Origin: Acidimicrobiia bacterium
GTDB taxonomy: Bacteria; Actinomycetota; Acidimicrobiia; Spongiisociales; Spongiisociaceae
DNA: 64,000 nucleotides
Reading direction: 5' to 3'
NCBI GenBank assembly: GCA_041576165.1
Contig: JBFGLM010000007.1
Span: forward strand, 32,001 to 96,000
Part shown: piece by piece, positions 1 to 64,000 of the stretch
Position numbering within the stretch: the first letter of the stretch is position 1
How the letters are laid out: every line of letters begins with the position of its first letter
Notes under the pieces: model-generated
Seen by the model: the letters and a program-made list of their open reading frames with translations, nothing else
Told to the model about the DNA's origin: nothing
The model's database searches: none
Program-made: the position numbers and the translations under genes

Positions 1-76
1 CGGGTCCGGCTGTGGCTGTGGCTGTCCGGTTCCCCTCGTCTGCGGCTTCGCTGGCTCCTCCCGCTAACTTCACCGC

Positions 77-1066
77 ATGACCGATCCGTTCCACGCATCC
101 CGTGGCAGCCCCTTCACGTCGCGGGCGTCCTTCTCGGGGGTGCCGGCGCGTTCCTTGGACGACCTGAGGGACGCGGGGGTGGTGATCCTGGGGGCGCCGT
201 TTGATTGGGGGGCGTCGAACCGGCCGGGTGCGCGGTTCGGGCCGAAGGCGATCCGGGAGGTCGGGTATCTGGGGTTTGACGGGTCACGGCCGCACCTGCC
301 GACCGGGATCGATGCGCTCAGCACTCTGAACGTGGTCGATGCCGGCGACCTGCTGCTTCCCGTTGGCTACATCGAACAGAGCCTCGATCAGATCGCAGAC
401 GCAGTGGAAGGGGTGTGCCGGCACGGGGCCATCCCGATCATCCTCGGGGGCGACCACTCCATCACCTTTCCCAACGCCCGGGCGACCGCGGCCGTGCATG
501 GCGACATTGCCCTCGTTCATTTCGACGCGCACGCCGACACCGGCAACCAGTCCGCCAGTGGGATGCCGCTCAGCCATGGCACACCGATGCGGCGGCTGAT
601 CGAATCGGGAGCGGTCCCGGGTCACCGGTTCGTCCAGATCGGCCTGCGGGGCTACTGGCCCGATCCCGACACCGTGGCTTGGATGCGGGAACAGGGCATG
701 CGCAGCTATCTGATGACCGACATCGGTGAGCGGGGTCTGCGCACGGTGGTTGACGAGGCCGTCGACTATGCCACCGACGGCGCCGATGCCGTTTTCCTGT
801 CGGTCGATATCGACGTGGTCGACCCGGGAATGGCGCCCGCCACCGGCACCCCCGAACCGGGCGGGCTGACCTCGCGCGAATTGCTCGACACCCTGCGCCG
901 CCTGAGCCGGGAGCTCAACGTAGTGGGCGCCGACGTGGTGGAGGTGGCGCCGCCCTACGACGGGCCGGGCGAGATCACTTCGATGCTGGCCAACCGCGTC
1001 GTTCTCGAGATCCTCAACGGGATGGCCGAGCGCAAGCTCGAGCATCCGGGAGACAACCTCCCCTGA
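77..1066 (+). CDS. speB: Agmatinase / ureohydrolase family protein
   Basis: Ureohydrolase motifs GARFGP, GGDHS, HFDAHAD and SVDIDVVDPGMAPATGTPEPGG. Exact substrate (agmatine vs another guanidino compound) cannot be determined. Confidence 0.85.
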   Translation: MTDPFHASRGSPFTSRASFSGVPARSLDDLRDAGVVILGAPFDWGASNRPGARFGPKAIREVGYLGFDGSRPHLPTGIDALSTLNVVDAGDLLLPVGYIEQSLDQIADAVEGVCRHGAIPIILGGDHSITFPNARATAAVHGDIALVHFDAHADTGNQSASGMPLSHGTPMRRLIESGAVPGHRFVQIGLRGYWPDPDTVAWMREQGMRSYLMTDIGERGLRTVVDEAVDYATDGADAVFLSVDIDVVDPGMAPATGTPEPGGLTSRELLDTLRRLSRELNVVGADVVEVAPPYDGPGEITSMLANRVVLEILNGMAERKLEHPGDNLP

Positions 1067-1088
1067 GCGGGCGGAAGGACTTCTCTGA

Positions 1089-1925
1089 ATGACAGCGCTG
1101 CTGGCGACGGCGAGTTCGCTGATCATCGGTGCCTCGGACTTCTTCGGGGGTCTTGCGTCGCGCAAGGCGGCCGCGTTGCGGGTGACGACCTGGGTTCAGG
1201 CGACGTCGTTGCTGACGAGCCTCGCCTTGGTGTGGTTCTTTGTGGCGCCGGTGGTGACCGCGCGAGATCTGGCGGCTGGGGCAGTGGCCGGGATCGCCGG
1301 TTCGCTGGGGCTGGCCATGCTGTATGCAGCCCTCGCCATGGGGCAGATGAGCCGGGTATCGCCGGTGTCGGCGGTCGTTGGCGCTGTGGTCCCGGCCGCC
1401 GTCGAGTGGATTCGAGGCGAGCAGCCGACGCCACCCGTTTTGGTGGGCGGCGTGCTCGCGCTGGTGGCTGTGACGATGGTGACCCGCGAGCACCGCCCCG
1501 ACCCAGCACCGAACTCGGCGATGTCCATGTGGCTGGCCATTCTCGCCGGCACCGGATTTGGTGTGTTCTTCCTCGCGTTCGGTGAGACGAGTGAGGCCGC
1601 CGGCATTTGGCCGGTGGTGGCCGCCAAGGCGACATCGGTGCCGGTGGTCGCCGCGCTGGCGCTGACGATCACCCGTGGCCTCCGGCTGGGCAATGGATCG
1701 GCCGGCTTGGCGGTGGCGGCCGGCATCAGCGAGATGGCTGCCCTGGTTCTGCTGCTGCTGGCCGTGCAGCGCGGCTCGGTGACCGTGGTCGCCGTGATTG
1801 GCGCCCTCTATCCGGTGGCCACCGTGGGGCTCGCCGGGCTGATACTCAAGGAGAAGTTAGAGGCAGTCCAGTGGGCGGGCGTGGCACTGGCCGTCGTCGC
1901 CGTGGCGCTCATCGCCGCCGGCTGA
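1089..1925 (+). CDS. EamA/DMT family transporter
   Basis: 278 aa, ~10 hydrophobic helices, GASDFFGG start and LYPVATV...LKEKL C-terminal EamA pattern. Confidence 0.85.
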   Translation: MTALLATASSLIIGASDFFGGLASRKAAALRVTTWVQATSLLTSLALVWFFVAPVVTARDLAAGAVAGIAGSLGLAMLYAALAMGQMSRVSPVSAVVGAVVPAAVEWIRGEQPTPPVLVGGVLALVAVTMVTREHRPDPAPNSAMSMWLAILAGTGFGVFFLAFGETSEAAGIWPVVAAKATSVPVVAALALTITRGLRLGNGSAGLAVAAGISEMAALVLLLLAVQRGSVTVVAVIGALYPVATVGLAGLILKEKLEAVQWAGVALAVVAVALIAAG

Positions 1926-1935
1926 ACCCGACTGC

Positions 1936-2508
1936 TCAGGCGGCAAGAAGGGCGTCGACCGCGGCGTCGGCGGCAGCCAGCAGCCGGGCGACCGGCCACT
2001 GGGCCGGAGCCTCGACAATCGACACGAACACCCCCTGGGCGAAAAGGAACAGCAGGTCGGCCGCTACCGCCGGGTGGGGGTGCCCGCACGCCGCGACCAC
2101 TTGCTCGATCACGTCCCGAACCGCAGCAGCGGTTGACGCGAGGTGCCGGTCCACCTCGTCGTCGCGCCCGCGGGCGGTCAGGAGCGCCACCCAGAACGCA
2201 CATCTGAGCTGCTCGTCGTGATCCCACGTGACAGACGCCCGCATCAGCGCACGTAGCTGCTCCGGCCCGCGGCCAGCCTCCAGGATCTCGGCCAGCTCCT
2301 CAATCCACTCGTCACCCATCTGATCGACCGCATTGACCAGCAGATCTGCCCGGGTGGGCAAATAGTTGGTGATGGCGCTGGTGGAAGCGCCCAGCTCAGC
2401 TGCGACTGAACGCAGCGTGACTGCCGGCAGGCCGTAGCGGGCCGCCACCGCGAACGTGGCCGCTGCAATGTCGCGGCGGCGTTGATCGACATCGACCCGG
2501 ATCGGCAC
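1936..2508 (-). CDS. TetR family transcriptional regulator (BetI-like)
   Basis: N-terminal HTH RRRDIAAA...TLRSVAAELGASTSAITNY; last gene of the minus-strand operon. Confidence 0.9.
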   Translation of the reverse strand: MPIRVDVDQRRRDIAAATFAVAARYGLPAVTLRSVAAELGASTSAITNYLPTRADLLVNAVDQMGDEWIEELAEILEAGRGPEQLRALMRASVTWDHDEQLRCAFWVALLTARGRDDEVDRHLASTAAAVRDVIEQVVAACGHPHPAVAADLLFLFAQGVFVSIVEAPAQWPVARLLAAADAAVDALLAA

Positions 2509-2511
2509 GAG

Positions 2512-3822
2512 CTAGCCCAACGCCTCGGTGAGCGACTCTTCGAACACCATCAGCGTCGTAGCCACATCCTCATCTGACAGCGACGCATTCAGGAACCACG
2601 GCTCCAGGGCGTCCGGGTTGGGCAGCACACCCCGCCGGATCATCGCCATCGTCAGCTCCTCGTACAGATCGGCATTGTGACCGCCGGCCGAGCGGAAGTC
2701 GGTGGGAGGGGTGGCGCCGAAATAGAAACCGAACATGGCCGGCCGGCCGTGCACGCTGGATTCGACGCCGCGATCGGACAGGATCTTGGCGGCGCCGTCC
2801 AACAAGGTGGTGCCGAGCCGGTCGACGTGGCTCAACGGCTCGCCGGTCATCAACTCCTCGACGGTGGCCCGGGCGGCCGCCGCCGAAATACTGTTGCCGG
2901 AGAACGTTCCGGCCTGAGTGATGCCCTCGCGGCGCCACCCGTCGAGCACCGGGCCTCGTCCGGCGATAGCGGCCACCGGGACGCCGTTACCGAGCGCCTT
3001 GGCGAAGGTTGCCAGATCCGGTACGACTCCGTAGACCTCGGCGGCTCCCCCGACCGCGATGCGGAAGCCGGTCTTGACCTCGTCGAAGATGAGGACCGAC
3101 CCGTATTGGTCGCACAGTTCGCGCAGCCCGGTCAGGAACCCGTCCGCCGGTTCGATCCCCATGGCGTTGCCCAGCATGGGTTCCACCACAACCGCGGCGA
3201 TGCGGGTTCCGTCGTTGGCGAACACCCGCCGGACCGCCTCGAGGTCGTTGTATGGGAGCGTTCGGATGAGGGTGGCGATCATCTCGGGCATTCCCGAGCT
3301 CATCGGGGCCGGTATCGGCCGGTACGGCGAGCCGAGAGCTTCGGGCGGCTCACCGGGCGTGGAGAACATCAAGTAATCGTGGGCGCCGTGGTAGGTCCCT
3401 TCGAATTTCAGAATGACATCTCGGCCGGTGAAGCCGCGGGCCAAGCGGATGGCGTGCATGGTCGCCTCGGTGCCGGTGTTCGTGAACCGCAGCTGCTCCA
3501 CCCACGGCACCGCTTCCTTGACCCGCTCGGCCGCCAGGACCTCCCGTTCCTGGGTGAAGGCGAAGGTCATGCCGTGGGCGGCGGCTTCTGTGACGGCCTC
3601 GGTCACCGCCGGATGGCCGTGGCCCAGGATCACCGGGCCAAAGCCGTTGTGATAGTCGATGTAGCGCTTACCGTCCGAGTCGTAGACGTAGGCGCCCTCG
3701 CCGCGCGACAGCACGATCGTGTCTTCCCGTCCCCAGTAGCGCCATCCGCTGGAGACGCCGTTGACCAGAGCGGCAAATGCTCGGTCGAACCACTCTCTTG
3801 TTTTCGGACCCTGCAAGCTCAT
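2512..3822 (-). CDS. Class III PLP aminotransferase (GSA-aminomutase-like)
   Basis: FTNTGTEATM, FEGTYHG, LIFDEVKTGFR, TFAKALGNG, GTFSGN. Start moved to ATG 3822, which overlaps the upstream stop (ATGA) and follows GGAGG. Confidence 0.85.
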   Translation of the reverse strand: MSLQGPKTREWFDRAFAALVNGVSSGWRYWGREDTIVLSRGEGAYVYDSDGKRYIDYHNGFGPVILGHGHPAVTEAVTEAAAHGMTFAFTQEREVLAAERVKEAVPWVEQLRFTNTGTEATMHAIRLARGFTGRDVILKFEGTYHGAHDYLMFSTPGEPPEALGSPYRPIPAPMSSGMPEMIATLIRTLPYNDLEAVRRVFANDGTRIAAVVVEPMLGNAMGIEPADGFLTGLRELCDQYGSVLIFDEVKTGFRIAVGGAAEVYGVVPDLATFAKALGNGVPVAAIAGRGPVLDGWRREGITQAGTFSGNSISAAAARATVEELMTGEPLSHVDRLGTTLLDGAAKILSDRGVESSVHGRPAMFGFYFGATPPTDFRSAGGHNADLYEELTMAMIRRGVLPNPDALEPWFLNASLSDEDVATTLMVFEESLTEALG

Positions 3823-5225
3823 CTGCTTCCTCCAATCTTGACGATTCGCCACATCAGGTCGGCCCGCCGGGCTGGCCCGTCTCCTTGGTTCTCCACCCGG
3901 TCGGCGGACTGCATGACCAGCAGTCCGGTGTTGATTCCCGCCCAGCGAAGCGGCTCGGGTGGCCAGTGGCGTTGCCGGCGATTCACCCAGGGAAATGACG
4001 TGAGTTCGGTTTGATGCCCGGTGATGAGATCCGCCAGGGTGCGACCGGCGATGTTGGTGGCCGTCACCCCCGACCCGACGTAGCCGCCGGCATAGGCGAG
4101 CCGGCCGGCGCTGTCGATTCCGACCGACGGATGCCAGTCGCGAGGTACACCTAGCACGCCACCCCACCGGTGCGAGATGGGAACCTCGCGTAACTGCGGG
4201 AAGACTTCCAGCAACGCAGTGTGTACCGCATCGAACACCTCGGGGGGGAATCCGGCATTGGGCCGGATACGAGACGCGTAGTCGTACGGGGCGCCGCGGC
4301 CGCCAAACGCAACCCGGCCGTCGGCGGTGCGCTGGCCGTAGACGACGAGATGGCGGAGATCCCCGAACGTCTCCCGGTTGGCCAGCCCGATCTCATTCCA
4401 CAGGTCGTCGGGGATCGGTTCGGTTGCGATCATCAGCGAATACAGCGGGGCCAGGAGCCGTCGCAGCCCGGGCAAGTTGCGGGTGTAGCCCTCGGTGGCC
4501 CGCACCACCATGCCGGCGGTGATGGTGCCGCCGCGGGTGACGACCTGCCCGGCGCCCAATTCGGTGGCCGGGGTCGACTCGAAGATCTGCACCCCTCGGC
4601 TCCCTACGGCGACAGCCAGTCCGTGCACGAGCGTGGCCGGCTGGATGGCGGCGGTGTTCGCCGACCACAGGCCACCCAGCACATCGGCGGCCCGGCCGAT
4701 GTCGCATGCCTCCTGGGCGGTCAGGACCCGGGTGTCGGCCGCGGTCCAGCCGTAGTGATGGGCTTCCTCCGCGTCGGCGCGGGCCCGAGCGAGTTGGCCT
4801 TGATTGCGGAGGAATTCGACGCTGCCAGCTTTGCTGTAGTTGCAGTCGATCCCTTCCTCGGCCGCCACCCGACCGACTTCGTCGACCGCCTCCCGCAATA
4901 CCGCGCCCCATCGCACCGCTGTAGCGTGGTCGGACTGCTGCTCGATTCGGCTCGGCCCGGCCGCGAACCCGTCGTAGCACCACCCACCGTTGCGCCCCGA
5001 GGCGCCGTATCCGACGTGGTGGGCGTCGATGACGGCAATCGAGAGCGCCGGGTCGCGTTCGAGGAGATAATGGGCCGTCCACAATCCGGTGTAGCCGGCG
5101 CCGACGATCGCGACGTCTGTGTCCAGATCTCGGTTCAGCGGCGGCCGGTTGGCAACCTGCTCCGGCAGGTGATCCCACCACAGCGGCCGGCCGGCGGCCG
5201 GCGTCGGGGATGACGAGGAGACCAT
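3819..5225 (-). CDS. FAD-dependent oxidoreductase (PuuB/DadA-like amine oxidase)
   Basis: IVGAGYTGLW, GASGRNGG, GGYVGSGV and C-terminal WPPEPLRW motifs. Confidence 0.85.
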   Translation of the reverse strand: MVSSSSPTPAAGRPLWWDHLPEQVANRPPLNRDLDTDVAIVGAGYTGLWTAHYLLERDPALSIAVIDAHHVGYGASGRNGGWCYDGFAAGPSRIEQQSDHATAVRWGAVLREAVDEVGRVAAEEGIDCNYSKAGSVEFLRNQGQLARARADAEEAHHYGWTAADTRVLTAQEACDIGRAADVLGGLWSANTAAIQPATLVHGLAVAVGSRGVQIFESTPATELGAGQVVTRGGTITAGMVVRATEGYTRNLPGLRRLLAPLYSLMIATEPIPDDLWNEIGLANRETFGDLRHLVVYGQRTADGRVAFGGRGAPYDYASRIRPNAGFPPEVFDAVHTALLEVFPQLREVPISHRWGGVLGVPRDWHPSVGIDSAGRLAYAGGYVGSGVTATNIAGRTLADLITGHQTELTSFPWVNRRQRHWPPEPLRWAGINTGLLVMQSADRVENQGDGPARRADLMWRIVKIGGSR

Positions 5226-5235
5226 TGGACGATTA

Positions 5236-5265
5236 ATATAACACTGTCATATAACGCTGTTGTAT
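5236..5265. promoter_or_regulatory. Tandem imperfect palindromes in divergent promoter, probable TetR operator
   Basis: ATATAACA-C-TGTCATAT (5236-5252) and ATATAACG-C-TGTTGTAT (5249-5265), 13-bp period, in an AT-rich 61-bp spacer. Confidence 0.6.
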
Positions 5266-5286
5266 CAACTGCGGGAGAGGTTTGCC

Positions 5287-6723
5287 ATGGCCGAAGCCGT
5301 CAAGCTCTACATCGCCGGTGAATGGACCGAAGGCACCGGCACCGAGGTGCATCAGTTGGTGTCCCCGGTCAACGGCGAGCACATCGCCGACATCCCGATC
5401 GCCAGCCGGGACGACGTGGACCGGGCGGTGGCGGCAGCCCGGGCGGCGCAAGACGAGTACCGGCATTGGTCGGCCATCGAACGGGCCGAGCTGAACCATC
5501 GGATCGCAGGTGCGATTGAGCCGCTGATCGAAGAGGTCGCTCGAGTCCAGACCCTTGAGCAGGGCAAGCCCTACCACGAGGAATCGCTGGCCGACGTCGA
5601 CGAGGCCAACAGCTATTTCTCGGAATCGGCGGAGGACGTCAAGAGGCTGGAGGGGGCGGTCATCCCCACCACCGACCGCAACGTGCGCATGTTTACGTTC
5701 CACCGCCCGGTGGGGGTGTGGGCCGCGATCACACCCTGGAACTTCCCGGTGACGATTCCTCTCGAATACGTCGGGCCCGGCCTCGCCACCGGCAACGCCG
5801 TCATTGTGAAGCCGCCGATTCATACCTCATGGGCCCTGCTCAAACTGGCCGAGGCGTTCGACGCCGCCGAGGTACCCAAGGGCCTCATCTCGATCATCCC
5901 CGGCGCGGCCGAGATCGGCGAGATGCTGGTTACCCACGACGGGATCGACGCCATCGGGTTCACCGGTTCGTCTCAGACAGGCAAACGAATCATCTCCCAG
6001 ATGGGGATCAAGCGCTCGATCATGGAGATGTCGGGCAACGGGCCCACCATCGTCACCGCCGACGCCAATGTCGCAGCGGCGGCCGAAGCAGCCGTGTATG
6101 GCACCTACTACAACGCCGGGCAGGTGTGCTGCGCCACCGAACGGGTGATCGTGGTCGAGTCGGTGCACGACGAGCTGGTGGAGCGATCACTCGAGGCGGC
6201 CAAGGTCGTGCACCTCGGCGACCCGTTCGATGAGAAGACCAACATGGGCCCCCTCAACAACGAACCCACCGCCACCAAGATGGACCGGCATATGGCCGAT
6301 GCCCGGGAGCGGGGGGCCGAGGTGCTGCTGGGCGGGGGGCGGGTGGCCGGGTTCCCCACTGACCTCTACTACGACTTCACGATCATTGATCAGGTCCCGG
6401 AGGATGCGGCCGTTGCTCGGGAGGAGTCGTTCGGCCCGGTGATGCCGATCCTGGTTGCGGCCGATGACGAGGAGGCGGTGGCGATTGCCAACCGGACCAA
6501 CCTGGGCCTGCAGGCCGCCGTGTTCACCCGCAGCCTCGACAAGGCGTTCTGGTACACCGACCGGATCCGGTCCGGCACCGTGATCGTCAACGACTCCACC
6601 GACTTCTGGGAGACGTTCCAACCGTTCGGGGGCGCAGCTGGCACCGATACCGGTTGGGGCCGCGGGAAGGTGCCGGAATTCACCGACCTCCAGACCATGG
6701 TGATCAATCTCAACAACGTCTGA
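5287..6723 (+). CDS. Aldehyde dehydrogenase family protein
   Basis: ITPWNFP, FTGS, EMSGNGP, catalytic GQVCCA, EESFGP; GGAGAGG upstream of ATG 5287. Confidence 0.92.
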   Translation: MAEAVKLYIAGEWTEGTGTEVHQLVSPVNGEHIADIPIASRDDVDRAVAAARAAQDEYRHWSAIERAELNHRIAGAIEPLIEEVARVQTLEQGKPYHEESLADVDEANSYFSESAEDVKRLEGAVIPTTDRNVRMFTFHRPVGVWAAITPWNFPVTIPLEYVGPGLATGNAVIVKPPIHTSWALLKLAEAFDAAEVPKGLISIIPGAAEIGEMLVTHDGIDAIGFTGSSQTGKRIISQMGIKRSIMEMSGNGPTIVTADANVAAAAEAAVYGTYYNAGQVCCATERVIVVESVHDELVERSLEAAKVVHLGDPFDEKTNMGPLNNEPTATKMDRHMADARERGAEVLLGGGRVAGFPTDLYYDFTIIDQVPEDAAVAREESFGPVMPILVAADDEEAVAIANRTNLGLQAAVFTRSLDKAFWYTDRIRSGTVIVNDSTDFWETFQPFGGAAGTDTGWGRGKVPEFTDLQTMVINLNNV

Positions 6724-6749
6724 GCGAGCAGTTGGCCGGGCGGTGCTGG

Positions 6750-8318
6750 TCACGAGCCCGCGACCAGTTCCCCGTCGACGAACGTCGCGTCAACCGAGAT
6801 CGACCCGATGTCTTTCTCGACGAGAGGATCGGCCGTCGCCACCACCAAGTCGGCCACTTTGCCGGGAGTGATCGAGCCGCTGGTGTCATCGCGGTGGTTG
6901 ACGTAGGCGCTGCCCATAGTGAACCCGTACAGGACCTCCGCGGGCCCGAGCGCTTGATCTGGCAGGAAAGGCTCGTCCTCGGGCGCCTCCTGCCGGGTGA
7001 CCGCCACCGCCATTTGCTCGAACGGGTCGGCCGTGGACACCGGCCAGTCCGACCCGAAGGCCAGGCGGGCTGCGCCGGCGAGCAAATCCCGAAACCGGTA
7101 CTGCCACCCGGTGCGTTCAGGTCCGAGCCGGGGAGCGGTCAGCTGGAGCATGCACGCGTCGTTACACGCCCACAAAGCCTGGGCGTTGGCGACCACCCCC
7201 AACTCGGCAAAGCGGGGGACGTCGGCGTCGTTGATCACTTGAATGTGGGCGATCTGCGGACGTACCCGGGCGGCGTCGGCCGGGTCGCCGGCGGCGACCG
7301 CGTCCAAAGCATCCCTGATCGCCCGGTCGCCGATGGCGTGGAAGTGGGGCTGCACCCCGGCCGCCATGATGGCGGGCACCGCCTCGACCAGGACCTCGGG
7401 CGGGATGAAGGTGAGCCCGACATCGTCGACGGTGCCGGCATAGGGCGCCTGCAGGGCGGCGGTGCCGTTCTCACACACCCCATCAACCATGAGCTTGATG
7501 GCGGTCGGCTGGTAGCGAACAGTCGGCTCGACCGCGCGACGCAGGAGCTCCTCGAGCTGGTCGGTGCCGCGGTGACGATCCCACCACTGCGCCCCCACCA
7601 CCCGGGCGGTCAGGCCGCCATCGGCATCCAGGCGCCGGTACGCCTCGTGGGTGGGCTGCTCGACCCAGGCGTCCTGCCAGGCGGTGATGCCCAGACCCAG
7701 CAGCATTTCCTGCGCTCGCCGGATCCCCTCGACGTGATCGTCGACGGTGTCGCTGGGCGCGTGGCGGCCCACCAGCGCGACCGCCCCTTCCTGCAGGGTG
7801 CCGGACGGGTTTCCGTCCGCGTCGCGTTCGATCCGGCCGTCCGGCGGGTCGGGAGTGGCGGCGGTGACACCGGCCTGCGCCAACGCGCGGGTGTTGACCC
7901 AGGCGGCGTGGCCGTCCCGGCTGTGCAGGAACACCGGCCGGTCGGGAACGACGTGGTCGATCAGCTCGGTCCGGGCCACCCCACCGGGGAATGACTCCAT
8001 CGTCCAGCCGCCGCCCAGGATCCAAGTCTGGTCGGGATGGGTGGCGGCGTAGCGGGCGATGGCGTCGATGTATGCCGCCGGTTCCCCCACGTCGTGAAGG
8101 TCGCAGCGCAGCATGGCCAGCCCGCCGAGGGGCGGATGGATGTGGGCGTCCTGGAACCCGGGCAGGAGGGTACGGCCCGCCAGGTCGTACGGGGTGCCGG
8201 GTGGCGGCGGGCCCGTGCCGACGGCCTCGATCCGGCCTTGATCGACCATGACCCAGTCGGGATCGGAGTGATTCGGATCAAGGCTGTGGATGACCCCGTT
8301 GGTGAATACTGTCGGCAT
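6750..8318 (-). CDS. Amidohydrolase (YtcJ/NfdA-like)
   Basis: PGFQDAHIH, HAAWVN, KLMVDG, HAIGDRA, FGSDWPV, GKVADLV. Confidence 0.9.
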   Translation of the reverse strand: MPTVFTNGVIHSLDPNHSDPDWVMVDQGRIEAVGTGPPPPGTPYDLAGRTLLPGFQDAHIHPPLGGLAMLRCDLHDVGEPAAYIDAIARYAATHPDQTWILGGGWTMESFPGGVARTELIDHVVPDRPVFLHSRDGHAAWVNTRALAQAGVTAATPDPPDGRIERDADGNPSGTLQEGAVALVGRHAPSDTVDDHVEGIRRAQEMLLGLGITAWQDAWVEQPTHEAYRRLDADGGLTARVVGAQWWDRHRGTDQLEELLRRAVEPTVRYQPTAIKLMVDGVCENGTAALQAPYAGTVDDVGLTFIPPEVLVEAVPAIMAAGVQPHFHAIGDRAIRDALDAVAAGDPADAARVRPQIAHIQVINDADVPRFAELGVVANAQALWACNDACMLQLTAPRLGPERTGWQYRFRDLLAGAARLAFGSDWPVSTADPFEQMAVAVTRQEAPEDEPFLPDQALGPAEVLYGFTMGSAYVNHRDDTSGSITPGKVADLVVATADPLVEKDIGSISVDATFVDGELVAGS

Positions 8319-8439
8319 CGGCCGGAGCGTACTGCTCCGATGGACCGGGCGGCCGGCCGCCACCGGTGCGGCGATGGCGAGCCGGGTACGATCGCCGCAT
8401 CACACACAGCACTGCACAGAAATCGGACATCGAGCTGTC

Positions 8440-10008
8440 GTGACCCCGGCCGAGCTGCTGGCGGCCTTGCAACCGGGCGCACCGCCCGATGTGGACCAGA
8501 GTCGGTGGGACGTGGTAGTCGTGGGCGGCGGCCACAACGGGCTGACCGCCGCCGCCTATCTGGCGCGAGCCGGCAAACGGGTCGTCGTTCTGGAGCGGCG
8601 CGACCGGTTGGGCGGGGCGGCCACCCTCGAGGAAATGTGGCCGGGGTACATCATCTCGCCCTGTGCCTACCTGGCCGGTCTGTTTCACCAGAGGGTCATC
8701 GACGATCTCGATCTCTACGGCCATGGTCTGGAGATCGTCATGGGGGAGGCCACCTACTTCGCCCCGTTCGAGGACGGCCACGCCTTCACGATGTGGAGCG
8801 ACACCGAGCGGACGTTGGAATCGATCCGTTCGTTCGCACCCGCCGAGGTCGACGGCTTCCTCGCCCGCGAGGACGTGCACGACCGGCTGCGAGACGCCCT
8901 GCGGCCGGCGGATGACGCCGACCTCTGGCTGGCGGAGCCGCCCACCCGGGAGGAGATCGAGAAGCGGCTCGGGCACGATTCCGAGCTGATCTCCACGTTG
9001 TTCGAGGACTCCCAGGTGGATCATCTCCGTCGTTACTTGCGGGATGAGCGGATGGTGACGGCCTTCGTGGGACAGGGAATCATCGGCACCAACGCGTCGC
9101 CGTTCGATCCCGGCACCGCCTCGATCGACTATCACCACGCGTCGGGTCGCCAGGAGGGCCAGCCCGGGGAGTGGGGTTTCGTGATGGGAGGCGTGGGGGC
9201 GGTTTCCCATGCGTTGCACATGGCCGCGGTCGAAGCTGGGGCGATGGTGGCAACTGGGGTTCCGGTGGCCGAGATCCGACCGGGCGTGGGCGTCATGCTC
9301 GACAGCGGCGACCTGATCGAGGCGCCAATTGTGGTATCGAACGCCGACCCGGCCCGAACCGTAACCCTGCTGGGAGAGGCCGCGTCACAAGGCCTGCGCG
9401 GGGCGGTCGCGCAGGTCCCACGGGAGAGCGCAACCGTGAAGGTCACGTTCGCTCTCTCGGCGCTGCCCGACTTCGGCTACCCCCACGCCACCCTGGCCCA
9501 GGTGGAGATCGCCCGCAGCGCCGATGCCCTCCACGAATCCTATCTGGCGGCGCAGCGCGGAAAGGTGTCCGACGAACTGTGGTGTGAGCTGTACTTCCAG
9601 ACGCCCTACGACTCGTCGATCGCGCCGCCCGGCAAGCACGTCCTTTCGGCTTTCTGCCAGTACGTGCCGTATCGGTGGGCGGATGGCCGCAGCTGGGACG
9701 AGCATCGGGCAGATGTAGGGGAGCGGGTGGTCCGCTCGATCGAGCGGTTCGCACCCGGATTCGGGGGCCTGGTGGAAGAGATTTGGGTCGACGGTCCACC
9801 CGACATAGAGGCGCGCACCGGTCTCACCGGGGGCCACATCTTCCATGGGGAATGCCTGCCGGCGTATATGTGGGACCGGAGGCTCCCGTACCGGACCGAC
9901 GTGGCGGGCGTGTACCTGTGCGGAGCCGGCACTCATCCAGGCGGCTCGGTCATCGGCGCCAACGGACGGAACGCGGCGCACGCGGTGCTGGCCGATCTCG
10001 GGCAATGA
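8440..10008 (+). CDS. Phytoene-dehydrogenase-like FAD oxidoreductase
   Basis: VVGGGHNGL...LERRDRLGGA, GGHIFHG, YLCGAGTHPGG. Start (GTG 8440) approximate. Confidence 0.85.
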   Translation: MTPAELLAALQPGAPPDVDQSRWDVVVVGGGHNGLTAAAYLARAGKRVVVLERRDRLGGAATLEEMWPGYIISPCAYLAGLFHQRVIDDLDLYGHGLEIVMGEATYFAPFEDGHAFTMWSDTERTLESIRSFAPAEVDGFLAREDVHDRLRDALRPADDADLWLAEPPTREEIEKRLGHDSELISTLFEDSQVDHLRRYLRDERMVTAFVGQGIIGTNASPFDPGTASIDYHHASGRQEGQPGEWGFVMGGVGAVSHALHMAAVEAGAMVATGVPVAEIRPGVGVMLDSGDLIEAPIVVSNADPARTVTLLGEAASQGLRGAVAQVPRESATVKVTFALSALPDFGYPHATLAQVEIARSADALHESYLAAQRGKVSDELWCELYFQTPYDSSIAPPGKHVLSAFCQYVPYRWADGRSWDEHRADVGERVVRSIERFAPGFGGLVEEIWVDGPPDIEARTGLTGGHIFHGECLPAYMWDRRLPYRTDVAGVYLCGAGTHPGGSVIGANGRNAAHAVLADLGQ

Positions 10009-10027
10009 CGGGCCGGGCCACGAGGTC

Positions 10028-11386
10028 ATGACGGCACTCCGGACGAGGCTGGCGGCCGGGGTGCTGCTCATCGTCGCCTGTAGTGGGGGAACGCCGTCGC
10101 CGGCGGAACCCGCCCAGCCGGAGCCGACCCAGACGCCGCCAGCTTCGAGCGCAGCCCCGACAACGGCTGTCGCAAACTCCACGCCACCGTCCGCCGCGGT
10201 GGCGGCGCCCGTGGGCGCCGCGACGACCAGCGGCGATCTCAGCGGCAACCGGATTGTCTGGGGATCGGTCGACTTGGGCCAGGCCCCGCTAGTCGTGGCC
10301 CTGGACCGTCCGGCCGCCTGGATAGTGGGGATCCTCGACGGAGCGAGCCCGACCTGGGTTGTAGTGGCCGACGACGGCACGATCGAGGCCTACCGGATGG
10401 AGAACGATTCCGCGATCCGGGCTCCGATTGGCGGTCCGTTGACGTTGCCCCCGGGTGTGCCACCCTTGGTTGTCGCCGATGCAGCCGGGCCGCAGGTGGT
10501 CGATCTGGCAGATGCGGGTCCCGGATTGGATCCTTCGCCGCTCACTGCTCCGGGTCGGGTGGGTGACGAGGTGATCTTCATGGGAACGGACGGTCGGGTG
10601 GTCGCGGGCGGAGTTCCCGTCGAGGGCCCGCCGGCGCTGGCGGATGGCAGGATCGTGACCTCATCGGAGGGACGGGTGGCCTATCTGGCCGAGCCCACCG
10701 GTCGTTTTGGTCACGGCGTGCTGGGCGACTTCGTCGAGTCGGAGTCGATCGTCGTCACCGACCTTGCGCCCCCCGGATCGGTGGATGCAATCCTCGACGC
10801 GCCCGACGACACCGTGTTCGAGGCCATTTCTCCTATGTGGGCTGATGTTGACGGCGACGGCGTCGAGGAGATCGTGGCGACTGCGTCGGACGGGATGTCG
10901 GGCGCCCGCCTCGTGGTGTATGCCGCGGAGGGCGGGATCATGGCGCAGTCCGTTCCGATTGGGCGCGGCAACCGCTGGCTGAACCAACTCGGCGCGGGCC
11001 CGGTCGGGCCCGGCGGCGAGATCGAGATCGTTGAGGTGCGAACTCCGCACATCGGCGGTGAGGTCCGCTGGTACCGGCTGTCGGGTGGCCAGCTGGTGCT
11101 GCAGACGACCGCCCGCACCTACTCCACCCATCGGATCGGGTCGCGCAACCTGGATCAGGGCCTATTCGTCGACACCAACGGTGATGGCCGTCTCGATGTG
11201 CTCGTGCCGACGCAGGACCAAACGGCGCTGGTAGGACTCGCTAGGACCGGCGACGGGGTGGCGGTCACGGCGTCGGTTGAGCTCGGTGCTCGCCTGGTGA
11301 GCAATGTCGCGGCGGTGGGCTACAGAGATGGCGCCGCCGCGCTGGCCGCCGGCACCGCCGACGGCAGCCTGTATATCTGGCCCTGA
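10028..11386 (+). CDS. Lipoprotein with FG-GAP-like (DxDGDG) repeats
   Basis: Lipobox IVAC, Pro/Thr/Ala linker, DVDGDGVEEIV and DTNGDGRLDVL motifs, HGVLGD and RTPHIGG. Confidence 0.75.
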   Translation: MTALRTRLAAGVLLIVACSGGTPSPAEPAQPEPTQTPPASSAAPTTAVANSTPPSAAVAAPVGAATTSGDLSGNRIVWGSVDLGQAPLVVALDRPAAWIVGILDGASPTWVVVADDGTIEAYRMENDSAIRAPIGGPLTLPPGVPPLVVADAAGPQVVDLADAGPGLDPSPLTAPGRVGDEVIFMGTDGRVVAGGVPVEGPPALADGRIVTSSEGRVAYLAEPTGRFGHGVLGDFVESESIVVTDLAPPGSVDAILDAPDDTVFEAISPMWADVDGDGVEEIVATASDGMSGARLVVYAAEGGIMAQSVPIGRGNRWLNQLGAGPVGPGGEIEIVEVRTPHIGGEVRWYRLSGGQLVLQTTARTYSTHRIGSRNLDQGLFVDTNGDGRLDVLVPTQDQTALVGLARTGDGVAVTASVELGARLVSNVAAVGYRDGAAALAAGTADGSLYIWP

Positions 11387-11393
11387 CCACCGT

Positions 11394-12566
11394 TCAGCCC
11401 TCGACGTGGGACTGGTTGAGGGGCATGAGGAAGAACCACAACGGCCGGGGGATGTCCTCGTCCTGGGCCATGGCTGCCTGGGCGGCGTGCACCACTTTGC
11501 CGGCTTCGGTGTGCTGGTAGATCCAGCTGTCCACCTGGCGGGCGCCCGGGACGTGATCAGCGAGCGACTGGGCCGCCTCTTCGTAATAGGAGCGGACGTC
11601 TAGCGCGGCCGCAAGCACGTCGCCCCCCGGCACCCCGGCCTCTTTGAAGTGGACACCCTCGCCGATGCGGACGAACGCCTCGAGAATCGCCGGAATGTCA
11701 TCGACCGTGCCGGCCCGCCCGACGCTGGTGATCCCGTTGCGTTCGAGCGTTCGGTTGTAGGCCGGCCGGATCCCGTTGGCTTCGTCGATCGCCGGATGCA
11801 GATCGGGATCGAACCTCGGCGGAATCTGGCAGACGAGCGCCTCGTCTGATTGATCTTCCAGAACCTCGGGAAACTCGACGAGCACCGGTCCGGATGGCTC
11901 CTTCAGCAGATCGAGGGCGGCCGTCATGACCCTCTTCTGGTAGTCGGGGTCGTTAGGTTTGCCCAGCGGGCGCCCCAGCGGAAACTCGACGTACAGCGCC
12001 CGGGGCGGGGCGGACCGTTCGATCTGGCCCCGGACCGACGCAATCACGACGGTGGAAAGCCCGGCGCCTTCGAGGATGTGGCCCAGCGTACCGACCGTAC
12101 GCGTGCACAGCGGTCAGACGGGAGTGAGCAACACCACCTCAACGCCGTCGTCCTGGAGGATTTGCGCAGCGGCCGGGCCGGTGTCGAGGCGCATGGTGGC
12201 GAGTGTGTGGTCTCCCTGCGCGCCCATGAACGAGATGTGTTGGTTTGCGACTGAGCCGATTGTGCCCGCGGCGGCCATTTCGTCGAGGCGGTCCATCGGG
12301 ATGACGACGTTGATGTCGCTGTTGAATCCAGACCTGTCAAAGTTCTGGCTGCGATGCGACAGCGTGAGGTGTTTCTCGCCGTGAGGAATCACCGTGAAGC
12401 CCTGGTCCTGGTTCGACCACATGATCACGCCGTCGGTGCGCAGACCCGCGGTCGTGACAATCGCCACCCGGGCGTCGGCCAGCGCCGGGGGCCTGGTGAA
12501 CGCGGTCTCCTCGAACTCGTATACGGGAATGTCGTTGTACGTTGCTCTGACTTTGGCGTCGCTCAT
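11394..12566 (-). CDS. PrdB/GrdB-like selenoprotein (Sec151, UxxC) with C-terminal extension, 390 aa
   Basis: ORFs 12114-12626 and 11394-12047 are in one frame, separated only by TGA 12114-12116. Readthrough gives VLLTPV-U-PLCTRTVGTLGHILEGAGLSTVVI...PPRALYVEFPLGRPLG. ARVAIVTTAG and DINVVIPMDRLDEM are reductase selenoprotein B motifs. Confidence 0.88.
12086..12102 (-). promoter_or_regulatory. Bacterial SECIS hairpin
   Basis: UGA + 11 nt + GCGUAC-GGUCG-GUACGC; spacing and GGUC loop match the E. coli fdhF SECIS. Confidence 0.8.
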
Positions 12567-12620
12567 GGGAGGCGAGCGTAGCGGCTCACCGCTCACGGCC
12601 GCGCAAGATCGAGCAGCGTT

Positions 12621-12647
12621 TGTCACAACCAGGAAGGCTGTCTCGTC
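12621..12647 (+). promoter_or_regulatory. ECF41 (SigJ)-type promoter
   Basis: Exact TGTCACA-N16-CGTC upstream of the oxidoreductase-sigJ operon; AAGGAG RBS at 12661. Confidence 0.85.
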
Positions 12648-12670
12648 AACTCTGCGTCGAAAGGAGTTGT

Positions 12671-13936
12671 ATGACGACCATCGTCATCGGCGGCGGCCTC
12701 TCAGGCCTGACCGCAGCCAACACCCTGGCGGATCGTGGCGAAACCGTCACCTTGCTCGAAGCACGCAATCGGCTCGGTGGCCGTGCCACCACCGACGAGC
12801 GGGACGGGCACCTGTTCAACCAGGGCCCCCACGCCCTCTATCTGGCCGGCAACGGCCTGCGAATCCTGCGCGAGCTTGGCATCGATCCGCCGGGCGGGGT
12901 ACCGCCCGTCGAGGGCGCGCTGGGCGTCTACGAAGGTCAAATCGTGCGATTGCCGTCCAGTCGCTGGTCCTTGCTGCGGACGCCGCTCCTCGCCGCGAGC
13001 GAGAAGATCGAGCTGGCGAAGATGCTCCTGGCCCTCACCCGGGTTGCGACCAGCCCCCTTGCCGCCATGTCGACACGTGAGTGGTTGGACGCAACCTTGA
13101 GCACGGAACGTCTCCGGCTGCTGGTTGGGGGCATGATCAGTGTTGCCACCTATGCGGCCGATCTCGACGTGCTCTCCGCCGATGTCGGTGTGTCTCAGCT
13201 GCAGCTGGCATTTCACAACGTTCGGTACGTCGATGGAGGATGGGAAACGATCGTGAATGCCCTGGCCGCCCGGGCCCGCACCGCCGGCGTGGACATCCGC
13301 ACCGGATCTGCTGCTTCCTCGGTCGAGCCGGCGCGCGGCGGCGGTTGGGCGGTGGACCTCTCCGATGGCAGATTGAGGGCGGATCAGGTCATCGTTGCGG
13401 CCGCCTCACCGGCCGCGGCGGCGCGCCTGACCGGTTCGGAGGCCCTGCTGGAATCGAGCGGGCGGGTGCAGCCGATTGCTGCCGCGTCTCTGGACGTTGG
13501 ACTACGGGCACTGCCAGTCCCTCGTCGTCGTTTCGCGTACGGTATCGACCGTCCACTGTATTTCTCGGTCCACAACCCGCCGGCCGGTCTCGGCCCGGGA
13601 ATCACGCTCCATGTGACGAAATACCTCAGCTGCGACGGTGAGTCACCAGCGGCTTCGGTGCGTTCCGAACTCGAGGACTTCCTCCAGTTGCTGCAGCCGG
13701 GTTGGCGGAACGTTCTCGACACGGCGCGGTTCCTCCGCCGGATGATGGTGTCCAACGCCATCCCGACCGCCCCCCATGGTGCCGGCGGCCGTCCCGACGT
13801 CGTCGTGCCCGACCGCGCCGGCATCTTCGTGGCAGGCGATTGGGTAGGCCCCGAGGGACATCTCGCCGACGCGGCCATAACATCAGGAAGGCGGGCCGCA
13901 GAGGCCGTGCTCGCCGCGAGACTGGTCCGAGCATGA
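12671..13936 (+). CDS. FAD-dependent oxidoreductase (phytoene desaturase-like), ECF41 target
   Basis: IVIGGGLSGL...LEARNRLGGR, FNQGPH, FVAGDWVG; ATGA-coupled to the sigma gene. Confidence 0.85.
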   Translation: MTTIVIGGGLSGLTAANTLADRGETVTLLEARNRLGGRATTDERDGHLFNQGPHALYLAGNGLRILRELGIDPPGGVPPVEGALGVYEGQIVRLPSSRWSLLRTPLLAASEKIELAKMLLALTRVATSPLAAMSTREWLDATLSTERLRLLVGGMISVATYAADLDVLSADVGVSQLQLAFHNVRYVDGGWETIVNALAARARTAGVDIRTGSAASSVEPARGGGWAVDLSDGRLRADQVIVAAASPAAAARLTGSEALLESSGRVQPIAAASLDVGLRALPVPRRRFAYGIDRPLYFSVHNPPAGLGPGITLHVTKYLSCDGESPAASVRSELEDFLQLLQPGWRNVLDTARFLRRMMVSNAIPTAPHGAGGRPDVVVPDRAGIFVAGDWVGPEGHLADAAITSGRRAAEAVLAARLVRA

Positions 13937-14817
13937 GCGAGATCTTCGAGGCACACCGGCGCCGGCTGTTCGGTATCGCATACGCCATGCTGGGCCAAGT
14001 CATGGACGCCGAGGACGTTGTCCAGGACGCCTATTTGCGCTGGCAATCGGTGGAACAGACCCGGGTCGAGAACCCGGGCGGCTACCTCACAACCATCACC
14101 ACCCGAATCGCCATCGATCGCCTTCGTTCGGCCCAGAAACGGCGCGAAACATACATCGGGCCGTGGCTCCCGGAGCCAGTCGTGACGGACGCTGATCCCG
14201 CAGATGTCGTGGCCGAAGCCGAGCGGATCTCCTTTGCGTTCCTGACCGCTCTGGAGCGCCTCAACCCGGTGGAGCGGGCCGTGCTGGTGCTGCGGGATGT
14301 GTTCGATCTGGAGTACGCGGACATCGCCGACGTTGTCGACCGGACCCCAGCCAATTGTCGCCAGATTGCGGTCAGGGCGCGGGAGCACGTCGGCGACGCC
14401 GGCCGCTCGTACAAGCCGCCACCGGAACGCGAGCAGGAACTTGTCGCTGCCTTCGTCACCGCCCTGGCGGAGGGAGAGCTGGATCGGCTGATGGACGTGT
14501 TCGCCGCAGATGTGACCCTGTGGTCGGACGGCGGTGGGAAGGCTCGGGCCGCTCGTCACCCGATCTCCGGCGCGCTGAAGGTCGCCCGGTTTCTGCTCGG
14601 GATCCGGAGGAACGCCACGCCCGATGACACGTGGGGATACACCACCGCGAACGGAGACCCCGCCATTGTCGTGGCTCGTGACGGCAAACCCTTCTCGGTC
14701 ATGGTGCTCCAGATGTCCTATGGCGGGATCGTCGCGCTCCGCTCAGTGCTCAACCCGGACAAGCTCGAACATTGGTCCGACGTCGCAGCACCGAACCCCA
14801 TGACGTTCGTGACGTAG
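13933..14817 (+). CDS. sigJ: ECF41 family sigma factor SigJ with SnoaL-like C-terminal domain
   Basis: YIGPWLPEP linker, DGGGK and NPDKL motifs. Confidence 0.93.
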   Translation: MSEIFEAHRRRLFGIAYAMLGQVMDAEDVVQDAYLRWQSVEQTRVENPGGYLTTITTRIAIDRLRSAQKRRETYIGPWLPEPVVTDADPADVVAEAERISFAFLTALERLNPVERAVLVLRDVFDLEYADIADVVDRTPANCRQIAVRAREHVGDAGRSYKPPPEREQELVAAFVTALAEGELDRLMDVFAADVTLWSDGGGKARAARHPISGALKVARFLLGIRRNATPDDTWGYTTANGDPAIVVARDGKPFSVMVLQMSYGGIVALRSVLNPDKLEHWSDVAAPNPMTFVT

Positions 14818-14866
14818 CCGTCGGCGTCCGGTCTACGCTTCCACGCAGGCGGCCACGGGGAGCAAC

Positions 14867-16393
14867 ATGCAGACGGGATCCAACGTCAGCACCGTGATCG
14901 AGGGCTGGATCGACCAGCGCGGCCCGGACGCAAGCGTGTTGATCACCGCCGCCGACGAGCACTGGTCGGGGGATCGGCTCCGCACCACCGTCAACCGGGT
15001 TGCCTCGCGGCTGCGCGAACTGGGAGTCCGGCGCGAAGAACGGATCCTCGTCGTGCTCGATGACACCCCGGCGTTTCCCGCCGCATTCCTGGGCTCGATG
15101 CGCATCGGCGCGGTACCGGTGCCGGTCAACTTCCTGGCCCGTCCGGAAGACTTCGGCTATTTCCTGGACGACGCCTACGCGGTGGCGGCCATTGTCGACG
15201 CGGCATTCCTACCGGTGGTTGAGCCCCAGGTCACGTCCCGGCCGAAGGTGCGGCTCATCGTCGCCAACGGAGAGCCGCCCGCCGGCGCTGACAACCTCGA
15301 CGATTTCATGACAGAAGGTAACGCCGATACCGCGCCGGTCGCCACCCACCCCGACGACATGGCCTTCTGGCTGTACTCCTCCGGTTCCACCGGGAAGCCG
15401 AAGGGTGTTGTGCACAGCCACGCCGACGTGGCCCCCACCTGTGAGCTCTACGCCGGACCCACTCTCGGGATCGGAACCAACGACACCGTGTTCTCCAGCA
15501 CGAAGATGTTCCACGCCTATGGACTGGGCAACAACCTGACGTTCCCGCTGTGGTGGGGGGCCACCTCGGTGTACCTGACCGGACGCCCAACCCCGGATGC
15601 GTTGCTAGAGCGGGTTGCCACCCACCGGCCCACTCTGTACTTCTCGGTACCGGCCCTCTACAACGCGATCCTGGCCCACCCCGATTTCGACGCCGCGGAT
15701 TGGTCATCGGTCCGGCTGGGCGTTTCGGCGGCCGAGCCGCTTCCACCCGAGATCTGGCGGCGTTTCCATGACCGGACAGGAATCGAGATCCTCGACGGCG
15801 TCGGCTCCACCGAGATGCTCCACATCTATGCCTCCAACCAAGCCGGCTCGGTGAGGCCGGGCACGTCGGGCATGTCGGTCGCTGGGTACGACCTCGAGAT
15901 TCGCAACCCAGAGGGCGAACTGTGCGCCCCCGGTGAGGCGGGGGAGATGTGGGTACGCGGCCCCAGCGCGCTCAGCTCGTACTGGCATCAGCACGAACGG
16001 ACCCGGGAGAAGCTCCGCGGCGGCTGGTTTCTGACCGGTGACCGGTACCGCCGGGATGGCGACGGGTACTACACGTACGAGGGCCGGGTCGACGACATGA
16101 TGAAGGTGGGCGGCTTGTGGGTGAGCCCGATTGAGATCGAGAACCGGCTCATGGAACACGCCGCAGTTCGCGAAGCGGCCGTCGTCGCGGCTCAGATCGA
16201 AGGCACCTCGCGGATCAAAGCCTTTGTGATCCTCGCTGAAGTCGCAGCCAGGACCGACGCGTTGGTCGGCGAGCTGCAGGAATGGTGCAAGTCGGCGCTC
16301 CTTCGGTACCAGTACCCGCACCAGGTCGAATTTGTCGACGACTTTCCGCGTACGGCTACCGGCAAGATTCAGCGCTTCAAACTGCGCGACTGA
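14867..16393 (+). CDS. Benzoate-CoA ligase family protein
   Basis: WLYSSGSTGKPKG, KMFHAYGLGN, SAAEPLP, DGVGSTEMLHI, GLWVSPIEIE, TATGKIQRFKLR. Confidence 0.88.
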   Translation: MQTGSNVSTVIEGWIDQRGPDASVLITAADEHWSGDRLRTTVNRVASRLRELGVRREERILVVLDDTPAFPAAFLGSMRIGAVPVPVNFLARPEDFGYFLDDAYAVAAIVDAAFLPVVEPQVTSRPKVRLIVANGEPPAGADNLDDFMTEGNADTAPVATHPDDMAFWLYSSGSTGKPKGVVHSHADVAPTCELYAGPTLGIGTNDTVFSSTKMFHAYGLGNNLTFPLWWGATSVYLTGRPTPDALLERVATHRPTLYFSVPALYNAILAHPDFDAADWSSVRLGVSAAEPLPPEIWRRFHDRTGIEILDGVGSTEMLHIYASNQAGSVRPGTSGMSVAGYDLEIRNPEGELCAPGEAGEMWVRGPSALSSYWHQHERTREKLRGGWFLTGDRYRRDGDGYYTYEGRVDDMMKVGGLWVSPIEIENRLMEHAAVREAAVVAAQIEGTSRIKAFVILAEVAARTDALVGELQEWCKSALLRYQYPHQVEFVDDFPRTATGKIQRFKLRD

Positions 16394-16441
16394 CCGTGGG
16401 AGGCGGCGGCAAGGTGCCCGACGCAGAGGGGTGGCAACCGG

Positions 16442-16474
16442 CGAGCGGGGGACCCCGGTCGGGTCCCCCGCTCG
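16442..16474. terminator. Hairpin between convergent genes
   Basis: CGAGCGGGGGACCC-cggtc-GGGTCCCCCGCTCG, 14-bp perfect stem. Confidence 0.75.
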
Positions 16475-16487
16475 AATTCACCGCCAT

Positions 16488-16832
16488 CTAGAGGTACGCG
16501 AGCTCCTGTCCCGCCTGCCCGTACAGGCCGAGCCGACGATCCAATTCTTCGCCGGTGAAGTACATGTGGAAAGCGAAGCCCTCACACACGAACATGGCCT
16601 TGTTCAGCAACACGATGAAGTCATCGCGGCCGGTGATGTCGAACATCACTTCCATATCGCCACGGACAAGGAACATGCCGTCGTTGACCTGCATCAGCAC
16701 CAGGGGCTCAGATACCTTGCCCTCAGCGGCCAGCTTGCCGAAATACGTGCGGAAATCGGCCAGCACCGCCAGCGCCTTTGCCTCGCGGCCGGGATACGGC
16801 TTGAGCCACTTGAAGACCAGCGCGTAGTCCAT
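16488..16832 (-). CDS. Hypothetical protein, 114 aa (possible dimeric alpha-beta barrel)
   Basis: GGGAGG before ATG 16832 (MDYALVFKW...PGREAKAL); typical GC3 bias. Confidence 0.7.
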   Translation of the reverse strand: MDYALVFKWLKPYPGREAKALAVLADFRTYFGKLAAEGKVSEPLVLMQVNDGMFLVRGDMEVMFDITGRDDFIVLLNKAMFVCEGFAFHMYFTGEELDRRLGLYGQAGQELAYL

Positions 16833-17006
16833 CCGGACCTCCCTTGCGCGGTCGGACCCTCCCGGCATCCTTGTGCGGGTCGACCGCCTTCGGCTAGGGC
16901 CGAAGGGCTCAGCACCGGCCTTTTGAGCCGGTCGGATCATGGAGCGAAGGCGGCAGGTGGGAAAGGACCCGGGAGTAGCGCAACTGGGGCCGTAGCGTGA
17001 TTGGGC

Positions 17007-17693
17007 ATGTTGCGCAGACGACGCCCGGCCGATCCAAACGAGGTCGGGCCGGCACAGACGGTGGGCGACGCCTCGCCTTCTGATGAACTGGTGTCGTTGT
17101 TGGTAGCCAGTGCCGAACCCGTCCTGGACGCGCCGGAGGGGCATCGACGATCGTCGCCGGCCGGGGGTCGTTGCCTCTATGGAGCGGCTGGGAGTCGACG
17201 TCGGCGAATTCCTCGCCGAATACGACCTTGGGCGCGATTACCAGTGGACCATCCGCTGAGCCGGGTAGATCGCACACTCGATGCGGCGTTCGTCCCGCCG
17301 GGCTTGGCCCGGGCGACTGCCGAGATGCTGGGAGCGCTAGCCGACCCGCTCACCGTGCGGCGCCTGGCCCGCTATGCCACCAGGGCGGCTGCCCGGGCGC
17401 GCATGGCGTCCGATGCGCGTCTCGCAAACGCCGCGATGCGTGCCCATGCTGTCCTCATCCACTCACGAGCGCCGGCCGATCGACGCGACGACATGGTGAG
17501 CCTGGTGCCAATTGACGTCGCGGCGCGCGAACACATCGGGGACCGCCACCTGCAAACGCTCACCGATCTGGTACCGGATTCCGACGTCGAGTTCGTACAG
17601 AGCTTCTCCGCTCGCACCGACGTGACACCGGCAGCATTCGGTTGGATCGAGTTGGATGCGCCGCATGGAGTTTGGATAGTCCCAGACCGCTGA
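17007..17693 (+). CDS. Hypothetical protein, possibly frameshifted
   Basis: Open frame, but the middle (17140-17260) reads better in another frame (MERLGVDVGEFLAEYDLGRDY). Confidence 0.35.
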   Translation: MLRRRRPADPNEVGPAQTVGDASPSDELVSLLVASAEPVLDAPEGHRRSSPAGGRCLYGAAGSRRRRIPRRIRPWARLPVDHPLSRVDRTLDAAFVPPGLARATAEMLGALADPLTVRRLARYATRAAARARMASDARLANAAMRAHAVLIHSRAPADRRDDMVSLVPIDVAAREHIGDRHLQTLTDLVPDSDVEFVQSFSARTDVTPAAFGWIELDAPHGVWIVPDR

Positions 17694-17842
17694 AACCGGC
17701 ACCGCGTCTCACGCAACCCGGCGCCTGCCCGTTTCATCCATGCCGGCTGCCCGGCGAAACAAACCACCGTCGGGACCGGTTGACCTAGCTGGTAGCGTCG
17801 CCGCCCGGCCGATCGCGCTTCCACACCCAGGAGCTCGCACAT

Positions 17843-18793
17843 ATGGGATCACGGGTCCTGTCGACATCGGTCGGCACCAATCGAGAGGCGTTCCGGCCGT
17901 TGGACTGGGTGCTGTTCGTGTCGATCGCGCTGATCTGGGGTTCGTCGTTCCTGCTGATGGCGATAGGCCTGCAATCGCTTGCGCCAGGACTGATCACCTG
18001 GATGCGGGTCGGATTCGGAGCGGCAATCCTGTCGTTGGTGCCTCGGGCGCGGAAGGCGATCGACTCCGAGGATCGGCCCCGCATCCTCGCCCTCTCGTTC
18101 ATCTGGGTGGCAATTCCTTTCAGCCTGTTCCCGCTGGCCCAGCAGTACATCAACTCGGCGGTCACCGGCATTCTCAACGGCGGTACACCCATCTTCACGG
18201 CCATTGTCGCCACGATCCTCCTGCGCCGGCTGCCGCGTGGTGCCCAGCTGCTCGGATTGTTCGTCGGTTTTGGTGGTGTCGTGCTCGTCAGCCTCGCTCG
18301 CGGCTCGACCGGCACCAATGAAGCGCTCGGCGTCTTTCTCGCCGTCCTCGCCACGGTCTGTTACGGCGTGGCGATCAACATTGCGGCACCCATTCAGCAG
18401 AAATACGGCTCGGTGCCGGTCATGGCCCGCATGCTGGCGCTCGCCGCTATCTGGACCGCTCCCATGGGCCTGGCCGGGCTGCGGTCATCGACTTTCGAAT
18501 GGGGCCCGGTGCTGGCAGTGTCGGCCGCCGGATTCATAGGCACGGGGATCGCGTTCAGCGTCATGGCCACACTGGTTGGACGGGTCGGTTCGACCCGGGC
18601 CTCGTTCAGTACCTACTTGATGCCGGTGGTGGCGACCGTCCTGGGAGTTCTTCTACTCGGTGACAGGATCGTGTCGCTCGAAGTACTGGGCATCGGGTTG
18701 GTGATCGGCGGCGCATTGCTGGCTTCCCGGCGGGAGCGCGGTGAGCCACCGCTACGTGCGGAGAAACCCCGACACATGTCCGCCGGTCGGTGA
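17843..18793 (+). CDS. EamA/DMT family transporter
   Basis: IWGSSFL, two EamA repeats, TYLMPVVA. Confidence 0.9.
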   Translation: MGSRVLSTSVGTNREAFRPLDWVLFVSIALIWGSSFLLMAIGLQSLAPGLITWMRVGFGAAILSLVPRARKAIDSEDRPRILALSFIWVAIPFSLFPLAQQYINSAVTGILNGGTPIFTAIVATILLRRLPRGAQLLGLFVGFGGVVLVSLARGSTGTNEALGVFLAVLATVCYGVAINIAAPIQQKYGSVPVMARMLALAAIWTAPMGLAGLRSSTFEWGPVLAVSAAGFIGTGIAFSVMATLVGRVGSTRASFSTYLMPVVATVLGVLLLGDRIVSLEVLGIGLVIGGALLASRRERGEPPLRAEKPRHMSAGR

Positions 18794-19045
18794 CATCGAC
18801 CGCCGCGCGGATCAGCTCATCCAGCCCGGGCCCCGGCACATGGTTCTGGACCGATCCGCTCCAGCGCGCTCCGACCCTGCTTCGGAGCCGGCCACGGCGG
18901 TTTCGGCTTGAGTGGCCGCAATCGCAGGTCCGGTCTGACGGTTGTTGCGCCCGGCGGAGGCCGGTCTCGAATGTGCGATCATGTCCGGTCATGTCAATCG
19001 GTCGATCCCGACACCAGCTGCGCCCGCCTTGCCCGTGGCGGCCCT

Positions 19046-19933
19046 GTGCGTGAGCCGGCGCACAGGACCGGGATCGCGGCGGCCGCACTCGGGATCGTCT
19101 TGTGGTCGGCAGGCATCATCATGGTGCGGCCGATCCCGATGTCGGGCATTCAGATCGCCTTCTGGCGGGTGTTTCTGGGGGCGGTCGTCTATTGGACGCT
19201 GCTCCGAGTGTCGGGTCGGAAGCTGTCCGGAGACCAGCTTCGGGCCACCGCGCCCGCCGCGATAGCGATCGGACTCGAGATTGCCGTCTTTTTCGTGGCC
19301 TTGAAGATGACAACGGTCGCCAACACTGTGGTCATCGGCGCCCTCCAGCCCATCGTGTTGCTGGCCGTCGCATCGCGCAGGTTTGGCGAACACGTCACCG
19401 GATGGGTGGTCCGGGTGGCAGCGGGAGCGCTCTTCGGGGTGGCGCTGGTGGCGTTCGGTTCTTCGTCGCAGCCGACCTGGAGCCCCACCGGTGACAGCCT
19501 TGCCCTGGTGGCGATGCTGTTGTTCGCCGCATACTTCGCGTTCGCCAAGGCGGCGCGCGCTCGGGTACCGGCGTTCGAGTTCCAGACCGCCGTCTGGATC
19601 GTGGGATCGGTCGTGCTGTTGCCGCTGGCGCTCATCGACGCCGGCGGGCTCCAACTCCCCAGTCCGGCCAATCTGGTCTGGCTGCTGGCGCTGCTGGCGG
19701 TTCCGGGAACCGGGCATCTCCTCGTCAACTGGGCGCACGCCAAGGTGCCGCTCGTCGTGGTCTCCATGCTGACACTGGCCAATCCGGTGCTGGCGACGGC
19801 CGGGGCAGCCGTCTTTCTGGGCGAAGGCGTGGACGGATGGCAAGTGGCGGGTTTCATGTTGGTGCTGGCCGCGTTGGTCGTCACGATCCGGCGCGAGGCC
19901 GAGCTGCGGACACCGGCCGTAGTTCCAACGTGA
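19046..19933 (+). CDS. EamA/DMT family transporter
   Basis: ~10 TM segments, TTVANTVVIGALQP and GTGHLLVNWAH; start approximate. Confidence 0.85.
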   Translation: MREPAHRTGIAAAALGIVLWSAGIIMVRPIPMSGIQIAFWRVFLGAVVYWTLLRVSGRKLSGDQLRATAPAAIAIGLEIAVFFVALKMTTVANTVVIGALQPIVLLAVASRRFGEHVTGWVVRVAAGALFGVALVAFGSSSQPTWSPTGDSLALVAMLLFAAYFAFAKAARARVPAFEFQTAVWIVGSVVLLPLALIDAGGLQLPSPANLVWLLALLAVPGTGHLLVNWAHAKVPLVVVSMLTLANPVLATAGAAVFLGEGVDGWQVAGFMLVLAALVVTIRREAELRTPAVVPT

Positions 19934-19941
19934 TCCCCTGT

Positions 19942-19975
19942 TTGCCGAATATGCGCATATGTGTATAGTCATGCA
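19942..19975 (+). promoter_or_regulatory. ARG box(es) over the argC promoter
   Basis: TGTATAGTCATGCA (19962-19975) plus a degenerate box 20 bp upstream; TTGCCG/TATAGT promoter elements; AAGGAGGA RBS. Confidence 0.7.
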
Positions 19976-19992
19976 GTACAAGGAGGATCCAC

Positions 19993-21003
19993 GTGGGAAC
20001 CGCCGCCGCCATTCTGGGCGCCTCCGGCTATGCCGGAGGTGAACTTGTTCGACTCTTAGACGACCACCCAGCGTTCGACATCACCTTCCTGGGCGCACAC
20101 AGTTCGGCCGGGTCGGCCCTCGGCCAGGTGCACCCGCACCTGCGGGGCGGTCACCGGCGCCTCCAACCTCTCGGCGAGGTTGGAGAGGTCGACGTCGCGT
20201 TTCTGGCTCTTCCGCACGGAGCGTCGTGGGAGGTGGGCGAGCGATTGGCGTCCGATGGTGTCAGGGTCGTGGACCTCGGTAGCGACTACCGGATGGATAC
20301 GGCGGCCCGCTACGAGGCTGCGTATGGTGCCGCCCATCCGCGTCCGGACCGGCTCGGCGACTGGGTGTACGGGCTGCCGGAGCTGGCCGGCATCGATGTA
20401 TCCGGGGCGCAACTCGTGGCATCTCCGGGTTGCTACCCGACTTCGGCGCTGCTGGGGCTGGCCCCGTTGCTGGCTGCCGGAGCGATAGAGCCCGCGGGCA
20501 TCGTGGTCGACTCGATGTCCGGAGTCACCGGCGCGGGCCGGAGCCTCAAGGAGAATCTGTTGTTCGGTGCCGTGGACGAAAACGTCGCCGCCTACGCGGT
20601 CACCACCCATCGCCATCGGCCCGAGATCGAGATGGGGCTTCTGATCGCCTCAGGGATCGACGCCCGGGTCCAGTTCACCCCTCATCTCGTCCCGATGCAG
20701 CGGGGCATTCTCTCGACGTGTTCCGCCCCGGCGGCGGGCGATCCGGTCGATGTCCTCCGGCTGGCGTACCAGGACAGTCCGTTTGTCGACGTGGTCGACG
20801 CCCCACCCCAGACCCGATGGGTGGTCGGATCCAACCGGGCGCTGATCCACGCCCGTGTCGATGATTCGACCGGCCGGGTTGTGGTGCTGGTAGCGATCGA
20901 CAATCTGTTGAAGGGCGCAGCCGGCCAGGCCGTGCAGGCGGCCAATCTGATGTATGGAATCCCGGAAGAGACGGGTCTCCCGATGACCGGTTGGTTGCCG
21001 TGA
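19993..21003 (+). CDS. argC: N-acetyl-gamma-glutamyl-phosphate reductase
   Basis: GASGYAG, FLALPHG, PGCYPT, SGVTGAGR, DNLLKGAAGQAVQ. Confidence 0.97.
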   Translation: MGTAAAILGASGYAGGELVRLLDDHPAFDITFLGAHSSAGSALGQVHPHLRGGHRRLQPLGEVGEVDVAFLALPHGASWEVGERLASDGVRVVDLGSDYRMDTAARYEAAYGAAHPRPDRLGDWVYGLPELAGIDVSGAQLVASPGCYPTSALLGLAPLLAAGAIEPAGIVVDSMSGVTGAGRSLKENLLFGAVDENVAAYAVTTHRHRPEIEMGLLIASGIDARVQFTPHLVPMQRGILSTCSAPAAGDPVDVLRLAYQDSPFVDVVDAPPQTRWVVGSNRALIHARVDDSTGRVVVLVAIDNLLKGAAGQAVQAANLMYGIPEETGLPMTGWLP

Positions 21004-22160
21004 GCGTCACCGCCGCTCGGGGCTTCCGTGCGACCGGCGTGCACGCGGGCGTGAAACCCGATGGGCGGCTCGACACTGCGCTGGTTACTGCCGATCGTCC
21101 GGTTGCGGCCGCCGCGGTGTTCACGACGTCGCTCACGGCGGCGCCGGTCGTAACGCTGGCTCGCAAGCACCTTGTCAACTCTCTGCTGCAGGCGCTGGTG
21201 ATCAACTCGGGCTGCGCCAACGCAGGTACGGGCGAGGCCGGGCTCGTGTGGGCCGAGCAGATCGCCGGTGCTGCCGCCCGGGCGCTGGGATGCCATACCG
21301 AAGACGTTTTGGTGGCATCGACGGGTCCGATCGGCACGGATCTGCCCGTTGAAGAGATTGTCGCCTCACTGCCGGCGGCGGTGTCCCGCCTCGAGGCAAC
21401 GGCGGACGCGGCCACCCTCGCAGCTCGCAGCATCATGACAACGGACTCGGTCCCGAAAGAAGCGACCGTGGCCGGTGACGGTTACGTGATCGGCGGCATG
21501 TCGAAAGGGGCCGGCATGATCCGGCCGGACATGGCCACCATGCTCGCCTACGTGACGACCGATGCCGTCGTGAACCCGGCGACGTTGCAGGCGGCCCTTT
21601 CTGACGCAGTGGATGTCACCTTCAACTGTCTCAACATCGACGGCTGTCAGTCGACCAACGACATGGTTGTGCTGCTGGCATCGGGGGATTCGGGGACAGA
21701 GCCAGATCCGGCGGCGTTCGCGTCACATCTCACCAGGCTGTGCCGCGATCTGACCTGGCAGATGGCGAAGGATGCCGAGGGGGCAAGTCGGGTCGTGACC
21801 CTCCACATCTCCGGTGCCGACGACCACGCGACTGCCCGCGTGGTGGGTAAAGCGGTGGCGGATTCGGCGCTCGTGCGTTCGTCCTTCTACGGAGGGGACC
21901 CGAACTGGGGACGGATCCTCCAGGCGCTCGGAGTCACAGGGGTGCCTCTCCACCAGGAGGACATTGAAATCGCCTACGAAGGGACGACGGTCACCCAGGG
22001 GGGCGTCGGGATTCCCCACGATGAGGCGGATCTCATGGCACGGCTCGAACAGGGCGACTTTGAGGTCTCGATCGTGGTGGGTATGGGTCACGGCCGGGCC
22101 ACGGTCGTCACCACGGACCTGACACCCGAATATGTCGTCTTCAACGGTGAACGAAGCTGA
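21000..22160 (+). CDS. argJ: Ornithine acetyltransferase
   Basis: NSGCANAGTG, IMTTD, KGAGMIRPDMATML, DGCQSTND, KDAEGA; GTGA overlap with argC. Confidence 0.97.
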   Translation: MSVTAARGFRATGVHAGVKPDGRLDTALVTADRPVAAAAVFTTSLTAAPVVTLARKHLVNSLLQALVINSGCANAGTGEAGLVWAEQIAGAAARALGCHTEDVLVASTGPIGTDLPVEEIVASLPAAVSRLEATADAATLAARSIMTTDSVPKEATVAGDGYVIGGMSKGAGMIRPDMATMLAYVTTDAVVNPATLQAALSDAVDVTFNCLNIDGCQSTNDMVVLLASGDSGTEPDPAAFASHLTRLCRDLTWQMAKDAEGASRVVTLHISGADDHATARVVGKAVADSALVRSSFYGGDPNWGRILQALGVTGVPLHQEDIEIAYEGTTVTQGGVGIPHDEADLMARLEQGDFEVSIVVGMGHGRATVVTTDLTPEYVVFNGERS

Positions 22161-23089
22161 TGGCCACCGGACATACGGCGCCGAGCCCTGGCAAGTCGCG
22201 GATCGCAACGACGATGGGCAAGGCGCGGATCCTCACCGAGGCCATGCCCTACATCAAGCTCTTCAGAGATCAGATCGTCGTCATCAAGTACGGCGGCTCG
22301 GCGATGGTGGACGAGGCGCTGCGGGAGACCTTTGCCGGCGACGTGGCCTTGCTGTCGATCGTGGGCATCAAACCGGTGGTGGTGCACGGCGGGGGGCCTC
22401 ACATCTCCCGCGCAATGGGCCAGCAGGGTGTCGAACCGCAGTGGGTCGACGGTCTTCGCGTGACTGACGCAGAGACCATTCGCGTCGTTCAGAGCACTCT
22501 GGCCGGGGAGATCAACCCGGACATCGTCCGGCTGTTGCAGGGGGCTGGAGCACGGGCGGTCGGCGTGACCGGCATCGACGGCGGTCTGATCACGGCCCGC
22601 CAGCGTGACCCGAAGCTGGGTTTCGTCGGGGACGTCGCCTCGGTGGATCCGAGTCTGATTCGAGCGATGATCGACCAGGGGCTGGTGCCCGTGATAGCGC
22701 CGCTGGCCCGAGGCGAAGACGGGAATGCCTACAACCTGAATGCCGACACCGCGGCCGGGGCGATCGCAGCCGCGTTGGGGGCCAAGAAACTGGTGTACCT
22801 CACCGATGTCGAGGGTCTCTACCGGGATCTCGGCGATGAAGACAGCCTCATCCAGCGCTTGACGCTGGAGGGCCTCAAGGAGCTGGTGGCATCCGGATCG
22901 GTGTCGGCCGGAATGCTGCCCAAGCTGCAGTCAGTGTCGGCGGCCCTCGACGCGGGAGTGGGCCACGCCCATATTCTCGACGGCCGTATCCAGCATGCGT
23001 TGCTGTTGGAGATCTTCACCCCGGAGGGGATCGGCACCATGATCGAACCGGAAACCGAGTTCATGCGCACCATGAGATTGGACGGCTGA
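22160..23089 (+). CDS. argB: Acetylglutamate kinase
   Basis: VIKYGGSAM, VHGGGP, GLRVTD, NLNAD, GMLPK. Confidence 0.97.
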   Translation: MATGHTAPSPGKSRIATTMGKARILTEAMPYIKLFRDQIVVIKYGGSAMVDEALRETFAGDVALLSIVGIKPVVVHGGGPHISRAMGQQGVEPQWVDGLRVTDAETIRVVQSTLAGEINPDIVRLLQGAGARAVGVTGIDGGLITARQRDPKLGFVGDVASVDPSLIRAMIDQGLVPVIAPLARGEDGNAYNLNADTAAGAIAAALGAKKLVYLTDVEGLYRDLGDEDSLIQRLTLEGLKELVASGSVSAGMLPKLQSVSAALDAGVGHAHILDGRIQHALLLEIFTPEGIGTMIEPETEFMRTMRLDG

Positions 23090-23090
23090 C

Positions 23091-24287
23091 ATGGAAGAGA
23101 ACATCGAAAAGGGCCACCCGAATCCGACCGTGGCCGGTGAGGCCGAGTGGGTCATGCAGACCTACAAACGCGTGCCGGTCGTGTTCGTGCGCGGCGACGG
23201 CACGACGCTGTTCGACGACCAGGGCAAGCAGTACCTCGATTTTCTCGGGGGTCTTGCGGTGGTTGGTGTCGGTCATGCCAACACACGGGTCGCAGCCGCA
23301 GTCACCAAACAGATGACCGAACTGGTCCACGTGTCCAACCTCTACTACACCCGTCCCCAGGTCGAGCTGGCGCAGCGCCTGACTCACCTGGCAGGTCTCG
23401 ATCGGGTGTTCTTCGCCAACTGCGGTGCGACGGCGAACGAAACCGCGATCAAGTTGGCCCGGCGCTGGGGGCAGAGGCAGGGCGGCGAGCAGGCATACGA
23501 GATCATCTCGCTCGTTGACTCATTCCACGGGCGGACGCTGGCGGCGCTGGCCGCCACCGGCCAGCCGGCCAAGCAAGCCACCTTCGAGCCACTTCCGCCC
23601 GGGTTCCGGCAGGTGCCGGGCAATGACATTGATGCGCTGGACGCAGCGGTCGGCGATCGGACCGCAGCGGTGATGCTCGAAACCGTCCAGGGGGAGGGTG
23701 GGGTGGTGCCGATGGCAAGCGACTACCTCCACGCCGTACGTGCGCTGTGTGATGAGCGCAATGTGCTGCTCATCTTCGACGACGTGCAGGCCGGCATCGG
23801 CCGCACCGGCACGTGGTTCTCGTGGCAGGCCTTCGGGGTGCAGCCCGACATCGCCACCCTGGCCAAGGCCCTGGCCAACGGGCTGCCGATCGGGGCGTGC
23901 CTGGCCACCCAACGGGCAGCCTCCGCATTCGAATACGGCGACCACGCCACGACCTTCGGCGGCGGTCCCGTCGTGTGTGCAGCAGCGCTGGCCGTGCTCG
24001 ATGAAATCGAGGACCGCGATCTACTCACCAACGTCAAGGACCGGTCCGACCAACTCCACGACGGCTTGCTTGACCTTGCGGGAGTGACCGGCGTCCGCGG
24101 CCGCGGCCTGCTGCTGGCCGCGGTTCTCGACGAGCCCCGGTCGGCAGAAGTGACCCAGGCCGCCCTGGCTGAGGGCCTCGTTGTGAACAACGTCCGCGCG
24201 GACGCAGTGCGGTTCGCCCCGCCTCTGACCGTGACCAGCCAAGAAGTTGACGAGGCCCTCGCCCGGTTCGCCCGCGCCCTCGGCTGA
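23091..24287 (+). CDS. argD: Acetylornithine aminotransferase
   Basis: HVSNLY, SFHGRT, QGEGG, TLAKALANG, HATTFGG; operon context. Confidence 0.95.
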   Translation: MEENIEKGHPNPTVAGEAEWVMQTYKRVPVVFVRGDGTTLFDDQGKQYLDFLGGLAVVGVGHANTRVAAAVTKQMTELVHVSNLYYTRPQVELAQRLTHLAGLDRVFFANCGATANETAIKLARRWGQRQGGEQAYEIISLVDSFHGRTLAALAATGQPAKQATFEPLPPGFRQVPGNDIDALDAAVGDRTAAVMLETVQGEGGVVPMASDYLHAVRALCDERNVLLIFDDVQAGIGRTGTWFSWQAFGVQPDIATLAKALANGLPIGACLATQRAASAFEYGDHATTFGGGPVVCAAALAVLDEIEDRDLLTNVKDRSDQLHDGLLDLAGVTGVRGRGLLLAAVLDEPRSAEVTQAALAEGLVVNNVRADAVRFAPPLTVTSQEVDEALARFARALG

Positions 24288-24526
24288 CCGATTGCGTACC
24301 AGGCCGCCAGTCGCCGGCTCAGCACTGCGGCTCTGCTCCAAGACATCGCCGCTGGCGACAGGGGCTTGGAGCGAAATCATGGTCAATCACGCCTGCGAGA
24401 TAAGACCAAGCCGAGCCGGCCTGCCGGGGGCCGTCGGGCGGGCGGTCGCCAGCGACTAGTCCTTTCGTGTCCGTGGGGAATGGTCATTGAATTCTGGGTC
24501 AGTGAGAACCGATCACACATATAGAA

Positions 24527-24689
24527 GCGGGCGTTCGTCACTGGAGCCGCGTGTCGCCCGACCCGCCGATCAGATTGAGACCGTGAACGGCACACCGGAC
24601 CCCTGTTCGGTGGTTGCGTTCCGCAGGCGGTCCCGGTCTGTGACCAGTCAAGGGCGCGCAGGCTCCGGACTGCAGTGCATGAAGCTCGT
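24527..24689 (+). ncRNA. Candidate 6S-like rod-shaped RNA
   Basis: Nested helices read by eye: CACCGGAC/GTTCGGTG, GAACG/CGTTC, CAGATTGAGACCG/CGGTCCCGGTCTG, central bubble, CGCCC/GGGCG, CTGGAGCC/GGCTCCGG, TTCGT/ATGAA, GCGGGC/GCTCGT; lies in a 500-bp intergenic gap. Confidence 0.5.
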
Positions 24690-24790
24690 CGCCAGTCGAT
24701 GGCCGAGCTGAGGCCTCACTGCGGTCCGGGCCTCGTGGACCCGCTCCGGGTGTCTCACGTTCGAGCGACCCGCTACGTTCAATCATCGAC

Positions 24791-25252
24791 ATGGCATCGT
24801 TGCCTCCGTTTCAGAACTTGTTAGACCGCCACGCCCTCGACGTTCATCGATTCCTGCGGGGCCTGGTGGGACGTGACGCAGCCGAGGATTGCCTGCAGGA
24901 CGCCCTGCTGTCTGCGCTGCGGGCGTACCCGAACCTACGCCACGCCGACAATCTCAGATCGTGGCTGTTCACGATCGCGCACCGAAAGGGCATCGATCAC
25001 CTGCGGAAGTCGGCTCGGGAAACTCTGACGGCCATGGTGCCGGAGACCGCAGTGAACGACGCCGCGCCTGCCGACCCGGTCTTGTGGCGTCGGGTCGGCG
25101 AACTCCCCGACAAACAGCGAGCCGCGGTAATGCTGCGCTTCGTGGGCGACCTACCGTACGCGGCCATTGCCGACGTGATCGGATGCTCGGAGCCGGCCGC
25201 CCGGCAGAGCGTCCGGGTCGGGCTGGCAACGCTTCGAAAGGATTTGACGTGA
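24791..25252 (+). CDS. ECF RNA polymerase sigma factor (minimal, 153 aa)
   Basis: AEDCLQDA, LRSWLFTIAHRK (region 2); LPDKQRAAVMLRF...YAAIADVIG (region 4). Confidence 0.9.
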   Translation: MASLPPFQNLLDRHALDVHRFLRGLVGRDAAEDCLQDALLSALRAYPNLRHADNLRSWLFTIAHRKGIDHLRKSARETLTAMVPETAVNDAAPADPVLWRRVGELPDKQRAAVMLRFVGDLPYAAIADVIGCSEPAARQSVRVGLATLRKDLT

Positions 25253-25854
25253 TGCAATTCGAGTTCACCGACGTCGACCGTCACACCCACGATCTCCAGA
25301 TGGAGCGGTTCGCCGCCGCGGCGTTCGGTGAGGATGGACCGGCCAAGCTGGCCTACGCCACGTTCGGGTCGCCGATCGGGACGCTGCTGGCGGCCGTTAC
25401 CCATGGCGGACTGGTGCGGATCGGCTTCGAGAGCGAGGGGACCGATGACGTTCTCGACAGCCTTGCCCGCAAGATCTCTCCGGCGATCGTTGAGCTGCCG
25501 GCCGCGCTCGCCGGGGTGAAAGAACAGCTCGATCTCTACTTCGCAGGATCGCTCCGCACCTTCGATCTACTGGTCGACCGCCGGTTGTTCACGCCTTTCC
25601 AGGAGAAGGTGCTCGCCGCAACATCCTCCATCCCGTGTGGTGAAGTCCTCAGCTACGGGCAGGTGGCCGCCCTGGTCGGGAAGCCCGGTGCCGCGCAGGC
25701 CACCGGCCAGGCGCTCGGCGCCAATCCGATTCCGGTGGTCATTCCCTGTCACCGTGTGGTGGCCGCTGATGGTTCGCTTCATGGATACGGCGGCGGGCTG
25801 GACCGCAAACGATTTCTACTGGAACTCGAACAGGGGGCCGCCCGGCTGTTCTGA
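25249..25854 (+). CDS. ogt: Methylated-DNA-protein-cysteine methyltransferase
   Basis: NPIPVVIPCHRV active site, GYGGGLDRKRFLLELE; GTGA overlap with the sigma gene. Confidence 0.92.
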   Translation: MMQFEFTDVDRHTHDLQMERFAAAAFGEDGPAKLAYATFGSPIGTLLAAVTHGGLVRIGFESEGTDDVLDSLARKISPAIVELPAALAGVKEQLDLYFAGSLRTFDLLVDRRLFTPFQEKVLAATSSIPCGEVLSYGQVAALVGKPGAAQATGQALGANPIPVVIPCHRVVAADGSLHGYGGGLDRKRFLLELEQGAARLF

Positions 25855-25988
25855 TGACTCCGCCGAGTTTGCGCCTGACCCGCTTGGGTAGGTCGGCCCT
25901 AGATATAGGGTCTTTCCGCTGCGGTTCGAGCTCAGAACCCACGTTACCTTTGGCCCATATGTTGCGGTCGGTGCGACGAAAGGTCGGC

Positions 25989-26456
25989 ATGATGACAACT
26001 GACGATGCTGGTCGGGCATTCGACTTCCTCCAGATCGCCACTGAGGACAGCGGAGCTGAGAACGTCCTCGATGAGTTTGTCGACCTTTTCAACGCCCGCG
26101 ATCTCGATGCGCTGGCATCGCTGGTCTCGGAGGATCTCGACGCCGAGTTCCTGAAGGTGGCGGGTCGGGAGGGTGCCATGCAGGCGCTCGAGAATCTCTT
26201 CATCCGCCAGCCTTTCACCGTCGCCACCCGGGGTGAGCTTGGGCTCGAACCGATTGCCGCCCTCTGGCAACCCACCGGTGAAGACGGGAGCGGCTACGTC
26301 GTGGTGGGGTATCTCGTCTTCGAGTGCTCCGACGAGGACGAACCGCTCATCACCCGGGTTGAGTATTTCGAGGAATTGGAGGACGTGCTGCTGGAAGAGC
26401 CGGACGGCGTGATCGAGGGTCTCGACTGGGACCTCGCCGACCTGGACCGATCGTGA
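25989..26456 (+). CDS. Acidic hypothetical protein (possible SnoaL/NTF2-like)
   Basis: FVDLFNARDLDALASLVSED pattern; strong GC3 bias. Confidence 0.65.
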   Translation: MMTTDDAGRAFDFLQIATEDSGAENVLDEFVDLFNARDLDALASLVSEDLDAEFLKVAGREGAMQALENLFIRQPFTVATRGELGLEPIAALWQPTGEDGSGYVVVGYLVFECSDEDEPLITRVEYFEELEDVLLEEPDGVIEGLDWDLADLDRS

Positions 26457-26478
26457 CGTGCTGATTCCAGCCGGCTGA

Positions 26479-26949
26479 TCAGACCCCGCGGCCGAGCTTG
26501 ACCAACACCGCGTCGGTGGTCAGCTCGACGCCGACATAGATTCGGTCGGGCGGTTCGGTCAGCCAGGTGGTCACGAGGTCGTCACTGCTCGATTCGTACG
26601 AGACCGGCTGATCGAGCGATTCGGCGTACGCCGCATAGAACCTGATGATCTCGTCGTATCGATCGACCGGATACCGGAGATCCACGAGACGGATGACGCC
26701 GTCATCGGTGCGGCGTTCCATCGAGGCGATCCTGGTCGCTCCGTTGAGAACGGGAACCTCCAGCCCGGGCGGGAGCTCATCAGACACCCTGACGGTGCCG
26801 GTGTCATCTGTCACCGTGTAACCGCCGCCCTCGATGTCGACATGGCCGCCCAGCTCGTCCCCGAGTGCATCTTCCGCGAGACGCTCGGCGGCCGCGCTGC
26901 AACCTGTGCAAACGAGTATCAGCGTCAAGAGCAGAGCGGCCTTCGACAC
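26479..26949 (-). CDS. Hypothetical lipoprotein
   Basis: Signal peptide ending in CTGC; TAGCAT -10 element 6 nt before the GTG. Confidence 0.7.
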   Translation of the reverse strand: MSKAALLLTLILVCTGCSAAAERLAEDALGDELGGHVDIEGGGYTVTDDTGTVRVSDELPPGLEVPVLNGATRIASMERRTDDGVIRLVDLRYPVDRYDEIIRFYAAYAESLDQPVSYESSSDDLVTTWLTEPPDRIYVGVELTTDAVLVKLGRGV

Positions 26950-26973
26950 GGGGGTATGCTACGGCACCCATCT

Positions 26974-27007
26974 TGCATGATCATACATATCAATGCATAA
27001 TCTTGCA
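26974..27007 (+). promoter_or_regulatory. Tandem ARG boxes over the argR promoter
   Basis: TGCATGATCATACA (26974-26987) and TGCATAATCTTGCA (26994-27007), 20-bp period; they overlap TTGCAT-N17-CATAAT, 7 nt before the ATG. Confidence 0.88.
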
Positions 27008-27008
27008 G

Positions 27009-27472
27009 ATGGCAGGAACGGCGGCCCGGCACCGTGCGGTGCGTTCGATTTTGGCTCGCCATGTCGTCGCGAGTCAGGAGGATCTCGTTGGTCACCTCGC
27101 GGCGGATGGTATCGAGGTGACTCAGGCGACCATATCCCGCGACCTGCAGACGCTCGGTGCCATCAAAGCCCGCGACGCCGACGGGCACCTGCGTTACATG
27201 CTCGCCGACGGGTTTCGTCCCGGCGGTGAGGCGGAAGAACTGTTGGCCCGGTCGCTGGCGGAATTCGCGCTGTCAATCAGCTCGAGCGGCAATCTCGTAG
27301 TGGTGAAGACGCCCCCCGGCGCAGCGCACGTCGTGGCGAGCGGTGTAGACGGAGCGGCGCTGACCGGCGTAATGGGCACGGTGGCCGGAGACGACACGCT
27401 GATGATCGTGACCGATGAGGCGATTGGGGGTCGCGCGGTGGCAAAGGAACTCGAACGAATTGGAGCAGGCTG

Positions 27473-27473
<1 letters not shown>
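27009..27473 (+). CDS. argR: Arginine repressor
   Basis: [30 protein letters not shown]. Confidence 0.97.
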
Positions 27474-28675
<1,202 letters not shown>

Positions 28676-28730
28676 GCGGACATCCAACCGACGTTGGCGC
28701 GCCGGTCGACTTCGCCTCGGTGGGGGCAGC

Positions 28731-30083
28731 ATGATGTTGTGGTCGGGTGGCTTTTCGGAGCCGCCCGATGATGTGTTGTGGCGGTTCACGGTGGACCATT
28801 CCGACCGGCGCATGCTTGTCGACGACATTGCCGGATCGCTTGCGCACGTCTCCATGTTGGGCGAGGCGGGGCTGCTCGGCGGCGATGAAGTTGAGCAGAT
28901 AGTCGCGGCGCTCGAGACGATCCGGAACGAAGCGGACTCCGGGATCTTCGAGTATGTGCCCGAAGACGAGGACATTCACAGCGCCGCTGAGCGCCGGCTG
29001 GGAGAGTTGATCGGTCCGCTTGCGGGCAAGCTACACACCGGCCGGTCCCGTAACGATCAGGTCGCGCTCGATCTACGGCTGTACCTGCGCCGCAGTGCCG
29101 AGCAGCGAATTCACCAGCTCCATACCTTCGCAAGGGTGATGGCCGACCGGGCCGAGTCCGTCGGCGAGGCGGTGGTGCCGTCCTACACGCATCTCCAGCA
29201 GGCCCAGGCAGTTCCGCTCGCCCACCATCTGCTCGCGTACGCCTGGATGGCGCTGCGGGATGCGGATCGATTCGGCGATCTGTCGCGGCGGCTCGATGTG
29301 TCGCCCCTCGGGGCCGGGGCGGGCGGTGGCAGCTCGCTGCCCATCGATCCAGATCATGCGGCACGCCTGCTCGGCATGTCGGGGCGGTTCGAGAACTCCA
29401 TGGACGCCGTCGCATCGCGCGACCTCGCCGCCGAGTATGCGTTTTGTTGCGCGCAGGCGATGGTGCACCTGTCCCGGCTGGCGGAGGAGGTCGTCTTGTG
29501 GGCCTCAACTGAGTTCGGCTGGGCAAGCTTCGCCGACCGTTACACGACGGGCAGCTCTGCCATGCCGCAGAAGAAGAACCCCGATATGGCGGAGCTCACC
29601 CGCGGCCGGGCCGCGCCGGTCATCGGCCACCTCACCGCTCTGCTGGCGCTGCAAAAGGGCACGCCCCTGACGTACAACCGGGACTTCCAGGAGGACAAGG
29701 CGGCAGTCTTCGCAGCCGATGATGTGCTGGAGGGTGCACTCGAGGCCATGACGGCCCTGCTGGCCGGCGCCGAGTTTCATCCCCCGCTGCCGGGCGCGGC
29801 CGTGACCGCCTTGGATCTGGCGGAGACGTTGGTCGCTCGAGGCGTTCCGTTCCGCGAAGCCCATCATGCAGTAGGACGTCTGATCGGTCGCCTGGCGGCG
29901 GACGGGCGGGACCTGTCCGACGCCACCGTCACCGATCTGACGGCCGCGGACGCCCGCTTTCAGGAGGCCGACATGGTCCGGACCGATCCGGTCGAATCCG
30001 TACGATCCCGAACAAGCGCTGGTGGCGGCTCCTTCGAAAGCGCCCGCCAACAGATCGCCAACATCCGCCGGCGCCTCGGCTGA
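28731..30083 (+). CDS. argH: Argininosuccinate lyase
   Basis: HTGRSRNDQV, YTHLQQAQ, TGSSAMPQKKNPD, YNRDFQEDK. Confidence 0.97.
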   Translation: MMLWSGGFSEPPDDVLWRFTVDHSDRRMLVDDIAGSLAHVSMLGEAGLLGGDEVEQIVAALETIRNEADSGIFEYVPEDEDIHSAAERRLGELIGPLAGKLHTGRSRNDQVALDLRLYLRRSAEQRIHQLHTFARVMADRAESVGEAVVPSYTHLQQAQAVPLAHHLLAYAWMALRDADRFGDLSRRLDVSPLGAGAGGGSSLPIDPDHAARLLGMSGRFENSMDAVASRDLAAEYAFCCAQAMVHLSRLAEEVVLWASTEFGWASFADRYTTGSSAMPQKKNPDMAELTRGRAAPVIGHLTALLALQKGTPLTYNRDFQEDKAAVFAADDVLEGALEAMTALLAGAEFHPPLPGAAVTALDLAETLVARGVPFREAHHAVGRLIGRLAADGRDLSDATVTDLTAADARFQEADMVRTDPVESVRSRTSAGGGSFESARQQIANIRRRLG

Positions 30084-30316
30084 CCGCCCGAGGGTTTTTC
30101 CCGGTCAGTGGACGTCGGTGCGCGTGGCAGAGCCCTCCGGCGCCGGGTCCTACGCATCGTGACGGCGGGCCCAGATGACCAATCCCGATCCGCCTTCGCT
30201 CCGTATACAGGTGTAGCTCGTAGCCGCCGGGCCGTTACCTGCCCGGGCGCAGTCCGCGCCTTGTTCGGCGCACCCGCGCTGTGGCACTTGCGGGTGAGGA
30301 AGAGGCGCCGAACGCG

Positions 30317-30347
30317 AAATGCCCCGGGGCTCTGCCCCGGGGCATTT
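30317..30347 (-). terminator. Intrinsic terminator after the Mo-hydroxylase operon
   Basis: AAATGCCCCGGGGC-tct-GCCCCGGGGCATTT. Confidence 0.8.
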
Positions 30348-30366
30348 CCATTGACCGCCACCGAGA

Positions 30367-32793
30367 TCAGCCGCCGGCTTCCTGGATCGCCTCCACTACT
30401 CGTTCGGGCGTGGCAGGGAGGGTTCGCATCCTCACCCCAAACGGCTCGAGGGCGTCGTCGATCGCGGAGAAGACCGCCGCCGGCGCCATCATCCGGCCGC
30501 CTTCGCCGCCTCCTTTGATGCCGTACGGCGTGTAAGGGGAAGGTGTCTCATGGTGGCCGCAGTTGACCGCCGGCACATCCATCGATGTCGGGATCAGATA
30601 GTTGAGGAACGTGCCGGACTGGAAGTTCCCGTCCGGGTCGTACACGAATTCCTCGTGAATGGCGGAGCCGATCCCCTGTGCCGTGCCGCCGATCATATGG
30701 CCTTCCAGCGACCGGGGATTCACCATCGTCCCGCAATCGTGGACCGCCGCATAGTCGAGGAAGTCGATCTTGCCGGTGTCCGGATCGACCTCGATCGCAC
30801 ACATGTGACAGGCATGGCCCATGAACGGATAAAACACGCCCAGATCCTTGCGGTCGTCCGACGGCATGGTCGTGTATGGATGGTCGAACACCTGCGACGC
30901 CTCCAATCCCGACTCAACATCCTCGGGCAGCGAGTGTTTGAAGAGGTGGGCCATGATGGCCACCTCTCCCAGCGTCTTGCGGGCCTCGGGGCTGCCTCTG
31001 ACCTGGATCCCGTTGTCGACCCATTCCAGGTCTCCGGGATCGGCCTCGAGCAGGTGGGCGGCGATCTCGAACGCCTTCTTTTTGATCTTGACCGAGGCCC
31101 CTTCAATGGCACCGGCAATCATCACCGTGAACCGGCTTCCGCCCGGGCCGGTTGCGGGGAGACCCTGACCCGAACCCGCATAGACCACGTTCACGGAACT
31201 CGGGTCGACGTCGAACTCCTCTGCGATCAACTGCGCCGCCATGGTCTCGGGCGAGTTGCCCCAGAAGGCGCACGAGTAGAGCGTGGCGGTGATGTTGCCC
31301 AACGCGTCGACGTCCAATGTCACGCTCTCGGGCATCGAGGTCACCGGTGCGCCGGGCTCGTCGAACCAGAACCAGAACTCCGTGGCGCTGAACACACTGC
31401 GTTCCTGGCAGGTCACCAGTCCCAGGCCGATATACCGGCCTTCCTCGCGGGCCTTGGCCTTCTCCGCCTGCCAGTAATCCCAGCGTCCCATCTCCAGTGC
31501 CTTGTCCAGGATTGGCTGGTAGTCGCCGGAGTCGTAGACGTTGCCGGTCGGGATGAAGTACGGGAACTCGTCCGGGCCGATGAAGTTCATCCGCCGGATC
31601 TCGCGCCGGTCCATACCCAGCTCGCGAGCCACCAGGTCGACCATCCGCTCCAGCATCCAGTTGTTGACTTCCGACCCGAATCCCCGATATGCCCCTTGCT
31701 GGTTCTTGTTGGTCAGCACGGCCTGAAGCTCGTATTGAACGGCTGCGATCTTGTACGGCCCGGTCACCTGTGCAAGTGCATTGCCGTGGTGGCCGACCCC
31801 GAACTGGATATAGGCCCCGTAGTCCTCAATGGTCCGCAGCCGCAGACCGAGTAGCGTTCCGTCCTTCTTCGCCGCCATCTCGACGTAGTAGATCCGGTCC
31901 GAACCCTGGTGGTCGTTGTTGGACAGGGCGTCGTGGCGATCCTCCATGTACTGGACCGGCGCACCGGTCGCGCGGGAACACATCCCGGCGATGGCGGCCG
32001 GCTTCACGGCCCACAACTTCGATCCGAAGCTACCGCCGGCAGGGACTGGGATGACGTCCAGCTTGTTGCTGGGTACTTTGAGCGTCCCGGCCAGCATGAA
32101 TAGGTAACTGGTGAAGGTCAGCGAGTTCTCCCAGATCGTCATTTGTCCGGTGCCGATGTCGTAGGCCGCGATGGCGCCTACCGGCTCCAGTGGCTGCGAA
32201 CCGGACCGGCGCCAGTGCAAGCGGTCCTCCACCACGATGTCGGCGTCCGCGAAGGCGGCGTCGATGTCGCCGAACGTGAAGCTGCGTTCGTACGCCACGT
32301 TGGTGCCGAGCGGCTCGTGGACGAGCGGAGACCCTTCCTGTGCGGCGGCCTCGGGGTCGTGGATCGTCGGCAACTCCTCGTACTCGACGTGAACGAGAGA
32401 AGCGCCGTCTTCGGCCACGTAGCGGTTCTCCGCCACGACAGCCACTACGCCCTCGCCGACGTACCGCACCTTGTCGACGGCGAGGAGCCGCCATGTGTGG
32501 TTCGCGGGGTCGGGCCCGAAGTCGGGGAGTGGATCGCACAAATCTGCCGCCTGCGCCCCGGTGATGACGGCCCGCACCCCCGGCAGGGCTTCGGCTTCGC
32601 TCGTGTCGATGCTGATGATGCGGGCGTGGGCATACGGTGACTTGACGAGTGCCACGTGCAACATGCCGGGGAGTGCCCGATCTTCGATGTAGCCGCCGAC
32701 ACCGCGTAGGAATTTCGGATCCTCGATGCGGCGGATCGACTTGCCGACCCAATTGGTTTCTTTCGTATGTTCTCTTACGGCTGGTGCAGTCAT
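30367..32793 (-). CDS. Xanthine dehydrogenase family molybdopterin-binding large subunit (CoxL-like)
   Basis: SPYAHARI, AGGSFGSK, AYRGFG, HDCGTMVNP, KGGGE. Confidence 0.92.
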   Translation of the reverse strand: MTAPAVREHTKETNWVGKSIRRIEDPKFLRGVGGYIEDRALPGMLHVALVKSPYAHARIISIDTSEAEALPGVRAVITGAQAADLCDPLPDFGPDPANHTWRLLAVDKVRYVGEGVVAVVAENRYVAEDGASLVHVEYEELPTIHDPEAAAQEGSPLVHEPLGTNVAYERSFTFGDIDAAFADADIVVEDRLHWRRSGSQPLEPVGAIAAYDIGTGQMTIWENSLTFTSYLFMLAGTLKVPSNKLDVIPVPAGGSFGSKLWAVKPAAIAGMCSRATGAPVQYMEDRHDALSNNDHQGSDRIYYVEMAAKKDGTLLGLRLRTIEDYGAYIQFGVGHHGNALAQVTGPYKIAAVQYELQAVLTNKNQQGAYRGFGSEVNNWMLERMVDLVARELGMDRREIRRMNFIGPDEFPYFIPTGNVYDSGDYQPILDKALEMGRWDYWQAEKAKAREEGRYIGLGLVTCQERSVFSATEFWFWFDEPGAPVTSMPESVTLDVDALGNITATLYSCAFWGNSPETMAAQLIAEEFDVDPSSVNVVYAGSGQGLPATGPGGSRFTVMIAGAIEGASVKIKKKAFEIAAHLLEADPGDLEWVDNGIQVRGSPEARKTLGEVAIMAHLFKHSLPEDVESGLEASQVFDHPYTTMPSDDRKDLGVFYPFMGHACHMCAIEVDPDTGKIDFLDYAAVHDCGTMVNPRSLEGHMIGGTAQGIGSAIHEEFVYDPDGNFQSGTFLNYLIPTSMDVPAVNCGHHETPSPYTPYGIKGGGEGGRMMAPAAVFSAIDDALEPFGVRMRTLPATPERVVEAIQEAGG

Positions 32794-32802
32794 GATGTTC
32801 TC

Positions 32803-33279
32803 CTACGCCCGCGCCGGCACCCGGTCGGCGGCGGCCAGGATCGACTCGATGATGAACTGATACCCCGTACAGCGACACAGGTTGCCGGCGATTGCCTCCC
32901 GGACCTCTTCAGCGGTGGGGCTGGGGTTCTCGTCGAGGATTTCCTTGGCCCGCATCAGCATCCCTGGGGTGCAGAACCCGCATTGCAGACCCTGCATCTC
33001 CCAAAATGCGTCCTGGAGCGGATGCATGGTCTCACCGTCCGCCAGGCCTTCGACGGTGGATACGTCGGTACCGTTGGCCTGTACCGCCAGCATCAGGCAC
33101 GCCAGTACGGACGTGCCGTCAATGAGCACGGTGCACGCGCCGCACACGCCTTGTTCGCAGCCGGTGTGGGTTCCGGTCAGGCCGAGCTCGTCCCTGAGGA
33201 AATCGACCAGTGTGATCCGGGGATCCACCTCGGCCCGGTGGTGGGTGCCGTTGACGGTGAGCGTCACCTGGCTTGTCAT
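32803..33279 (-). CDS. [2Fe-2S] small subunit (CoxS-like)
   Basis: GCEQGVCGACTV, QCGFCTPG, GNLCRCTGY. Confidence 0.95.
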   Translation of the reverse strand: MTSQVTLTVNGTHHRAEVDPRITLVDFLRDELGLTGTHTGCEQGVCGACTVLIDGTSVLACLMLAVQANGTDVSTVEGLADGETMHPLQDAFWEMQGLQCGFCTPGMLMRAKEILDENPSPTAEEVREAIAGNLCRCTGYQFIIESILAAADRVPARA

Positions 33280-34148
33280 TGCTGGCCTCCTGCGTGATTG
33301 ATGGCTGCGGTCAGGACTCGCTTCACGTATGCCCGCCCCGCCCGCTTGCGGTATGCGGTCGAACCATGCACGTCACCGGGCGGTTCGAGGTCTGCCACGG
33401 CAGCGGACGCCGCGTCCTCCACCAGCTCAACCGAAGGGGCGTTACCCATCAGCGTTTGCGCGGCGGCGTCTGAGATGAGGGGCGTGGCGGCCAGACCGCA
33501 CAGGCCAATGGCCGCTCGGTCGATCGTGCCATTGTCGAGATGGATCAGGGCGCCGGCCCCCACGACGGGGAATCCGTTGTAGAGCCGGGTCAGCTCCATC
33601 CAGGCCGACCCGGTGCCGGACGGCCAGGCGGGCACGCGCAGCTCGGTGAGGATTTCTTCGTCGGCCAGCGCGGTGTCGAACGGGCCGGTGAAGAACTCAC
33701 CGGCGGCGACGGTGCGACTGCCCGACCCGGACGAGCAGACCATCTCGGCCCCGAGCGCCATCAGTGCCGCCGGAATCTCGGCCGAAGGGTCGGCGTGCGC
33801 CGCGCTGCCGGCGACGGTGCCCCGGTTGCGGATCTGAGCGTGTCCGGCGTGGCTGACCGCTTCGACCAGCAGCGGCACGGTCTCGGCCGCCACGTCGGAC
33901 TGGAGGAGGGCGGCCTGGCGGGTCCGGGCGCCGATCGAGAGGGTGCCGTTCTTGCGTTCGATGAAGTCGAGTTCGTCGATACCGTTGATGTCGATGAGCG
34001 CGGCGGGAGTGGCCAGCCGGAAGTGCATCAGTGGCATCAGGCTCTGCCCGCCGGCAAGGACGCGAGCATCACCTCCCTGGTCTGACTTGAGGCCGAGCGC
34101 GGCGGCGGTCGTTGCCGGCGCGTGATAGCTGAACGGGGCGGATTTCAC
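33276..34148 (-). CDS. FAD-binding medium subunit (CoxM-like)
   Basis: LAGGQSLMP, QIRNRGTVAGS, HADPSAE, DVHGSTAYR; GGAGG before GTG 34148. Confidence 0.93.
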   Translation of the reverse strand: MKSAPFSYHAPATTAAALGLKSDQGGDARVLAGGQSLMPLMHFRLATPAALIDINGIDELDFIERKNGTLSIGARTRQAALLQSDVAAETVPLLVEAVSHAGHAQIRNRGTVAGSAAHADPSAEIPAALMALGAEMVCSSGSGSRTVAAGEFFTGPFDTALADEEILTELRVPAWPSGTGSAWMELTRLYNGFPVVGAGALIHLDNGTIDRAAIGLCGLAATPLISDAAAQTLMGNAPSVELVEDAASAAVADLEPPGDVHGSTAYRKRAGRAYVKRVLTAAINHAGGQQ

Positions 34149-34320
34149 AACGTGCCTCCCAGATGTTCGGGGAAGTTGCTGGCGCACCAAGCGGTGATGA
34201 GGGGGGTTGGCACGCCGCAGTTCGCGACGAAAACGGCCTGCCGGACTCCTCCCTATTGCCCGGATCCGAAGCTAGCCAGCCGGTCCGGTGTTGCGCGCCC
34301 CAAAATCCGCGCCTGCGAAG

Positions 34321-34372
34321 GCGATCCTTAGGCTGCAGGGTCCCCTGAGGGCACCCTAGAGCCGAAAGTTCG
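34321..34372 (+). repeat. 52-bp inverted repeat, copy A
   Basis: 42/52 identical, ungapped, to the reverse complement of 35106-35157. Confidence 0.85.
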
Positions 34373-34386
34373 CCGCGCCGGACGCG

Positions 34387-34415
34387 TCGGTGCCCCGGCT
34401 CTGCCGGGGCACCGA
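34387..34415 (-). terminator. Hairpin after the dirigent-like gene
   Basis: TCGGTGCCCCGGC-tct-GCCGGGGCACCGA; same loop as the 30317 hairpin. Confidence 0.75.
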
Positions 34416-34437
34416 TCGTTTGCCAGTCGGGAATGGG

Positions 34438-35028
34438 TCAGCGCCGCACGCCCCTGATATCGAAGGTGAACGTGGCATCAACTCCGTCCGACGTGTTGTG
34501 ACCCAATGTGATCTGGGTCACCTCGCCGCGAGCCGTGGCGTAGTCGCCGGTGCCGCCGATGACTGCCCGTACCGCCGGTCCAGCCAGCTGCGGCGTCTCA
34601 AAGCCATTGGTAACGATGGTCTGGCCTCCCACGGTGTCCGAGGTGAACTCGAACACCTGCGATGTCACCACCCACGGACCCTCTTCGGTGCGGGCGCCGT
34701 CGCCGACGAAGTAGCCGTAGCACGTCCATGTGCCGAGCACCTTGTCAGGGAATTGGGGCGATCCGTCCGGATTGATTCCGTTGGTTCCGTCGAGCGTTCC
34801 TTCTTCGTAGATGTAACCCTGCGTGACAAACGCGTTGCCGTACGCCGGGAATCCATCATCGAAGACAGGTTGCTCATCCCAGACGAAGTCAAAACCGTTT
34901 TCAGCCACCTCGACTGTGATCTGAGCATGGTTTCGGCCCGGCCGGGCAATCGCAGTACCGGCGATGGCCAGCACCGCAATGGCGGTCACAAGTCCGATTA
35001 CGAGATTCCGGGCTTTGATCGAGCGCAT
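34438..35028 (-). CDS. Secreted dirigent/allene-oxide-cyclase-like beta-barrel protein
   Basis: Signal peptide, beta-rich body, AVIGGTGDYATARG motif; GGGAGA RBS. Confidence 0.65.
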   Translation of the reverse strand: MRSIKARNLVIGLVTAIAVLAIAGTAIARPGRNHAQITVEVAENGFDFVWDEQPVFDDGFPAYGNAFVTQGYIYEEGTLDGTNGINPDGSPQFPDKVLGTWTCYGYFVGDGARTEEGPWVVTSQVFEFTSDTVGGQTIVTNGFETPQLAGPAVRAVIGGTGDYATARGEVTQITLGHNTSDGVDATFTFDIRGVRR

Positions 35029-35105
35029 GTTGGTCTCCCTTCTCTGCGCCTATGCCCGGGATGGCGTGAGAAGGGCCCTCACGACGTGAAATCGAACGTT
35101 ACGAT

Positions 35106-35157
35106 CGAACTTTCGGCCAGCCGGGCCCCTCAGGGCACCCTCCAGCCTAAGGCTCGC
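35106..35157 (-). repeat. 52-bp inverted repeat, copy B
   Basis: Reverse complement matches 34321-34372; followed on the minus strand by a TAACGT -10-like element. Confidence 0.85.
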
Positions 35158-35168
35158 TTGCGCAACGC

Positions 35169-36860
35169 TCAGCTCAGGACCGCACTCACCCGCACGGAGC
35201 CGTCGGGGAAGAATTCGACGATCACCGACGGGTACTCGTACAGGTGCTCATCGGCGTCGAACCAATCGGCGAACGTGGCATAGCCGGAGGAAGCGCCCGG
35301 CCACGCGCGGCCAAGGACCCGCTGCGCCTCCGCCTGGTGCTCGGCAGCCAGCCGGTCCCATGGTTGGCCGCTCATGAAGCCCGGGAAGTACCACACCCCA
35401 TCCCGTTCGGCCGGGGCGTGGCCCAGTGCGTCAACCACCTGCAGCAGCAGCGGCGGCCGCAACTCGGCGGCTCCCCGCCAACCGGGCACCGGCGGCGCCA
35501 GGTGACTGATGAACGGGTCCTCGGGGGTGATCCCGTCGAGCGCATCGAAGTCGCAGTTCAGCGCAGCAGTGAACATTGCCAGCCACTGATCGGACATGCC
35601 GTCCGGTAATCCCGGCGGAGGAATGGGACTTGTATCCACGGGCGACTGCATCATCTGTTCGCACGCGGCGCTGCCGGGCCCCGACAAGACCGCAGGCGCC
35701 TCCTCCACGGCGTCAGTCGGCGGCGTAGCAATATCTGCGCTGGCCGCGCTGCCAGTCGTGAAGGGCTCGCCCAATCCGCACTCGACGCAGTCCAAGTCGA
35801 TGAGGAAGAACGTGCGCGCCGGTAGAGCAGGCTCCCACGCCTCGCGCGAGACGAGAACCCGGTGCCCATCAAAATCATGCAGCACCGCCCACGGCTGATC
35901 GTCGGTGGTCACGTCGAATGTGGCGACTTCGGCTCCGGTCTGATCGGTGATCACAACCTGGGAGGTGGGCACCGGCGCCCTCGGTACCCCGCTTTCGGGG
36001 TCTACGTCTGTTAACTCGGGCACAACCAGCCGAGCCAACAGGCCTGATTCCACCTTGGCCCGGCCCAATGAGAAACAGTCTGCCGTGATCCAGCCGGATT
36101 CCAGTCCCAGCGGCAGGATCTCCCCGGCCGCCTCGACACCTCGGACGACCGCGCCGGTGGCCAGGTCGACCAAGGCCCGTAGAGACTGGCATGCCTGATC
36201 GGCCGTCGGATCATCGAAGTTGACGTGCAGATCGACCAACGGCCCTGATGCGGCCGGCACCACGTCGAGCACCTCGGTAGCCGACATCCGCGCATCGCCC
36301 AGGTCCACGGAGACCCGCTGCGGCTCCCCGGCGCCTGCCGACCACCACAACAAGGTGCGTTCGTCGGCCAGTGTCACGAACCCGCCGGCGCGGTCGTCGG
36401 CGATCATCTTGAGACCAAAATTGCTTCCTTCGCTCTCCGTCAGCAGAACCGGCTCCCGACCGGGCGCGCCGGTACCGACGAAAAACCCGTCGAACCAGAC
36501 AACCGGATCGGTGACGCCACCGGCAGGGACGACCGGCGGCAGAGGTGCCGGGCCGGGCGTGGGCTCGGTGGGCGTCGGGGCGGGAGCAGCCGTCGTGGAC
36601 GTCGTCGGCGCAGTCGCGGTTGGTGCCTCGACCGGGGAAACCGTGGTGGGAGTGGTGGCCACCGGCGCCTCGTCCGAAGGCCCAACGACGCTCACCGCCA
36701 GTACGATCGCCAGCACTGCCACCCCCAGCCCGCCCAGAGCGGCGGACAGCGTCCGGCGCCGGGCCTGCCGCTCCACCCGGGCGATCGGGCGAAGGGGCAT
36801 CTCCCGTGCAGCGTCATGTGCGGCCTGCGCAGCGTCGCGTCCGAGCTGATCGACGTTCAT
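35169..36860 (-). CDS. Membrane-anchored putative anti-sigma factor with large extracytoplasmic domain
   Basis: Short N-terminal domain, RRR then one TM, Thr/Pro linker; ATGA-coupled to the ECF gene. Confidence 0.7.
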   Translation of the reverse strand: MNVDQLGRDAAQAAHDAAREMPLRPIARVERQARRRTLSAALGGLGVAVLAIVLAVSVVGPSDEAPVATTPTTVSPVEAPTATAPTTSTTAAPAPTPTEPTPGPAPLPPVVPAGGVTDPVVWFDGFFVGTGAPGREPVLLTESEGSNFGLKMIADDRAGGFVTLADERTLLWWSAGAGEPQRVSVDLGDARMSATEVLDVVPAASGPLVDLHVNFDDPTADQACQSLRALVDLATGAVVRGVEAAGEILPLGLESGWITADCFSLGRAKVESGLLARLVVPELTDVDPESGVPRAPVPTSQVVITDQTGAEVATFDVTTDDQPWAVLHDFDGHRVLVSREAWEPALPARTFFLIDLDCVECGLGEPFTTGSAASADIATPPTDAVEEAPAVLSGPGSAACEQMMQSPVDTSPIPPPGLPDGMSDQWLAMFTAALNCDFDALDGITPEDPFISHLAPPVPGWRGAAELRPPLLLQVVDALGHAPAERDGVWYFPGFMSGQPWDRLAAEHQAEAQRVLGRAWPGASSGYATFADWFDADEHLYEYPSVIVEFFPDGSVRVSAVLS

Positions 36861-37396
36861 GAGGCCACCTCCTCGGCGGCGAGCCGCCCGGCGAGACTGG
36901 CGCGGGCCTTCGCCAGCGAGTTCTTCACGGAGCTCTCTGCGATTCCGAGCACACCTGCGATGTCGGCGACCGCCATGTCCTCTAGATAGTGGAGCGCCAC
37001 CACCTCGGCTTGACGGCGGGGCAGTGCGCGCACATGGCGCCAGAACAGCTCATGTTCCGGCTGGAGTTCGGGAAACGCGGTGGGCTGCTGACCGAACCAG
37101 CGGCCCAGGGCACGTGTCTCGGCGCCCAACCGGCGGAAACGGGAGCGGGCGAGATTGACTGCGACGGTCCGGATCCAGCCGGCCGGCGACTCATAGCGGC
37201 CCACCTGATCCCACTGGCGGTGGGCGGTGAGGAACGCCTCCTGGGCGAGATCCTCAGCCGCCCACCGACTCCCGGTCAGCGTGTAAACCAGCCCGACGAC
37301 GGGCCGGTAGTTCTCGGCGTAGAACGTGTCAAAGTGAACCGGAATGCGGACCGAATCGGCCACAGCTCCCCGTTTCTGTCGAGTGACATCGGCCAT
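36857..37396 (-). CDS. ECF sigma factor (SigE-like)
   Basis: AEDLAQEAF, GWIRTVAVNLARSR, LPRRQAEVVALHYLED. Confidence 0.92.
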   Translation of the reverse strand: MADVTRQKRGAVADSVRIPVHFDTFYAENYRPVVGLVYTLTGSRWAAEDLAQEAFLTAHRQWDQVGRYESPAGWIRTVAVNLARSRFRRLGAETRALGRWFGQQPTAFPELQPEHELFWRHVRALPRRQAEVVALHYLEDMAVADIAGVLGIAESSVKNSLAKARASLAGRLAAEEVAS

Positions 37397-37453
37397 TGCT
37401 AGTACAACGCCCGAGCCAGTCTCGCGGGTCTATTGCGGCGCTACGGGTTCTGC

Positions 37454-38509
37454 TCACATCTCCAGCACATAGAGCCGGAAGAATCCGGCGTCGACGTTCG
37501 GTACCGATACCTGCGAGAAGCCCGCCTCGGTTGCGAGCGATTCGACTTCCGAGCGCCGGATCACCGTGCCGATGGCGGCCGATGGGCTCTCGGTCCGAGA
37601 CGCAGGCAGGCAGTGGACGACGCTCCATCCGTACATCATCCGCTCCAGCTCGTCACCGCTGGGGGCGAAGTCGTCAGCGACTTGCTCGTCGGCGACCAGG
37701 ACGATTCCGCCCGGCGCCAGGGCCCGGCGCGCCGCGGACAGCACGTCGACCGGCCGGGCCAGGTCGTGAAGCGTCTCCAGGATCGTGACCAGGTCGAATG
37801 GGCCGTGGTTGACCAATTCGCTGGCATCGGCACGTACGTAGTCCACGGCGGCTTTGCGGTCCGCTGCGACCCGACGTGCGTCGCGTACCGACGCCTCATC
37901 GTTGTCAATGCCGATCACACTCGCGTCTGGGTAGGCATCGGCCATGGCCAAAGCTGACCAGCCGAGGCCGGAACCCAGATCTGCGATGCGGGCGCCGCGG
38001 CCTCGAAGACGCTCGTCGAGTCCGGGCACGCTCGGGATCCAGGTACCGACCAGGTCGTGGGTGAAGGCCGGTCGGTTGATGCCGCCCTGTCCGTCCCGGA
38101 ACCAATCGCCGTACACGGAGTAGGGGACACCGTCTCCAGTGCGATACGCGTCTGTGACGCGATCCAGTACCAGACCGATACCTGTCACCATCGCAGCGAG
38201 CGGCGACACATGAGACGGATGATCTGCGTGTACCAGAACAGCCGCCTGCGCTTCGGTGAGGCCGAAGTGGCGACGGTCGGGGTCATCGGCTGGGGTCGTC
38301 ACGGTGACGAAACCGGCGACGGCCTGCTGTTCGAGCCATTCCTGCGCGTAGCGGCGGTCGACGCCAGCTTTCTCAGCCAGTTGGCCGGCTGTTACGGGCC
38401 CGACATCCGCCAGCAGTTGATAGAGACCCAGTTCACGACCCAGCTGGATCGAATACAGCTCGAGCGCGCCGGTGGCGGCTTCGATGAGGCGTTCATCCAG
38501 AGTAGGCAT
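37454..38509 (-). CDS. Class I SAM methyltransferase with N-terminal winged helix (Rv2258c-like)
   Basis: LGRELGLY...RYAQEWL, ADLGSGLGW, ETLHD, VVHCLP; AAGG RBS. Confidence 0.88.
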   Translation of the reverse strand: MPTLDERLIEAATGALELYSIQLGRELGLYQLLADVGPVTAGQLAEKAGVDRRYAQEWLEQQAVAGFVTVTTPADDPDRRHFGLTEAQAAVLVHADHPSHVSPLAAMVTGIGLVLDRVTDAYRTGDGVPYSVYGDWFRDGQGGINRPAFTHDLVGTWIPSVPGLDERLRGRGARIADLGSGLGWSALAMADAYPDASVIGIDNDEASVRDARRVAADRKAAVDYVRADASELVNHGPFDLVTILETLHDLARPVDVLSAARRALAPGGIVLVADEQVADDFAPSGDELERMMYGWSVVHCLPASRTESPSAAIGTVIRRSEVESLATEAGFSQVSVPNVDAGFFRLYVLEM

Positions 38510-38774
38510 GGTGCCTTCCTTTCGTCGGTGCGGGCTTCCCCGCTCTATAGGGAGACGTGAGATTCCGTCTCACGATGTGAGATCGGAAAGAGCAGCGCCG
38601 GGGTCCCGCCAAAGACCCGCACGGGTCTCATCGAGGCAGCTCGGTCCGGGCCGCCAGGAGCAGAGGCCTCGTCTCCCAGCCAGATACGCGGTTTTTGACC
38701 CCGGTGCGGTTATCGGGGAGCGAACCCCGATCGGCCCCGTCCCGGAAGAGGCGCCATCTCGCTAGCGTGGCGGC

Positions 38775-38894
38775 ATGACGAAACTGCAAGCATTCCTCAG
38801 TGCGACTTTGGCGGTGGTTGGCGCCTTTGTCGCGGTCAAGAAGTTCCTGGCGACGATGAAAAAGGACGAAACCGAGGAGGTCTCGGCCGCGTAG
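38775..38894 (+). CDS. Small single-TM protein, 39 aa (not in ORF track)
   Basis: MTKLQAFLSATLAVVGAFVAVKKFLATMKKDETEEVSAA; TAGCGT -10 element 6 nt before the ATG. Confidence 0.55.
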   Translation: MTKLQAFLSATLAVVGAFVAVKKFLATMKKDETEEVSAA

Positions 38895-38936
38895 GAGCCG
38901 CGGCTTCCAGGCTGTCGGGCACTACATTCTTCAGTC

Positions 38937-40278
38937 GTGGCGTGGCTCATCGCCCTCGGGGCGCTTGCGGGATTGCTTCTGGCGGTCGCCATCTACGACC
39001 TGCTGCAACGCCAGCACACGATCCTCCGTAACTTCCCAATCATCGGCCACTTTCGGTACGCGCTGGAAGCGGTCGGGCCGGAACTTCGGCAATACATCGT
39101 TACCGACAACGATGAGGAGCGCCCATTCACTCGGGACCAGCGGCGCTGGGTCTACTCCACTGCCAAGAACGAAAACCCCTACTTCGGTTTCGGAACCGAC
39201 AACCGGCTCGAGACCCCCGACTACGTGCTGATCCGCCAATCGCCGTTCCCGCACGAGAACGGCACTGCCTCCACAACACCGGCGAAGGCGGCGTGTCGGA
39301 CCATCACCTCCACGGCGGCGAGTTGGTCTGGCAGATCGGCACCGGGTATTTCGGCTGTCGCGCCGCCGACGGTGGATTCGACATGGAACAGTTCGTGGTG
39401 ACCGCCTCCCACCCCGAGATCAAGGCAATCGAGATCAAGCTGAGCCAGGGCGCCAAGCCCGGCCTCGGCGGTGTGCTGCCGGCAGCCAAAGTCTCCGGGG
39501 AGATCGCTCGGGCCCGAGGTTTGCCGGAAGGCATAGCGGTGGTCAGCCCCAACCGGCACAGCACCTTCCACGACGTTGCGAGCATGGTCGACTGGATCGA
39601 GCAGCTGGCGGATGCCACCGGCCTGCCGGTTGGCATCAAGTCCGCCGTCGGTCAGACTGCGTTCTGGGATGACCTGGCCGCCCATATGGCCGCCACCGGC
39701 CGCGGGCCCGATTTCATCGCTGTCGATGGAGGAGAAGGCGGCACCGGGGCCGGCCCGCTCGTCTTCACCGACCATGTGGCGTTGCCGTTTCGGATGGCGA
39801 TGGCGACCGTCTTCAAAGCCTTCGTGCGCCATGGCATGACCGAAAAGGTCGTGTTCGCAGGGTCGGGCAAGCTCGGTTTCCCCCATCACGGGCTGGTGGC
39901 GATGGCGCTGGGCGCCGACCTGCTCAACGTTGGCCGCGAGGCGATGCTGGCGGTCGGCTGTATCCAAGCCCAGCGCTGCCACACCGGCCACTGCCCGACG
40001 GGTGTCGCCACCCGTGGTGGCTGACCCGAGGCCTGGATCCAACCAACAAAGCGGTTCGTCTGGCCGGCTACATCGACGCGCTCCGTGCCGACTTGCTGAA
40101 GCTGGCGTGGGCGTGTGGATATTCGCATCCGGCGCTGGTACCGACGGATGCCATAGAGTTGCTCGACACCCCCGACTCCACAGTCTCCCTCATCGACCGA
40201 TTTGGCTATTCGCCCGACTGGAAACGCCTGACCACGGCCGACGTAGACGCCGTCGACCGGCTCATGAGCGCCGGGTGA
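38937..40278 (+). pseudogene. FMN-binding glutamate synthase family (YerD-like) gene, disrupted
   Basis: ILRNFPIIGHFRY...GFGTD, then a frame jump to HNTGEGG, EIKLSQGAKPG, DGGEGGTGA, GCIQAQRCHTGHCPTGV; second frameshift near 40015. Confidence 0.8.
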
Positions 40279-40336
40279 TGGTCCGGCCGCCCGGACCCGT
40301 TGACTACTCTCCGTGGTCAGGGCACAATGGGTTCCG

Positions 40337-40876
40337 GTGCGGAAACGGCCTGCAATTGTTGCATTTTTGGTACTGGCGGCTGCCGGGGTAGGCGCGGTAG
40401 CGTTTGCCGCCCAGAGTGAGGAAGCGCCGGTGGTCGGGCAGGTCGACGAGCCGGCCGCGGTCAGCCCCGGCCAGGCCAAACACGCCGCGGCCGTGGTGGC
40501 CGAAACCGGTGCGTCCCCAACCGAAGTAGCCGGACTGCGGGCGTCCGGTGCCGGGTGGGGACTGATCCGCCACGGATATGTCCTGGCCGAGGCAGAAGGG
40601 ATCGGCGTCGAAGAGGCAATCGAGCGAATTCGCAACGGTGAGGTCGAAGGAAAGCCACCGTGGGCGGGACCGAAACAGGGGGACGGCATCGCGCCCGGCC
40701 AAGCCAGAAAGGCGGCCGAGGTAGCGGCGATCGCTGGTGTTTTGCCCGAGACCGTCGCCGAAGCGAGAGCCGCCGGCACCGGTTGGGGCCAGCTCAAGAA
40801 GGCCGCCGAGCTGGTCGCAAGCGACGGGCTGTCTTTTGAGGAGGCGGTGGCGGCCGTCCGATCGGCCGGGCCCTGA
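40337..40876 (+). CDS. Secreted protein with two PGQA...GxGWG repeats
   Basis: Signal peptide ending AFA; two ~58-aa internal repeats; start approximate. Confidence 0.7.
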   Translation: MRKRPAIVAFLVLAAAGVGAVAFAAQSEEAPVVGQVDEPAAVSPGQAKHAAAVVAETGASPTEVAGLRASGAGWGLIRHGYVLAEAEGIGVEEAIERIRNGEVEGKPPWAGPKQGDGIAPGQARKAAEVAAIAGVLPETVAEARAAGTGWGQLKKAAELVASDGLSFEEAVAAVRSAGP

Positions 40877-41047
40877 GCGGATCTGTCGGGATGTGCGCTC
40901 TGGGCTGCCGCCCTGCAATCGCGCTCTCGAGCGTTCCAGCCCTGGCCGCAATGTCACCCCACGGCAGCAGGGTCCAATCCGCCCGGGGGTGACGACGAAC
41001 CGGTCACTGATCCATACGTTGGTTTCATCGCCGACTGAGGAGACAAC

Positions 41048-41454
41048 GTGCCATCCGTGCGCGGCCCCAGCCGCCTCCTCTACAAGGGTGCGCTGCTCTG
41101 GCTGGCATCTGCGGCAATGCACGGCGGGATGCTGGCAATCACAGGCGTTCAATGGGCGGGAGCAGTGTCGTGGCGCTAACCAATCGTCTTCGGATTCTCG
41201 ATTGCGCTGCTGCTGGCCACCGTCGGCTGGATCCTCGACCGGTTGCCGGAGCGCCCGAAGCTTGCGGCAAGTCTCGCCTGGACCTTCCTCATCGCGTCGT
41301 CGGTGGAGGTAGGACTGATCACGCTCCAGGCGTGGCGTGAGAGGGCCTCCCATTTCGACGAAGCGGGCGATGCGATCATCTTCGCGGCTATGGGGGCGAT
41401 GGTCGGGGTCGTGTCGCTGTGCCTGGTGGCTACGCTCATCTGGGCCGCCAGCGG
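41048..41454 (+). pseudogene. Membrane protein pseudogene (nonsense mutation plus truncation)
   Basis: GAGGAG RBS and GTG 41048; in-frame TAA at 41177 within VSWR*PIVFGFS; hydrophobic frame continues to ~41450. Confidence 0.65.
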
Positions 41455-41835
41455 CGAGTGTTCGCCGCGCTGCGGGCGGGTGCGTCGGGTTGTCTCCTCA
41501 AGCGCAGCCCTCCGGAAAACCTGGTGGACGGCATCCGGACGGTGGCGGCAGGGGAGGCATTGCTGTCGCCGTCGGTGACCCGCCGACTGACAGAGGAGTT
41601 TTCGAGCCGCCCGGTTCGCCGCCCCGACCGGGCATTCGACGACTTGACCGGGCGGGAAGGAGAAGTCCTGGTGGCAATGGCGCGGGGGCTGTCCAACGAC
41701 GAACTGGCTGCGGCGCTGTTCATCTCGGAGAACACCGTCAAGACGCACATCAAGCGGGTGCTGACCAAACTCGGCGCCCGCGACCGGGTACAGGCGGTCG
41801 TGATGGCCTATGAGGGCGGGCTGATGGACGACTGA
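41455..41835 (+). pseudogene. N-terminally truncated NarL/LuxR response regulator
   Basis: VFAALRAGASGCLLK...LTGREGEVL...SNDELA...TVKTH; receiver N-terminus with the phospho-Asp is missing. Confidence 0.8.
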
Positions 41836-42431
41836 CGGGCGGCCTGCGCCACCCACGAGTGCAGCCGGTCACCCACCACCCGCCAGGACCCGTCGCAATC
41901 CGCGGCCACCCGCTCGGCCAGTTCTGCATCCACATGCACGGCTGGCCGGCGACCGAGAACTGACGCCGCGGCGAGGCGGCGAGCCGCCCACACCTGTACC
42001 GTGGCGGGGGTGGGGGCGGGCAGTCGAACCCGTCGGATGGTCGCGCCGGGCATGCGGGCGGCCCGCCGCAGGTCGCGATGCACACCCAGTACGACGGTGG
42101 CCCCGATCTGGGCTGCCGCGCCCAGTGACCGGCGGAGGATCATCCGCGGGATCCGATCCGCCTCGTCCCAATAGGCCAACGACGCAATTGGAACCGGCCG
42201 CCAGCGTGCCCAGCCTTGTTCGACGTGGAGATAGCGTCCCCCTACCGTGCGCTGCCAGTGGAGGAGCAGCGTTGTCTTGCCGGAGCCCCGCGGTCCGATC
42301 ACCTGAATGAGGCGATGCGCATCCGGTATGGGAGGGTCGACTTCCCGCTCGATGTAGAGCGGCGGCGCCACCCCCGGCTCAGGATCGGCCACAAACGGGT
42401 TGCAGCGGAGGCCGAGCGACTCGTACGTCAC
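41808..42431 (-). CDS. Small P-loop NTPase-like protein
   Basis: LGLRCNPF, Walker A GPRGSGKT, Walker B-like WDEAD; GTGA overlap with upstream gene. Confidence 0.7.
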   Translation of the reverse strand: MTYESLGLRCNPFVADPEPGVAPPLYIEREVDPPIPDAHRLIQVIGPRGSGKTTLLLHWQRTVGGRYLHVEQGWARWRPVPIASLAYWDEADRIPRMILRRSLGAAAQIGATVVLGVHRDLRRAARMPGATIRRVRLPAPTPATVQVWAARRLAAASVLGRRPAVHVDAELAERVAADCDGSWRVVGDRLHSWVAQAARQSSISPPS

Positions 42432-42919
42432 ACCGATATCTCGACGGTGGCCTCGATCTCGACCGGCATTCCGAAGGGAAGGGAGGCCACCCCGATCGCG
42501 GAGCGGGCGTGCCCGCCGCGGTCGGAGCCGAACACCTCGATGATCAGCTCGGAGAATCCGTTGATGACCGCGGGCTGCCGCTCGAACCCCTCGACTGCCG
42601 CCACCATGCCGAACACCCGCAACCAGGCGGCGATCCGGTCGAGCGAGCCGAGCGCTCGCCGCAACGATCCGAGGATTGAGAGCGCGGTTCGGCGGGCCGC
42701 CTCGACCGCCTCTGCCTCGGACACGTCGCGTCCCACCAGCCCGAACGGGCCCTCGATCGGGCCCTCTCGCCCCTGCGGACCGTGTCCCGAGACATACGCC
42801 CGATTGCCCCGGATTCGGACGAACTCGAAGGGCAAGACCACACCCGCTGGAACCACCAGGGGCGGCGGCAGCTCCAATCCAAGTTGCTCGAGGCGGTCTT
42901 CGATCCGTGCCACCGTCAC
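42428..42919 (-). CDS. RidA/YjgF family protein
   Basis: YVSGHGP, VINGFSEL, HARSAIGVASLP, PVEIE. Confidence 0.9.
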   Translation of the reverse strand: MTVARIEDRLEQLGLELPPPLVVPAGVVLPFEFVRIRGNRAYVSGHGPQGREGPIEGPFGLVGRDVSEAEAVEAARRTALSILGSLRRALGSLDRIAAWLRVFGMVAAVEGFERQPAVINGFSELIIEVFGSDRGGHARSAIGVASLPFGMPVEIEATVEISV

Positions 42920-43278
42920 GCTCCTTTCGGGAGGACCCGCACCTCGACGTGTGTCTTGGGATCCCGCGCCCACGCCACATCGAGGCGGGCCTCGACACGC
43001 CAGACCACCCGAATCAGATTCCCGTCATATGACACCGGGGCATCGTCGGGCACGGCCAGCTCGAACTCGAACCACGGCGGAACCATTGTCGGGTCGCCGT
43101 GGAACTCCCGCTCGGCTCCGGCGACGACTGCTCGGTCAACCGAGCCGCGACCTTCCGTCGCAAACGCCAGTTCAACCTTCACCCCGTCGGGCGCCTTCTC
43201 GGACGGGTCCCACACGACCCGCCCGCCGACGGTCTCGCCAAGAGCAACGGTCGCATCGTCGAGGTCGATCTCGATCAC
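42916..43278 (-). CDS. Hypothetical arrestin/SpoOM-like beta-sandwich protein
   Basis: TEGRG...APVSYDGNLIRVVW; GTGA coupling at both ends. Confidence 0.65.
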   Translation of the reverse strand: MIEIDLDDATVALGETVGGRVVWDPSEKAPDGVKVELAFATEGRGSVDRAVVAGAEREFHGDPTMVPPWFEFELAVPDDAPVSYDGNLIRVVWRVEARLDVAWARDPKTHVEVRVLPKGA

Positions 43279-43961
43279 CTTGCCACCTCCGGCGCCACCC
43301 GTACCGGCAGAGTCGAGACAACGTCGGGCGCCCCGGCTTCTGACAGGTTGAATATCATCAGCCACTCCACCAGGTTCCACTGCAGTTCGATCGTGGGCGG
43401 CCCCTCGCCGGGGATGGTGAACTCGAACGCCACGCCCGGGCGGCCCTCTCGCTCCTGGGGGATCACCTCCAGCGGCACCGTCGCGACGTCCTCGGTCGCC
43501 GTCTTCGTATCCGTGCCCACTCGATAGGTTGCCGACTCGCGCAGGATCAGCCGGGCAGTCACGTGGTCCGCCATCGAGTTGTCGCCCAGTGCAGTCCGAT
43601 GGAACCAACCGTGGGTCGTCTCGCCCAGCCGCACCGGCCACTTCGAAAGCACCAGGACCGCGTCGCCCCACTCTTTGCCGACCCGGTAGGCCTTGACGAA
43701 CGCGACCCAGACGAGGATGTCGGCGACTGCGAACGCGGCTGCGAACGCCAGCAACACGAACCCGCCCTGTCTGAGCCCGATCGCGACGAGGACCAAAGTG
43801 ACGATCGTCCACACCACCGCGAATGCTCCGGTCAGGAGCACCGGTGTCCAGCGTTTCACGCCGGTGGTCAGCTCCCAGCCGTCGGCGACGCGTTGGGGTT
43901 CGTACGAGGCGTCGTGGCCCATCCGGCGTGACCGGCCACCTTTCGTCACCCGGAGCTCCAT
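43275..43961 (-). CDS. Two-TM membrane protein with C-terminal beta domain
   Basis: Two hydrophobic helices, ESATYRVGTD; TACATT -10 element 8 nt before ATG 43961. Confidence 0.7.
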   Translation of the reverse strand: MELRVTKGGRSRRMGHDASYEPQRVADGWELTTGVKRWTPVLLTGAFAVVWTIVTLVLVAIGLRQGGFVLLAFAAAFAVADILVWVAFVKAYRVGKEWGDAVLVLSKWPVRLGETTHGWFHRTALGDNSMADHVTARLILRESATYRVGTDTKTATEDVATVPLEVIPQEREGRPGVAFEFTIPGEGPPTIELQWNLVEWLMIFNLSEAGAPDVVSTLPVRVAPEVAR

Positions 43962-44066
43962 GTGCAGAGAATGTAGCGGCTACCGAGTGCCAAATCGGTG
44001 CGGGGGCCGGCACCACGCCGGCCGCGCCCGAGCTAGCGTGCGGGAATCCGCCCCGGAGGAAGCGCC

Positions 44067-44936
44067 GTGCGTTCGAAGTTCAAGAAGAGTCACATCAACG
44101 TGCTGGGTATCGACATGGCGTATCACGAGGTCGGGAAAGGCGATCCGGTTGTCTTTCTGCACGGCAACCCCACGTCGTCCTACCTGTGGCGCAACATCAT
44201 TCCCTACGTTTCTGATTTCGGCCGCTGCATCGCCCCCGATCTCGTCGGCATGGGGGACTCCGGCAAGATTCCCAACTCGACCGTCGGGACGTATCGCTTC
44301 GTCGAACACAGACAATTCCTCGACGCATTGCTCGCAATGCTGGGAGTCAACAGCAATGTCACCTTCGTGATGCACGATTGGGGGTCGGCCCTCGGTTTCG
44401 ACTGGGCCCGGCGGCATCCCGAGTCCGTGCTTGGGCTGTGCTACATGGAAGCAATTGTGACGCCTGTCACGTGGGACGACTGGCCGGAGGAGGCGACACG
44501 AGTTTTCCAGGGTATGCGGTCCGAGGCGGGGGAGGGGATGGTGCTGGAGAAGAACATCTTCGTGGAGCGGATCCTGCCGGCTTCGATCATGCGGGAACTG
44601 AGCGAGGAAGAGATGGCCGAATACCGGCGTCCCTACGAGGTACACGGCGAACCGCGGCGGCCCACCCTCACCTGGCCCCGTGAGATCCCGATCGAAGGGG
44701 AACCCAAAGACGTGGATGAGATCGTGCGGGAGTACTCGGAGTGGCTGCAGCAGACCAAGATCCCGAAGCTGTTCGTCAACGCCGACCCCGGCAGCATCCT
44801 GGTCGGTCGTCAGCGCGAAGTGGCCCGCAGCTTCCCCAACCAGACCGAAGTCACGGTGCCCGGCATCCACTTCATCCAGGAGGACTCTCCCGACGAGATC
44901 GGTCGTGCCCTCGCCCAGTGGTACGTGGACATCTGA
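44067..44936 (+). CDS. Haloalkane dehalogenase (LinB/DhaA type)
   Basis: HGNPTSSYLWR, nucleophile HDWG, YMEA, TLTWPRE, HFIQED. Confidence 0.93.
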   Translation: MRSKFKKSHINVLGIDMAYHEVGKGDPVVFLHGNPTSSYLWRNIIPYVSDFGRCIAPDLVGMGDSGKIPNSTVGTYRFVEHRQFLDALLAMLGVNSNVTFVMHDWGSALGFDWARRHPESVLGLCYMEAIVTPVTWDDWPEEATRVFQGMRSEAGEGMVLEKNIFVERILPASIMRELSEEEMAEYRRPYEVHGEPRRPTLTWPREIPIEGEPKDVDEIVREYSEWLQQTKIPKLFVNADPGSILVGRQREVARSFPNQTEVTVPGIHFIQEDSPDEIGRALAQWYVDI

Positions 44937-45004
44937 ATTTGCCAGCAGCCCGGTAGCCCAGCCGGCGAATTGTCTACGGTTTCGGATGTGCCACGCTGTG
45001 GCCG

Positions 45005-45985
45005 ATGACCGCCAGCGTGAAACGATCGGGCCCGGACCAGGCGCGGCCGGACCGCGAGCCGGCGTGGCTCACTCGGCTGATCATCGTGGCGGTTCTGGGG
45101 ATGACGCTCGGCGGGTTTCTGGGCTCTCTCTACTGGGCGCTCGACCTCCTGTCCCACCCCCGGCTCCACTACTTCCTCATCGGCCTGGCCGCGCTGGTGG
45201 TGGGGCTGGTACGCCGGGACCGGGTGGTCCTGGTAGCGGCCGCGTCGGTGCTGGTCATCAATGCCCTCACGATGGCGCCGCTGTTTGTCGGTGGGCACGC
45301 GGATCCGGCGGCCGGAGCCGAGCCGCTGCGAGTGATGACATTCAACCTGTTCCACGTCAACCGCGACACCGACGCCATACTCGATGAGATCGCGTCCAGC
45401 GACGCCGATGTGGTCTTTCTGCACGAGCTGTCGGCCACGGTTCGCCAAGTCATCGAGGAAGATTTGGGTGGCTACCGCTACGCGATGGAAGACGGCTGGG
45501 GGTTCGCCTCAGGCTCCGCCGCCCTCGTCCGCGAGGGGCTCGAGGTGGTTCCCACCACCCTGCGAATCGGACCGTTCCAGCGATTCCCCGGCGTGACGCT
45601 GGCCTATGAGGGCGCAACGGTGGAGCTGGTCGGGGTGCATCCGCTCTCGCCGGTCACGCCCAATCGGAGCCGGGCCCGAGACCGGGCGTTGGAGGACGTA
45701 GCTCTGTGGGTGACCGACCGACCGGGCGAAGTGGTGGTGGCAGGTGACTTCAACGCCTCGCCGTTCAGCCACGCCTATCGGACCTTCCGGGACATCTCCG
45801 GGCTCCGCTCCAGCATCGACGGCGCGGGCTGGCAAGGGACCTGGCCCAACACCTGGAAACCATTCCAATTGCCCATCGACCACGCCTTCGTGTCGGATGG
45901 CCTCACCGTGGTCGAGCGTCGGATCGGCGGACACGCAGGTTCGGACCACGCGGCGCTGATCCTCGACCTCGCCCCCGCTGCCTAA
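45005..45985 (+). CDS. Membrane-anchored endonuclease/exonuclease/phosphatase family protein
   Basis: Three N-terminal TMs, MTFN, GDFNA, IDH, GSDH. Confidence 0.85.
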   Translation: MTASVKRSGPDQARPDREPAWLTRLIIVAVLGMTLGGFLGSLYWALDLLSHPRLHYFLIGLAALVVGLVRRDRVVLVAAASVLVINALTMAPLFVGGHADPAAGAEPLRVMTFNLFHVNRDTDAILDEIASSDADVVFLHELSATVRQVIEEDLGGYRYAMEDGWGFASGSAALVREGLEVVPTTLRIGPFQRFPGVTLAYEGATVELVGVHPLSPVTPNRSRARDRALEDVALWVTDRPGEVVVAGDFNASPFSHAYRTFRDISGLRSSIDGAGWQGTWPNTWKPFQLPIDHAFVSDGLTVVERRIGGHAGSDHAALILDLAPAA

Positions 45986-46046
45986 CGGCTGTGGCTCTTG
46001 CTTTGGCCGTCGCCTGGCTGTTGCTGTACGGGAGTACCCTGCCTGC

Positions 46047-47513
46047 ATGGAAACTGACCTGTCTCTGCACTCCGCCCGGCGCCAGGACCTGGCCGAGCGT
46101 ATCGGTGATGCCATCGCCATCGTCCCCGCCGCCGGCGAGACCGTGCGCAACCACGACGTCCACCATTCGTTCCGGCAGAGTTCCGACTTCTTCTTCCTGA
46201 CCGGATTCGACGAGCCCGACGCGGTCGCCGTGATCGACCCGTCCAGCCCGGCAGAGCGGTACGTGCTGTTCGTCCGCCCCCGTGACCGCGAGCTAGAAAT
46301 CTGGAATGGCTATCGAGCCGGAGTCGAAGGGGCCAAGGAACGTTATGGAGCGGACGCCGCGTTTCCGATCGCCGAATTGGACACAGAACTCCGGCGCCGG
46401 TTCCTCGGCCGGGCCGCTGTATATGTGCCGCTCGGGGACAGCACGTTTCGCAGCAAGATCTCAGCTCTGATCGCGGGACTGGGGGGGCTGAGCGAACGCT
46501 TCGGCCGGCTGGTCCCGGGGGAGCTGCGCGACGTGTCGGCGCTGGTCCACGACTTGCGCCTGCGCAAGACCGACGCGGAACTCGTTGCGCTCCGCACTGC
46601 ATGTGACATCTCTGCCGAGGGTCATGCCGAAGCCATGCGATTCGCCGCCCCGGGCCGCTACGAATACCAGGTGCAGACGGCAATGGAGTACATCTTCCGC
46701 ATGCGAGGATCACGCCGCGACGGTTATCCGGCGATCGTGGCGGGAGGTGGCAACGCCTGCGTGCTGCATTACACCGAGAACGATCAGGTACTGGCCGATG
46801 GTGACCTGTTGCTGATTGACGCCGGAGCCGAGTACCGCTACTTCTCGGCCGACATCACTCGGACGTTCCCCGTCAACGGCACGTTCACGGCTCCCCAACG
46901 CACCATCTACGACCTCGTACTGGCAGCGCAGGTGGCTGCTTTCGAGCATACGGTCGCCGGATCGACCATCCGGGCGATACACCAAACGACGGTGGAAACG
47001 ATCACCGCCGGCCTCGTCGATCTGGGGCTGCTGCCGGGTCCGGTAGAGGACGCGGTCCGGATGCACCACTACCGGGAGTTCTTCATGCACGGCACCGGCC
47101 ACTGGTTGGGCATGGACGTACATGACGCGGGCTCCTACGGTCTGGACGGTAAACCACGGCCGCTGGAACCCGGCATGACGTTCACTGTCGAGCCCGGCAT
47201 CTACATCGCGCCGGACCGGAGCGAGATTGAACTGACACTTCTCGATTACGACCTCGACGAGTGGACCGAGCGCCGCATGCTGATGGGCACGGCCAAGGCG
47301 AAGGAACTCGAAACCGAAGAGAAGGCAAAGGCCGCCACGATCACCCACGAGATCCCGGAGGAGTTCCGCGGCATCGGTGTGCGGATCGAGGACGACATCC
47401 TCATCACCGACAGCGGGTACGAGAACCTGACGGCGGCCGTCCCCACCGACCCCGGCGAGGTCGAAGCCCTGGCCAGTGAGGTGTCTCAGCTGCCGGTGCT
47501 CGAGAGCCGCTGA
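46047..47513 (+). CDS. pepP: Xaa-Pro aminopeptidase
   Basis: FRQSSDFFFLTG, LIDAG, ADITRTFP, HGTGHWLGMDVHD, TVEPG, RIEDD. Confidence 0.95.
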   Translation: METDLSLHSARRQDLAERIGDAIAIVPAAGETVRNHDVHHSFRQSSDFFFLTGFDEPDAVAVIDPSSPAERYVLFVRPRDRELEIWNGYRAGVEGAKERYGADAAFPIAELDTELRRRFLGRAAVYVPLGDSTFRSKISALIAGLGGLSERFGRLVPGELRDVSALVHDLRLRKTDAELVALRTACDISAEGHAEAMRFAAPGRYEYQVQTAMEYIFRMRGSRRDGYPAIVAGGGNACVLHYTENDQVLADGDLLLIDAGAEYRYFSADITRTFPVNGTFTAPQRTIYDLVLAAQVAAFEHTVAGSTIRAIHQTTVETITAGLVDLGLLPGPVEDAVRMHHYREFFMHGTGHWLGMDVHDAGSYGLDGKPRPLEPGMTFTVEPGIYIAPDRSEIELTLLDYDLDEWTERRMLMGTAKAKELETEEKAKAATITHEIPEEFRGIGVRIEDDILITDSGYENLTAAVPTDPGEVEALASEVSQLPVLESR

Positions 47514-47515
47514 GC

Positions 47516-49000
47516 GTGCGTACCGTTTGGGTCCTTGGGGACCAGCTGAACCGCCAGATCTCCAGTCTGGCAGGCGCCGAGCCCGCCACCAGCCGGGTGC
47601 TGATGGTGGAATCAGCCGCGAAGCTGCGGTCGAAGGCGTTCCACCGCCAGCGGCTCCACTTGCTGCTCGCATCGATGCGGCGCTTCGCCGGTGAGCTCGC
47701 TTCCGTGGGATTCGACGTCGATTACCGGCAAGCTGAATCGTTGGGTGCCGGACTCGCCGCCCACCGACAAGAGTTTGAGCCGGACGAGATTGTCGCGATG
47801 GAACCGATGTCCCATGGCGGCCTCAACATGCTCCGCGACTGCGAAGTCAACGTCGTCGACGGTAACCAGTTCTTCTGCCACTACCGCGACTTCATCGACT
47901 GGTGTGAGGATCGCACCAGAATCACGATGGAGGACTTCTACCGCTGGCAACGGGTGAGCCACGGATACCTGATGGACGGCGACGAGCCTGCCGGCGGGAA
48001 GTGGAACTACGACCGGGAGAACCGAGAACCTCCGCCTGATCCGGGCTTCGACTGGCCTGAGCCGCTGCGGGACGAACTCGACGAACTGGACCGGGAGGTC
48101 CTCGCCGCCCTGCCCGACACCGCGTGGGGCGCGCCGCCCAACGGCACCTGGGCGACGGACCGAGCAGGCGCCCAAGCTCGGCTCGACCACTTCGTGAAGA
48201 CCGTCTTGCCCGACTTCGGCCCGTATCAGGACGCGATGTTGCGCAAACCGTGGGCTCTGGCCCACTCGTTACTCAGTCCCTATCTCAACATCGGGTTGCT
48301 GACACCCGCCGAGGTCTGCGATGCGGCCGAAGCGGCGTACCGGGCCGGCGATGTGCAGATCGCGTCGGCCGAGGGCTTCATCCGCCAGGTGATTGGCTGG
48401 CGCGAATACGTGTGGGGTGTCTACTGGCGCGACATGCCCCACTACGCCGAACGCAACGCACTCGGGGCGGACCGGCCGCTGCCGCCCGCCATCCGGGAGG
48501 GCAGCACCCAGATGGCCTGTGTCCGGGAGTGCTGGCAGGGCGTGCACGACCGGGCGTACGCACACCACATCCAGCGGCTGATGGTGCTCGGCAACCTCGC
48601 TTTGCTGGCCGGCGTGCGCCCGTGGGAGATGGTCGAGTGGATGTGGCGCTCTTTCATCGACGGCGCCGAGTGGGTGATGGTCCCCAACGTGATCGGGATG
48701 TCCCTCCACGCCGACGGTGGCGTCATGGCCACCAAGCCCTACGCGGCAGGCGGCAACTACGTCTCGAAGATGAGCGACTACTGCGGTGACTGTGCCTATG
48801 ACCCCAAGCGGCGGACCGGAGACAAGGCGTGCCCGTTCACCACCTTGTACTGGGACTTCCTCGATCGCCACCGCGAGCGGTTTGCGGACAACCATCGCAT
48901 GTCCCATCAGATGGCCGGCCTGCGCCGTCGCGACGACCTCGATGCGATCAGAGCTCGAGCCGGCGAGGTACTGGACCGGCTGGGTGCGGGCACACTGTGA
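47516..49000 (+). CDS. Cryptochrome/photolyase, FeS-cluster bacterial (6-4) type
   Basis: VLGDQL, HSLLSPYLN, EGFIRQVIGWRE, HHIQRLM, TKPY, DYCGDC...ACPF. Confidence 0.9.
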   Translation: MRTVWVLGDQLNRQISSLAGAEPATSRVLMVESAAKLRSKAFHRQRLHLLLASMRRFAGELASVGFDVDYRQAESLGAGLAAHRQEFEPDEIVAMEPMSHGGLNMLRDCEVNVVDGNQFFCHYRDFIDWCEDRTRITMEDFYRWQRVSHGYLMDGDEPAGGKWNYDRENREPPPDPGFDWPEPLRDELDELDREVLAALPDTAWGAPPNGTWATDRAGAQARLDHFVKTVLPDFGPYQDAMLRKPWALAHSLLSPYLNIGLLTPAEVCDAAEAAYRAGDVQIASAEGFIRQVIGWREYVWGVYWRDMPHYAERNALGADRPLPPAIREGSTQMACVRECWQGVHDRAYAHHIQRLMVLGNLALLAGVRPWEMVEWMWRSFIDGAEWVMVPNVIGMSLHADGGVMATKPYAAGGNYVSKMSDYCGDCAYDPKRRTGDKACPFTTLYWDFLDRHRERFADNHRMSHQMAGLRRRDDLDAIRARAGEVLDRLGAGTL

Positions 49001-49001
49001 G

Positions 49002-50483
49002 CTAGCCGGCGAGCAACGGCGGCGTGCGCTCGCGCCATGGCCGGGCGGCCTCGAGTTGCGCGCCGAGCCGAAAAAGCGTTGCCTCGTCTGCATAACGGCC
49101 CGTGAACTGGACGCCGACCGGCAGACCGTTGTGCCACGCCAGCGGCACCGACATCGATGGCTGACCGGTGACGTTCCACATCGGGTTGTTGGGGATCGAC
49201 TCCAGCGCCTGGATGCCCATCCGCTGTAGGACCCTCCGGATCACTGCCCGGCTGGGCAGTCGCCGGATCACCTCGATGGCGCGGCGTTCGGTTTGGGTCA
49301 GCGTCATCTCGCCCAGCACCCATGGCGGCCGCGCCAGCGTAGCCTCGACGAACACGTCAACCCCGTCCCAGAATGGAGCCATTTGGCGCCCGAGCATCCG
49401 AACATGGTCGATGGCCGCCGCCAGGTCTTCGGCCGACAAGCGCCGACCAGCCAGGCCGGTAACCCAGGTGCCCAGCTCGAAGAGGTCGGGGTCGGGAGAG
49501 CGCCCGGCGGCGTTCGCAGCCCGGGTGATCCCCAGCGCCGCGGCGGCTGCGCTGAGGACGGCAAGGTGAAACGCCACCTCGCTGGTGTCCACCCGGGGAT
49601 GGTCCTCCACCACTTCGTGGCCCAGTTCTGCCAGTAGCGCCGAGGTGTCCTCTATCGCTGCGATGCACACCGGATGCATTGAATGCCCGAGCATCGGAAG
49701 GGGCGACACCGCGATACGAAGTCGCCCGGGTGGTGCGCCGACCTCCTCGATGTACGGCCGGGTGGGGGGAGGCGGGTAGTAAGGAGCGCCGGGGTCAGGA
49801 CCGTGCGATGCGTCGAGCAGCGCGGCGCTGTCGCGCACGGTCACAGTGAGCACGTGATCAACCGACAGGCCGAACCATCCTTCACCCGTATAGGGGCCCT
49901 TCGGCGTACGCGCCCGGGTCGGTTTGAGGCCGAACACGCCGCACATCGAAGCCGGAATGCGAATCGACCCGGCTCCATCGCTGGCGTGGGCCACCGGCAC
50001 CATGCGGGAAGCCACAGCCGCTCCCGCACCTCCGCTCGAGCCACCCGCCGAGTGCTCCAGATGCCACGGGTTGCGGGTCGGTCCGAACAGTTCCGGTTCG
50101 GTGGTGGGCGCCATCCCGAACTCGGGAACGTTCGTTTGTCCCAGAATGGCCAGACCGGCCGACCGGTAGCGTGCCACCAGGTTCGAGTCATGGTCGGCGA
50201 TGGCGTGATTCAGCATCCTGCTGCCCATCGTCATTGGCGAACCGGCCACGGTTTGACCGAGGTCCTTGATGAGGGTCGGCACTCCGGCCAGCGGGGCACC
50301 CGGCGGCGGCTGCGTCCGGAGCGCCCGATCGTAGGACTTGTGGATGACCGCGTTCAGCGCAGGATTCAGCGCCTCGATCTGACGGATGGCTGCGTCGATG
50401 ACTTCCGAGGGTGCGACATCACCGGCGGAGATGCGCTCGGCCAGCCCGACCGCGTCGTGTGCGAGATATTCGTTGGGGTTCAC
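49002..50483 (-). CDS. Amidase signature family protein
   Basis: [25 protein letters not shown]. Confidence 0.93.
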
Positions 50484-50807
50484 CGCACCTCCGTGCGTAG
50501 TTCACCCGTCCGGTCGGACGCCGTACTAGACCGGACGCGACACGGGAGAATGCCCATAACGTAGCCCGATGCGAGCGGCATGCTGGCGGTCAGGCTCGTG
50601 GTGGATCCTGACCGCTGCTCATGTTTCATGACATCAGGCTCGAGGTGTCGCACGGCGGCAAACACTCATCACGGTCGGATGCTCGGTGGGTACCGACACA
50701 TCGACTCCCTGAGACGGTTGCACTGGCGGGAGTTTCGGCGTGCGTCTGCGCGGCGCATCGTCACCTGGGGAGGGACCCAGCTGCGGCCAGCAGCTGGGCG
50801 GAGAAAG

Positions 50808-50841
50808 ACAATGGGCGGCTGGGAAACCGGTCGCCCATTGT
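50808..50841 (+). terminator. 15-bp hairpin with GAAA loop
   Basis: ACAATGGGCGGCTGG-GAAA-CCGGTCGCCCATTGT; G-U pairs favour the + strand. Confidence 0.6.
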
Positions 50842-50930
50842 TCGTCGTTCAGTAGATGGATGGCAAAAACGATGCCGGTATTAAGAACGGGCCGGTCGTA
50901 GCATGTGGAACTGAGGGGGGCTCATCCGCG

Positions 50931-51722
50931 ATGGCCACAGAATCACCGATGAAACAGCAATTGCTCACGCCTCTTTATCGTCTGTACGAGAAGCGCCTGC
51001 GTCGTCATCTGGACCGCAGCGCGCTTCCCCGCCACATCGGCATCATCCTCGACGGCCACCGGCGGTATGCCCGGGCCGAGCGGATGCCCGACTACAAGAC
51101 CAGCTACCGGGTGGGCATGGCTAAGTTCGAGTCGGTGATGTTGTGGGCGAAGGAGCTCGATATCGACATCACTGGCTGGGTCCTGTCGACCGAGAATCTG
51201 AAGCGCCCGGCCGAAGAGATCGAACCGTATTTCGACGTCCTGATCGAGTTGTTCGACCGCCTGCCGGTGCTGGCGCAACGGCACGGGTTCCAGCTTCGCT
51301 TCATCGGTAGTCTCGACGTGCTGCCGGTGCGCTTGGTCGAGGCGGCCAAGCGTGCGGCCGAGGCGTGCACGGCGGGCAGCCCAACGGTCACCATTGCGAT
51401 GGGCTACGGCGGCCGCCAGGAGATCGTGGACGCGTGTCGGGAGCTGGTCGATGATCTCGTGGCCCGCGGGGTGGAACCGTCCGAACTGTCCCAGCACATC
51501 GACAAGGACACCATTTCGGCCCATCTCTACACGGCCGATCTCCCCGACCCGGATCTCGTCATCCGCACCTCCGGCGAATCGCGGTTGTCCGGGTTCCTGC
51601 TGTGGCAATCGGCCTACGCCGAATACGCCTTCGTGGACGTCTTCTGGCCGGCGTTTCGCCGGGTCGATTTTCTGCGCGCCCTACGCGACTACACGCGACG
51701 GGAGCGTCGCTTCGGGCAATGA
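50931..51722 (+). CDS. uppS: Cis-isoprenyl diphosphate synthase (UppS family, Rv1086-like)
   Basis: HIGIILDGHRR, STENLKRP, GYGGRQEI, PDLVIRTSGESRLSGF, RRFG. Confidence 0.9.
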   Translation: MATESPMKQQLLTPLYRLYEKRLRRHLDRSALPRHIGIILDGHRRYARAERMPDYKTSYRVGMAKFESVMLWAKELDIDITGWVLSTENLKRPAEEIEPYFDVLIELFDRLPVLAQRHGFQLRFIGSLDVLPVRLVEAAKRAAEACTAGSPTVTIAMGYGGRQEIVDACRELVDDLVARGVEPSELSQHIDKDTISAHLYTADLPDPDLVIRTSGESRLSGFLLWQSAYAEYAFVDVFWPAFRRVDFLRALRDYTRRERRFGQ

Positions 51723-51789
51723 GCCCGTCCTCTGTTGAACCACGTGGCTCGAAACTGGCCTGCCGGCACCCGGCGCCTACACTCCCGGC

Positions 51790-51942
51790 ATGCGACGACC
51801 CAACCTTCGCGATCTGACGCTCAACTGGACGACCTCGGACCTCCCGCTCTCTGAGAAGGTGAAATCAGTCATCCGCAACAACTGGATCAAGGTTTCGACC
51901 GGCTCCCACTGCTGCGGCCACCACGGCGAACCCGGTTGTTGA
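51790..51942 (+). CDS. Small Cys/His-rich protein, 50 aa (not in ORF track)
   Basis: MRRPNLRDLTLNW...NNWIKVSTGSHCCGHHGEPGC; TACACT -10 element 6 nt before the ATG. Confidence 0.7.
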   Translation: MRRPNLRDLTLNWTTSDLPLSEKVKSVIRNNWIKVSTGSHCCGHHGEPGC

Positions 51943-52100
51943 GTAGGTCCTCCCGAGCCCGGTGCGGGCTCGCACGAGCACCATCATGAACACTGATCGG
52001 GCCGCCCGCAGCCAGACCGATCCTCGCGCGGCAGGTGGATGAGTCGCGGCAGACCTGCCCGGGCTTGCTGTGGCCTGACAGCCATTAGCCTCTTCGGCTG

Positions 52101-52652
52101 ATGAGCGGTACACGTGCAGCGCTGGTCGACCATCTGCGGACCACAGCCTTGAGAACCGATGGGCCGTTCGTTCTGCGGAGCGGTGCGACATCTTCTTGGT
52201 ACCTGGACGCCCGCCCCATCACCTATTCAGGCGCAGGAGCCTGCATGATCGGCCCTGTGGTTCTCGATCATCTCGACCCGACGGTGGAAGCGGTCGGTGG
52301 CATGACGATGGGAGCCGACCCGATCGCCCTGGCGGTGGCCATCACCGCTACCAGGGAAGGCAGGAGCCTGAATGCTTTTTCGATTCGGAAGGCCGAGAAG
52401 GACCACGGTACGGGCGGCCGGCTGGTCGGACCGGTGACCGCCGGGACGCGAGTCGCGGTGCTCGAAGACACGACGACCACCGGAGGAGCGCTCTTCGAGG
52501 CCATCGACGTGGCCGAGACCGAGGGCCTGGTGGTCGTCCAGGCCATCTCCCTGCTCGACCGTAGCGCCGGGGTCGTGGCGGCGGGTATGGGCGGGCGCCG
52601 GATACCGTATGTGAGCGTGATCACACCGGCCGATCTGGGAGTCGAGGCATGA
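52101..52652 (+). CDS. pyrE: Orotate phosphoribosyltransferase
   Basis: FVLRSG..S.WYLD, RKAEKDHG, VLEDTTTTG. Confidence 0.93.
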   Translation: MSGTRAALVDHLRTTALRTDGPFVLRSGATSSWYLDARPITYSGAGACMIGPVVLDHLDPTVEAVGGMTMGADPIALAVAITATREGRSLNAFSIRKAEKDHGTGGRLVGPVTAGTRVAVLEDTTTTGGALFEAIDVAETEGLVVVQAISLLDRSAGVVAAGMGGRRIPYVSVITPADLGVEA

Positions 52653-53458
52653 ACCCGGTTGTCGTCCGCCGCTCGGCGGTCCGGATGTGGTTGATCGCGG
52701 TCCTCGCTGTCCCGTTCGTGCTGTACGGAGCCGACTTGTTGCTGGAACGCCGGTTCGTCACGTCGGTCCTGAACCTCATCCACCCCGATGGCGAGCTGCC
52801 GGCCGTCGAAACCCGCGATCTGGCGTGGGCCTGGACCTTTGTGCTCGTTGGTGGCGGGATTGCGTTGTGGGCGCTCAAAGAGCTGGTGCTGCCCCGCAAG
52901 CTGATAGAAGCAGACGAGGACCGCCTGACGCTGCGCATGGGCGGCCCCCTGGCCAAGCCAGCCCGGATCCCCTGGTCCTCGATCAAGGAACTCGCTGCCA
53001 GCCGAGCGGCCGACGATGGAGATGTCTTTCCGGTGTTGGTGATCGAATTCTGGCCCGAGTCTCTGCCAGACGATCTTCCTGCGGCACCGTGGGGGGCCCG
53101 GTGGGTGGAGCCGACGTCGCTGGCGATGTCCGCCCGGGAATGGGACAAGCCGGTCACCCGAGTCGTTGAACTTCTGCGAGGTCTGATCGGCCTCGCCCGT
53201 GCCCGCTTTCCGGCACCGGCCGTCGAATCGCTGGCCAATCCGGAGTCCATCGAGCCGATCGAGTTGGCGCTGTTTGAACAACCGTCCGAATCACCGGCCG
53301 CGAGCGAACCCGAACCCGAGCTCCGGCAGCACTGGAGTGACGTGGCGGCTGAGCCGGACACAGACCGTGCCCATGAGCCTCGCTCGCTGCTCGATCTGCC
53401 GCGGTCTCGTTTCTCGGGCTCGCATTGGATCATCATCGAAGACGACGAAGCACCATGA
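52649..53458 (+). CDS. Hypothetical membrane protein
   Basis: Two TMs; ATGA-coupled to pyrE and to nfo. Confidence 0.7.
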
Positions 53459-54231
53459 CCGACGTACACGTAGGTGTCCACGTGGGAACTGCCGACCCGC
53501 TGACGGCCGCGGCCGTCCGCGGCGCCGATTTGGTGCAGATTTTCCTGGGCAACCCACAGTCATGGAAGAAGCCCCCTGAGCGAGCCGACGCTGAAGCCCT
53601 CGCTACCGCCGAGCTACCGATCTATGTCCACGCCCCCTATCTCGTCAATGTCGCGAGCGCCAACAACCGGATACGCATACCCAGCCGCAAGATCCTGGCC
53701 GATACGATCGAGGCCGCAGAGAGGATCCGCGCCGCAGGGATAATCGTGCACGGCGGACACGTCACCGACGATGAAGACGTCGCCGCCGGTTTCCCTCGCT
53801 GGCGCAAAGCGCTCGAGCAGCTCGAAACCGACATCCCGATCATTATCGAAAACACTGCAGGTGGCACGAACGCCATGGCACGCCGGATCGATGTGCTGGA
53901 CCAGCTGTGGGACGTCATCGGCGATATGAACCCCGGTTTTTGCCTTGACACGTGCCACGCCTGGGCGGGCGGGGAGAACCCGGATGGGATCGTTGATCGG
54001 GTGATGGACGCAATCGGTCGAATCGACCTGGTTCACCTCAACGACAGCCGTGATCCCTTTGACAGTCGCCGGGACCGGCACACCAACCTGGGCTACGGCG
54101 AAATTGACCCCGACTATCTGGTGGAAATCGTGCACCGGGCGGGAGCGCCGGCGGTGATCGAGACCCCCGGCGGAGTGGACATGCATCAGGCCGATCTGGA
54201 GTGGATTCGCTCGAGGATTGCCCGACGGTAG
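53455..54231 (+). CDS. nfo: Endonuclease IV
   Basis: HAPYLVN, IENTAG, CLDTCH, HLNDS, DRH, IETP. Confidence 0.93.
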
Positions 54232-54298
54232 GCGGCCAGTCGACCACTTATAGTGGCATTGGGAACTCTTTTTTCCCGGCCTTCGTCACAATGAGTGT

Positions 54299-55183
54299 AT
54301 GAAGCCAATTGCCCTGGTCGTGGCGGCGGCCTTCATTCTTTCAGCCTGCGCCGGTGAGTCAGATCCCTCTGGGCCTCCTGCCCTCGAGCCGAGCGTCCAG
54401 GCAGCGCCGGCGGAAGATATCCGGTTCTCACCACCGGCCCTCACGCTGACGTCGGATGCCGGCGAGCGGGTAGAACTCCACGCGTTCGCTTATTGCTGGA
54501 CGGCTCCCGATGTTTCGCTGTGCGCGGACGGTGACCCTTGGTATTTCGGGGCGGAGACACTGGCCGGCGAAACCACGTTCTCCATGGTCTGGCCCCTCGA
54601 TGGCTGGTCCTGGACCGTAGAGGCCCGCACCCAGGATACCGACTGCAACGCGGTGCTCCCCCGGCTCACCAACCAGCGGGCCGGGACCCCGATCGTGGCG
54701 CCCGCCGGCGGAGAGCTGGTGTTTGTGACCGGACGGGGACCTGAAGGCGACGCAACGTTTGCGTTCAGCCCCGCTTTTGGTGCCGCGACGAGTGCGGTCG
54801 GGATGACGGCCATCGTCTCACTGGCGCCACCGGAGGTATCGCCGGTGGACGCGAAAGGCCTGGCCGTGCAGGTTTCGAACATTGATCAGCAACCCGACCA
54901 TTTCTCCGCCAGCGCCTTCATCGAAGGGTCAGGCGGCCGCGTCGCCGAGTTCGAGCTTGTGCCTGCTGCTTCCGGCGCCTGCTGGTCCGGCAGCTTGCAT
55001 GCTGCCATTGATCCAGATGCGCCCGAAGTTGGGCTCACGGGCTTCGGGCTGCCGCTGTCGATCAGCATCGATATGGTGATCGGCGATGTGGTATTGCGCA
55101 GCGACCCAGTCATGTGGCCGGACGATTTCACGACCAACACGGCGCAGAGCCCAGATCTGGCATTGAGTCAGCTGGGGCGCTGA
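54299..55183 (+). CDS. Hypothetical lipoprotein
   Basis: Lipobox LSAC; YCW...CADG pair. Confidence 0.75.
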   Translation: MKPIALVVAAAFILSACAGESDPSGPPALEPSVQAAPAEDIRFSPPALTLTSDAGERVELHAFAYCWTAPDVSLCADGDPWYFGAETLAGETTFSMVWPLDGWSWTVEARTQDTDCNAVLPRLTNQRAGTPIVAPAGGELVFVTGRGPEGDATFAFSPAFGAATSAVGMTAIVSLAPPEVSPVDAKGLAVQVSNIDQQPDHFSASAFIEGSGGRVAEFELVPAASGACWSGSLHAAIDPDAPEVGLTGFGLPLSISIDMVIGDVVLRSDPVMWPDDFTTNTAQSPDLALSQLGR

Positions 55184-55200
55184 GCCGGGTCAGGGAGATC

Positions 55201-55509
55201 TCAGGCCACTGCAGCCGGGTCGAAGGGTTCGATCATGATGCATTCGCCCGGGCATTCCTCGGCGGCTTCGATGGTGTCCTCTATCTGCGAATCAGGCACT
55301 CGCGCGAGGCCGCGGGCTCCGTCGGGTCCATGGCCTTCGCCGCTGGCGCCATCGAAGATGATCGTCCGATCGAAATGCCGTGCTTCTTCTTTCACAATCC
55401 ACAACCCGTCGTCCCGAGCCGTGAACACGTCGGGTGCGATCTCTTCGCAGATGCCGTCGCCGGTGCAGAGGTCCTGGTCGATCCACACCATCAGTCTCGT
55501 TTCTTTCAT
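55201..55509 (-). CDS. Single-cluster ferredoxin
   Basis: DQDLCTGDGICEEIAPDVF...EECPGECI; AAGGAG RBS. Confidence 0.92.
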   Translation of the reverse strand: MKETRLMVWIDQDLCTGDGICEEIAPDVFTARDDGLWIVKEEARHFDRTIIFDGASGEGHGPDGARGLARVPDSQIEDTIEAAEECPGECIMIEPFDPAAVA

Positions 55510-55748
55510 TCCACCTAACTCCTTACTCGCCGCCCATCCTCACAGCTGGGCATCGCCCGGGCACGATCCATGGGACCGCCGGCGCAACTGCACCGTAGCG
55601 GGTACCGGGGCCACTGGATCAATCCGCCCATGCCTGTGCGACCCGAAACGCGTACGATGTCCGCCGTCGTGATAGGCAATACCCTGCAACTGGGCGTTCC
55701 AAACGCGGGCCCGGCTTTCGGTGAATCACAGGGCAAGCAGAGCGCTGA

Positions 55749-58700
55749 TCAGACTCCGACCAGGTTCCCGAACCGGTGCAGCGTGCGGCTGATCGCCTGT
55801 TCGCGCAGGTACCACCGCATTTCGTGGCGACTGTTGGCGACCACCGGAGCGTCGATCAGGTCGATCTCCGCCTGGTTGGCCGCTTGCCGCAGGTCTGACT
55901 CCGGAGTACCGACCATCCGGATGCGGGACCATTGCGGCATCCGCTCTACGAGCCCCACTCCGGATTCCACAGTCACCCCAATACCCATGGCGGCGAGATC
56001 GGGCCAGCCCCGATGGGCGCTGACATCAACGGGTACGCCCGCAGCGACCACCGCCACCACCGATCGCAGAACATCACGCAGCCCGGCGTCGTCCCCGATC
56101 CGGATGACCACACACGGACGCGGCAGGTAGCGGAACTGGTTGGCTTCCACGGTCAGTCCGGACTCGTCCCGAATTCGGCCGAACTGGCGGTCCCACCAGT
56201 ACCCATCGCTGGCGGCCGCGGCTCGCAGCCAGGTCAGGTCCTCGTCGGCGAGGCCCTTGAACCGGCCGATGACCTCGCGGACCGGCTGACGCGGCTCGAT
56301 GCCGTGCCGGGGAGGGCCGGTCGAGGTCCAGGTGCCCAACTGGATCACGTAGTTCGCGCCGCCTGCTTTGGCCCCCGGTCCAACCACCGACCGTTTCCAA
56401 CCTCCGAAGGGTTGGCGCCGGACGATTGCGCCGGTGATGTGGCGGTTGACGTACGTGTTGCCGACTTCGACCCGGTCGATCCAGCGGTCCACCTCGTGCG
56501 GATCAAGGCTGTGGATACCACCCGTCAGGCCATAGGCGCTGGCGTTCTGGAGCTCAATCGCGTGGTCGAGGTCCCGGGCGTGCATCAGGCCCAGTACGGG
56601 ACCGAAGCACTCGGTCTGATGGAACCACGAGCCGGGTCGGACATCGTCCAGGATTCCCGGCGACCACAGCCGCCCGGCGTCGTCCAGCTGTCTGGGCCGC
56701 AACAACCACCGTACATCCGTGGCGGTCAACGCCCGGTGCAGCGGCCCCTCCGGCGGGCGGATAACCGGGCCCATCACAGTTTCCAACTGGTCCGTGTAGC
56801 CGAGCGCCATGCTCTCGGTGGCATCGATCACCTGGCGTCGGAACCGGTCCGAGCTATACAGGTCACCGACGAGGATGGCGAGGCTGGCGGCGGAGCATTT
56901 CTGGCCGGAGTGACCGAACGCCGATTTCACCAGGTCGGCTGCCGCCAGGTCGATATCGGCGTGGGGCGTGACGATGATCGCGTTCTTCCCGCTGGTCTCG
57001 GCGAACAGCCGTATGTCTGGTTTCCACGTCTTGAACAGCCTGGCGGTCTCCCAGCTTCCGGTCAGGATCACACCGTCGACACTGGCGTGGGTGATCAGGT
57101 GGCGCCCCACGTCATCGTCGGGGGTGCGGACAAACTGGAGTGCCTCGGCAGGCACACCGCCTGCCCAGCAAGCCTCGGCCACCAGCTCGGCGCAGCGAGG
57201 TGTCTCGGGTGCGGGCTTGAAGACCACGGCATTGCCGGCGGCGAGCGATGCCAGCACCCCGCCGGCAGGGATGGCCACCGGGAAGTTCCACGGCGGCACG
57301 ACCGCCACCACTCCGAGTGGCGTGAACACCGATCCGTCGTCGGGAGCAGTATCGAGGGCCCGATCGGCGTAGTAGCGGGCGAAGTCGATGGCTTCGCTGA
57401 CCTCGGGATCGGCTTGCGAGAACGTCTTCGAGCCCTCGTGCATCATGGCCGCGATCAGGTCTCCACGCCTGACTGCCAGCTCATGGGCCACGTCGAGCAG
57501 GATGGCCCGCCGTTCGGCGGGTGGCAGCTGCGCCCAGGTCTTGGCGCCCTCAACGGCCGTCGCCACCCGCCCATCGATCGCCGATCTGGTGGTCGTCAGC
57601 GGCTCGGCCACCGGTGCCGGCCGGCGGCCGGCGACCTCACGGATCCACTCCTGATTGGGAGCGAGTACGGGATCGGTATCCGGCTCGTTCGAGAACGGGG
57701 CATCGATTGGCCGGCGTACCGGCGGTTGCCCCCGATTCTGGGTGCGGCGCGGACCGGCCGAGACCGCTCCGCGCATATCGAGCGACTGTCGAAATATCTG
57801 CTCTTGCTCTCGGAATGCGGCGGAACCCGGGGCCAGCGAGAAAAGCGAGTGGAGGAAGTTGTCTTTCGAGGCGTTTTCCTCGAGCCGGCGAAACAGGTAG
57901 GCGATCGCCACATCGAAGTCCGTGTCGGCCACGACAGGGGTATAGAGCAACATCGTGCCGGTGTCGGTGTGGACGACATCTGCCTGCGAAGGGGCCATGC
58001 CTTGGAGCATTTCGAACTCGACCCGATCGGCTACGTCGCGGCGGCCGGCGAGCAGATGGGTCCAGGCGATATCGAACAGGTTGTGGCTGCCGATACCGAT
58101 GCGCACACCAGACAGGCGGTCAGAAACGAGCACCCAGTCGATGCATCGCTTGTAGTTGGCGTCGGTCTCGACCTTCGTGAGGTAGGGGGCCTGCTCCCAG
58201 CCGTGGATCTCGGCTTCGACCCGCTCCATGGCGAGGTTTGCCCCTTTTACGAGCCGTATCTTGATCCAGCCGCCTCCGCGAGCGTGGCGCTGGTTGGCCC
58301 ATGCCACGAGGCGCTGCAAGGCCGGGAATGAGTCCGGGAGATAAGCCTGTAGCACGATGCCGGCATCGAGGGCCGGCCGCAGGTCGAGCTGGTGCATGAA
58401 GGCATCGAGCGTCAGGTCGAGATCCCGGTATTCCTCCATGTCGAGGTTGACGAATGTCCGGGGTTCAGCAGCGGCTGCGGCGTCATACAGCCGCCCGAGC
58501 CGGTCCTCGATCCGGGCCAGGGTGGCGTCGTAGGCCCACAGATCAAGCTGGCTGGCGATCGACGAGATCTTGACCGACACATAATCCACATCCGGTCGCG
58601 CGACGAGCGCCAGCGTCCGATCAAAGCGACGTTGCGCCTCCGCTTCGCCCAAGATCGTCTCCCCGAGCAGGTTCACGTTCATGGCGAGACCATGCTGGCG

Positions 58701-59147
58701 CTGGCGTGCCAGGTGCCTGGTCAGCTCGTCCGGGTCGGCATCGGCCACCAGGTGCCCGACCAAAGCGCGCATGCGGCGACGGGCGAGCGGCACCACCACT
58801 TTGGGCAGACGCGTCGCCAGGGCGGCGCCGACCTTCAGCAGCAGGCGGTCGACGGACGAGAGGAAGGTTGGCAGCGGATAGTCGGCTACGAGCGTCGCGA
58901 GCTGGTGGGCGGCGGCCCGGTCGTCTTCGGGTCGAGTGACCCGATCGACGAACCGCATGGTGAAAGCCACCGATTCAGGGTCCTGAATCAGCTCGGACAG
59001 GCGCTGGGCCAGCACGCGCTCGTCGCGCCCGGTGGCCGCCTTCGACCGTTCCAGCCAGCGCTGGACGAACTCGACTGCGCCGTCAGCGAGGCCGCCCCCG
59101 TCGTTGGCGGATTCGGTGCGCGTCGCGGCCGGCGGGTTATCCACCAT
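55749..59147 (-). CDS. putA: Bifunctional proline dehydrogenase / P5C dehydrogenase
   Basis: NLDMEEY, RLVKGAN, AYLFRRLEEN, PPWNFP, ETSGKN, GQKCSA, ECFGP; start at ATG 59147. Confidence 0.95.
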   Translation of the reverse strand: MVDNPPAATRTESANDGGGLADGAVEFVQRWLERSKAATGRDERVLAQRLSELIQDPESVAFTMRFVDRVTRPEDDRAAAHQLATLVADYPLPTFLSSVDRLLLKVGAALATRLPKVVVPLARRRMRALVGHLVADADPDELTRHLARQRQHGLAMNVNLLGETILGEAEAQRRFDRTLALVARPDVDYVSVKISSIASQLDLWAYDATLARIEDRLGRLYDAAAAAEPRTFVNLDMEEYRDLDLTLDAFMHQLDLRPALDAGIVLQAYLPDSFPALQRLVAWANQRHARGGGWIKIRLVKGANLAMERVEAEIHGWEQAPYLTKVETDANYKRCIDWVLVSDRLSGVRIGIGSHNLFDIAWTHLLAGRRDVADRVEFEMLQGMAPSQADVVHTDTGTMLLYTPVVADTDFDVAIAYLFRRLEENASKDNFLHSLFSLAPGSAAFREQEQIFRQSLDMRGAVSAGPRRTQNRGQPPVRRPIDAPFSNEPDTDPVLAPNQEWIREVAGRRPAPVAEPLTTTRSAIDGRVATAVEGAKTWAQLPPAERRAILLDVAHELAVRRGDLIAAMMHEGSKTFSQADPEVSEAIDFARYYADRALDTAPDDGSVFTPLGVVAVVPPWNFPVAIPAGGVLASLAAGNAVVFKPAPETPRCAELVAEACWAGGVPAEALQFVRTPDDDVGRHLITHASVDGVILTGSWETARLFKTWKPDIRLFAETSGKNAIIVTPHADIDLAAADLVKSAFGHSGQKCSAASLAILVGDLYSSDRFRRQVIDATESMALGYTDQLETVMGPVIRPPEGPLHRALTATDVRWLLRPRQLDDAGRLWSPGILDDVRPGSWFHQTECFGPVLGLMHARDLDHAIELQNASAYGLTGGIHSLDPHEVDRWIDRVEVGNTYVNRHITGAIVRRQPFGGWKRSVVGPGAKAGGANYVIQLGTWTSTGPPRHGIEPRQPVREVIGRFKGLADEDLTWLRAAAASDGYWWDRQFGRIRDESGLTVEANQFRYLPRPCVVIRIGDDAGLRDVLRSVVAVVAAGVPVDVSAHRGWPDLAAMGIGVTVESGVGLVERMPQWSRIRMVGTPESDLRQAANQAEIDLIDAPVVANSRHEMRWYLREQAISRTLHRFGNLVGV

Positions 59148-59199
59148 GGGCCCATAGTGACAAATCCGGCAGGTTCCGTCTTGTACGATCCGGCCATCG

Positions 59200-59928
59200 A
59201 TGACGAGCGAATCGACCAACTGGCCGGCTTCGTATCCGCCCGAGCTGCTCGAGCTGTTCGACGTCCTTGTCAAAGTGATCTTCTGCGTGAAAGACCTCGA
59301 ACATCGTTATAGGGAAGTAAATCTCGCCTTCGTGCGGCGCACCGGGCGCAGATCAAAACGCGACGTCATGGGCCGCACGGCCCACGACTTTTTCCCGACG
59401 GCCCTGGCGGAACGGTACGAGGAGCAAGACAACCAGGTTTTCGCCAGCGGCGAAGCATTGCGCGACGAGCTCGAACTGATCCGCCGCCCCAACGGTGAAC
59501 TGGGCTGGTATTCGACGACCAAGCTCCCGGCGGCAGGTCCCGGCGGCTCACCGCTCGGTCTCGTCAGCGTCAGCCGAGATCTGGAGACCCCGAGTGACGA
59601 GGGGATTGCGGTCGAATCGCTCACCCATGTCGTCGACTACGTCCACCGCCACCTGGATGAACAGATCCGAGTGGCGGCCCTGGCAGAGGCCGCGGGATGT
59701 TCCGAGTCACAGCTCGAGCGTCGCATGCGCAAGATCTTCGGGACCAGCGCCACGCAGTATGTCCTACGGGCTCGAGTCGAAGAGGCGGCTCGCCGTCTTA
59801 CGACCACCGACGAAAGCCTGGCCGACGTCGCTCTCGCCAGCGGCTTCTACGATCAGTCCAGTTTCACCCGCACGTTTGCCCGGCTGACGGGTGAAACACC
59901 TGCCCAGTTCCGCGCCTCCCACTCGTGA
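59200..59928 (+). CDS. PAS-domain AraC family regulator, divergent from putA
   Basis: FCVKD...YEEQD PAS segment; C-terminal GFYDQSSFTRTF. Confidence 0.9.
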   Translation: MTSESTNWPASYPPELLELFDVLVKVIFCVKDLEHRYREVNLAFVRRTGRRSKRDVMGRTAHDFFPTALAERYEEQDNQVFASGEALRDELELIRRPNGELGWYSTTKLPAAGPGGSPLGLVSVSRDLETPSDEGIAVESLTHVVDYVHRHLDEQIRVAALAEAAGCSESQLERRMRKIFGTSATQYVLRARVEEAARRLTTTDESLADVALASGFYDQSSFTRTFARLTGETPAQFRASHS

Positions 59929-59971
59929 TCAGCCGGGCTGCGCGTGCCCCGCGTCTCGGTCGCACCACGCC

Positions 59972-61081
59972 TCACCAGCTGGCGTAGATGTAGCCGTCGC
60001 CCAGCGTTCCTCGTTGGCCGGCTCCCTGCCACTGCACCGTGTCGTCGCCGTCGACGTAGATCAAGAAGCGGCCGGTCGAGTCGTACGTTCCCAGAGTGGA
60101 GCCGGTCTCGACCGGGAATGTCGTCGCCATGGCGCCGTCCGGGCCGAACACCACCCCAACGGTCTGTAGCACCTCGTACCCGCCGTCGACGTCGAGCGTG
60201 GAGAGAAACGCCACCAGGTTGCCGGATTCTTGCGACGCTACCCCGTCGACCGACTGGTCGGGCCGCACCCAGGTCAAGGGGATCGTATCGGCTGCCGGTT
60301 CACCCGCACCGACGTCCACCGAGTGGAGCACGAACCCGTCGTCACCGGCATCGCCGATCCAATAGACCCTATCGCCCGCAGGGCTCCAGGCCGGGCTGCC
60401 CCACGCCCACGTCCCGAGGTTGTCCGCAAGGTCGAACAACTCGAGCGTGTGACTCGTGGGATCGTCGCCGGCCACCACCACGAGGTCGTAACCGAGGACG
60501 GCGAACCGGTCGCCCCCGGGAGCGCGGCCCACGCTCCATCCGAACGAGGTCGGGACGGAAGGCGGATATTCGCCGGTCACAACGTCGCCGGGCCCTAGAT
60601 AGTGGATCAGCCCGGCGGCCGGCTCACAGCACTCCACGGCAACAACGGTCTCCCCGTCTGCCGAACGGACCACGCTGTCGATGGTGTTGAAGGTTGCTGC
60701 GATGTCGTCGTCAGCCGCCTCGATCTCCTCGCTCGACGCGGCTTGGCCCAGCTGCCGGACGACCTCTCCGGTCTTGGTGGAAACCTCCACCGCTGCGAAG
60801 TCAGTGGTGACTGCGACAAACGTATCGGGGATCTGAGCCGCTCCGGCCGTGTCGGTTGTGGACGTCGGCGACTCGACGGTCGTGGTCGTGGTTTCGGTCC
60901 CGGCGGCCAAGGTGGTTGAGGTGACCGCGTCTGCCGTATTGGCGTCCATCGCTTCTTCGGTGGTTACTGTCGCTGCTGCGGTCGTTACGAGCGGAATGGT
61001 CTCCGGTGCACTGTCCGTTGTGGGAGCGTCTCCTCCGCATGCCGCAATGAGCAGAGCGACAAGAGCAATTCGAGCCTGCAT
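59972..61081 (-). CDS. Lipoprotein with Thr-rich linker and probable beta-propeller
   Basis: IAAC lipobox, ECCEPAAG, SPAWSPAGD; GGAGG RBS. Confidence 0.75.
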   Translation of the reverse strand: MQARIALVALLIAACGGDAPTTDSAPETIPLVTTAAATVTTEEAMDANTADAVTSTTLAAGTETTTTTVESPTSTTDTAGAAQIPDTFVAVTTDFAAVEVSTKTGEVVRQLGQAASSEEIEAADDDIAATFNTIDSVVRSADGETVVAVECCEPAAGLIHYLGPGDVVTGEYPPSVPTSFGWSVGRAPGGDRFAVLGYDLVVVAGDDPTSHTLELFDLADNLGTWAWGSPAWSPAGDRVYWIGDAGDDGFVLHSVDVGAGEPAADTIPLTWVRPDQSVDGVASQESGNLVAFLSTLDVDGGYEVLQTVGVVFGPDGAMATTFPVETGSTLGTYDSTGRFLIYVDGDDTVQWQGAGQRGTLGDGYIYASW

Positions 61082-61196
61082 GACCGACCTCCGATCGGGC
61101 GTTCGGGATCGCACGTAGGTCATTCTGACCGACGAGGTCCGATATTGAAGATTCTGACGTCCCTTTGCCGATACGTATGTCAAAGGGGGATGTGAA

Positions 61197-61904
61197 TTGG
61201 TACGCGTCATGACGGCCAATCTGTGCCGTGGTCGCGCTGACGTCGAGTCGCTGCTGGCCATCCTGGACGAGCATCAGCCGGATGTCGTCGCAGTGCAGGA
61301 ACTGGGGCATACTCAGTCGACTGCGCTGGAGCGCAGGTACAGTTTCGGATTGCTCAAGCCGGATGGGCGCGGTGACGGCTCCGGTTTGGCGTCCTCGATC
61401 CCGATGACGGTCGACACGATGGCCCTGCCGGGACGGAGCGGACTGCACGGCGACGCCCGAGCCCCGTGGGGACGGATCAGCATCATGGGCGTCCATCTCT
61501 TGAATCCACTCGATGCCTGGACCTGCCGGGCACCCTTTCGCGGGGCCCAGGTTTCTGCGCTGTGCGATTTGCTCGATGCCGACCCGACACAGCGGATCCT
61601 CCTCGGCGATCTGAACGCCACCGAGGCTTGGCCCGCGTACAAACGGCTGACGCAGCGGCTGGACGACGCAGTCGCAGGGTGGGCCAGCCGTACCGGGACC
61701 ACGCCGCATCGGACATGGGCGCGGCGCTCCGGTCGCGGTCGCCCCTTGCGGAGGGATCATGTGCTCGCTGCTGGACTCGTGGCCGAAGAGGTACGGACCG
61801 TGCCCATCCCGGGTAGCGACCATCAGGGCGTGATCGCAGATCTGGCGCCGGATATCAGTGCGGGGCGGGCTCCCGCAGCGTCGCCCCCACCGCGAGTTCC
61901 ATGA
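61197..61904 (+). CDS. Endonuclease/exonuclease/phosphatase family protein
   Basis: VMTAN, VAVQE, GDLNA, RDH, GSDH. Confidence 0.85.
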   Translation: MVRVMTANLCRGRADVESLLAILDEHQPDVVAVQELGHTQSTALERRYSFGLLKPDGRGDGSGLASSIPMTVDTMALPGRSGLHGDARAPWGRISIMGVHLLNPLDAWTCRAPFRGAQVSALCDLLDADPTQRILLGDLNATEAWPAYKRLTQRLDDAVAGWASRTGTTPHRTWARRSGRGRPLRRDHVLAAGLVAEEVRTVPIPGSDHQGVIADLAPDISAGRAPAASPPPRVP

Positions 61905-62889
61905 TCAGATCGATGGCAAGGGCCATCAAGACGGCAAAGAAGATCGCGCCACTCCATATTTCGATCGCCAATCCCAGACCCTGCTCGGTCTGGCCGATTA
62001 TGGCGAAATAGACGATCCACATGATGCCGGCGGGAACAGCTGCCTGCAGCCGGCGGTGGGCATTGGCTTGGATCAAGATGTCGAAGACGAGGCCACCCGC
62101 AACCACGGCCGGGATCCCGATCAAATCCTCATCGAACCCGATTCCGATGAACAGCGCGATCACGGTCCACGCGATCGTTGCCGTGCCGAACGGCAGTCGC
62201 CAGCGCCGGCTCGCGACCAGCAGCGGAGCGAACATCAGGAACGTAGAGACGATGACACCGATCACGGCGAACGCCGCGATCAACTCGAGGTTGCCATCGT
62301 CCGGTGAGTAGGGGACCCGCATCGGCCACGTGGTCACGGGGGCCCAGAGGTACTCGAAGAAGAACGCAACCAGCGTCACCGAGAAGGTCAACGAGGCCAG
62401 CGTGGGCGCGAAGTCGCGCATGGTGGGAGCCTGCTCGTCATCGGTCCAAGCCGCCCGGAACGGGGCGGATACGATCAGCAGTAGGCCCAGGAACAGCAAG
62501 AGATGGGTAGGACTCAACAGGGCGTCGAGGCTGGTTTCGACCCCGAGCACAGAGTGCCAGATCGCGTCACCGATGCCGCCAAGCCCAAACAACCCAATCC
62601 CGATGATGGCGAGGCGATACCCGATGGGCGCCCAGTCGAGAACGGTGCCGCGGGGTCGGCGCCTCCGGAGCGCCATGAGCATGAGCCAGATGGCCGTGGC
62701 CGTGAACCCGGAATAGAACAGGGCGTGCCATGGTGTCCAGAACGATTCCAGCGACGAGTCGGTCGAATGGAAGTAGGCATCGACCAACAATCCGACCAGC
62801 GTCCACAGCGCGAAACCCATCGTCGCCGAATCTTCCCACCGGGTGGATCGGTCTCGAGTGAGATCAAGGGCCACGAGCTCAACATACAC
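61855..62889 (-). CDS. Multi-TM membrane protein with two DxxxH...PxH motifs
   Basis: DAYFH...ESFWTPWH and DAIWH...LLSPTH; start uncertain (62889 or 62821). Confidence 0.75.
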   Translation of the reverse strand: MYVELVALDLTRDRSTRWEDSATMGFALWTLVGLLVDAYFHSTDSSLESFWTPWHALFYSGFTATAIWLMLMALRRRRPRGTVLDWAPIGYRLAIIGIGLFGLGGIGDAIWHSVLGVETSLDALLSPTHLLLFLGLLLIVSAPFRAAWTDDEQAPTMRDFAPTLASLTFSVTLVAFFFEYLWAPVTTWPMRVPYSPDDGNLELIAAFAVIGVIVSTFLMFAPLLVASRRWRLPFGTATIAWTVIALFIGIGFDEDLIGIPAVVAGGLVFDILIQANAHRRLQAAVPAGIMWIVYFAIIGQTEQGLGLAIEIWSGAIFFAVLMALAIDLIMELAVGATLREPAPH

Positions 62890-62939
62890 GGAACCCCCCG
62901 CCTGCGGTATCAGGGACAACCCCGGGGAACAAACTGCAT

Positions 62940-63140
62940 CCTCCCCCAGCTTCGATTCCTTCCCCAGCGGGGGAGGGTGAGTGAGGCGACAAGGGAGCCG
63001 CAGCCGGAGGGGGAGCGCGGCCCGGCGCTGCGCAGGCAGACTCGCCCCAGGGCGTTCCTCCTCGAGAGAGCGGAGGGCGTTTGACCGTGGCGCCCGGCAA
63101 GACAACGCCCCCCTCTGCTCCTTCGGGGCACCTCCCTTCC
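62940..63140. repeat. Degenerate palindromic (REP/MITE-like) intergenic element
   Basis: CCTTCCCC-agc-GGGGAGGG and GCTCC-ttcg-GGGC hairpins, with GGAGGGGG / CCCCCCTC ends. Confidence 0.35.
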
Positions 63141-63181
63141 GGTTGAGCAAACCGCGAGCCCGGCGTTGCGGACGGCGGCGC

Positions 63182-64000
63182 TCAGCTCAGTGGGTCGCGG
63201 TCGTCCACCTGTTCGAACACCCGCTGCGCTTTGCCGACCTCCTGGCGCGGGAGGCCGCCCGGTTCGGTCAGCTCCAAGGTGGCTCGAATGCGGATCCGTT
63301 CCATCAGGGTCCGGTCCAGCCGGGCGGACACTTCGTCCCGCCGGTGGGCGGCGTGCGGTAGCAACTCGGTTCGGACTCGGAGTTCGGGCATCGACTGGCG
63401 GCGGTCCACGATGATCGCGTACTGGCCGGCCACGTCGGGGTCATCCAGCAACACCGCCTCGATCTCACGCGGGAACACATTGATGCCGCGAATGATCAGC
63501 ATGTCGTCGGCCCGGCCCGTCAGCCGGGCGATGCGAGTGAAGGTGCGCCCGTCCGATCCCGGTTCGGGGATGATGCGGGTGATGTCTTTGGTCCGGTAAC
63601 GGATCACCGGCTGAGCCTCTTTGGTGAGCGTGGTGATCACCAGCTCACCGAACTCCCCCTCCGGCACCGCTTCGCCGGTATCGGGGTCGACGATCTCGGG
63701 ATAGAAGTGGTCGTCGTAGATATAGAGCGCTCCCAGCGCCCCGGGTGATTCCTGCGCCACGCCGGGTCCAATCACCTCCGATAGGCCGTAGATGTCAACT
63801 GCGTGGAATCCTTCGCCCCACACCGCTTCGATCTTCTGCCGCATACCTTCCGACCACGGCTCGGCACCCAGAATGCCGATGCGCACGGACAGCCGGTCAT
63901 GCATGTCCCGCTCGGTCGCCCGCTCCCCAAGCAACATCGCAAATGAAGGGGTGGCACACAGGGCACCGGCCCCCAAATCCTCCAGCAGCTGCAGCTGAAA
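63182..64000 (-). CDS. paaK: Phenylacetate-CoA ligase (3' part; 5' end outside window)
   Basis: GAEPWSE, DIYGLSEVIGPGVA, PVIRYRTKD, GRADDMLIIRGINVFP. Confidence 0.9.
   Translation of the reverse strand, partial: FQLQLLEDLGAGALCATPSFAMLLGERATERDMHDRLSVRIGILGAEPWSEGMRQKIEAVWGEGFHAVDIYGLSEVIGPGVAQESPGALGALYIYDDHFYPEIVDPDTGEAVPEGEFGELVITTLTKEAQPVIRYRTKDITRIIPEPGSDGRTFTRIARLTGRADDMLIIRGINVFPREIEAVLLDDPDVAGQYAIIVDRRQSMPELRVRTELLPHAAHRRDEVSARLDRTLMERIRIRATLELTEPGGLPRQEVGKAQRVFEQVDDRDPLS

Follow-up and report, generated by a model that had tools for sequence, protein, structure and literature searches.

In order to establish what is encoded at 12566-11394 on the minus strand of the window (the whole 64,000-nucleotide stretch of DNA analyzed here), one has to ask whether an in-frame TGA inside this interval ends a gene or is read as selenocysteine (Sec) within a single gene, and what kind of protein would then be made. 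The ORF list shows two separate minus-strand ORFs, at 12114..12626 (170 amino acids) and 11394..12047 (217 amino acids), which the original prediction took to be one frame broken only by TGA. Translation of the interval with TGA read as U confirmed this: a single frame of 390 codons (11394..12566) runs from the ATG at 12566-12564 to a terminal stop, also TGA, at 11396-11394. The sole internal stop is the TGA at 12116-12114 (feature 12114..12116, minus strand). This is codon 151, which stands within TPV-U-PLC and yields a UxxC motif (U151, C154). The N-terminus of the 390-residue protein lines up with the N-termini of full-length homologues. The gene is alone on the minus strand, flanked by two plus-strand genes, in keeping with its predicted monocistronic appearance. 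The expectation that standard pipelines would split it in two is borne out by public gene calls, since the protein database has the window's own 217-residue piece together with many other pieces of 216-235 residues.

The two ORFs reported by gene-callers can be taken at face value, in which case the TGA is a true stop that separates two adjacent genes or marks a pseudogene; alternatively, another amino acid is inserted there. A relative (genome G049) that retains the C-terminal half alone also speaks for a division at this point. Against these readings, the gene's own terminator is TGA, so TGA still functions as a stop in the organism; of 80 related loci, 79 have TGA at the codon homologous to 151 and one has TGT, protein similarity runs on across the TGA in these loci, and contigs assembled from runs of two other studies carry the same letters across it. 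By record titles the 80 loci come from several phyla; they are mostly from Acidimicrobiia, the others being from Binatia, Myxococcota, Vulcanimicrobiaceae or Chloroflexota. Pairing of Cys with UGA at this codon had been named beforehand as a test of the prediction, and it is observed: Cys occupies the Sec site in 19 of 19 homologues in one alignment (A1), and in a second (A2) the 43 full-length homologues that lack TGA have Cys (38), Gly (3) or Ser (2) there. Since Gly or Ser stands at the site in five of these 43, the Sec residue is not indispensable for retention of the gene. The covarying hairpin and the Sec machinery described below count further against a true stop, and we give the two-gene reading, like that of another amino acid at the TGA, almost no credence.

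The gene is not a one-off. It is a member of a widespread family with at least 563 relatives among species-representative genomes, and, by record titles, relatives also occur in single-cell genomes and MAGs of marine origin. A survey of the class found a full-length orthologue in 40 of 301 genomes, with TGA in 40 of the 43 matches.

Decoding of UGA as selenocysteine in bacteria depends on a SECIS element, which in Escherichia coli fdhF has an 11-nt offset and a GGUC loop. The hairpin predicted downstream of the window's TGA is present at exactly the offset stated: GCGUAC-GGUCG-GUACGC lies at 12102-12086 (feature 12086..12102, minus strand; 6-bp upper stem, 5-nt loop GGUCG), and the gap to the TGA is exactly 11 nt (12113-12103). 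Folded alone, the 17-nt hairpin has an energy of -8.2 kcal/mol (z -2.61), and 7 of 200 shuffled sequences fold as well. Within 48 nt of context, another structure has the lowest energy (z +0.26), and 117 of 200 shuffles fold as well. Because the gene's own 48-nt fold differs in this way and is no better than shuffles, the case for a SECIS rests on comparative evidence. Conservation of the hairpin across relatives was tested on 76 distinct TGA-containing sequences, from which RNAalifold independently gives the same six pairs. Three of the six (18-28, 15-31 and 19-27) have changed on both sides; pair 18-28, for example, is C-G in 39 sequences, U-A in 35 and U-G in 2, and is unpaired in none. The covariation test covered nine pairs, namely the 6-bp stem and a 3-pair lower stem. 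Over these, 92.1% of cells pair, none of 500 shuffles reaches as high a value, and slid registers give 9.8-67.5%. The lower stem might extend the SECIS to 12080..12108 (minus strand), and this larger feature is weaker, its outermost pair being unpaired in 42 of the 76 sequences. Of the loop positions, G22 does not vary among the orthologues and U23 is conserved in at least 90% of them. Three homologues without Sec have no hairpin and keep just 2, 3 and 4 of the six pairs. The SECIS signal thus appears to lie beyond chance, weakly by energy and strongly by comparison.

We also compared the element with the bacterial SECIS consensus of the bSECISearch model, in the form in which PMC13188914 summarizes it: a loop of 3-9 nt and an upper stem of 4-16 bp, a G within the first two nucleotides of the loop and G or U after it, a distance of 16-37 nt from UGA to the apical loop, and an energy of -7.5 kcal/mol or lower. 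The window hairpin falls within these ranges in its loop and stem (5 nt, 6 bp), its loop sequence (GGUCG), its distance (11 + 6 = 17 nt) and its energy. It resembles fdhF and the consensus in its small apical loop that carries a G and then G/U, its 6-bp upper stem and its 17 nt between UGA and loop, while its sequence is particular to the family. In place of the 5-nt loop of the window hairpin, most orthologues have one of 3 nt that an additional C-G pair closes.

The original prediction also hinged on a Sec machinery in the genome, and a search for it found selA, selB, selD and tRNA-Sec, all above cut-offs. There are two copies each of selA, selB and tRNA-Sec, and selD is itself broken by a TGA. 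The genome is an assembly of 161 contigs, 96.5% complete with 7.5% contamination. None of the 28 other genomes of the same family carries the full-length gene, and for this reason assignment of the contig to its host is not secure. On the comparative sequence evidence, the gene is very probably a genuine selenoprotein gene with a functional SECIS.

Leaderless transcription of this gene is plausible from the sequence around its start. A possible -10 box, TACGCT, lies 8 nt before the ATG (12575..12580, minus strand), and no Shine-Dalgarno-like site accompanies it, unlike in 44 of 78 orthologues, which have one. The promoter scan reported no sigma-70-type promoter. A single terminator-like site was reported, within the gene but on the other strand, a number not above that of shuffled sequences, and an Rfam search of 11300-12700 returned nothing relevant, with four matches at E <= 10, all far below gathering scores.

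Domain analysis divides the protein into two parts. The first, residues 1-237 (11856..12566, minus strand), is a PrdB-like alpha/beta domain delimited by profile matches and by the predicted structure. The best-scoring NCBIfam family is TIGR04483 (PrdB), which matches residues 28-223 over model positions 26-220 of 238 with an E-value of 3.4e-34, and whose equivalog cut-off is not reached (118.3 bits vs 300). Pfam GRDB (PF07355) matches residues 29-148 marginally above its cut-off (28.5 bits vs 22). The scores for TIGR01917 (29.7 vs 602), TIGR01918 (36.5 vs 65.45), NF040794 (49 vs 800) and NF040795 (42.5 vs 775) are far below their cut-offs. The predicted likeness to PrdB and GrdB accordingly holds at the level of the superfamily; the sequence matches indicate that the N-terminal domain is homologous to PrdB and more distantly to GrdB, GrdF and GrdH. 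The predicted structure of the full protein is confident (pLDDT 94.5, pTM 0.92). Foldseek searches of the PDB with the whole model gave no match at E <= 0.001, and a wide VIA-align search yielded only generic matches to residues 27-237, of LacI, SDR and Rossmann-like type, with a best Z of 8.4, a level that the tool rates as common. Such generic Rossmann-like matches say nothing about the chemistry of the domain.

The second part, residues 238-390 (11397..11855, minus strand), is a family-specific helical domain defined by alignments, predicted structure and a profile search, and it includes an invariant cysteine, C246. Its invariant residues further include E262, R272, D323, R325, E329 and W348. 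The extra C-terminal domain of about 150 residues in the original prediction is therefore real: it is conserved in the family, is 153 residues long, and when modelled alone is again confidently helical (pLDDT 93.3). A profile of this domain matched 433 clusters. Those listed comprise full-length forms and pieces from downstream of the TGA; the rest of them are shorter proteins, which we take to be fragments. The helical domain is found almost only in this two-domain PrdB-like family. Two matches of odd length were noted, P0138 (1019 amino acids, without a Pfam family) and P0185 (a mixture of IalB and enoyl-CoA hydratase), and their domain content gave no functional clue. Structure searches with the domain gave no Foldseek match in the PDB at E <= 0.001, a best Z of 4.2 in the wide VIA-align search, a value that is no proof of a new fold, and no usable match in the ESM Atlas. 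PrdA and GrdE process themselves at a Cys to form a pyruvoyl group. We considered whether C246 might do likewise and did not adopt this idea, as no similarity in sequence or fold supports it.

Classical PrdB and GrdB work with such pyruvoyl-forming partners, and the original prediction saw no prdA or grdE among the neighbors. This agrees with our searches: PF09338 (PrdA/GrdE) has no match in the gene's own genome, where a missing contig is possible at 96.5% completeness, and the same search matched 24 of 61 relatives, which serves as a positive control. Nor was PF09338 found among the window neighbors scanned or in genome G059, which carries a 65%-identical orthologue. The corresponding search for GrdA (PF04723) also gave no match in the gene's own genome, and as it matched nothing in any genome it is without a positive control. 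In the neighborhoods of the 80 loci no protein family occurs at more than 11 loci, and none is conserved across loci; the most frequent are SDR (11), TetR (10), acyl-CoA dehydrogenase (9), luciferase-like (9), SRPBCC (8) and AMP-binding (7). We rejected the option of naming a substrate from these neighbors, because the families are lineage-limited.

These results bear directly on the possibility that the protein is an ordinary subunit, either the PrdB of D-proline reductase or a protein B of Grd type, and that the genes for its partners lie at another place in the genome or in unassembled DNA. PrdB is the top NCBIfam match, JGI names several of the Cys homologues "D-proline reductase (dithiol) PrdB", the assembly is incomplete, and PF09338 is present in 21 of the 28 same-family genomes. 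The PF09338 genes of the relatives checked (e.g. G009, G047 and G001), however, adjoin distant GrdB-like matches and not the two-domain family. The PrdB score is well short of its cut-off, the 238-position PrdB model has no counterpart of the extra domain, no PF09338 match was obtained in the two genomes named above, and no neighbor is conserved in the 80 loci. An ordinary PrdB or protein B is thus very unlikely, and the protein probably acts without a partner of the PrdA/GrdE type. All things combined, the best explanation, and one we hold with considerable confidence, is that 12566-11394 encodes one two-domain PrdB-like selenoprotein.

Most likely this protein is a stand-alone selenol/thiol reductase. 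The hairpin 11 nt downstream of UGA-151 would direct SelB and tRNA-Sec to insert selenocysteine at this codon. The selenolate may then attack either a substrate bound to the enzyme or an acceptor of the disulfide type, the adduct would be resolved by C154 to give a selenenylsulfide, and this could be re-reduced by a thiol system such as thioredoxin. The helical domain, perhaps with the linker residue C246, would take over the binding of substrate for which PrdA or GrdE is responsible in the classical complexes, and it is conceivable, as an idea, that the domain or C246 lies over U151. On this scheme the enzyme would need no pyruvoyl partner, and D-proline is probably not its substrate. Whether the reaction is plain thiol-disulfide exchange or the reductive cleavage of a bond in a small molecule is close to an even call, and we lean marginally away from cleavage.

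The protein may, on the other hand, be a genuine selenoprotein of a thiol-disulfide or peroxide-type redox function, with a UxxC motif used as in thioredoxin or glutaredoxin and without PrdB-like cleavage. In the predicted structure U151-x-x-C154 lies between a strand (144-148) and a helix (154-167), so that the motif appears to follow a beta-strand and to open a helix. A sequence search of the PDB found no solved relative, and its sole matches are CPYC segments of glutaredoxins at a non-significant E-value of 0.6. The account given in a 2006 survey marks "proline reductase" as a homologue of thiol-based oxidoreductases, and the failure to find a pyruvoyl partner suits a redox-only role as well. 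The homology, however, spans almost the whole PrdB model and so extends beyond the motif, and a family-conserved domain of this size, along with the many polar residues that never vary, points to a specific ligand. We consider the purely redox role unlikely, if still worth keeping in view, and favor the stand-alone reductase.

To our knowledge, PrdB and GrdB are known only within the multi-subunit Stickland reductases of anaerobes, and we are aware of no explanation for the role of the Sec-containing "PrdB" of the surface ocean, which is among the commonest selenoproteins there. The locus makes this puzzle testable, as it offers a two-domain architecture, a covarying SECIS and no pyruvoyl partner found, and natural Cys variants could be expressed in ordinary hosts. 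A more speculative proposal, about which we remain rather doubtful, is that the locus represents a large, unrecognized family of self-contained Sec enzymes, in which the helical domain replaces the pyruvoyl subunit and which carry out an undescribed reductive cleavage in non-fermenting heterotrophs (by record titles, for example, Acidimicrobiia, Binatia, Myxococcota and Vulcanimicrobiaceae). If true, such a family could explain part of the "PrdB" selenoprotein signal of the oxic ocean. There is also a consequence for annotation: public calls cut the Sec forms into pieces of about 150 and 220 amino acids labelled "hypothetical", an error that a family model with read-through of the TGA would put right in hundreds of genomes.

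Several known systems can be set beside this protein. GrdB, GrdF and GrdH of glycine, sarcosine and betaine reductase belong to the same GRDB superfamily and have Sec at the equivalent place. They are about 430 residues long with a different N-terminal half, the window protein gives only weak partial matches to them, and no GrdE was found. PrdB of D-proline reductase, described for the enzyme of Clostridium sticklandii (Kabisch et al. 1999, as cited in PMC13188914 and PMC1088965), likewise has Sec in a UxxC motif, and its in-frame UGA precedes a SECIS within the coding region. The PrdB subunit is a single-domain protein, of about 26 kDa in the description of PMC13188914; the window protein, at 390 residues against a model length of 238, has 153 additional C-terminal residues, and no gene for a PrdA proprotein was found. 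Its host, Acidimicrobiia-like by the titles of related records, also differs in not being a Stickland fermenter.

Close precedents outside Clostridia come from metagenomes. The accounts of the Sargasso Sea and GOS surveys (PMC1088965, PMC2398784) count 42 and 235 Sec genes in a "Proline reductase PrdB" UxxC group, report Sec-containing PrdB homologues as abundant in oxic marine samples, and assign proline reduction to the group. Because PrdB-type UxxC selenoproteins outside Clostridia were counted in these surveys of 2005-2008, the kind of gene found here is already known. Compared by description only, the parts of these accounts that deal with the group mention neither the two-domain form nor the lack of PrdA, and the two-domain form was not found in the literature searched, where the related reports concern GrdB-like genes of Synergistota. 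Also close are short orphan PrdB-like selenoproteins encoded in the gene's own genome (C15, C78 and C3) and in 26 of the 28 genomes of its family, which align with the window protein at 31-36% identity from about residue 4 to 242. They share the in-frame TGA, here in UPxC, and a predicted hairpin about 10-11 nt after it, but they extend little beyond the PrdB-like domain, and it is the helical C-terminal domain that sets the window protein apart from them.

The ORF list divides the gene into two apparent minus-strand ORFs, one of 170 aa (12114..12626) and one of 217 aa (11394..12047). Translated from the ATG at 12566 with TGA read as U, both form one frame of 390 residues, whose sole internal stop is the TGA of codon 151 (12116-12114, minus strand; context TPV-U-PLC) and whose terminal stop is also TGA (11396-11394, minus strand). 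The original prediction, a single frame broken by TGA, was correct in both coordinates and letters. The ATG start is supported by full-length homologues, the N-termini of which align with MSDAKVR, and at the TGA the window agrees with contigs assembled from the publicly available runs of two further studies (covering 11578-12195 and 11716-12278). The protein database contains full-length homologues (372-441 residues, 45-54% identity) alongside many pieces of 216-235 residues that begin just past the Sec site. These pieces are the visible outcome of gene-callers stopping at TGA; the window's own 217-aa ORF is deposited as one of them, so the gene is indeed split in annotation, as had been anticipated.

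A scan of species-representative genomes yielded at least 563 relatives, of which we kept the best 80. Among these best 80 the homologous codon is TGA in 79 and TGT in one, a Solirubrobacterales MAG (locus L123); the 80 are labelled mostly as Acidimicrobiia MAGs, and otherwise as Binatia or Deltaproteobacteria, Myxococcota, Vulcanimicrobiaceae or Eremiobacterota, Chloroflexota and others. A survey of 301 genomes of the window's class gave a full-length match (E of 1e-40 or better) in 40 genomes; TGA lies within 40 of the 43 matches and 3 are without a stop. Two of the 43 come from an unpublished genome (G254), on which no claim depends. In a first alignment of homologues Cys lies beneath U151 in 19 of 19, and C154 and the downstream C246 are both invariant. 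A larger alignment, of 43 full-length homologues without TGA, has Cys at the Sec position in 38, Gly in 3 and Ser in 2; the Cys/UGA pairing looked for at codon 151 is thus evident from the 79 loci and these 38 homologues. All five non-Cys forms have an additional Cys 4 residues past C154, that is, 7 past the Sec position. In the Gly and Ser forms (homologues P0039, P0042, P0043, P0047 and P0050; locus L126) this extra Cys lies in RTVC, a motif that some Sec forms have as well, and such proteins may either use a different redox arrangement or be inactive.

The hairpin GCGUAC-GGUCG-GUACGC lies, as claimed, 11 bases past the internal TGA (12102-12086, minus strand). In DNA this rich in GC, energy alone is unpersuasive: the 17-nt hairpin folds at -8.2 kcal/mol (z -2.61, 7 of 200 shuffles as good), and its 48-nt context at -14.4 kcal/mol (z +0.26, 117 of 200 shuffles as good), with a different fold at the minimum. 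Comparative sequence evidence argues strongly for the hairpin. From an alignment of 76 distinct 48-nt stretches, each starting at TGA, RNAalifold, given no structure, returned exactly the six pairs first proposed, with compensatory changes. Pair 15-31 is G-C in 71 sequences, U-A in 2, G-U in 2 and unpaired in 1; pair 16-30 is C-G in 74 and unpaired in 2; pair 17-29 is G-C in 56 and G-U in 20; pair 18-28 is C-G in 39, U-A in 35, U-G in 2 and unpaired in none; pair 19-27 is A-U in 72, G-C in 3 and unpaired in 1; and pair 20-26 is C-G in 73 and U-G in 3. Since column 18 is the third base of an Arg codon, where changes are synonymous, and column 28 opens the next-but-two codon (Thr, Ala or Val), their coupling is not expected from coding constraint alone. 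When the 6-bp stem is taken together with a lower stem of three pairs, 92.1% of cells over these nine pairs are paired, a level reached by none of 500 shuffles; with the 3' arm shifted by 1-3 columns the figure is 9.8-67.5%. Within the loop, G22 is invariant and U23 at least 90% conserved across the 76 sequences. The three non-Sec homologues with readable DNA form 2 (Cys), 4 (Cys) and 3 (Gly) of the six stem pairs. The E. coli fdhF element has the same 11-nt offset and GGUC loop. The bacterial SECIS consensus, as given in a 2026 review (PMC13188914), comprises a loop of 3-9 nt beginning with G and then G or U, a stem of 4-16 bp, a UGA-to-loop distance of 16-37 nt and an energy of -7.5 kcal/mol or lower; with 17 nt between UGA and loop, the candidate hairpin agrees with every clause.

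A search of the genome for selA, selB, selC (tRNA-Sec) and selD, proposed along with the original prediction, found all four above cut-offs: selD with an in-frame TGA of its own, two adjacent selA-selB pairs, and two tRNA-Sec genes scoring 79.9 and 72.9 bits (loci C1:171385-172317, C24:55512-58621, C100:605-3619, C1:33376-33466 and C145:1292-1382). We consider it very likely that the gene encodes a genuine selenoprotein. The assembly comprises 161 contigs, with a completeness of 96.5% and a contamination of 7.5%, and the doubled selA-selB and tRNA-Sec genes may mean that the bin combines two strains or organisms. The full-length gene occurs in none of the 28 other genomes of the window's family, which have short paralogues only; the nearest orthologues (65-68% identity) belong to a different family within the order. 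At this level of contamination the pattern may reflect either horizontal transfer or a mis-binned contig.

Profile scores place the protein in the superfamily, nearest PrdB, and not as an equivalog of any characterised subunit. Pfam GRDB (PF07355) matches residues 29-148 with 28.5 bits against a cut-off of 22, and TIGR04483 (PrdB) aligns residues 28-223 with positions 26-220 of its 238 at 118.3 bits (E 3.4e-34) against a cut-off of 300. The remaining scores are 49 bits for NF040794 GrdF (cut-off 800), 42.5 for NF040795 GrdH (cut-off 775), 29.7 for TIGR01917 GrdB (cut-off 602) and 36.5 for the subfamily model TIGR01918 (cut-off 65.45). The PrdB/GrdB-like label therefore holds for superfamily membership, but the NCBIfam PrdB and Grd scores all fall short of their cut-offs. 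From 44 sequences, AlphaFold2 gave a confident single-chain model (pLDDT 94.5, pTM 0.92) with a predicted alpha/beta domain to about residue 237, a structured linker and then a helical domain; Sec is placed between strand 144-148 and helix 154-167. The whole protein has no sequence relative and no clear fold relative among solved structures. Modelled alone from 51 sequences, the C-terminal 153 residues are confidently all-helical (pLDDT 93.3); Foldseek gave no match for them, and VIA-align reached Z 4.2 at best. When 1.84 billion representative proteins were searched with a profile of the domain, 433 clusters matched. The matches listed are full-length forms (domain at about residues 235-400), post-TGA pieces (about residues 80-230) and shorter proteins that we take to be fragments; a few of odd length had no informative second domain. 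On these matches the helical domain characterises a subfamily and is no local fusion; the extra domain of about 150 aa is confidently predicted and family-wide. One locus (L027, G049:C1:32641-36246) retains, at about 1570-2200, just the C-terminal half, which begins at the FPLGRPLG motif and is 66% identical; the same-frame upstream sequence is unrelated, and the locus is probably a truncated remnant.

The genome also carries three short PrdB-like genes without the helical C-terminal domain (L023-L025; G000:C15:13842-14474, C78:3793-4419 and C3:36997-37746), each with an in-frame TGA in a UPxC motif and a predicted hairpin about 10-11 nt past it. One precedes an aldo/keto-reductase-like frame and another a MenB or enoyl-CoA-hydratase-like frame, as read by eye from translations. 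Similar short forms are present in 26 of the 28 same-family genomes.

The gene stands alone on the minus strand, as had been claimed, and the genes that flank it in the window are both on the plus strand: a convergent FG-GAP-repeat protein downstream (end 11386) and a divergent flavin amine oxidase upstream (start placed at ATG 12671, after AAAGGAG). Farther neighbours are a second amine oxidase, an amidohydrolase, an aldehyde dehydrogenase, a DAO-type oxidase, an ECF-type sigma factor and an AMP-binding enzyme. When all ORFs of the best 80 of at least 563 loci were clustered, the window's neighbours proved unconserved, the commonest real families occurring in at most 11 loci (SDR 11, TetR 10, acyl-CoA dehydrogenase 9, luciferase-like 9, SRPBCC 8). 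The surroundings (3819-10008 and 12620-16393) resemble a cluster for amine or amino-acid catabolism, and its ECF-type sigma factor has a weak, sub-threshold SnoaL-like match. Position 11389, in the gap between the convergent genes, is A in the window and G in contigs of all four runs. The listed ORFs of the amine oxidase (8290-10008) and the FG-GAP-repeat protein (9845-11386) overlap by about 160 nt, and the true start of the latter probably lies further downstream.

TACGCT lies 8 nt before the ATG, CCTCCC occupies the ribosome-binding-site position, and a consensus promoter scan found nothing. Among 78 orthologues with a clear start, 44 have a Shine-Dalgarno-like site only, 13 have TANNNT starting at -15 to -11 without such a site, 1 has both and 20 have neither; at those five positions the density of TANNNT is 2.8 times that in the rest of the upstream sequence. 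These contexts make the predicted leaderless transcript plausible at this gene, as an arrangement of a minority of orthologues and not a family trait.

The pyruvoyl partner PrdA/GrdE (PF09338) has no match in the genome, in agreement with the absence of prdA and grdE neighbours noted before. The search itself works, since it gave matches in 24 of 61 relatives, among them 21 of the 28 same-family genomes; the genome of a 65%-identical orthologue (G059) has no PF09338 match either. A search for GrdA, run with no positive control, gave no match in the genome. In the same-family genomes compared, G009 and G001 among them, the PF09338 genes adjoin a distant GrdB-like gene with TGA, and Grd/Prd-type reductase clusters in the lineage may merit a separate look.

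In the mechanism proposed for PrdB and GrdB, the Sec/Cys pair attacks a carbon of the substrate and resolves to a selenenylsulfide, which is then reduced by thiols. This account is partly echoed in PMC13188914. By analogy, U151 and C154 would form a selenol/thiol redox pair. If no pyruvoyl partner takes part, the protein would have to activate its substrate by itself, for which the helical domain and the invariant linker C246 would be the obvious candidates. Action independent of a partner seems likely to us. Function can be suggested from homology and architecture only; reductive cleavage of a small molecule is a tentative proposal, to which we give slightly less than even chances, and the leading alternative is that the protein acts simply as a thiol-disulfide oxidoreductase.

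In the literature searched, we found nothing on the two-domain architecture, the apparent independence of PrdA or the systematic splitting of the gene into two ORFs by annotators. Earlier surveys, which list "proline reductase (PrdB)" as a UxxC selenoprotein, already show that selenoproteins of this type are not confined to Stickland fermenters: 42 Sec genes were counted in the Sargasso Sea (PMC1088965) and 235 Sec genes and 110 Cys homologues in the GOS data (PMC2398784), and a 2006 survey (PMC1794560) has occurrences in Anaeromyxobacter, Geobacter and other non-fermenters.

Follow-up and report, generated by a model that had tools for sequence, protein, structure and literature searches.

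A candidate structured RNA element between argD and an ECF sigma factor gene in an Acidimicrobiia genome

The arg locus and its spacer

The DNA analysed here (the window) is a stretch of 64 kb with 66% GC, and it is part of a 5.1-Mb assembly of 161 contigs from an Acidimicrobiia bacterium. The window carries an arg cluster with argC, argJ, argB and argD on one side and argR and argG on the other, and between these two groups there are genes for an ECF sigma factor, an O6-alkylguanine-DNA methyltransferase (ogt) and a SnoaL-like protein (Table 1). In this clade, the slot of the arg cluster that is usually held by argF is occupied by the sigma-ogt pair, and argF-like genes are found on other contigs of the genome. 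The gap of 400 nt between the SnoaL-like gene and argR holds an ORF of 156 aa (26479-26949, - strand) without Pfam family.

The spacer between argD and the sigma gene is the subject of this work. A previous sequence-only reading had described a rod-shaped RNA in it (the rod), located inside the arg cluster and directly 5' of an ECF sigma gene. Both positional statements are right, as the rod is flanked by argC-J-B-D and argR-G and lies 101 nt before the sigma gene. The spacer also contains, at its argD end, a hairpin (H0) that is likely to be argD's own 3' hairpin.

Table 1. Features of the arg locus and of its spacer, with the corresponding spacers of relatives (positions refer to the window unless a locus is named)
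Feature	Position	Strand	Description
argC	19993-21003	+	arg cluster gene order
argJ	20991-22160	+	arg cluster gene order
argB	22160-23089	+	arg cluster gene order
argD (acetylornithine aminotransferase)	23091-24287	+	Pfam Aminotran_3, E 2e-111; co-directional, 5' of the element
argD-sigma spacer		+	503 nt, between argD and the ECF sigma gene
Hairpin H0	24286-24385	+	100 nt; begins at the argD stop codon; MFE -49.5, z -3.41, 1/200 shuffles
Rod	24527-24689	+	163 nt; MFE fold of the isolated segment only
P1	24527-24566	+	weak hairpin closed by GCGGG/CCCGC, 5 invariant closing pairs; conserved TTCGTCAC inside
P2	24571-24640	+	70-nt hairpin, inner half of the rod; 11 conserved base pairs; base conserved, apex diverged
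Junction	24641-24651	+	single-stranded TGACCAGTCAA, conserved; one strand of the bubble of the sequence-only reading
P3	24652-24742	+	91-nt hairpin; 5' arm 24652-24677 (= 3' arm of the rod), variable loop 24678-24716, 3' arm 24717-24742
Predicted ECF-type promoter of the sigma gene	24753-24759 (-35), 24776-24779 (-10)	+	-35 TCTCACG, 16-nt spacer, -10 CGTT; 11 nt before ATG
ECF sigma factor	24791-25252	+	153 aa; Pfam Sigma70_r2 and Sigma70_r4_2
O6-alkylguanine-DNA methyltransferase (Ogt-like)	25249-25854	+	Pfam DNA_binding_1 and Methyltransf_1N; PCHR active site (IPCHRVV in the translation)
SnoaL-like protein	25854-26456	+	Pfam SnoaL_2, E 1.1e-4, under the curated cut-off; final gene before the argR side
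argR	26865-27473	+	arg cluster gene order
argG	27473-28675	+	arg cluster gene order
Spacer of L063			about 95 nt; element absent
Spacer of L014			about 290 nt; unrelated to the element
Spacer of L016 (near-twin L053)	L016 2127-2966	-	PIN-domain gene with a small upstream ORF
Spacer of L022	L022 1872-2629	-	IS4/5-family transposase, two ORFs (DUF4096 and DDE_Tnp_1)

The sigma-ogt cassette and its predicted promoter

The sigma gene and ogt are adjacent in 22 of the 23 genome loci with at least 50% sigma identity, which come from Acidimicrobiia and Limnocylindria, and the 23rd locus ends at a contig edge. The 110 nt before the sigma start were aligned, and reading by eye showed the motif TCTCACG-N16-CGTT at a fixed position in the window as well as in 21 of the 22 related loci, which are of the same two groups. 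This motif has the layout of an ECF-type autoregulated promoter (bipartite, with a spacer of 16 +/- 1 nt, and kept before orthologous sigma genes), and as such it is a predicted promoter. Its layout resembles that of the ECF41 promoter, given as TGTCACA-n16-CGTC in the available text of PMC3426412. The distance to the ATG leaves room for a leader of some 5 nt at most, and a Shine-Dalgarno sequence cannot be recognised, so the sigma-ogt mRNA made from this promoter would be nearly leaderless. Because the promoter lies 3' of the conserved element described below, which ends 10 nt before the -35 box, and the leader is so short, neither the element nor the rod would be the leader of the sigma-ogt mRNA.

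Related to the cassette, a 6-O-methylguanine DNA methyltransferase is the conserved neighbour of the ECF122 group, which is described as lacking a cognate anti-sigma factor and as possibly subject to a non-canonical regulation yet to be characterised (review PMC8999054, available part). The sigma gene of the window would fit ECF122, an assignment made by gene context alone: ogt stands directly behind the sigma gene, and the likeness concerns this neighbouring gene, not the element in the spacer. In the accessible portions of PMC3426412 and PMC8999054, an upstream structured element is mentioned neither for ECF41 nor for ECF122.

Besides the copy at 24753-24779, the strict motif (TCTCACG-N15-17-CGTT) occurs at window position 17707 and at five other sites, with 7 matches in the genome. 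In three of the 7 copies (that of the sigma gene itself, one on contig C85 and that at 17707) an ATG follows after 6-11 nt, and the ORF after the copy at 17707 appears to be out of frame. The copies near an ATG suggest a small regulon of leaderless genes, and no regulon is claimed here. In four sponge-associated Acidimicrobiia loci (L017-L020), a near-perfect AT-rich palindrome, AATGAGAATCATTCTCATT, is found 5' of the promoter, about 60-90 nt before the sigma start; we take it to resemble a Fur/Zur-type operator.

Fold of the rod in isolation and in context

The rod had been described as one long hairpin of about eight nested helices. The isolated segment does give such a hairpin, irregular and with some 7-8 helices, which is lost when the segment is placed in the context of the spacer. 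The isolated fold has an energy of -79.2 kcal/mol on the + strand (z -2.24; 4 of 200 shuffled sequences were equally good), i.e. it stands above chance only to a modest degree, and the + strand is favoured as had been proposed (-79.2 on + versus -74.0 on -). The central bubble of 11 x 11 nt, GACCCGCCGAT opposite TGACCAGTCAA, is obtained if a 3-bp GAC/GUC helix is ignored; otherwise there is an internal loop with CCGCCGAU opposite GUGACC, flanked by GAC/GUC. The fold was also placed against the rest of the window by means of a scan with 3192 segments of 163 nt per strand (step 20), in which the energy was compared with the value expected from GC content. An energy deficit at least as large as that of the rod was shown by 122 of the 3192 segments, grouped in 48 regions, and the rod is unexceptional for a window of 66% GC.

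When the complete spacer of 503 nt, or positions 24520-24750, is folded whole, the inner hairpin of the rod is the only part that survives, and the 3' arm of the rod pairs with 24717-24742, i.e. with DNA beyond the borders of the rod.

Two further well-folding stretches were seen in the window. Positions 19841-19921 (+), just 5' of argC, are among the best-folding segments of 163 nt (GC-corrected energies of some -3 to -3.5 sd) and may serve as an arg operon leader or as a terminator for the preceding gene. Positions 50681-50900 (+), between an amidase gene (-) and a gene for an UppS-like prenyltransferase, form a multi-hairpin stretch that folds very strongly (-112.2 kcal/mol, z -5.86, 0 of 200 shuffles). 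Rfam at E <= 1 gave only chance-level matches in that stretch, and the 91-aa ORF lying over it has no Pfam match.

A conserved element that extends beyond the rod

The closest relatives of the sigma gene belong to uncultured Acidimicrobiia of marine and sponge metagenomes. In one of these metagenome loci, L052, where the sigma factor has 69% protein identity, window positions 24520-24790 have a clear homologue before the same promoter. The upstream gene of L052 is BaxI_1 instead of argD, and there is no BaxI_1 homologue in the genome of the window. As judged from this alignment, the rod is half of a larger conserved element of about 225 nt (about 24520-24745), non-coding and on the + strand, which is predicted to consist of three hairpins (P1, P2 and P3) and a junction between the last two.

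The fold of the rod itself was followed in the same alignment, as the sequence-only reading had recommended for relatives in general, and it is not what has been kept: 13 of the 33 pairs of its outer helices are broken (unpaired) in L052, and P3 replaces the pairing of the rod. The duplex between the outer arms of the rod was reached by 10 of 1000 shuffles in the window and by 152 of 1000 in L052. P3, on the other hand, has an energy of -58.5 kcal/mol in the window (z -4.29) and a z of -4.03 in L052, and its arm-arm duplex was reached by 1 of 1000 shuffles in the window and by none of 1000 in L052. All 24 pairs of P3 are kept, of which 19 are invariant, 4 have one-sided, wobble-compatible changes (to or from G-U or U-A) and 1 is a compensatory change of A-U to G-C. 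The consensus fold was derived from these same two sequences, window and L052, so its 100% pairing holds by construction; its informative parts are the kinds of pair change and the comparison with the rod. In the case of P2 the z values are -3.35 (window) and -2.76 (L052), and 6 of the 7 pairs of the apex are changed on both sides while the hairpin is formed in both sequences. P1 is weak in the window (z -0.23) and better in L052 (z -3.74).

Conservation between the window and L052 is distributed in blocks. Identity is 92% in the 5' base of P2 (12/13) and 85% in the junction plus the 5' arm of P3 (29/34 identical, 24642-24675), whereas it falls to 35% in the apex of P2 (15/43) and to 34% in the loop of P3, which is 19 nt longer in L052 than in the window. 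The 3' arm of P3 (73%) and the promoter (74%) are intermediate. For comparison, third codon positions of the sigma gene are 45% identical and the sequence 5' of the element 36%. Blocks at 85-92% against 34-45% in loops and third codon positions argue for purifying selection on the blocks. With respect to the strand, the consensus has an energy of -69.05 on + versus -51.0 on -, and P3 is more stable on the + strand in both sequences; over its full 231 nt, the window's copy folds about equally well on either strand (-114.7 versus -114.9).

Both strands have open frames across the element, and the translations of these can be aligned (42% identity over 67 aa), as would follow from the shared DNA. 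No Pfam family was matched by the two ORFs of the element. By codon phase, the element (142 ungapped nt) has identities of 56/70/55% and the sigma gene of 79/83/45%, and the GC content of the element differs little between phases (0.74/0.65/0.66). These two features indicate that the element is non-coding and rule out a small protein. A relic of argF was also considered and set aside, as the conserved blocks lack a coding pattern and argF-like genes are present on another contig.

Distribution of the element

The sequence-only reading had left room for a MITE-like repeat with many copies. The rod is instead a single-copy sequence: BLAST in its own genome gave one full match and 22 short ones, the latter all with E >= 0.129, and a covariance model of the element (R1) run on the 5.1 Mb found the element itself as sole match.

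Outside this genome the element is rare. When the spacer was searched with BLAST and nhmmer in 38 genome loci that surround relatives of the sigma gene, the best match was one of 41 nt, on the opposite strand and away from sigma; among 35 metagenome loci, L052 alone gave a match. The element was not found in 40 relatives, nor in 28 genomes of the same family. Of the 400 genomes searched in the order, 40 showed matches, all of them short (no longer than about 50 nt, E 5e-5 to 0.01). A pattern search with <=3 mismatches in 400 genomes of the class found the window's own genome only, and viral contigs gave 0 matches. Model R1 matched only the window and L052 when it was run on 33 related loci together with these two, and on 150 relatives it gave 2 weak matches, both in coding DNA without sigma or ogt.

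A third, partial relative is a contig of the DNA run X7 (record 26), with a DNA identity of about 81% at its argD end. Among the differences listed for it, 24291-24525 is swapped for 173 other letters, H0 thus not being conserved there; 24526-24583 is preserved except for 6 differences in 58 nt; 24584-24660 is swapped for 75 other letters; and from 24661 on the sequence is retained, with numerous indels in 24682-24715 (the loop of P3). In the comparison of four DNA runs from four studies, X5 and X6 gave identical pieces and X10 short, unlike pieces only. Among 17 sequencing runs listed for the stretch, no RNA run was found to contain it.

Five loci have argD directly 5' of the sigma gene with spacers unrelated to that of the window, and the foreign genes found there (Table 1) point to an insertion hotspot between argD and sigma in relatives. 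Good folding just before the promoter (z <= -2) is seen in 3 of 35 sigma loci, several of which are near-identical sequences: the window (-3.69), L052 (-3.47) and L014 (-2.25). The element is thus apparently restricted to two or three lineages and dispensable in relatives.

Taken together, these comparisons describe a conserved, structure-preserving, non-coding element of the + strand, which accompanies the sigma-ogt cassette behind two different upstream genes. It belongs to no described family, and it should be regarded as a modest candidate rather than as a discovery.

A proposed barrier against upstream transcription

The reading that is tentatively preferred here, and that may well be wrong, is that the element is an RNA barrier of tandem long hairpins located 5' of sigma-ogt; we infer both its transcription and its function as a barrier. 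As RNA, the stable hairpins would stop or process transcription that reads in from the gene before them on the same strand, argD in the window and the BaxI-like gene in L052, and translatable, leaderless sigma-ogt mRNA would come from the autoregulated promoter alone. The rod would be an alternative pairing of the 5' arm of P3 with the P1 region, which could form before the 3' arm of P3 is made, and not the conserved fold.

This proposal is consistent with the presence of the element at the same promoter in L052 despite a different upstream gene, with the block-wise selection, the 24 of 24 pairs kept in P3, the + strand preference and the non-coding pattern, and also with the position of the promoter and the near-leaderless start. 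Hairpin terminators and insulators are likewise very stable, GC-rich hairpins of the coding strand that separate an upstream gene from the promoter that follows it. The element differs from them in its far longer stems (24+ bp), its loops of 39-58 nt, its conserved junction and its linkage to the downstream cassette, not to the upstream gene. It also lacks a run of U after P3, where the window has GGACCCGCUCC, and a scan of 24100-24900 (+ strand) found 0 intrinsic terminators. Hairpin terminators without a U tract have been reported in Actinobacteria.

Other observations speak against a barrier. H0, at the argD stop codon, makes a second one seem redundant, and the junction and the stems are conserved in sequence beyond what a mere hairpin needs. 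The same argD-sigma order is found without the element in L063, L014, L016 and L022. The absence of the element in relatives, together with a good fold in only 3 of 35 loci, implies that a barrier is not generally required, and the consensus is built on two full sequences.

Other readings of the element

It is possible, if somewhat doubtful, that the element is a stand-alone small RNA of about 220-230 nt, with its own promoter just 5' of P1 and with P3 as its 3' end, which would act in trans and possibly in the sigma stress response. Conserved stems with a single-stranded junction, which could serve as seed region, and variable loops are in keeping with such an RNA, as are the + strand preference of the consensus and the linkage to the sigma cassette in two upstream contexts. 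Besides, the window and L052 share a conserved AT-rich ATATA block 4-8 nt before P1, in a genome of 66% GC. Nevertheless, the promoter scan found 0 promoters of the sigma-70 type, and ATATAG/ATATAC, compared by eye, does not match TANNNT, the -10 box of Actinobacteria. The scan found no U-tract terminator that would end such a transcript.

A feature of the DNA itself is unlikely. It could be what remains, next to the cassette, of a mobile element or of a recombination site, or a set of protein-binding inverted repeats 5' of the promoter. The spacer is a recurrent insertion site (the PIN-domain gene in L016, the IS4/5-family transposase in L022), the upstream gene of L052 is a different one, and long hairpins with conserved arms and variable centres have a MITE-like look; moreover, the 3' arm of P3 covers about -43 to -68 relative to the expected start, a region bound by activators. 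Such a feature is at odds with the single copy in the genome and with a distance between the arms that changes by 19 nt from the window to L052. Furthermore, it is only on the + strand that the one-sided stem changes can be accommodated by G-U pairing, and the consensus energy favours this strand by 18 kcal/mol, which points to RNA rather than to duplex DNA.

The segment 24652-24677 is common to both the rod and P3, and the two folds could therefore be the mutually exclusive states of a cis-acting RNA switch that would gate upstream read-through into sigma-ogt. When the 3' arm of P3 is blocked, i.e. unavailable for pairing, both the window and L052 fold in a rod-like manner, and in the window the duplex between the P1 region and the 5' arm of P3 beats 990 of 1000 shuffles. 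Such a switch would also give an input to an ECF sigma factor without anti-sigma factor, in a group (ECF122) whose regulation is, in the available text of PMC8999054, yet to be characterised. However, the corresponding duplex of L052 is no better than shuffles (152/1000) and 13 of 33 outer pairs of the rod are broken in the alignment. The full sequence prefers P3 over the rod plus tail by about 8 kcal/mol in the window (-114.7 versus -106.9) and by about 23 kcal/mol in L052 (-122.3 versus -99.7). The ATG of the sigma gene has no visible ribosome-binding site, so that read-through mRNA may stay untranslated, and neither a ligand pocket nor a match to a known riboswitch family was found. A co-transcriptional switch is conceivable, the signs of selection on the rod pairing are weak, and this reading is regarded as improbable.

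Chance hairpins without function in a GC-rich spacer would account for the low z of the rod (only -2.24), for the 48 regions of the window that fold at least as well after GC correction, and for the narrow distribution of an element that is dispensable in relatives. This explanation is very unlikely in view of the blocks with 85-92% identity against 34-45% at neutral-looking sites, the z values of P3 in two lineages (-4.3 and -4.0) and the hairpins kept where the sequence diverged.

Relation to 6S and Ms1 RNAs

The rod had been interpreted as a 6S-like or novel non-coding RNA. The second half of this interpretation is retained, as a candidate with a different fold and with borders at about 24520-24745, and the first half finds no support: there is no Rfam match, the closing helices are not conserved and the searched relatives lack the element. 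GTTCG, GCCGAT and TGACCAGTCAAGGG in the rod had been taken to resemble elements of E. coli 6S RNA. The isolated segment does share with 6S RNA (RF00013) a rod-like shape with an internal loop and a similar size (163 nt versus about 185 nt). According to the accessible text of PMC9130861, 6S RNAs are widespread except in Actinobacteria, and this was counted in favour of the 6S reading.

A covariance search with the Rfam 6S model had been proposed as a check, and RF00013 was unmatched both in the 64-kb window and in the whole genome. At the gathering score, Rfam 15 gave 0 matches in the whole window; at E <= 10, the region 24250-24850 gave on both strands five chance-level matches (miRNA, snoRNA and HIV families), with RF00013 not among them. 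In the whole genome RF00013 gave 0 matches at E <= 1, a result that has little weight either way because in a control the same model gave a positive result in only 5 of 14 well-known genomes; a divergent 6S RNA is thus conceivable, no other one having been found in the genome with this model. The conserved fold consists of three hairpins, instead of a rod closed by outer helices, and the element occurs in two or three lineages rather than in a whole phylum. It was not found in the 28 family, 400 order and 400 class genomes, which makes it a poor fit to a housekeeping regulator of RNA polymerase, and relatives of the same gene order have unrelated spacers. The 6S reading fails in what could be tested of it.

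Ms1 and the element have in common that the latter is a candidate structured intergenic RNA of an actinobacterial genome. They differ in setting: in the available part of PMC9130861, Ms1 is located in a spacer of >300 nt beside genes for a HAD-hydrolase and an oxidoreductase, a synteny that the flanking genes argD and ECF sigma do not share. The word 'Acidimicrobi' is absent from the main text of that article on Ms1. That the rod is a 6S-like or Ms1-like RNA binding RNA polymerase is, on this evidence, hardly credible.

Implications for the biology of Acidimicrobiia

The first consequence is a correction of the record, since the locus gives no evidence of 6S RNA in this group. The reach of the element itself is small, as it concerns two or three lineages and is dispensable in relatives. 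If real, it would be a new, lineage-restricted structured RNA element of uncultured marine Acidimicrobiia, tied to a cassette of ECF sigma factor and DNA-alkylation repair. It would also offer a handle on how sigma factors without anti-sigma factor are silenced or switched on, in a group, ECF122, whose regulation is uncharacterised according to the accessible portion of PMC8999054. It is improbable, though conceivable, that the element is an RNA-level regulator of the ECF122-like sigma factor that lacks an anti-sigma factor, either as a switch between rod and P3 or as a small RNA in the sigma circuit; if this were true, RNA would supply the missing input of the ECF122-like group in one lineage of Acidimicrobiia.
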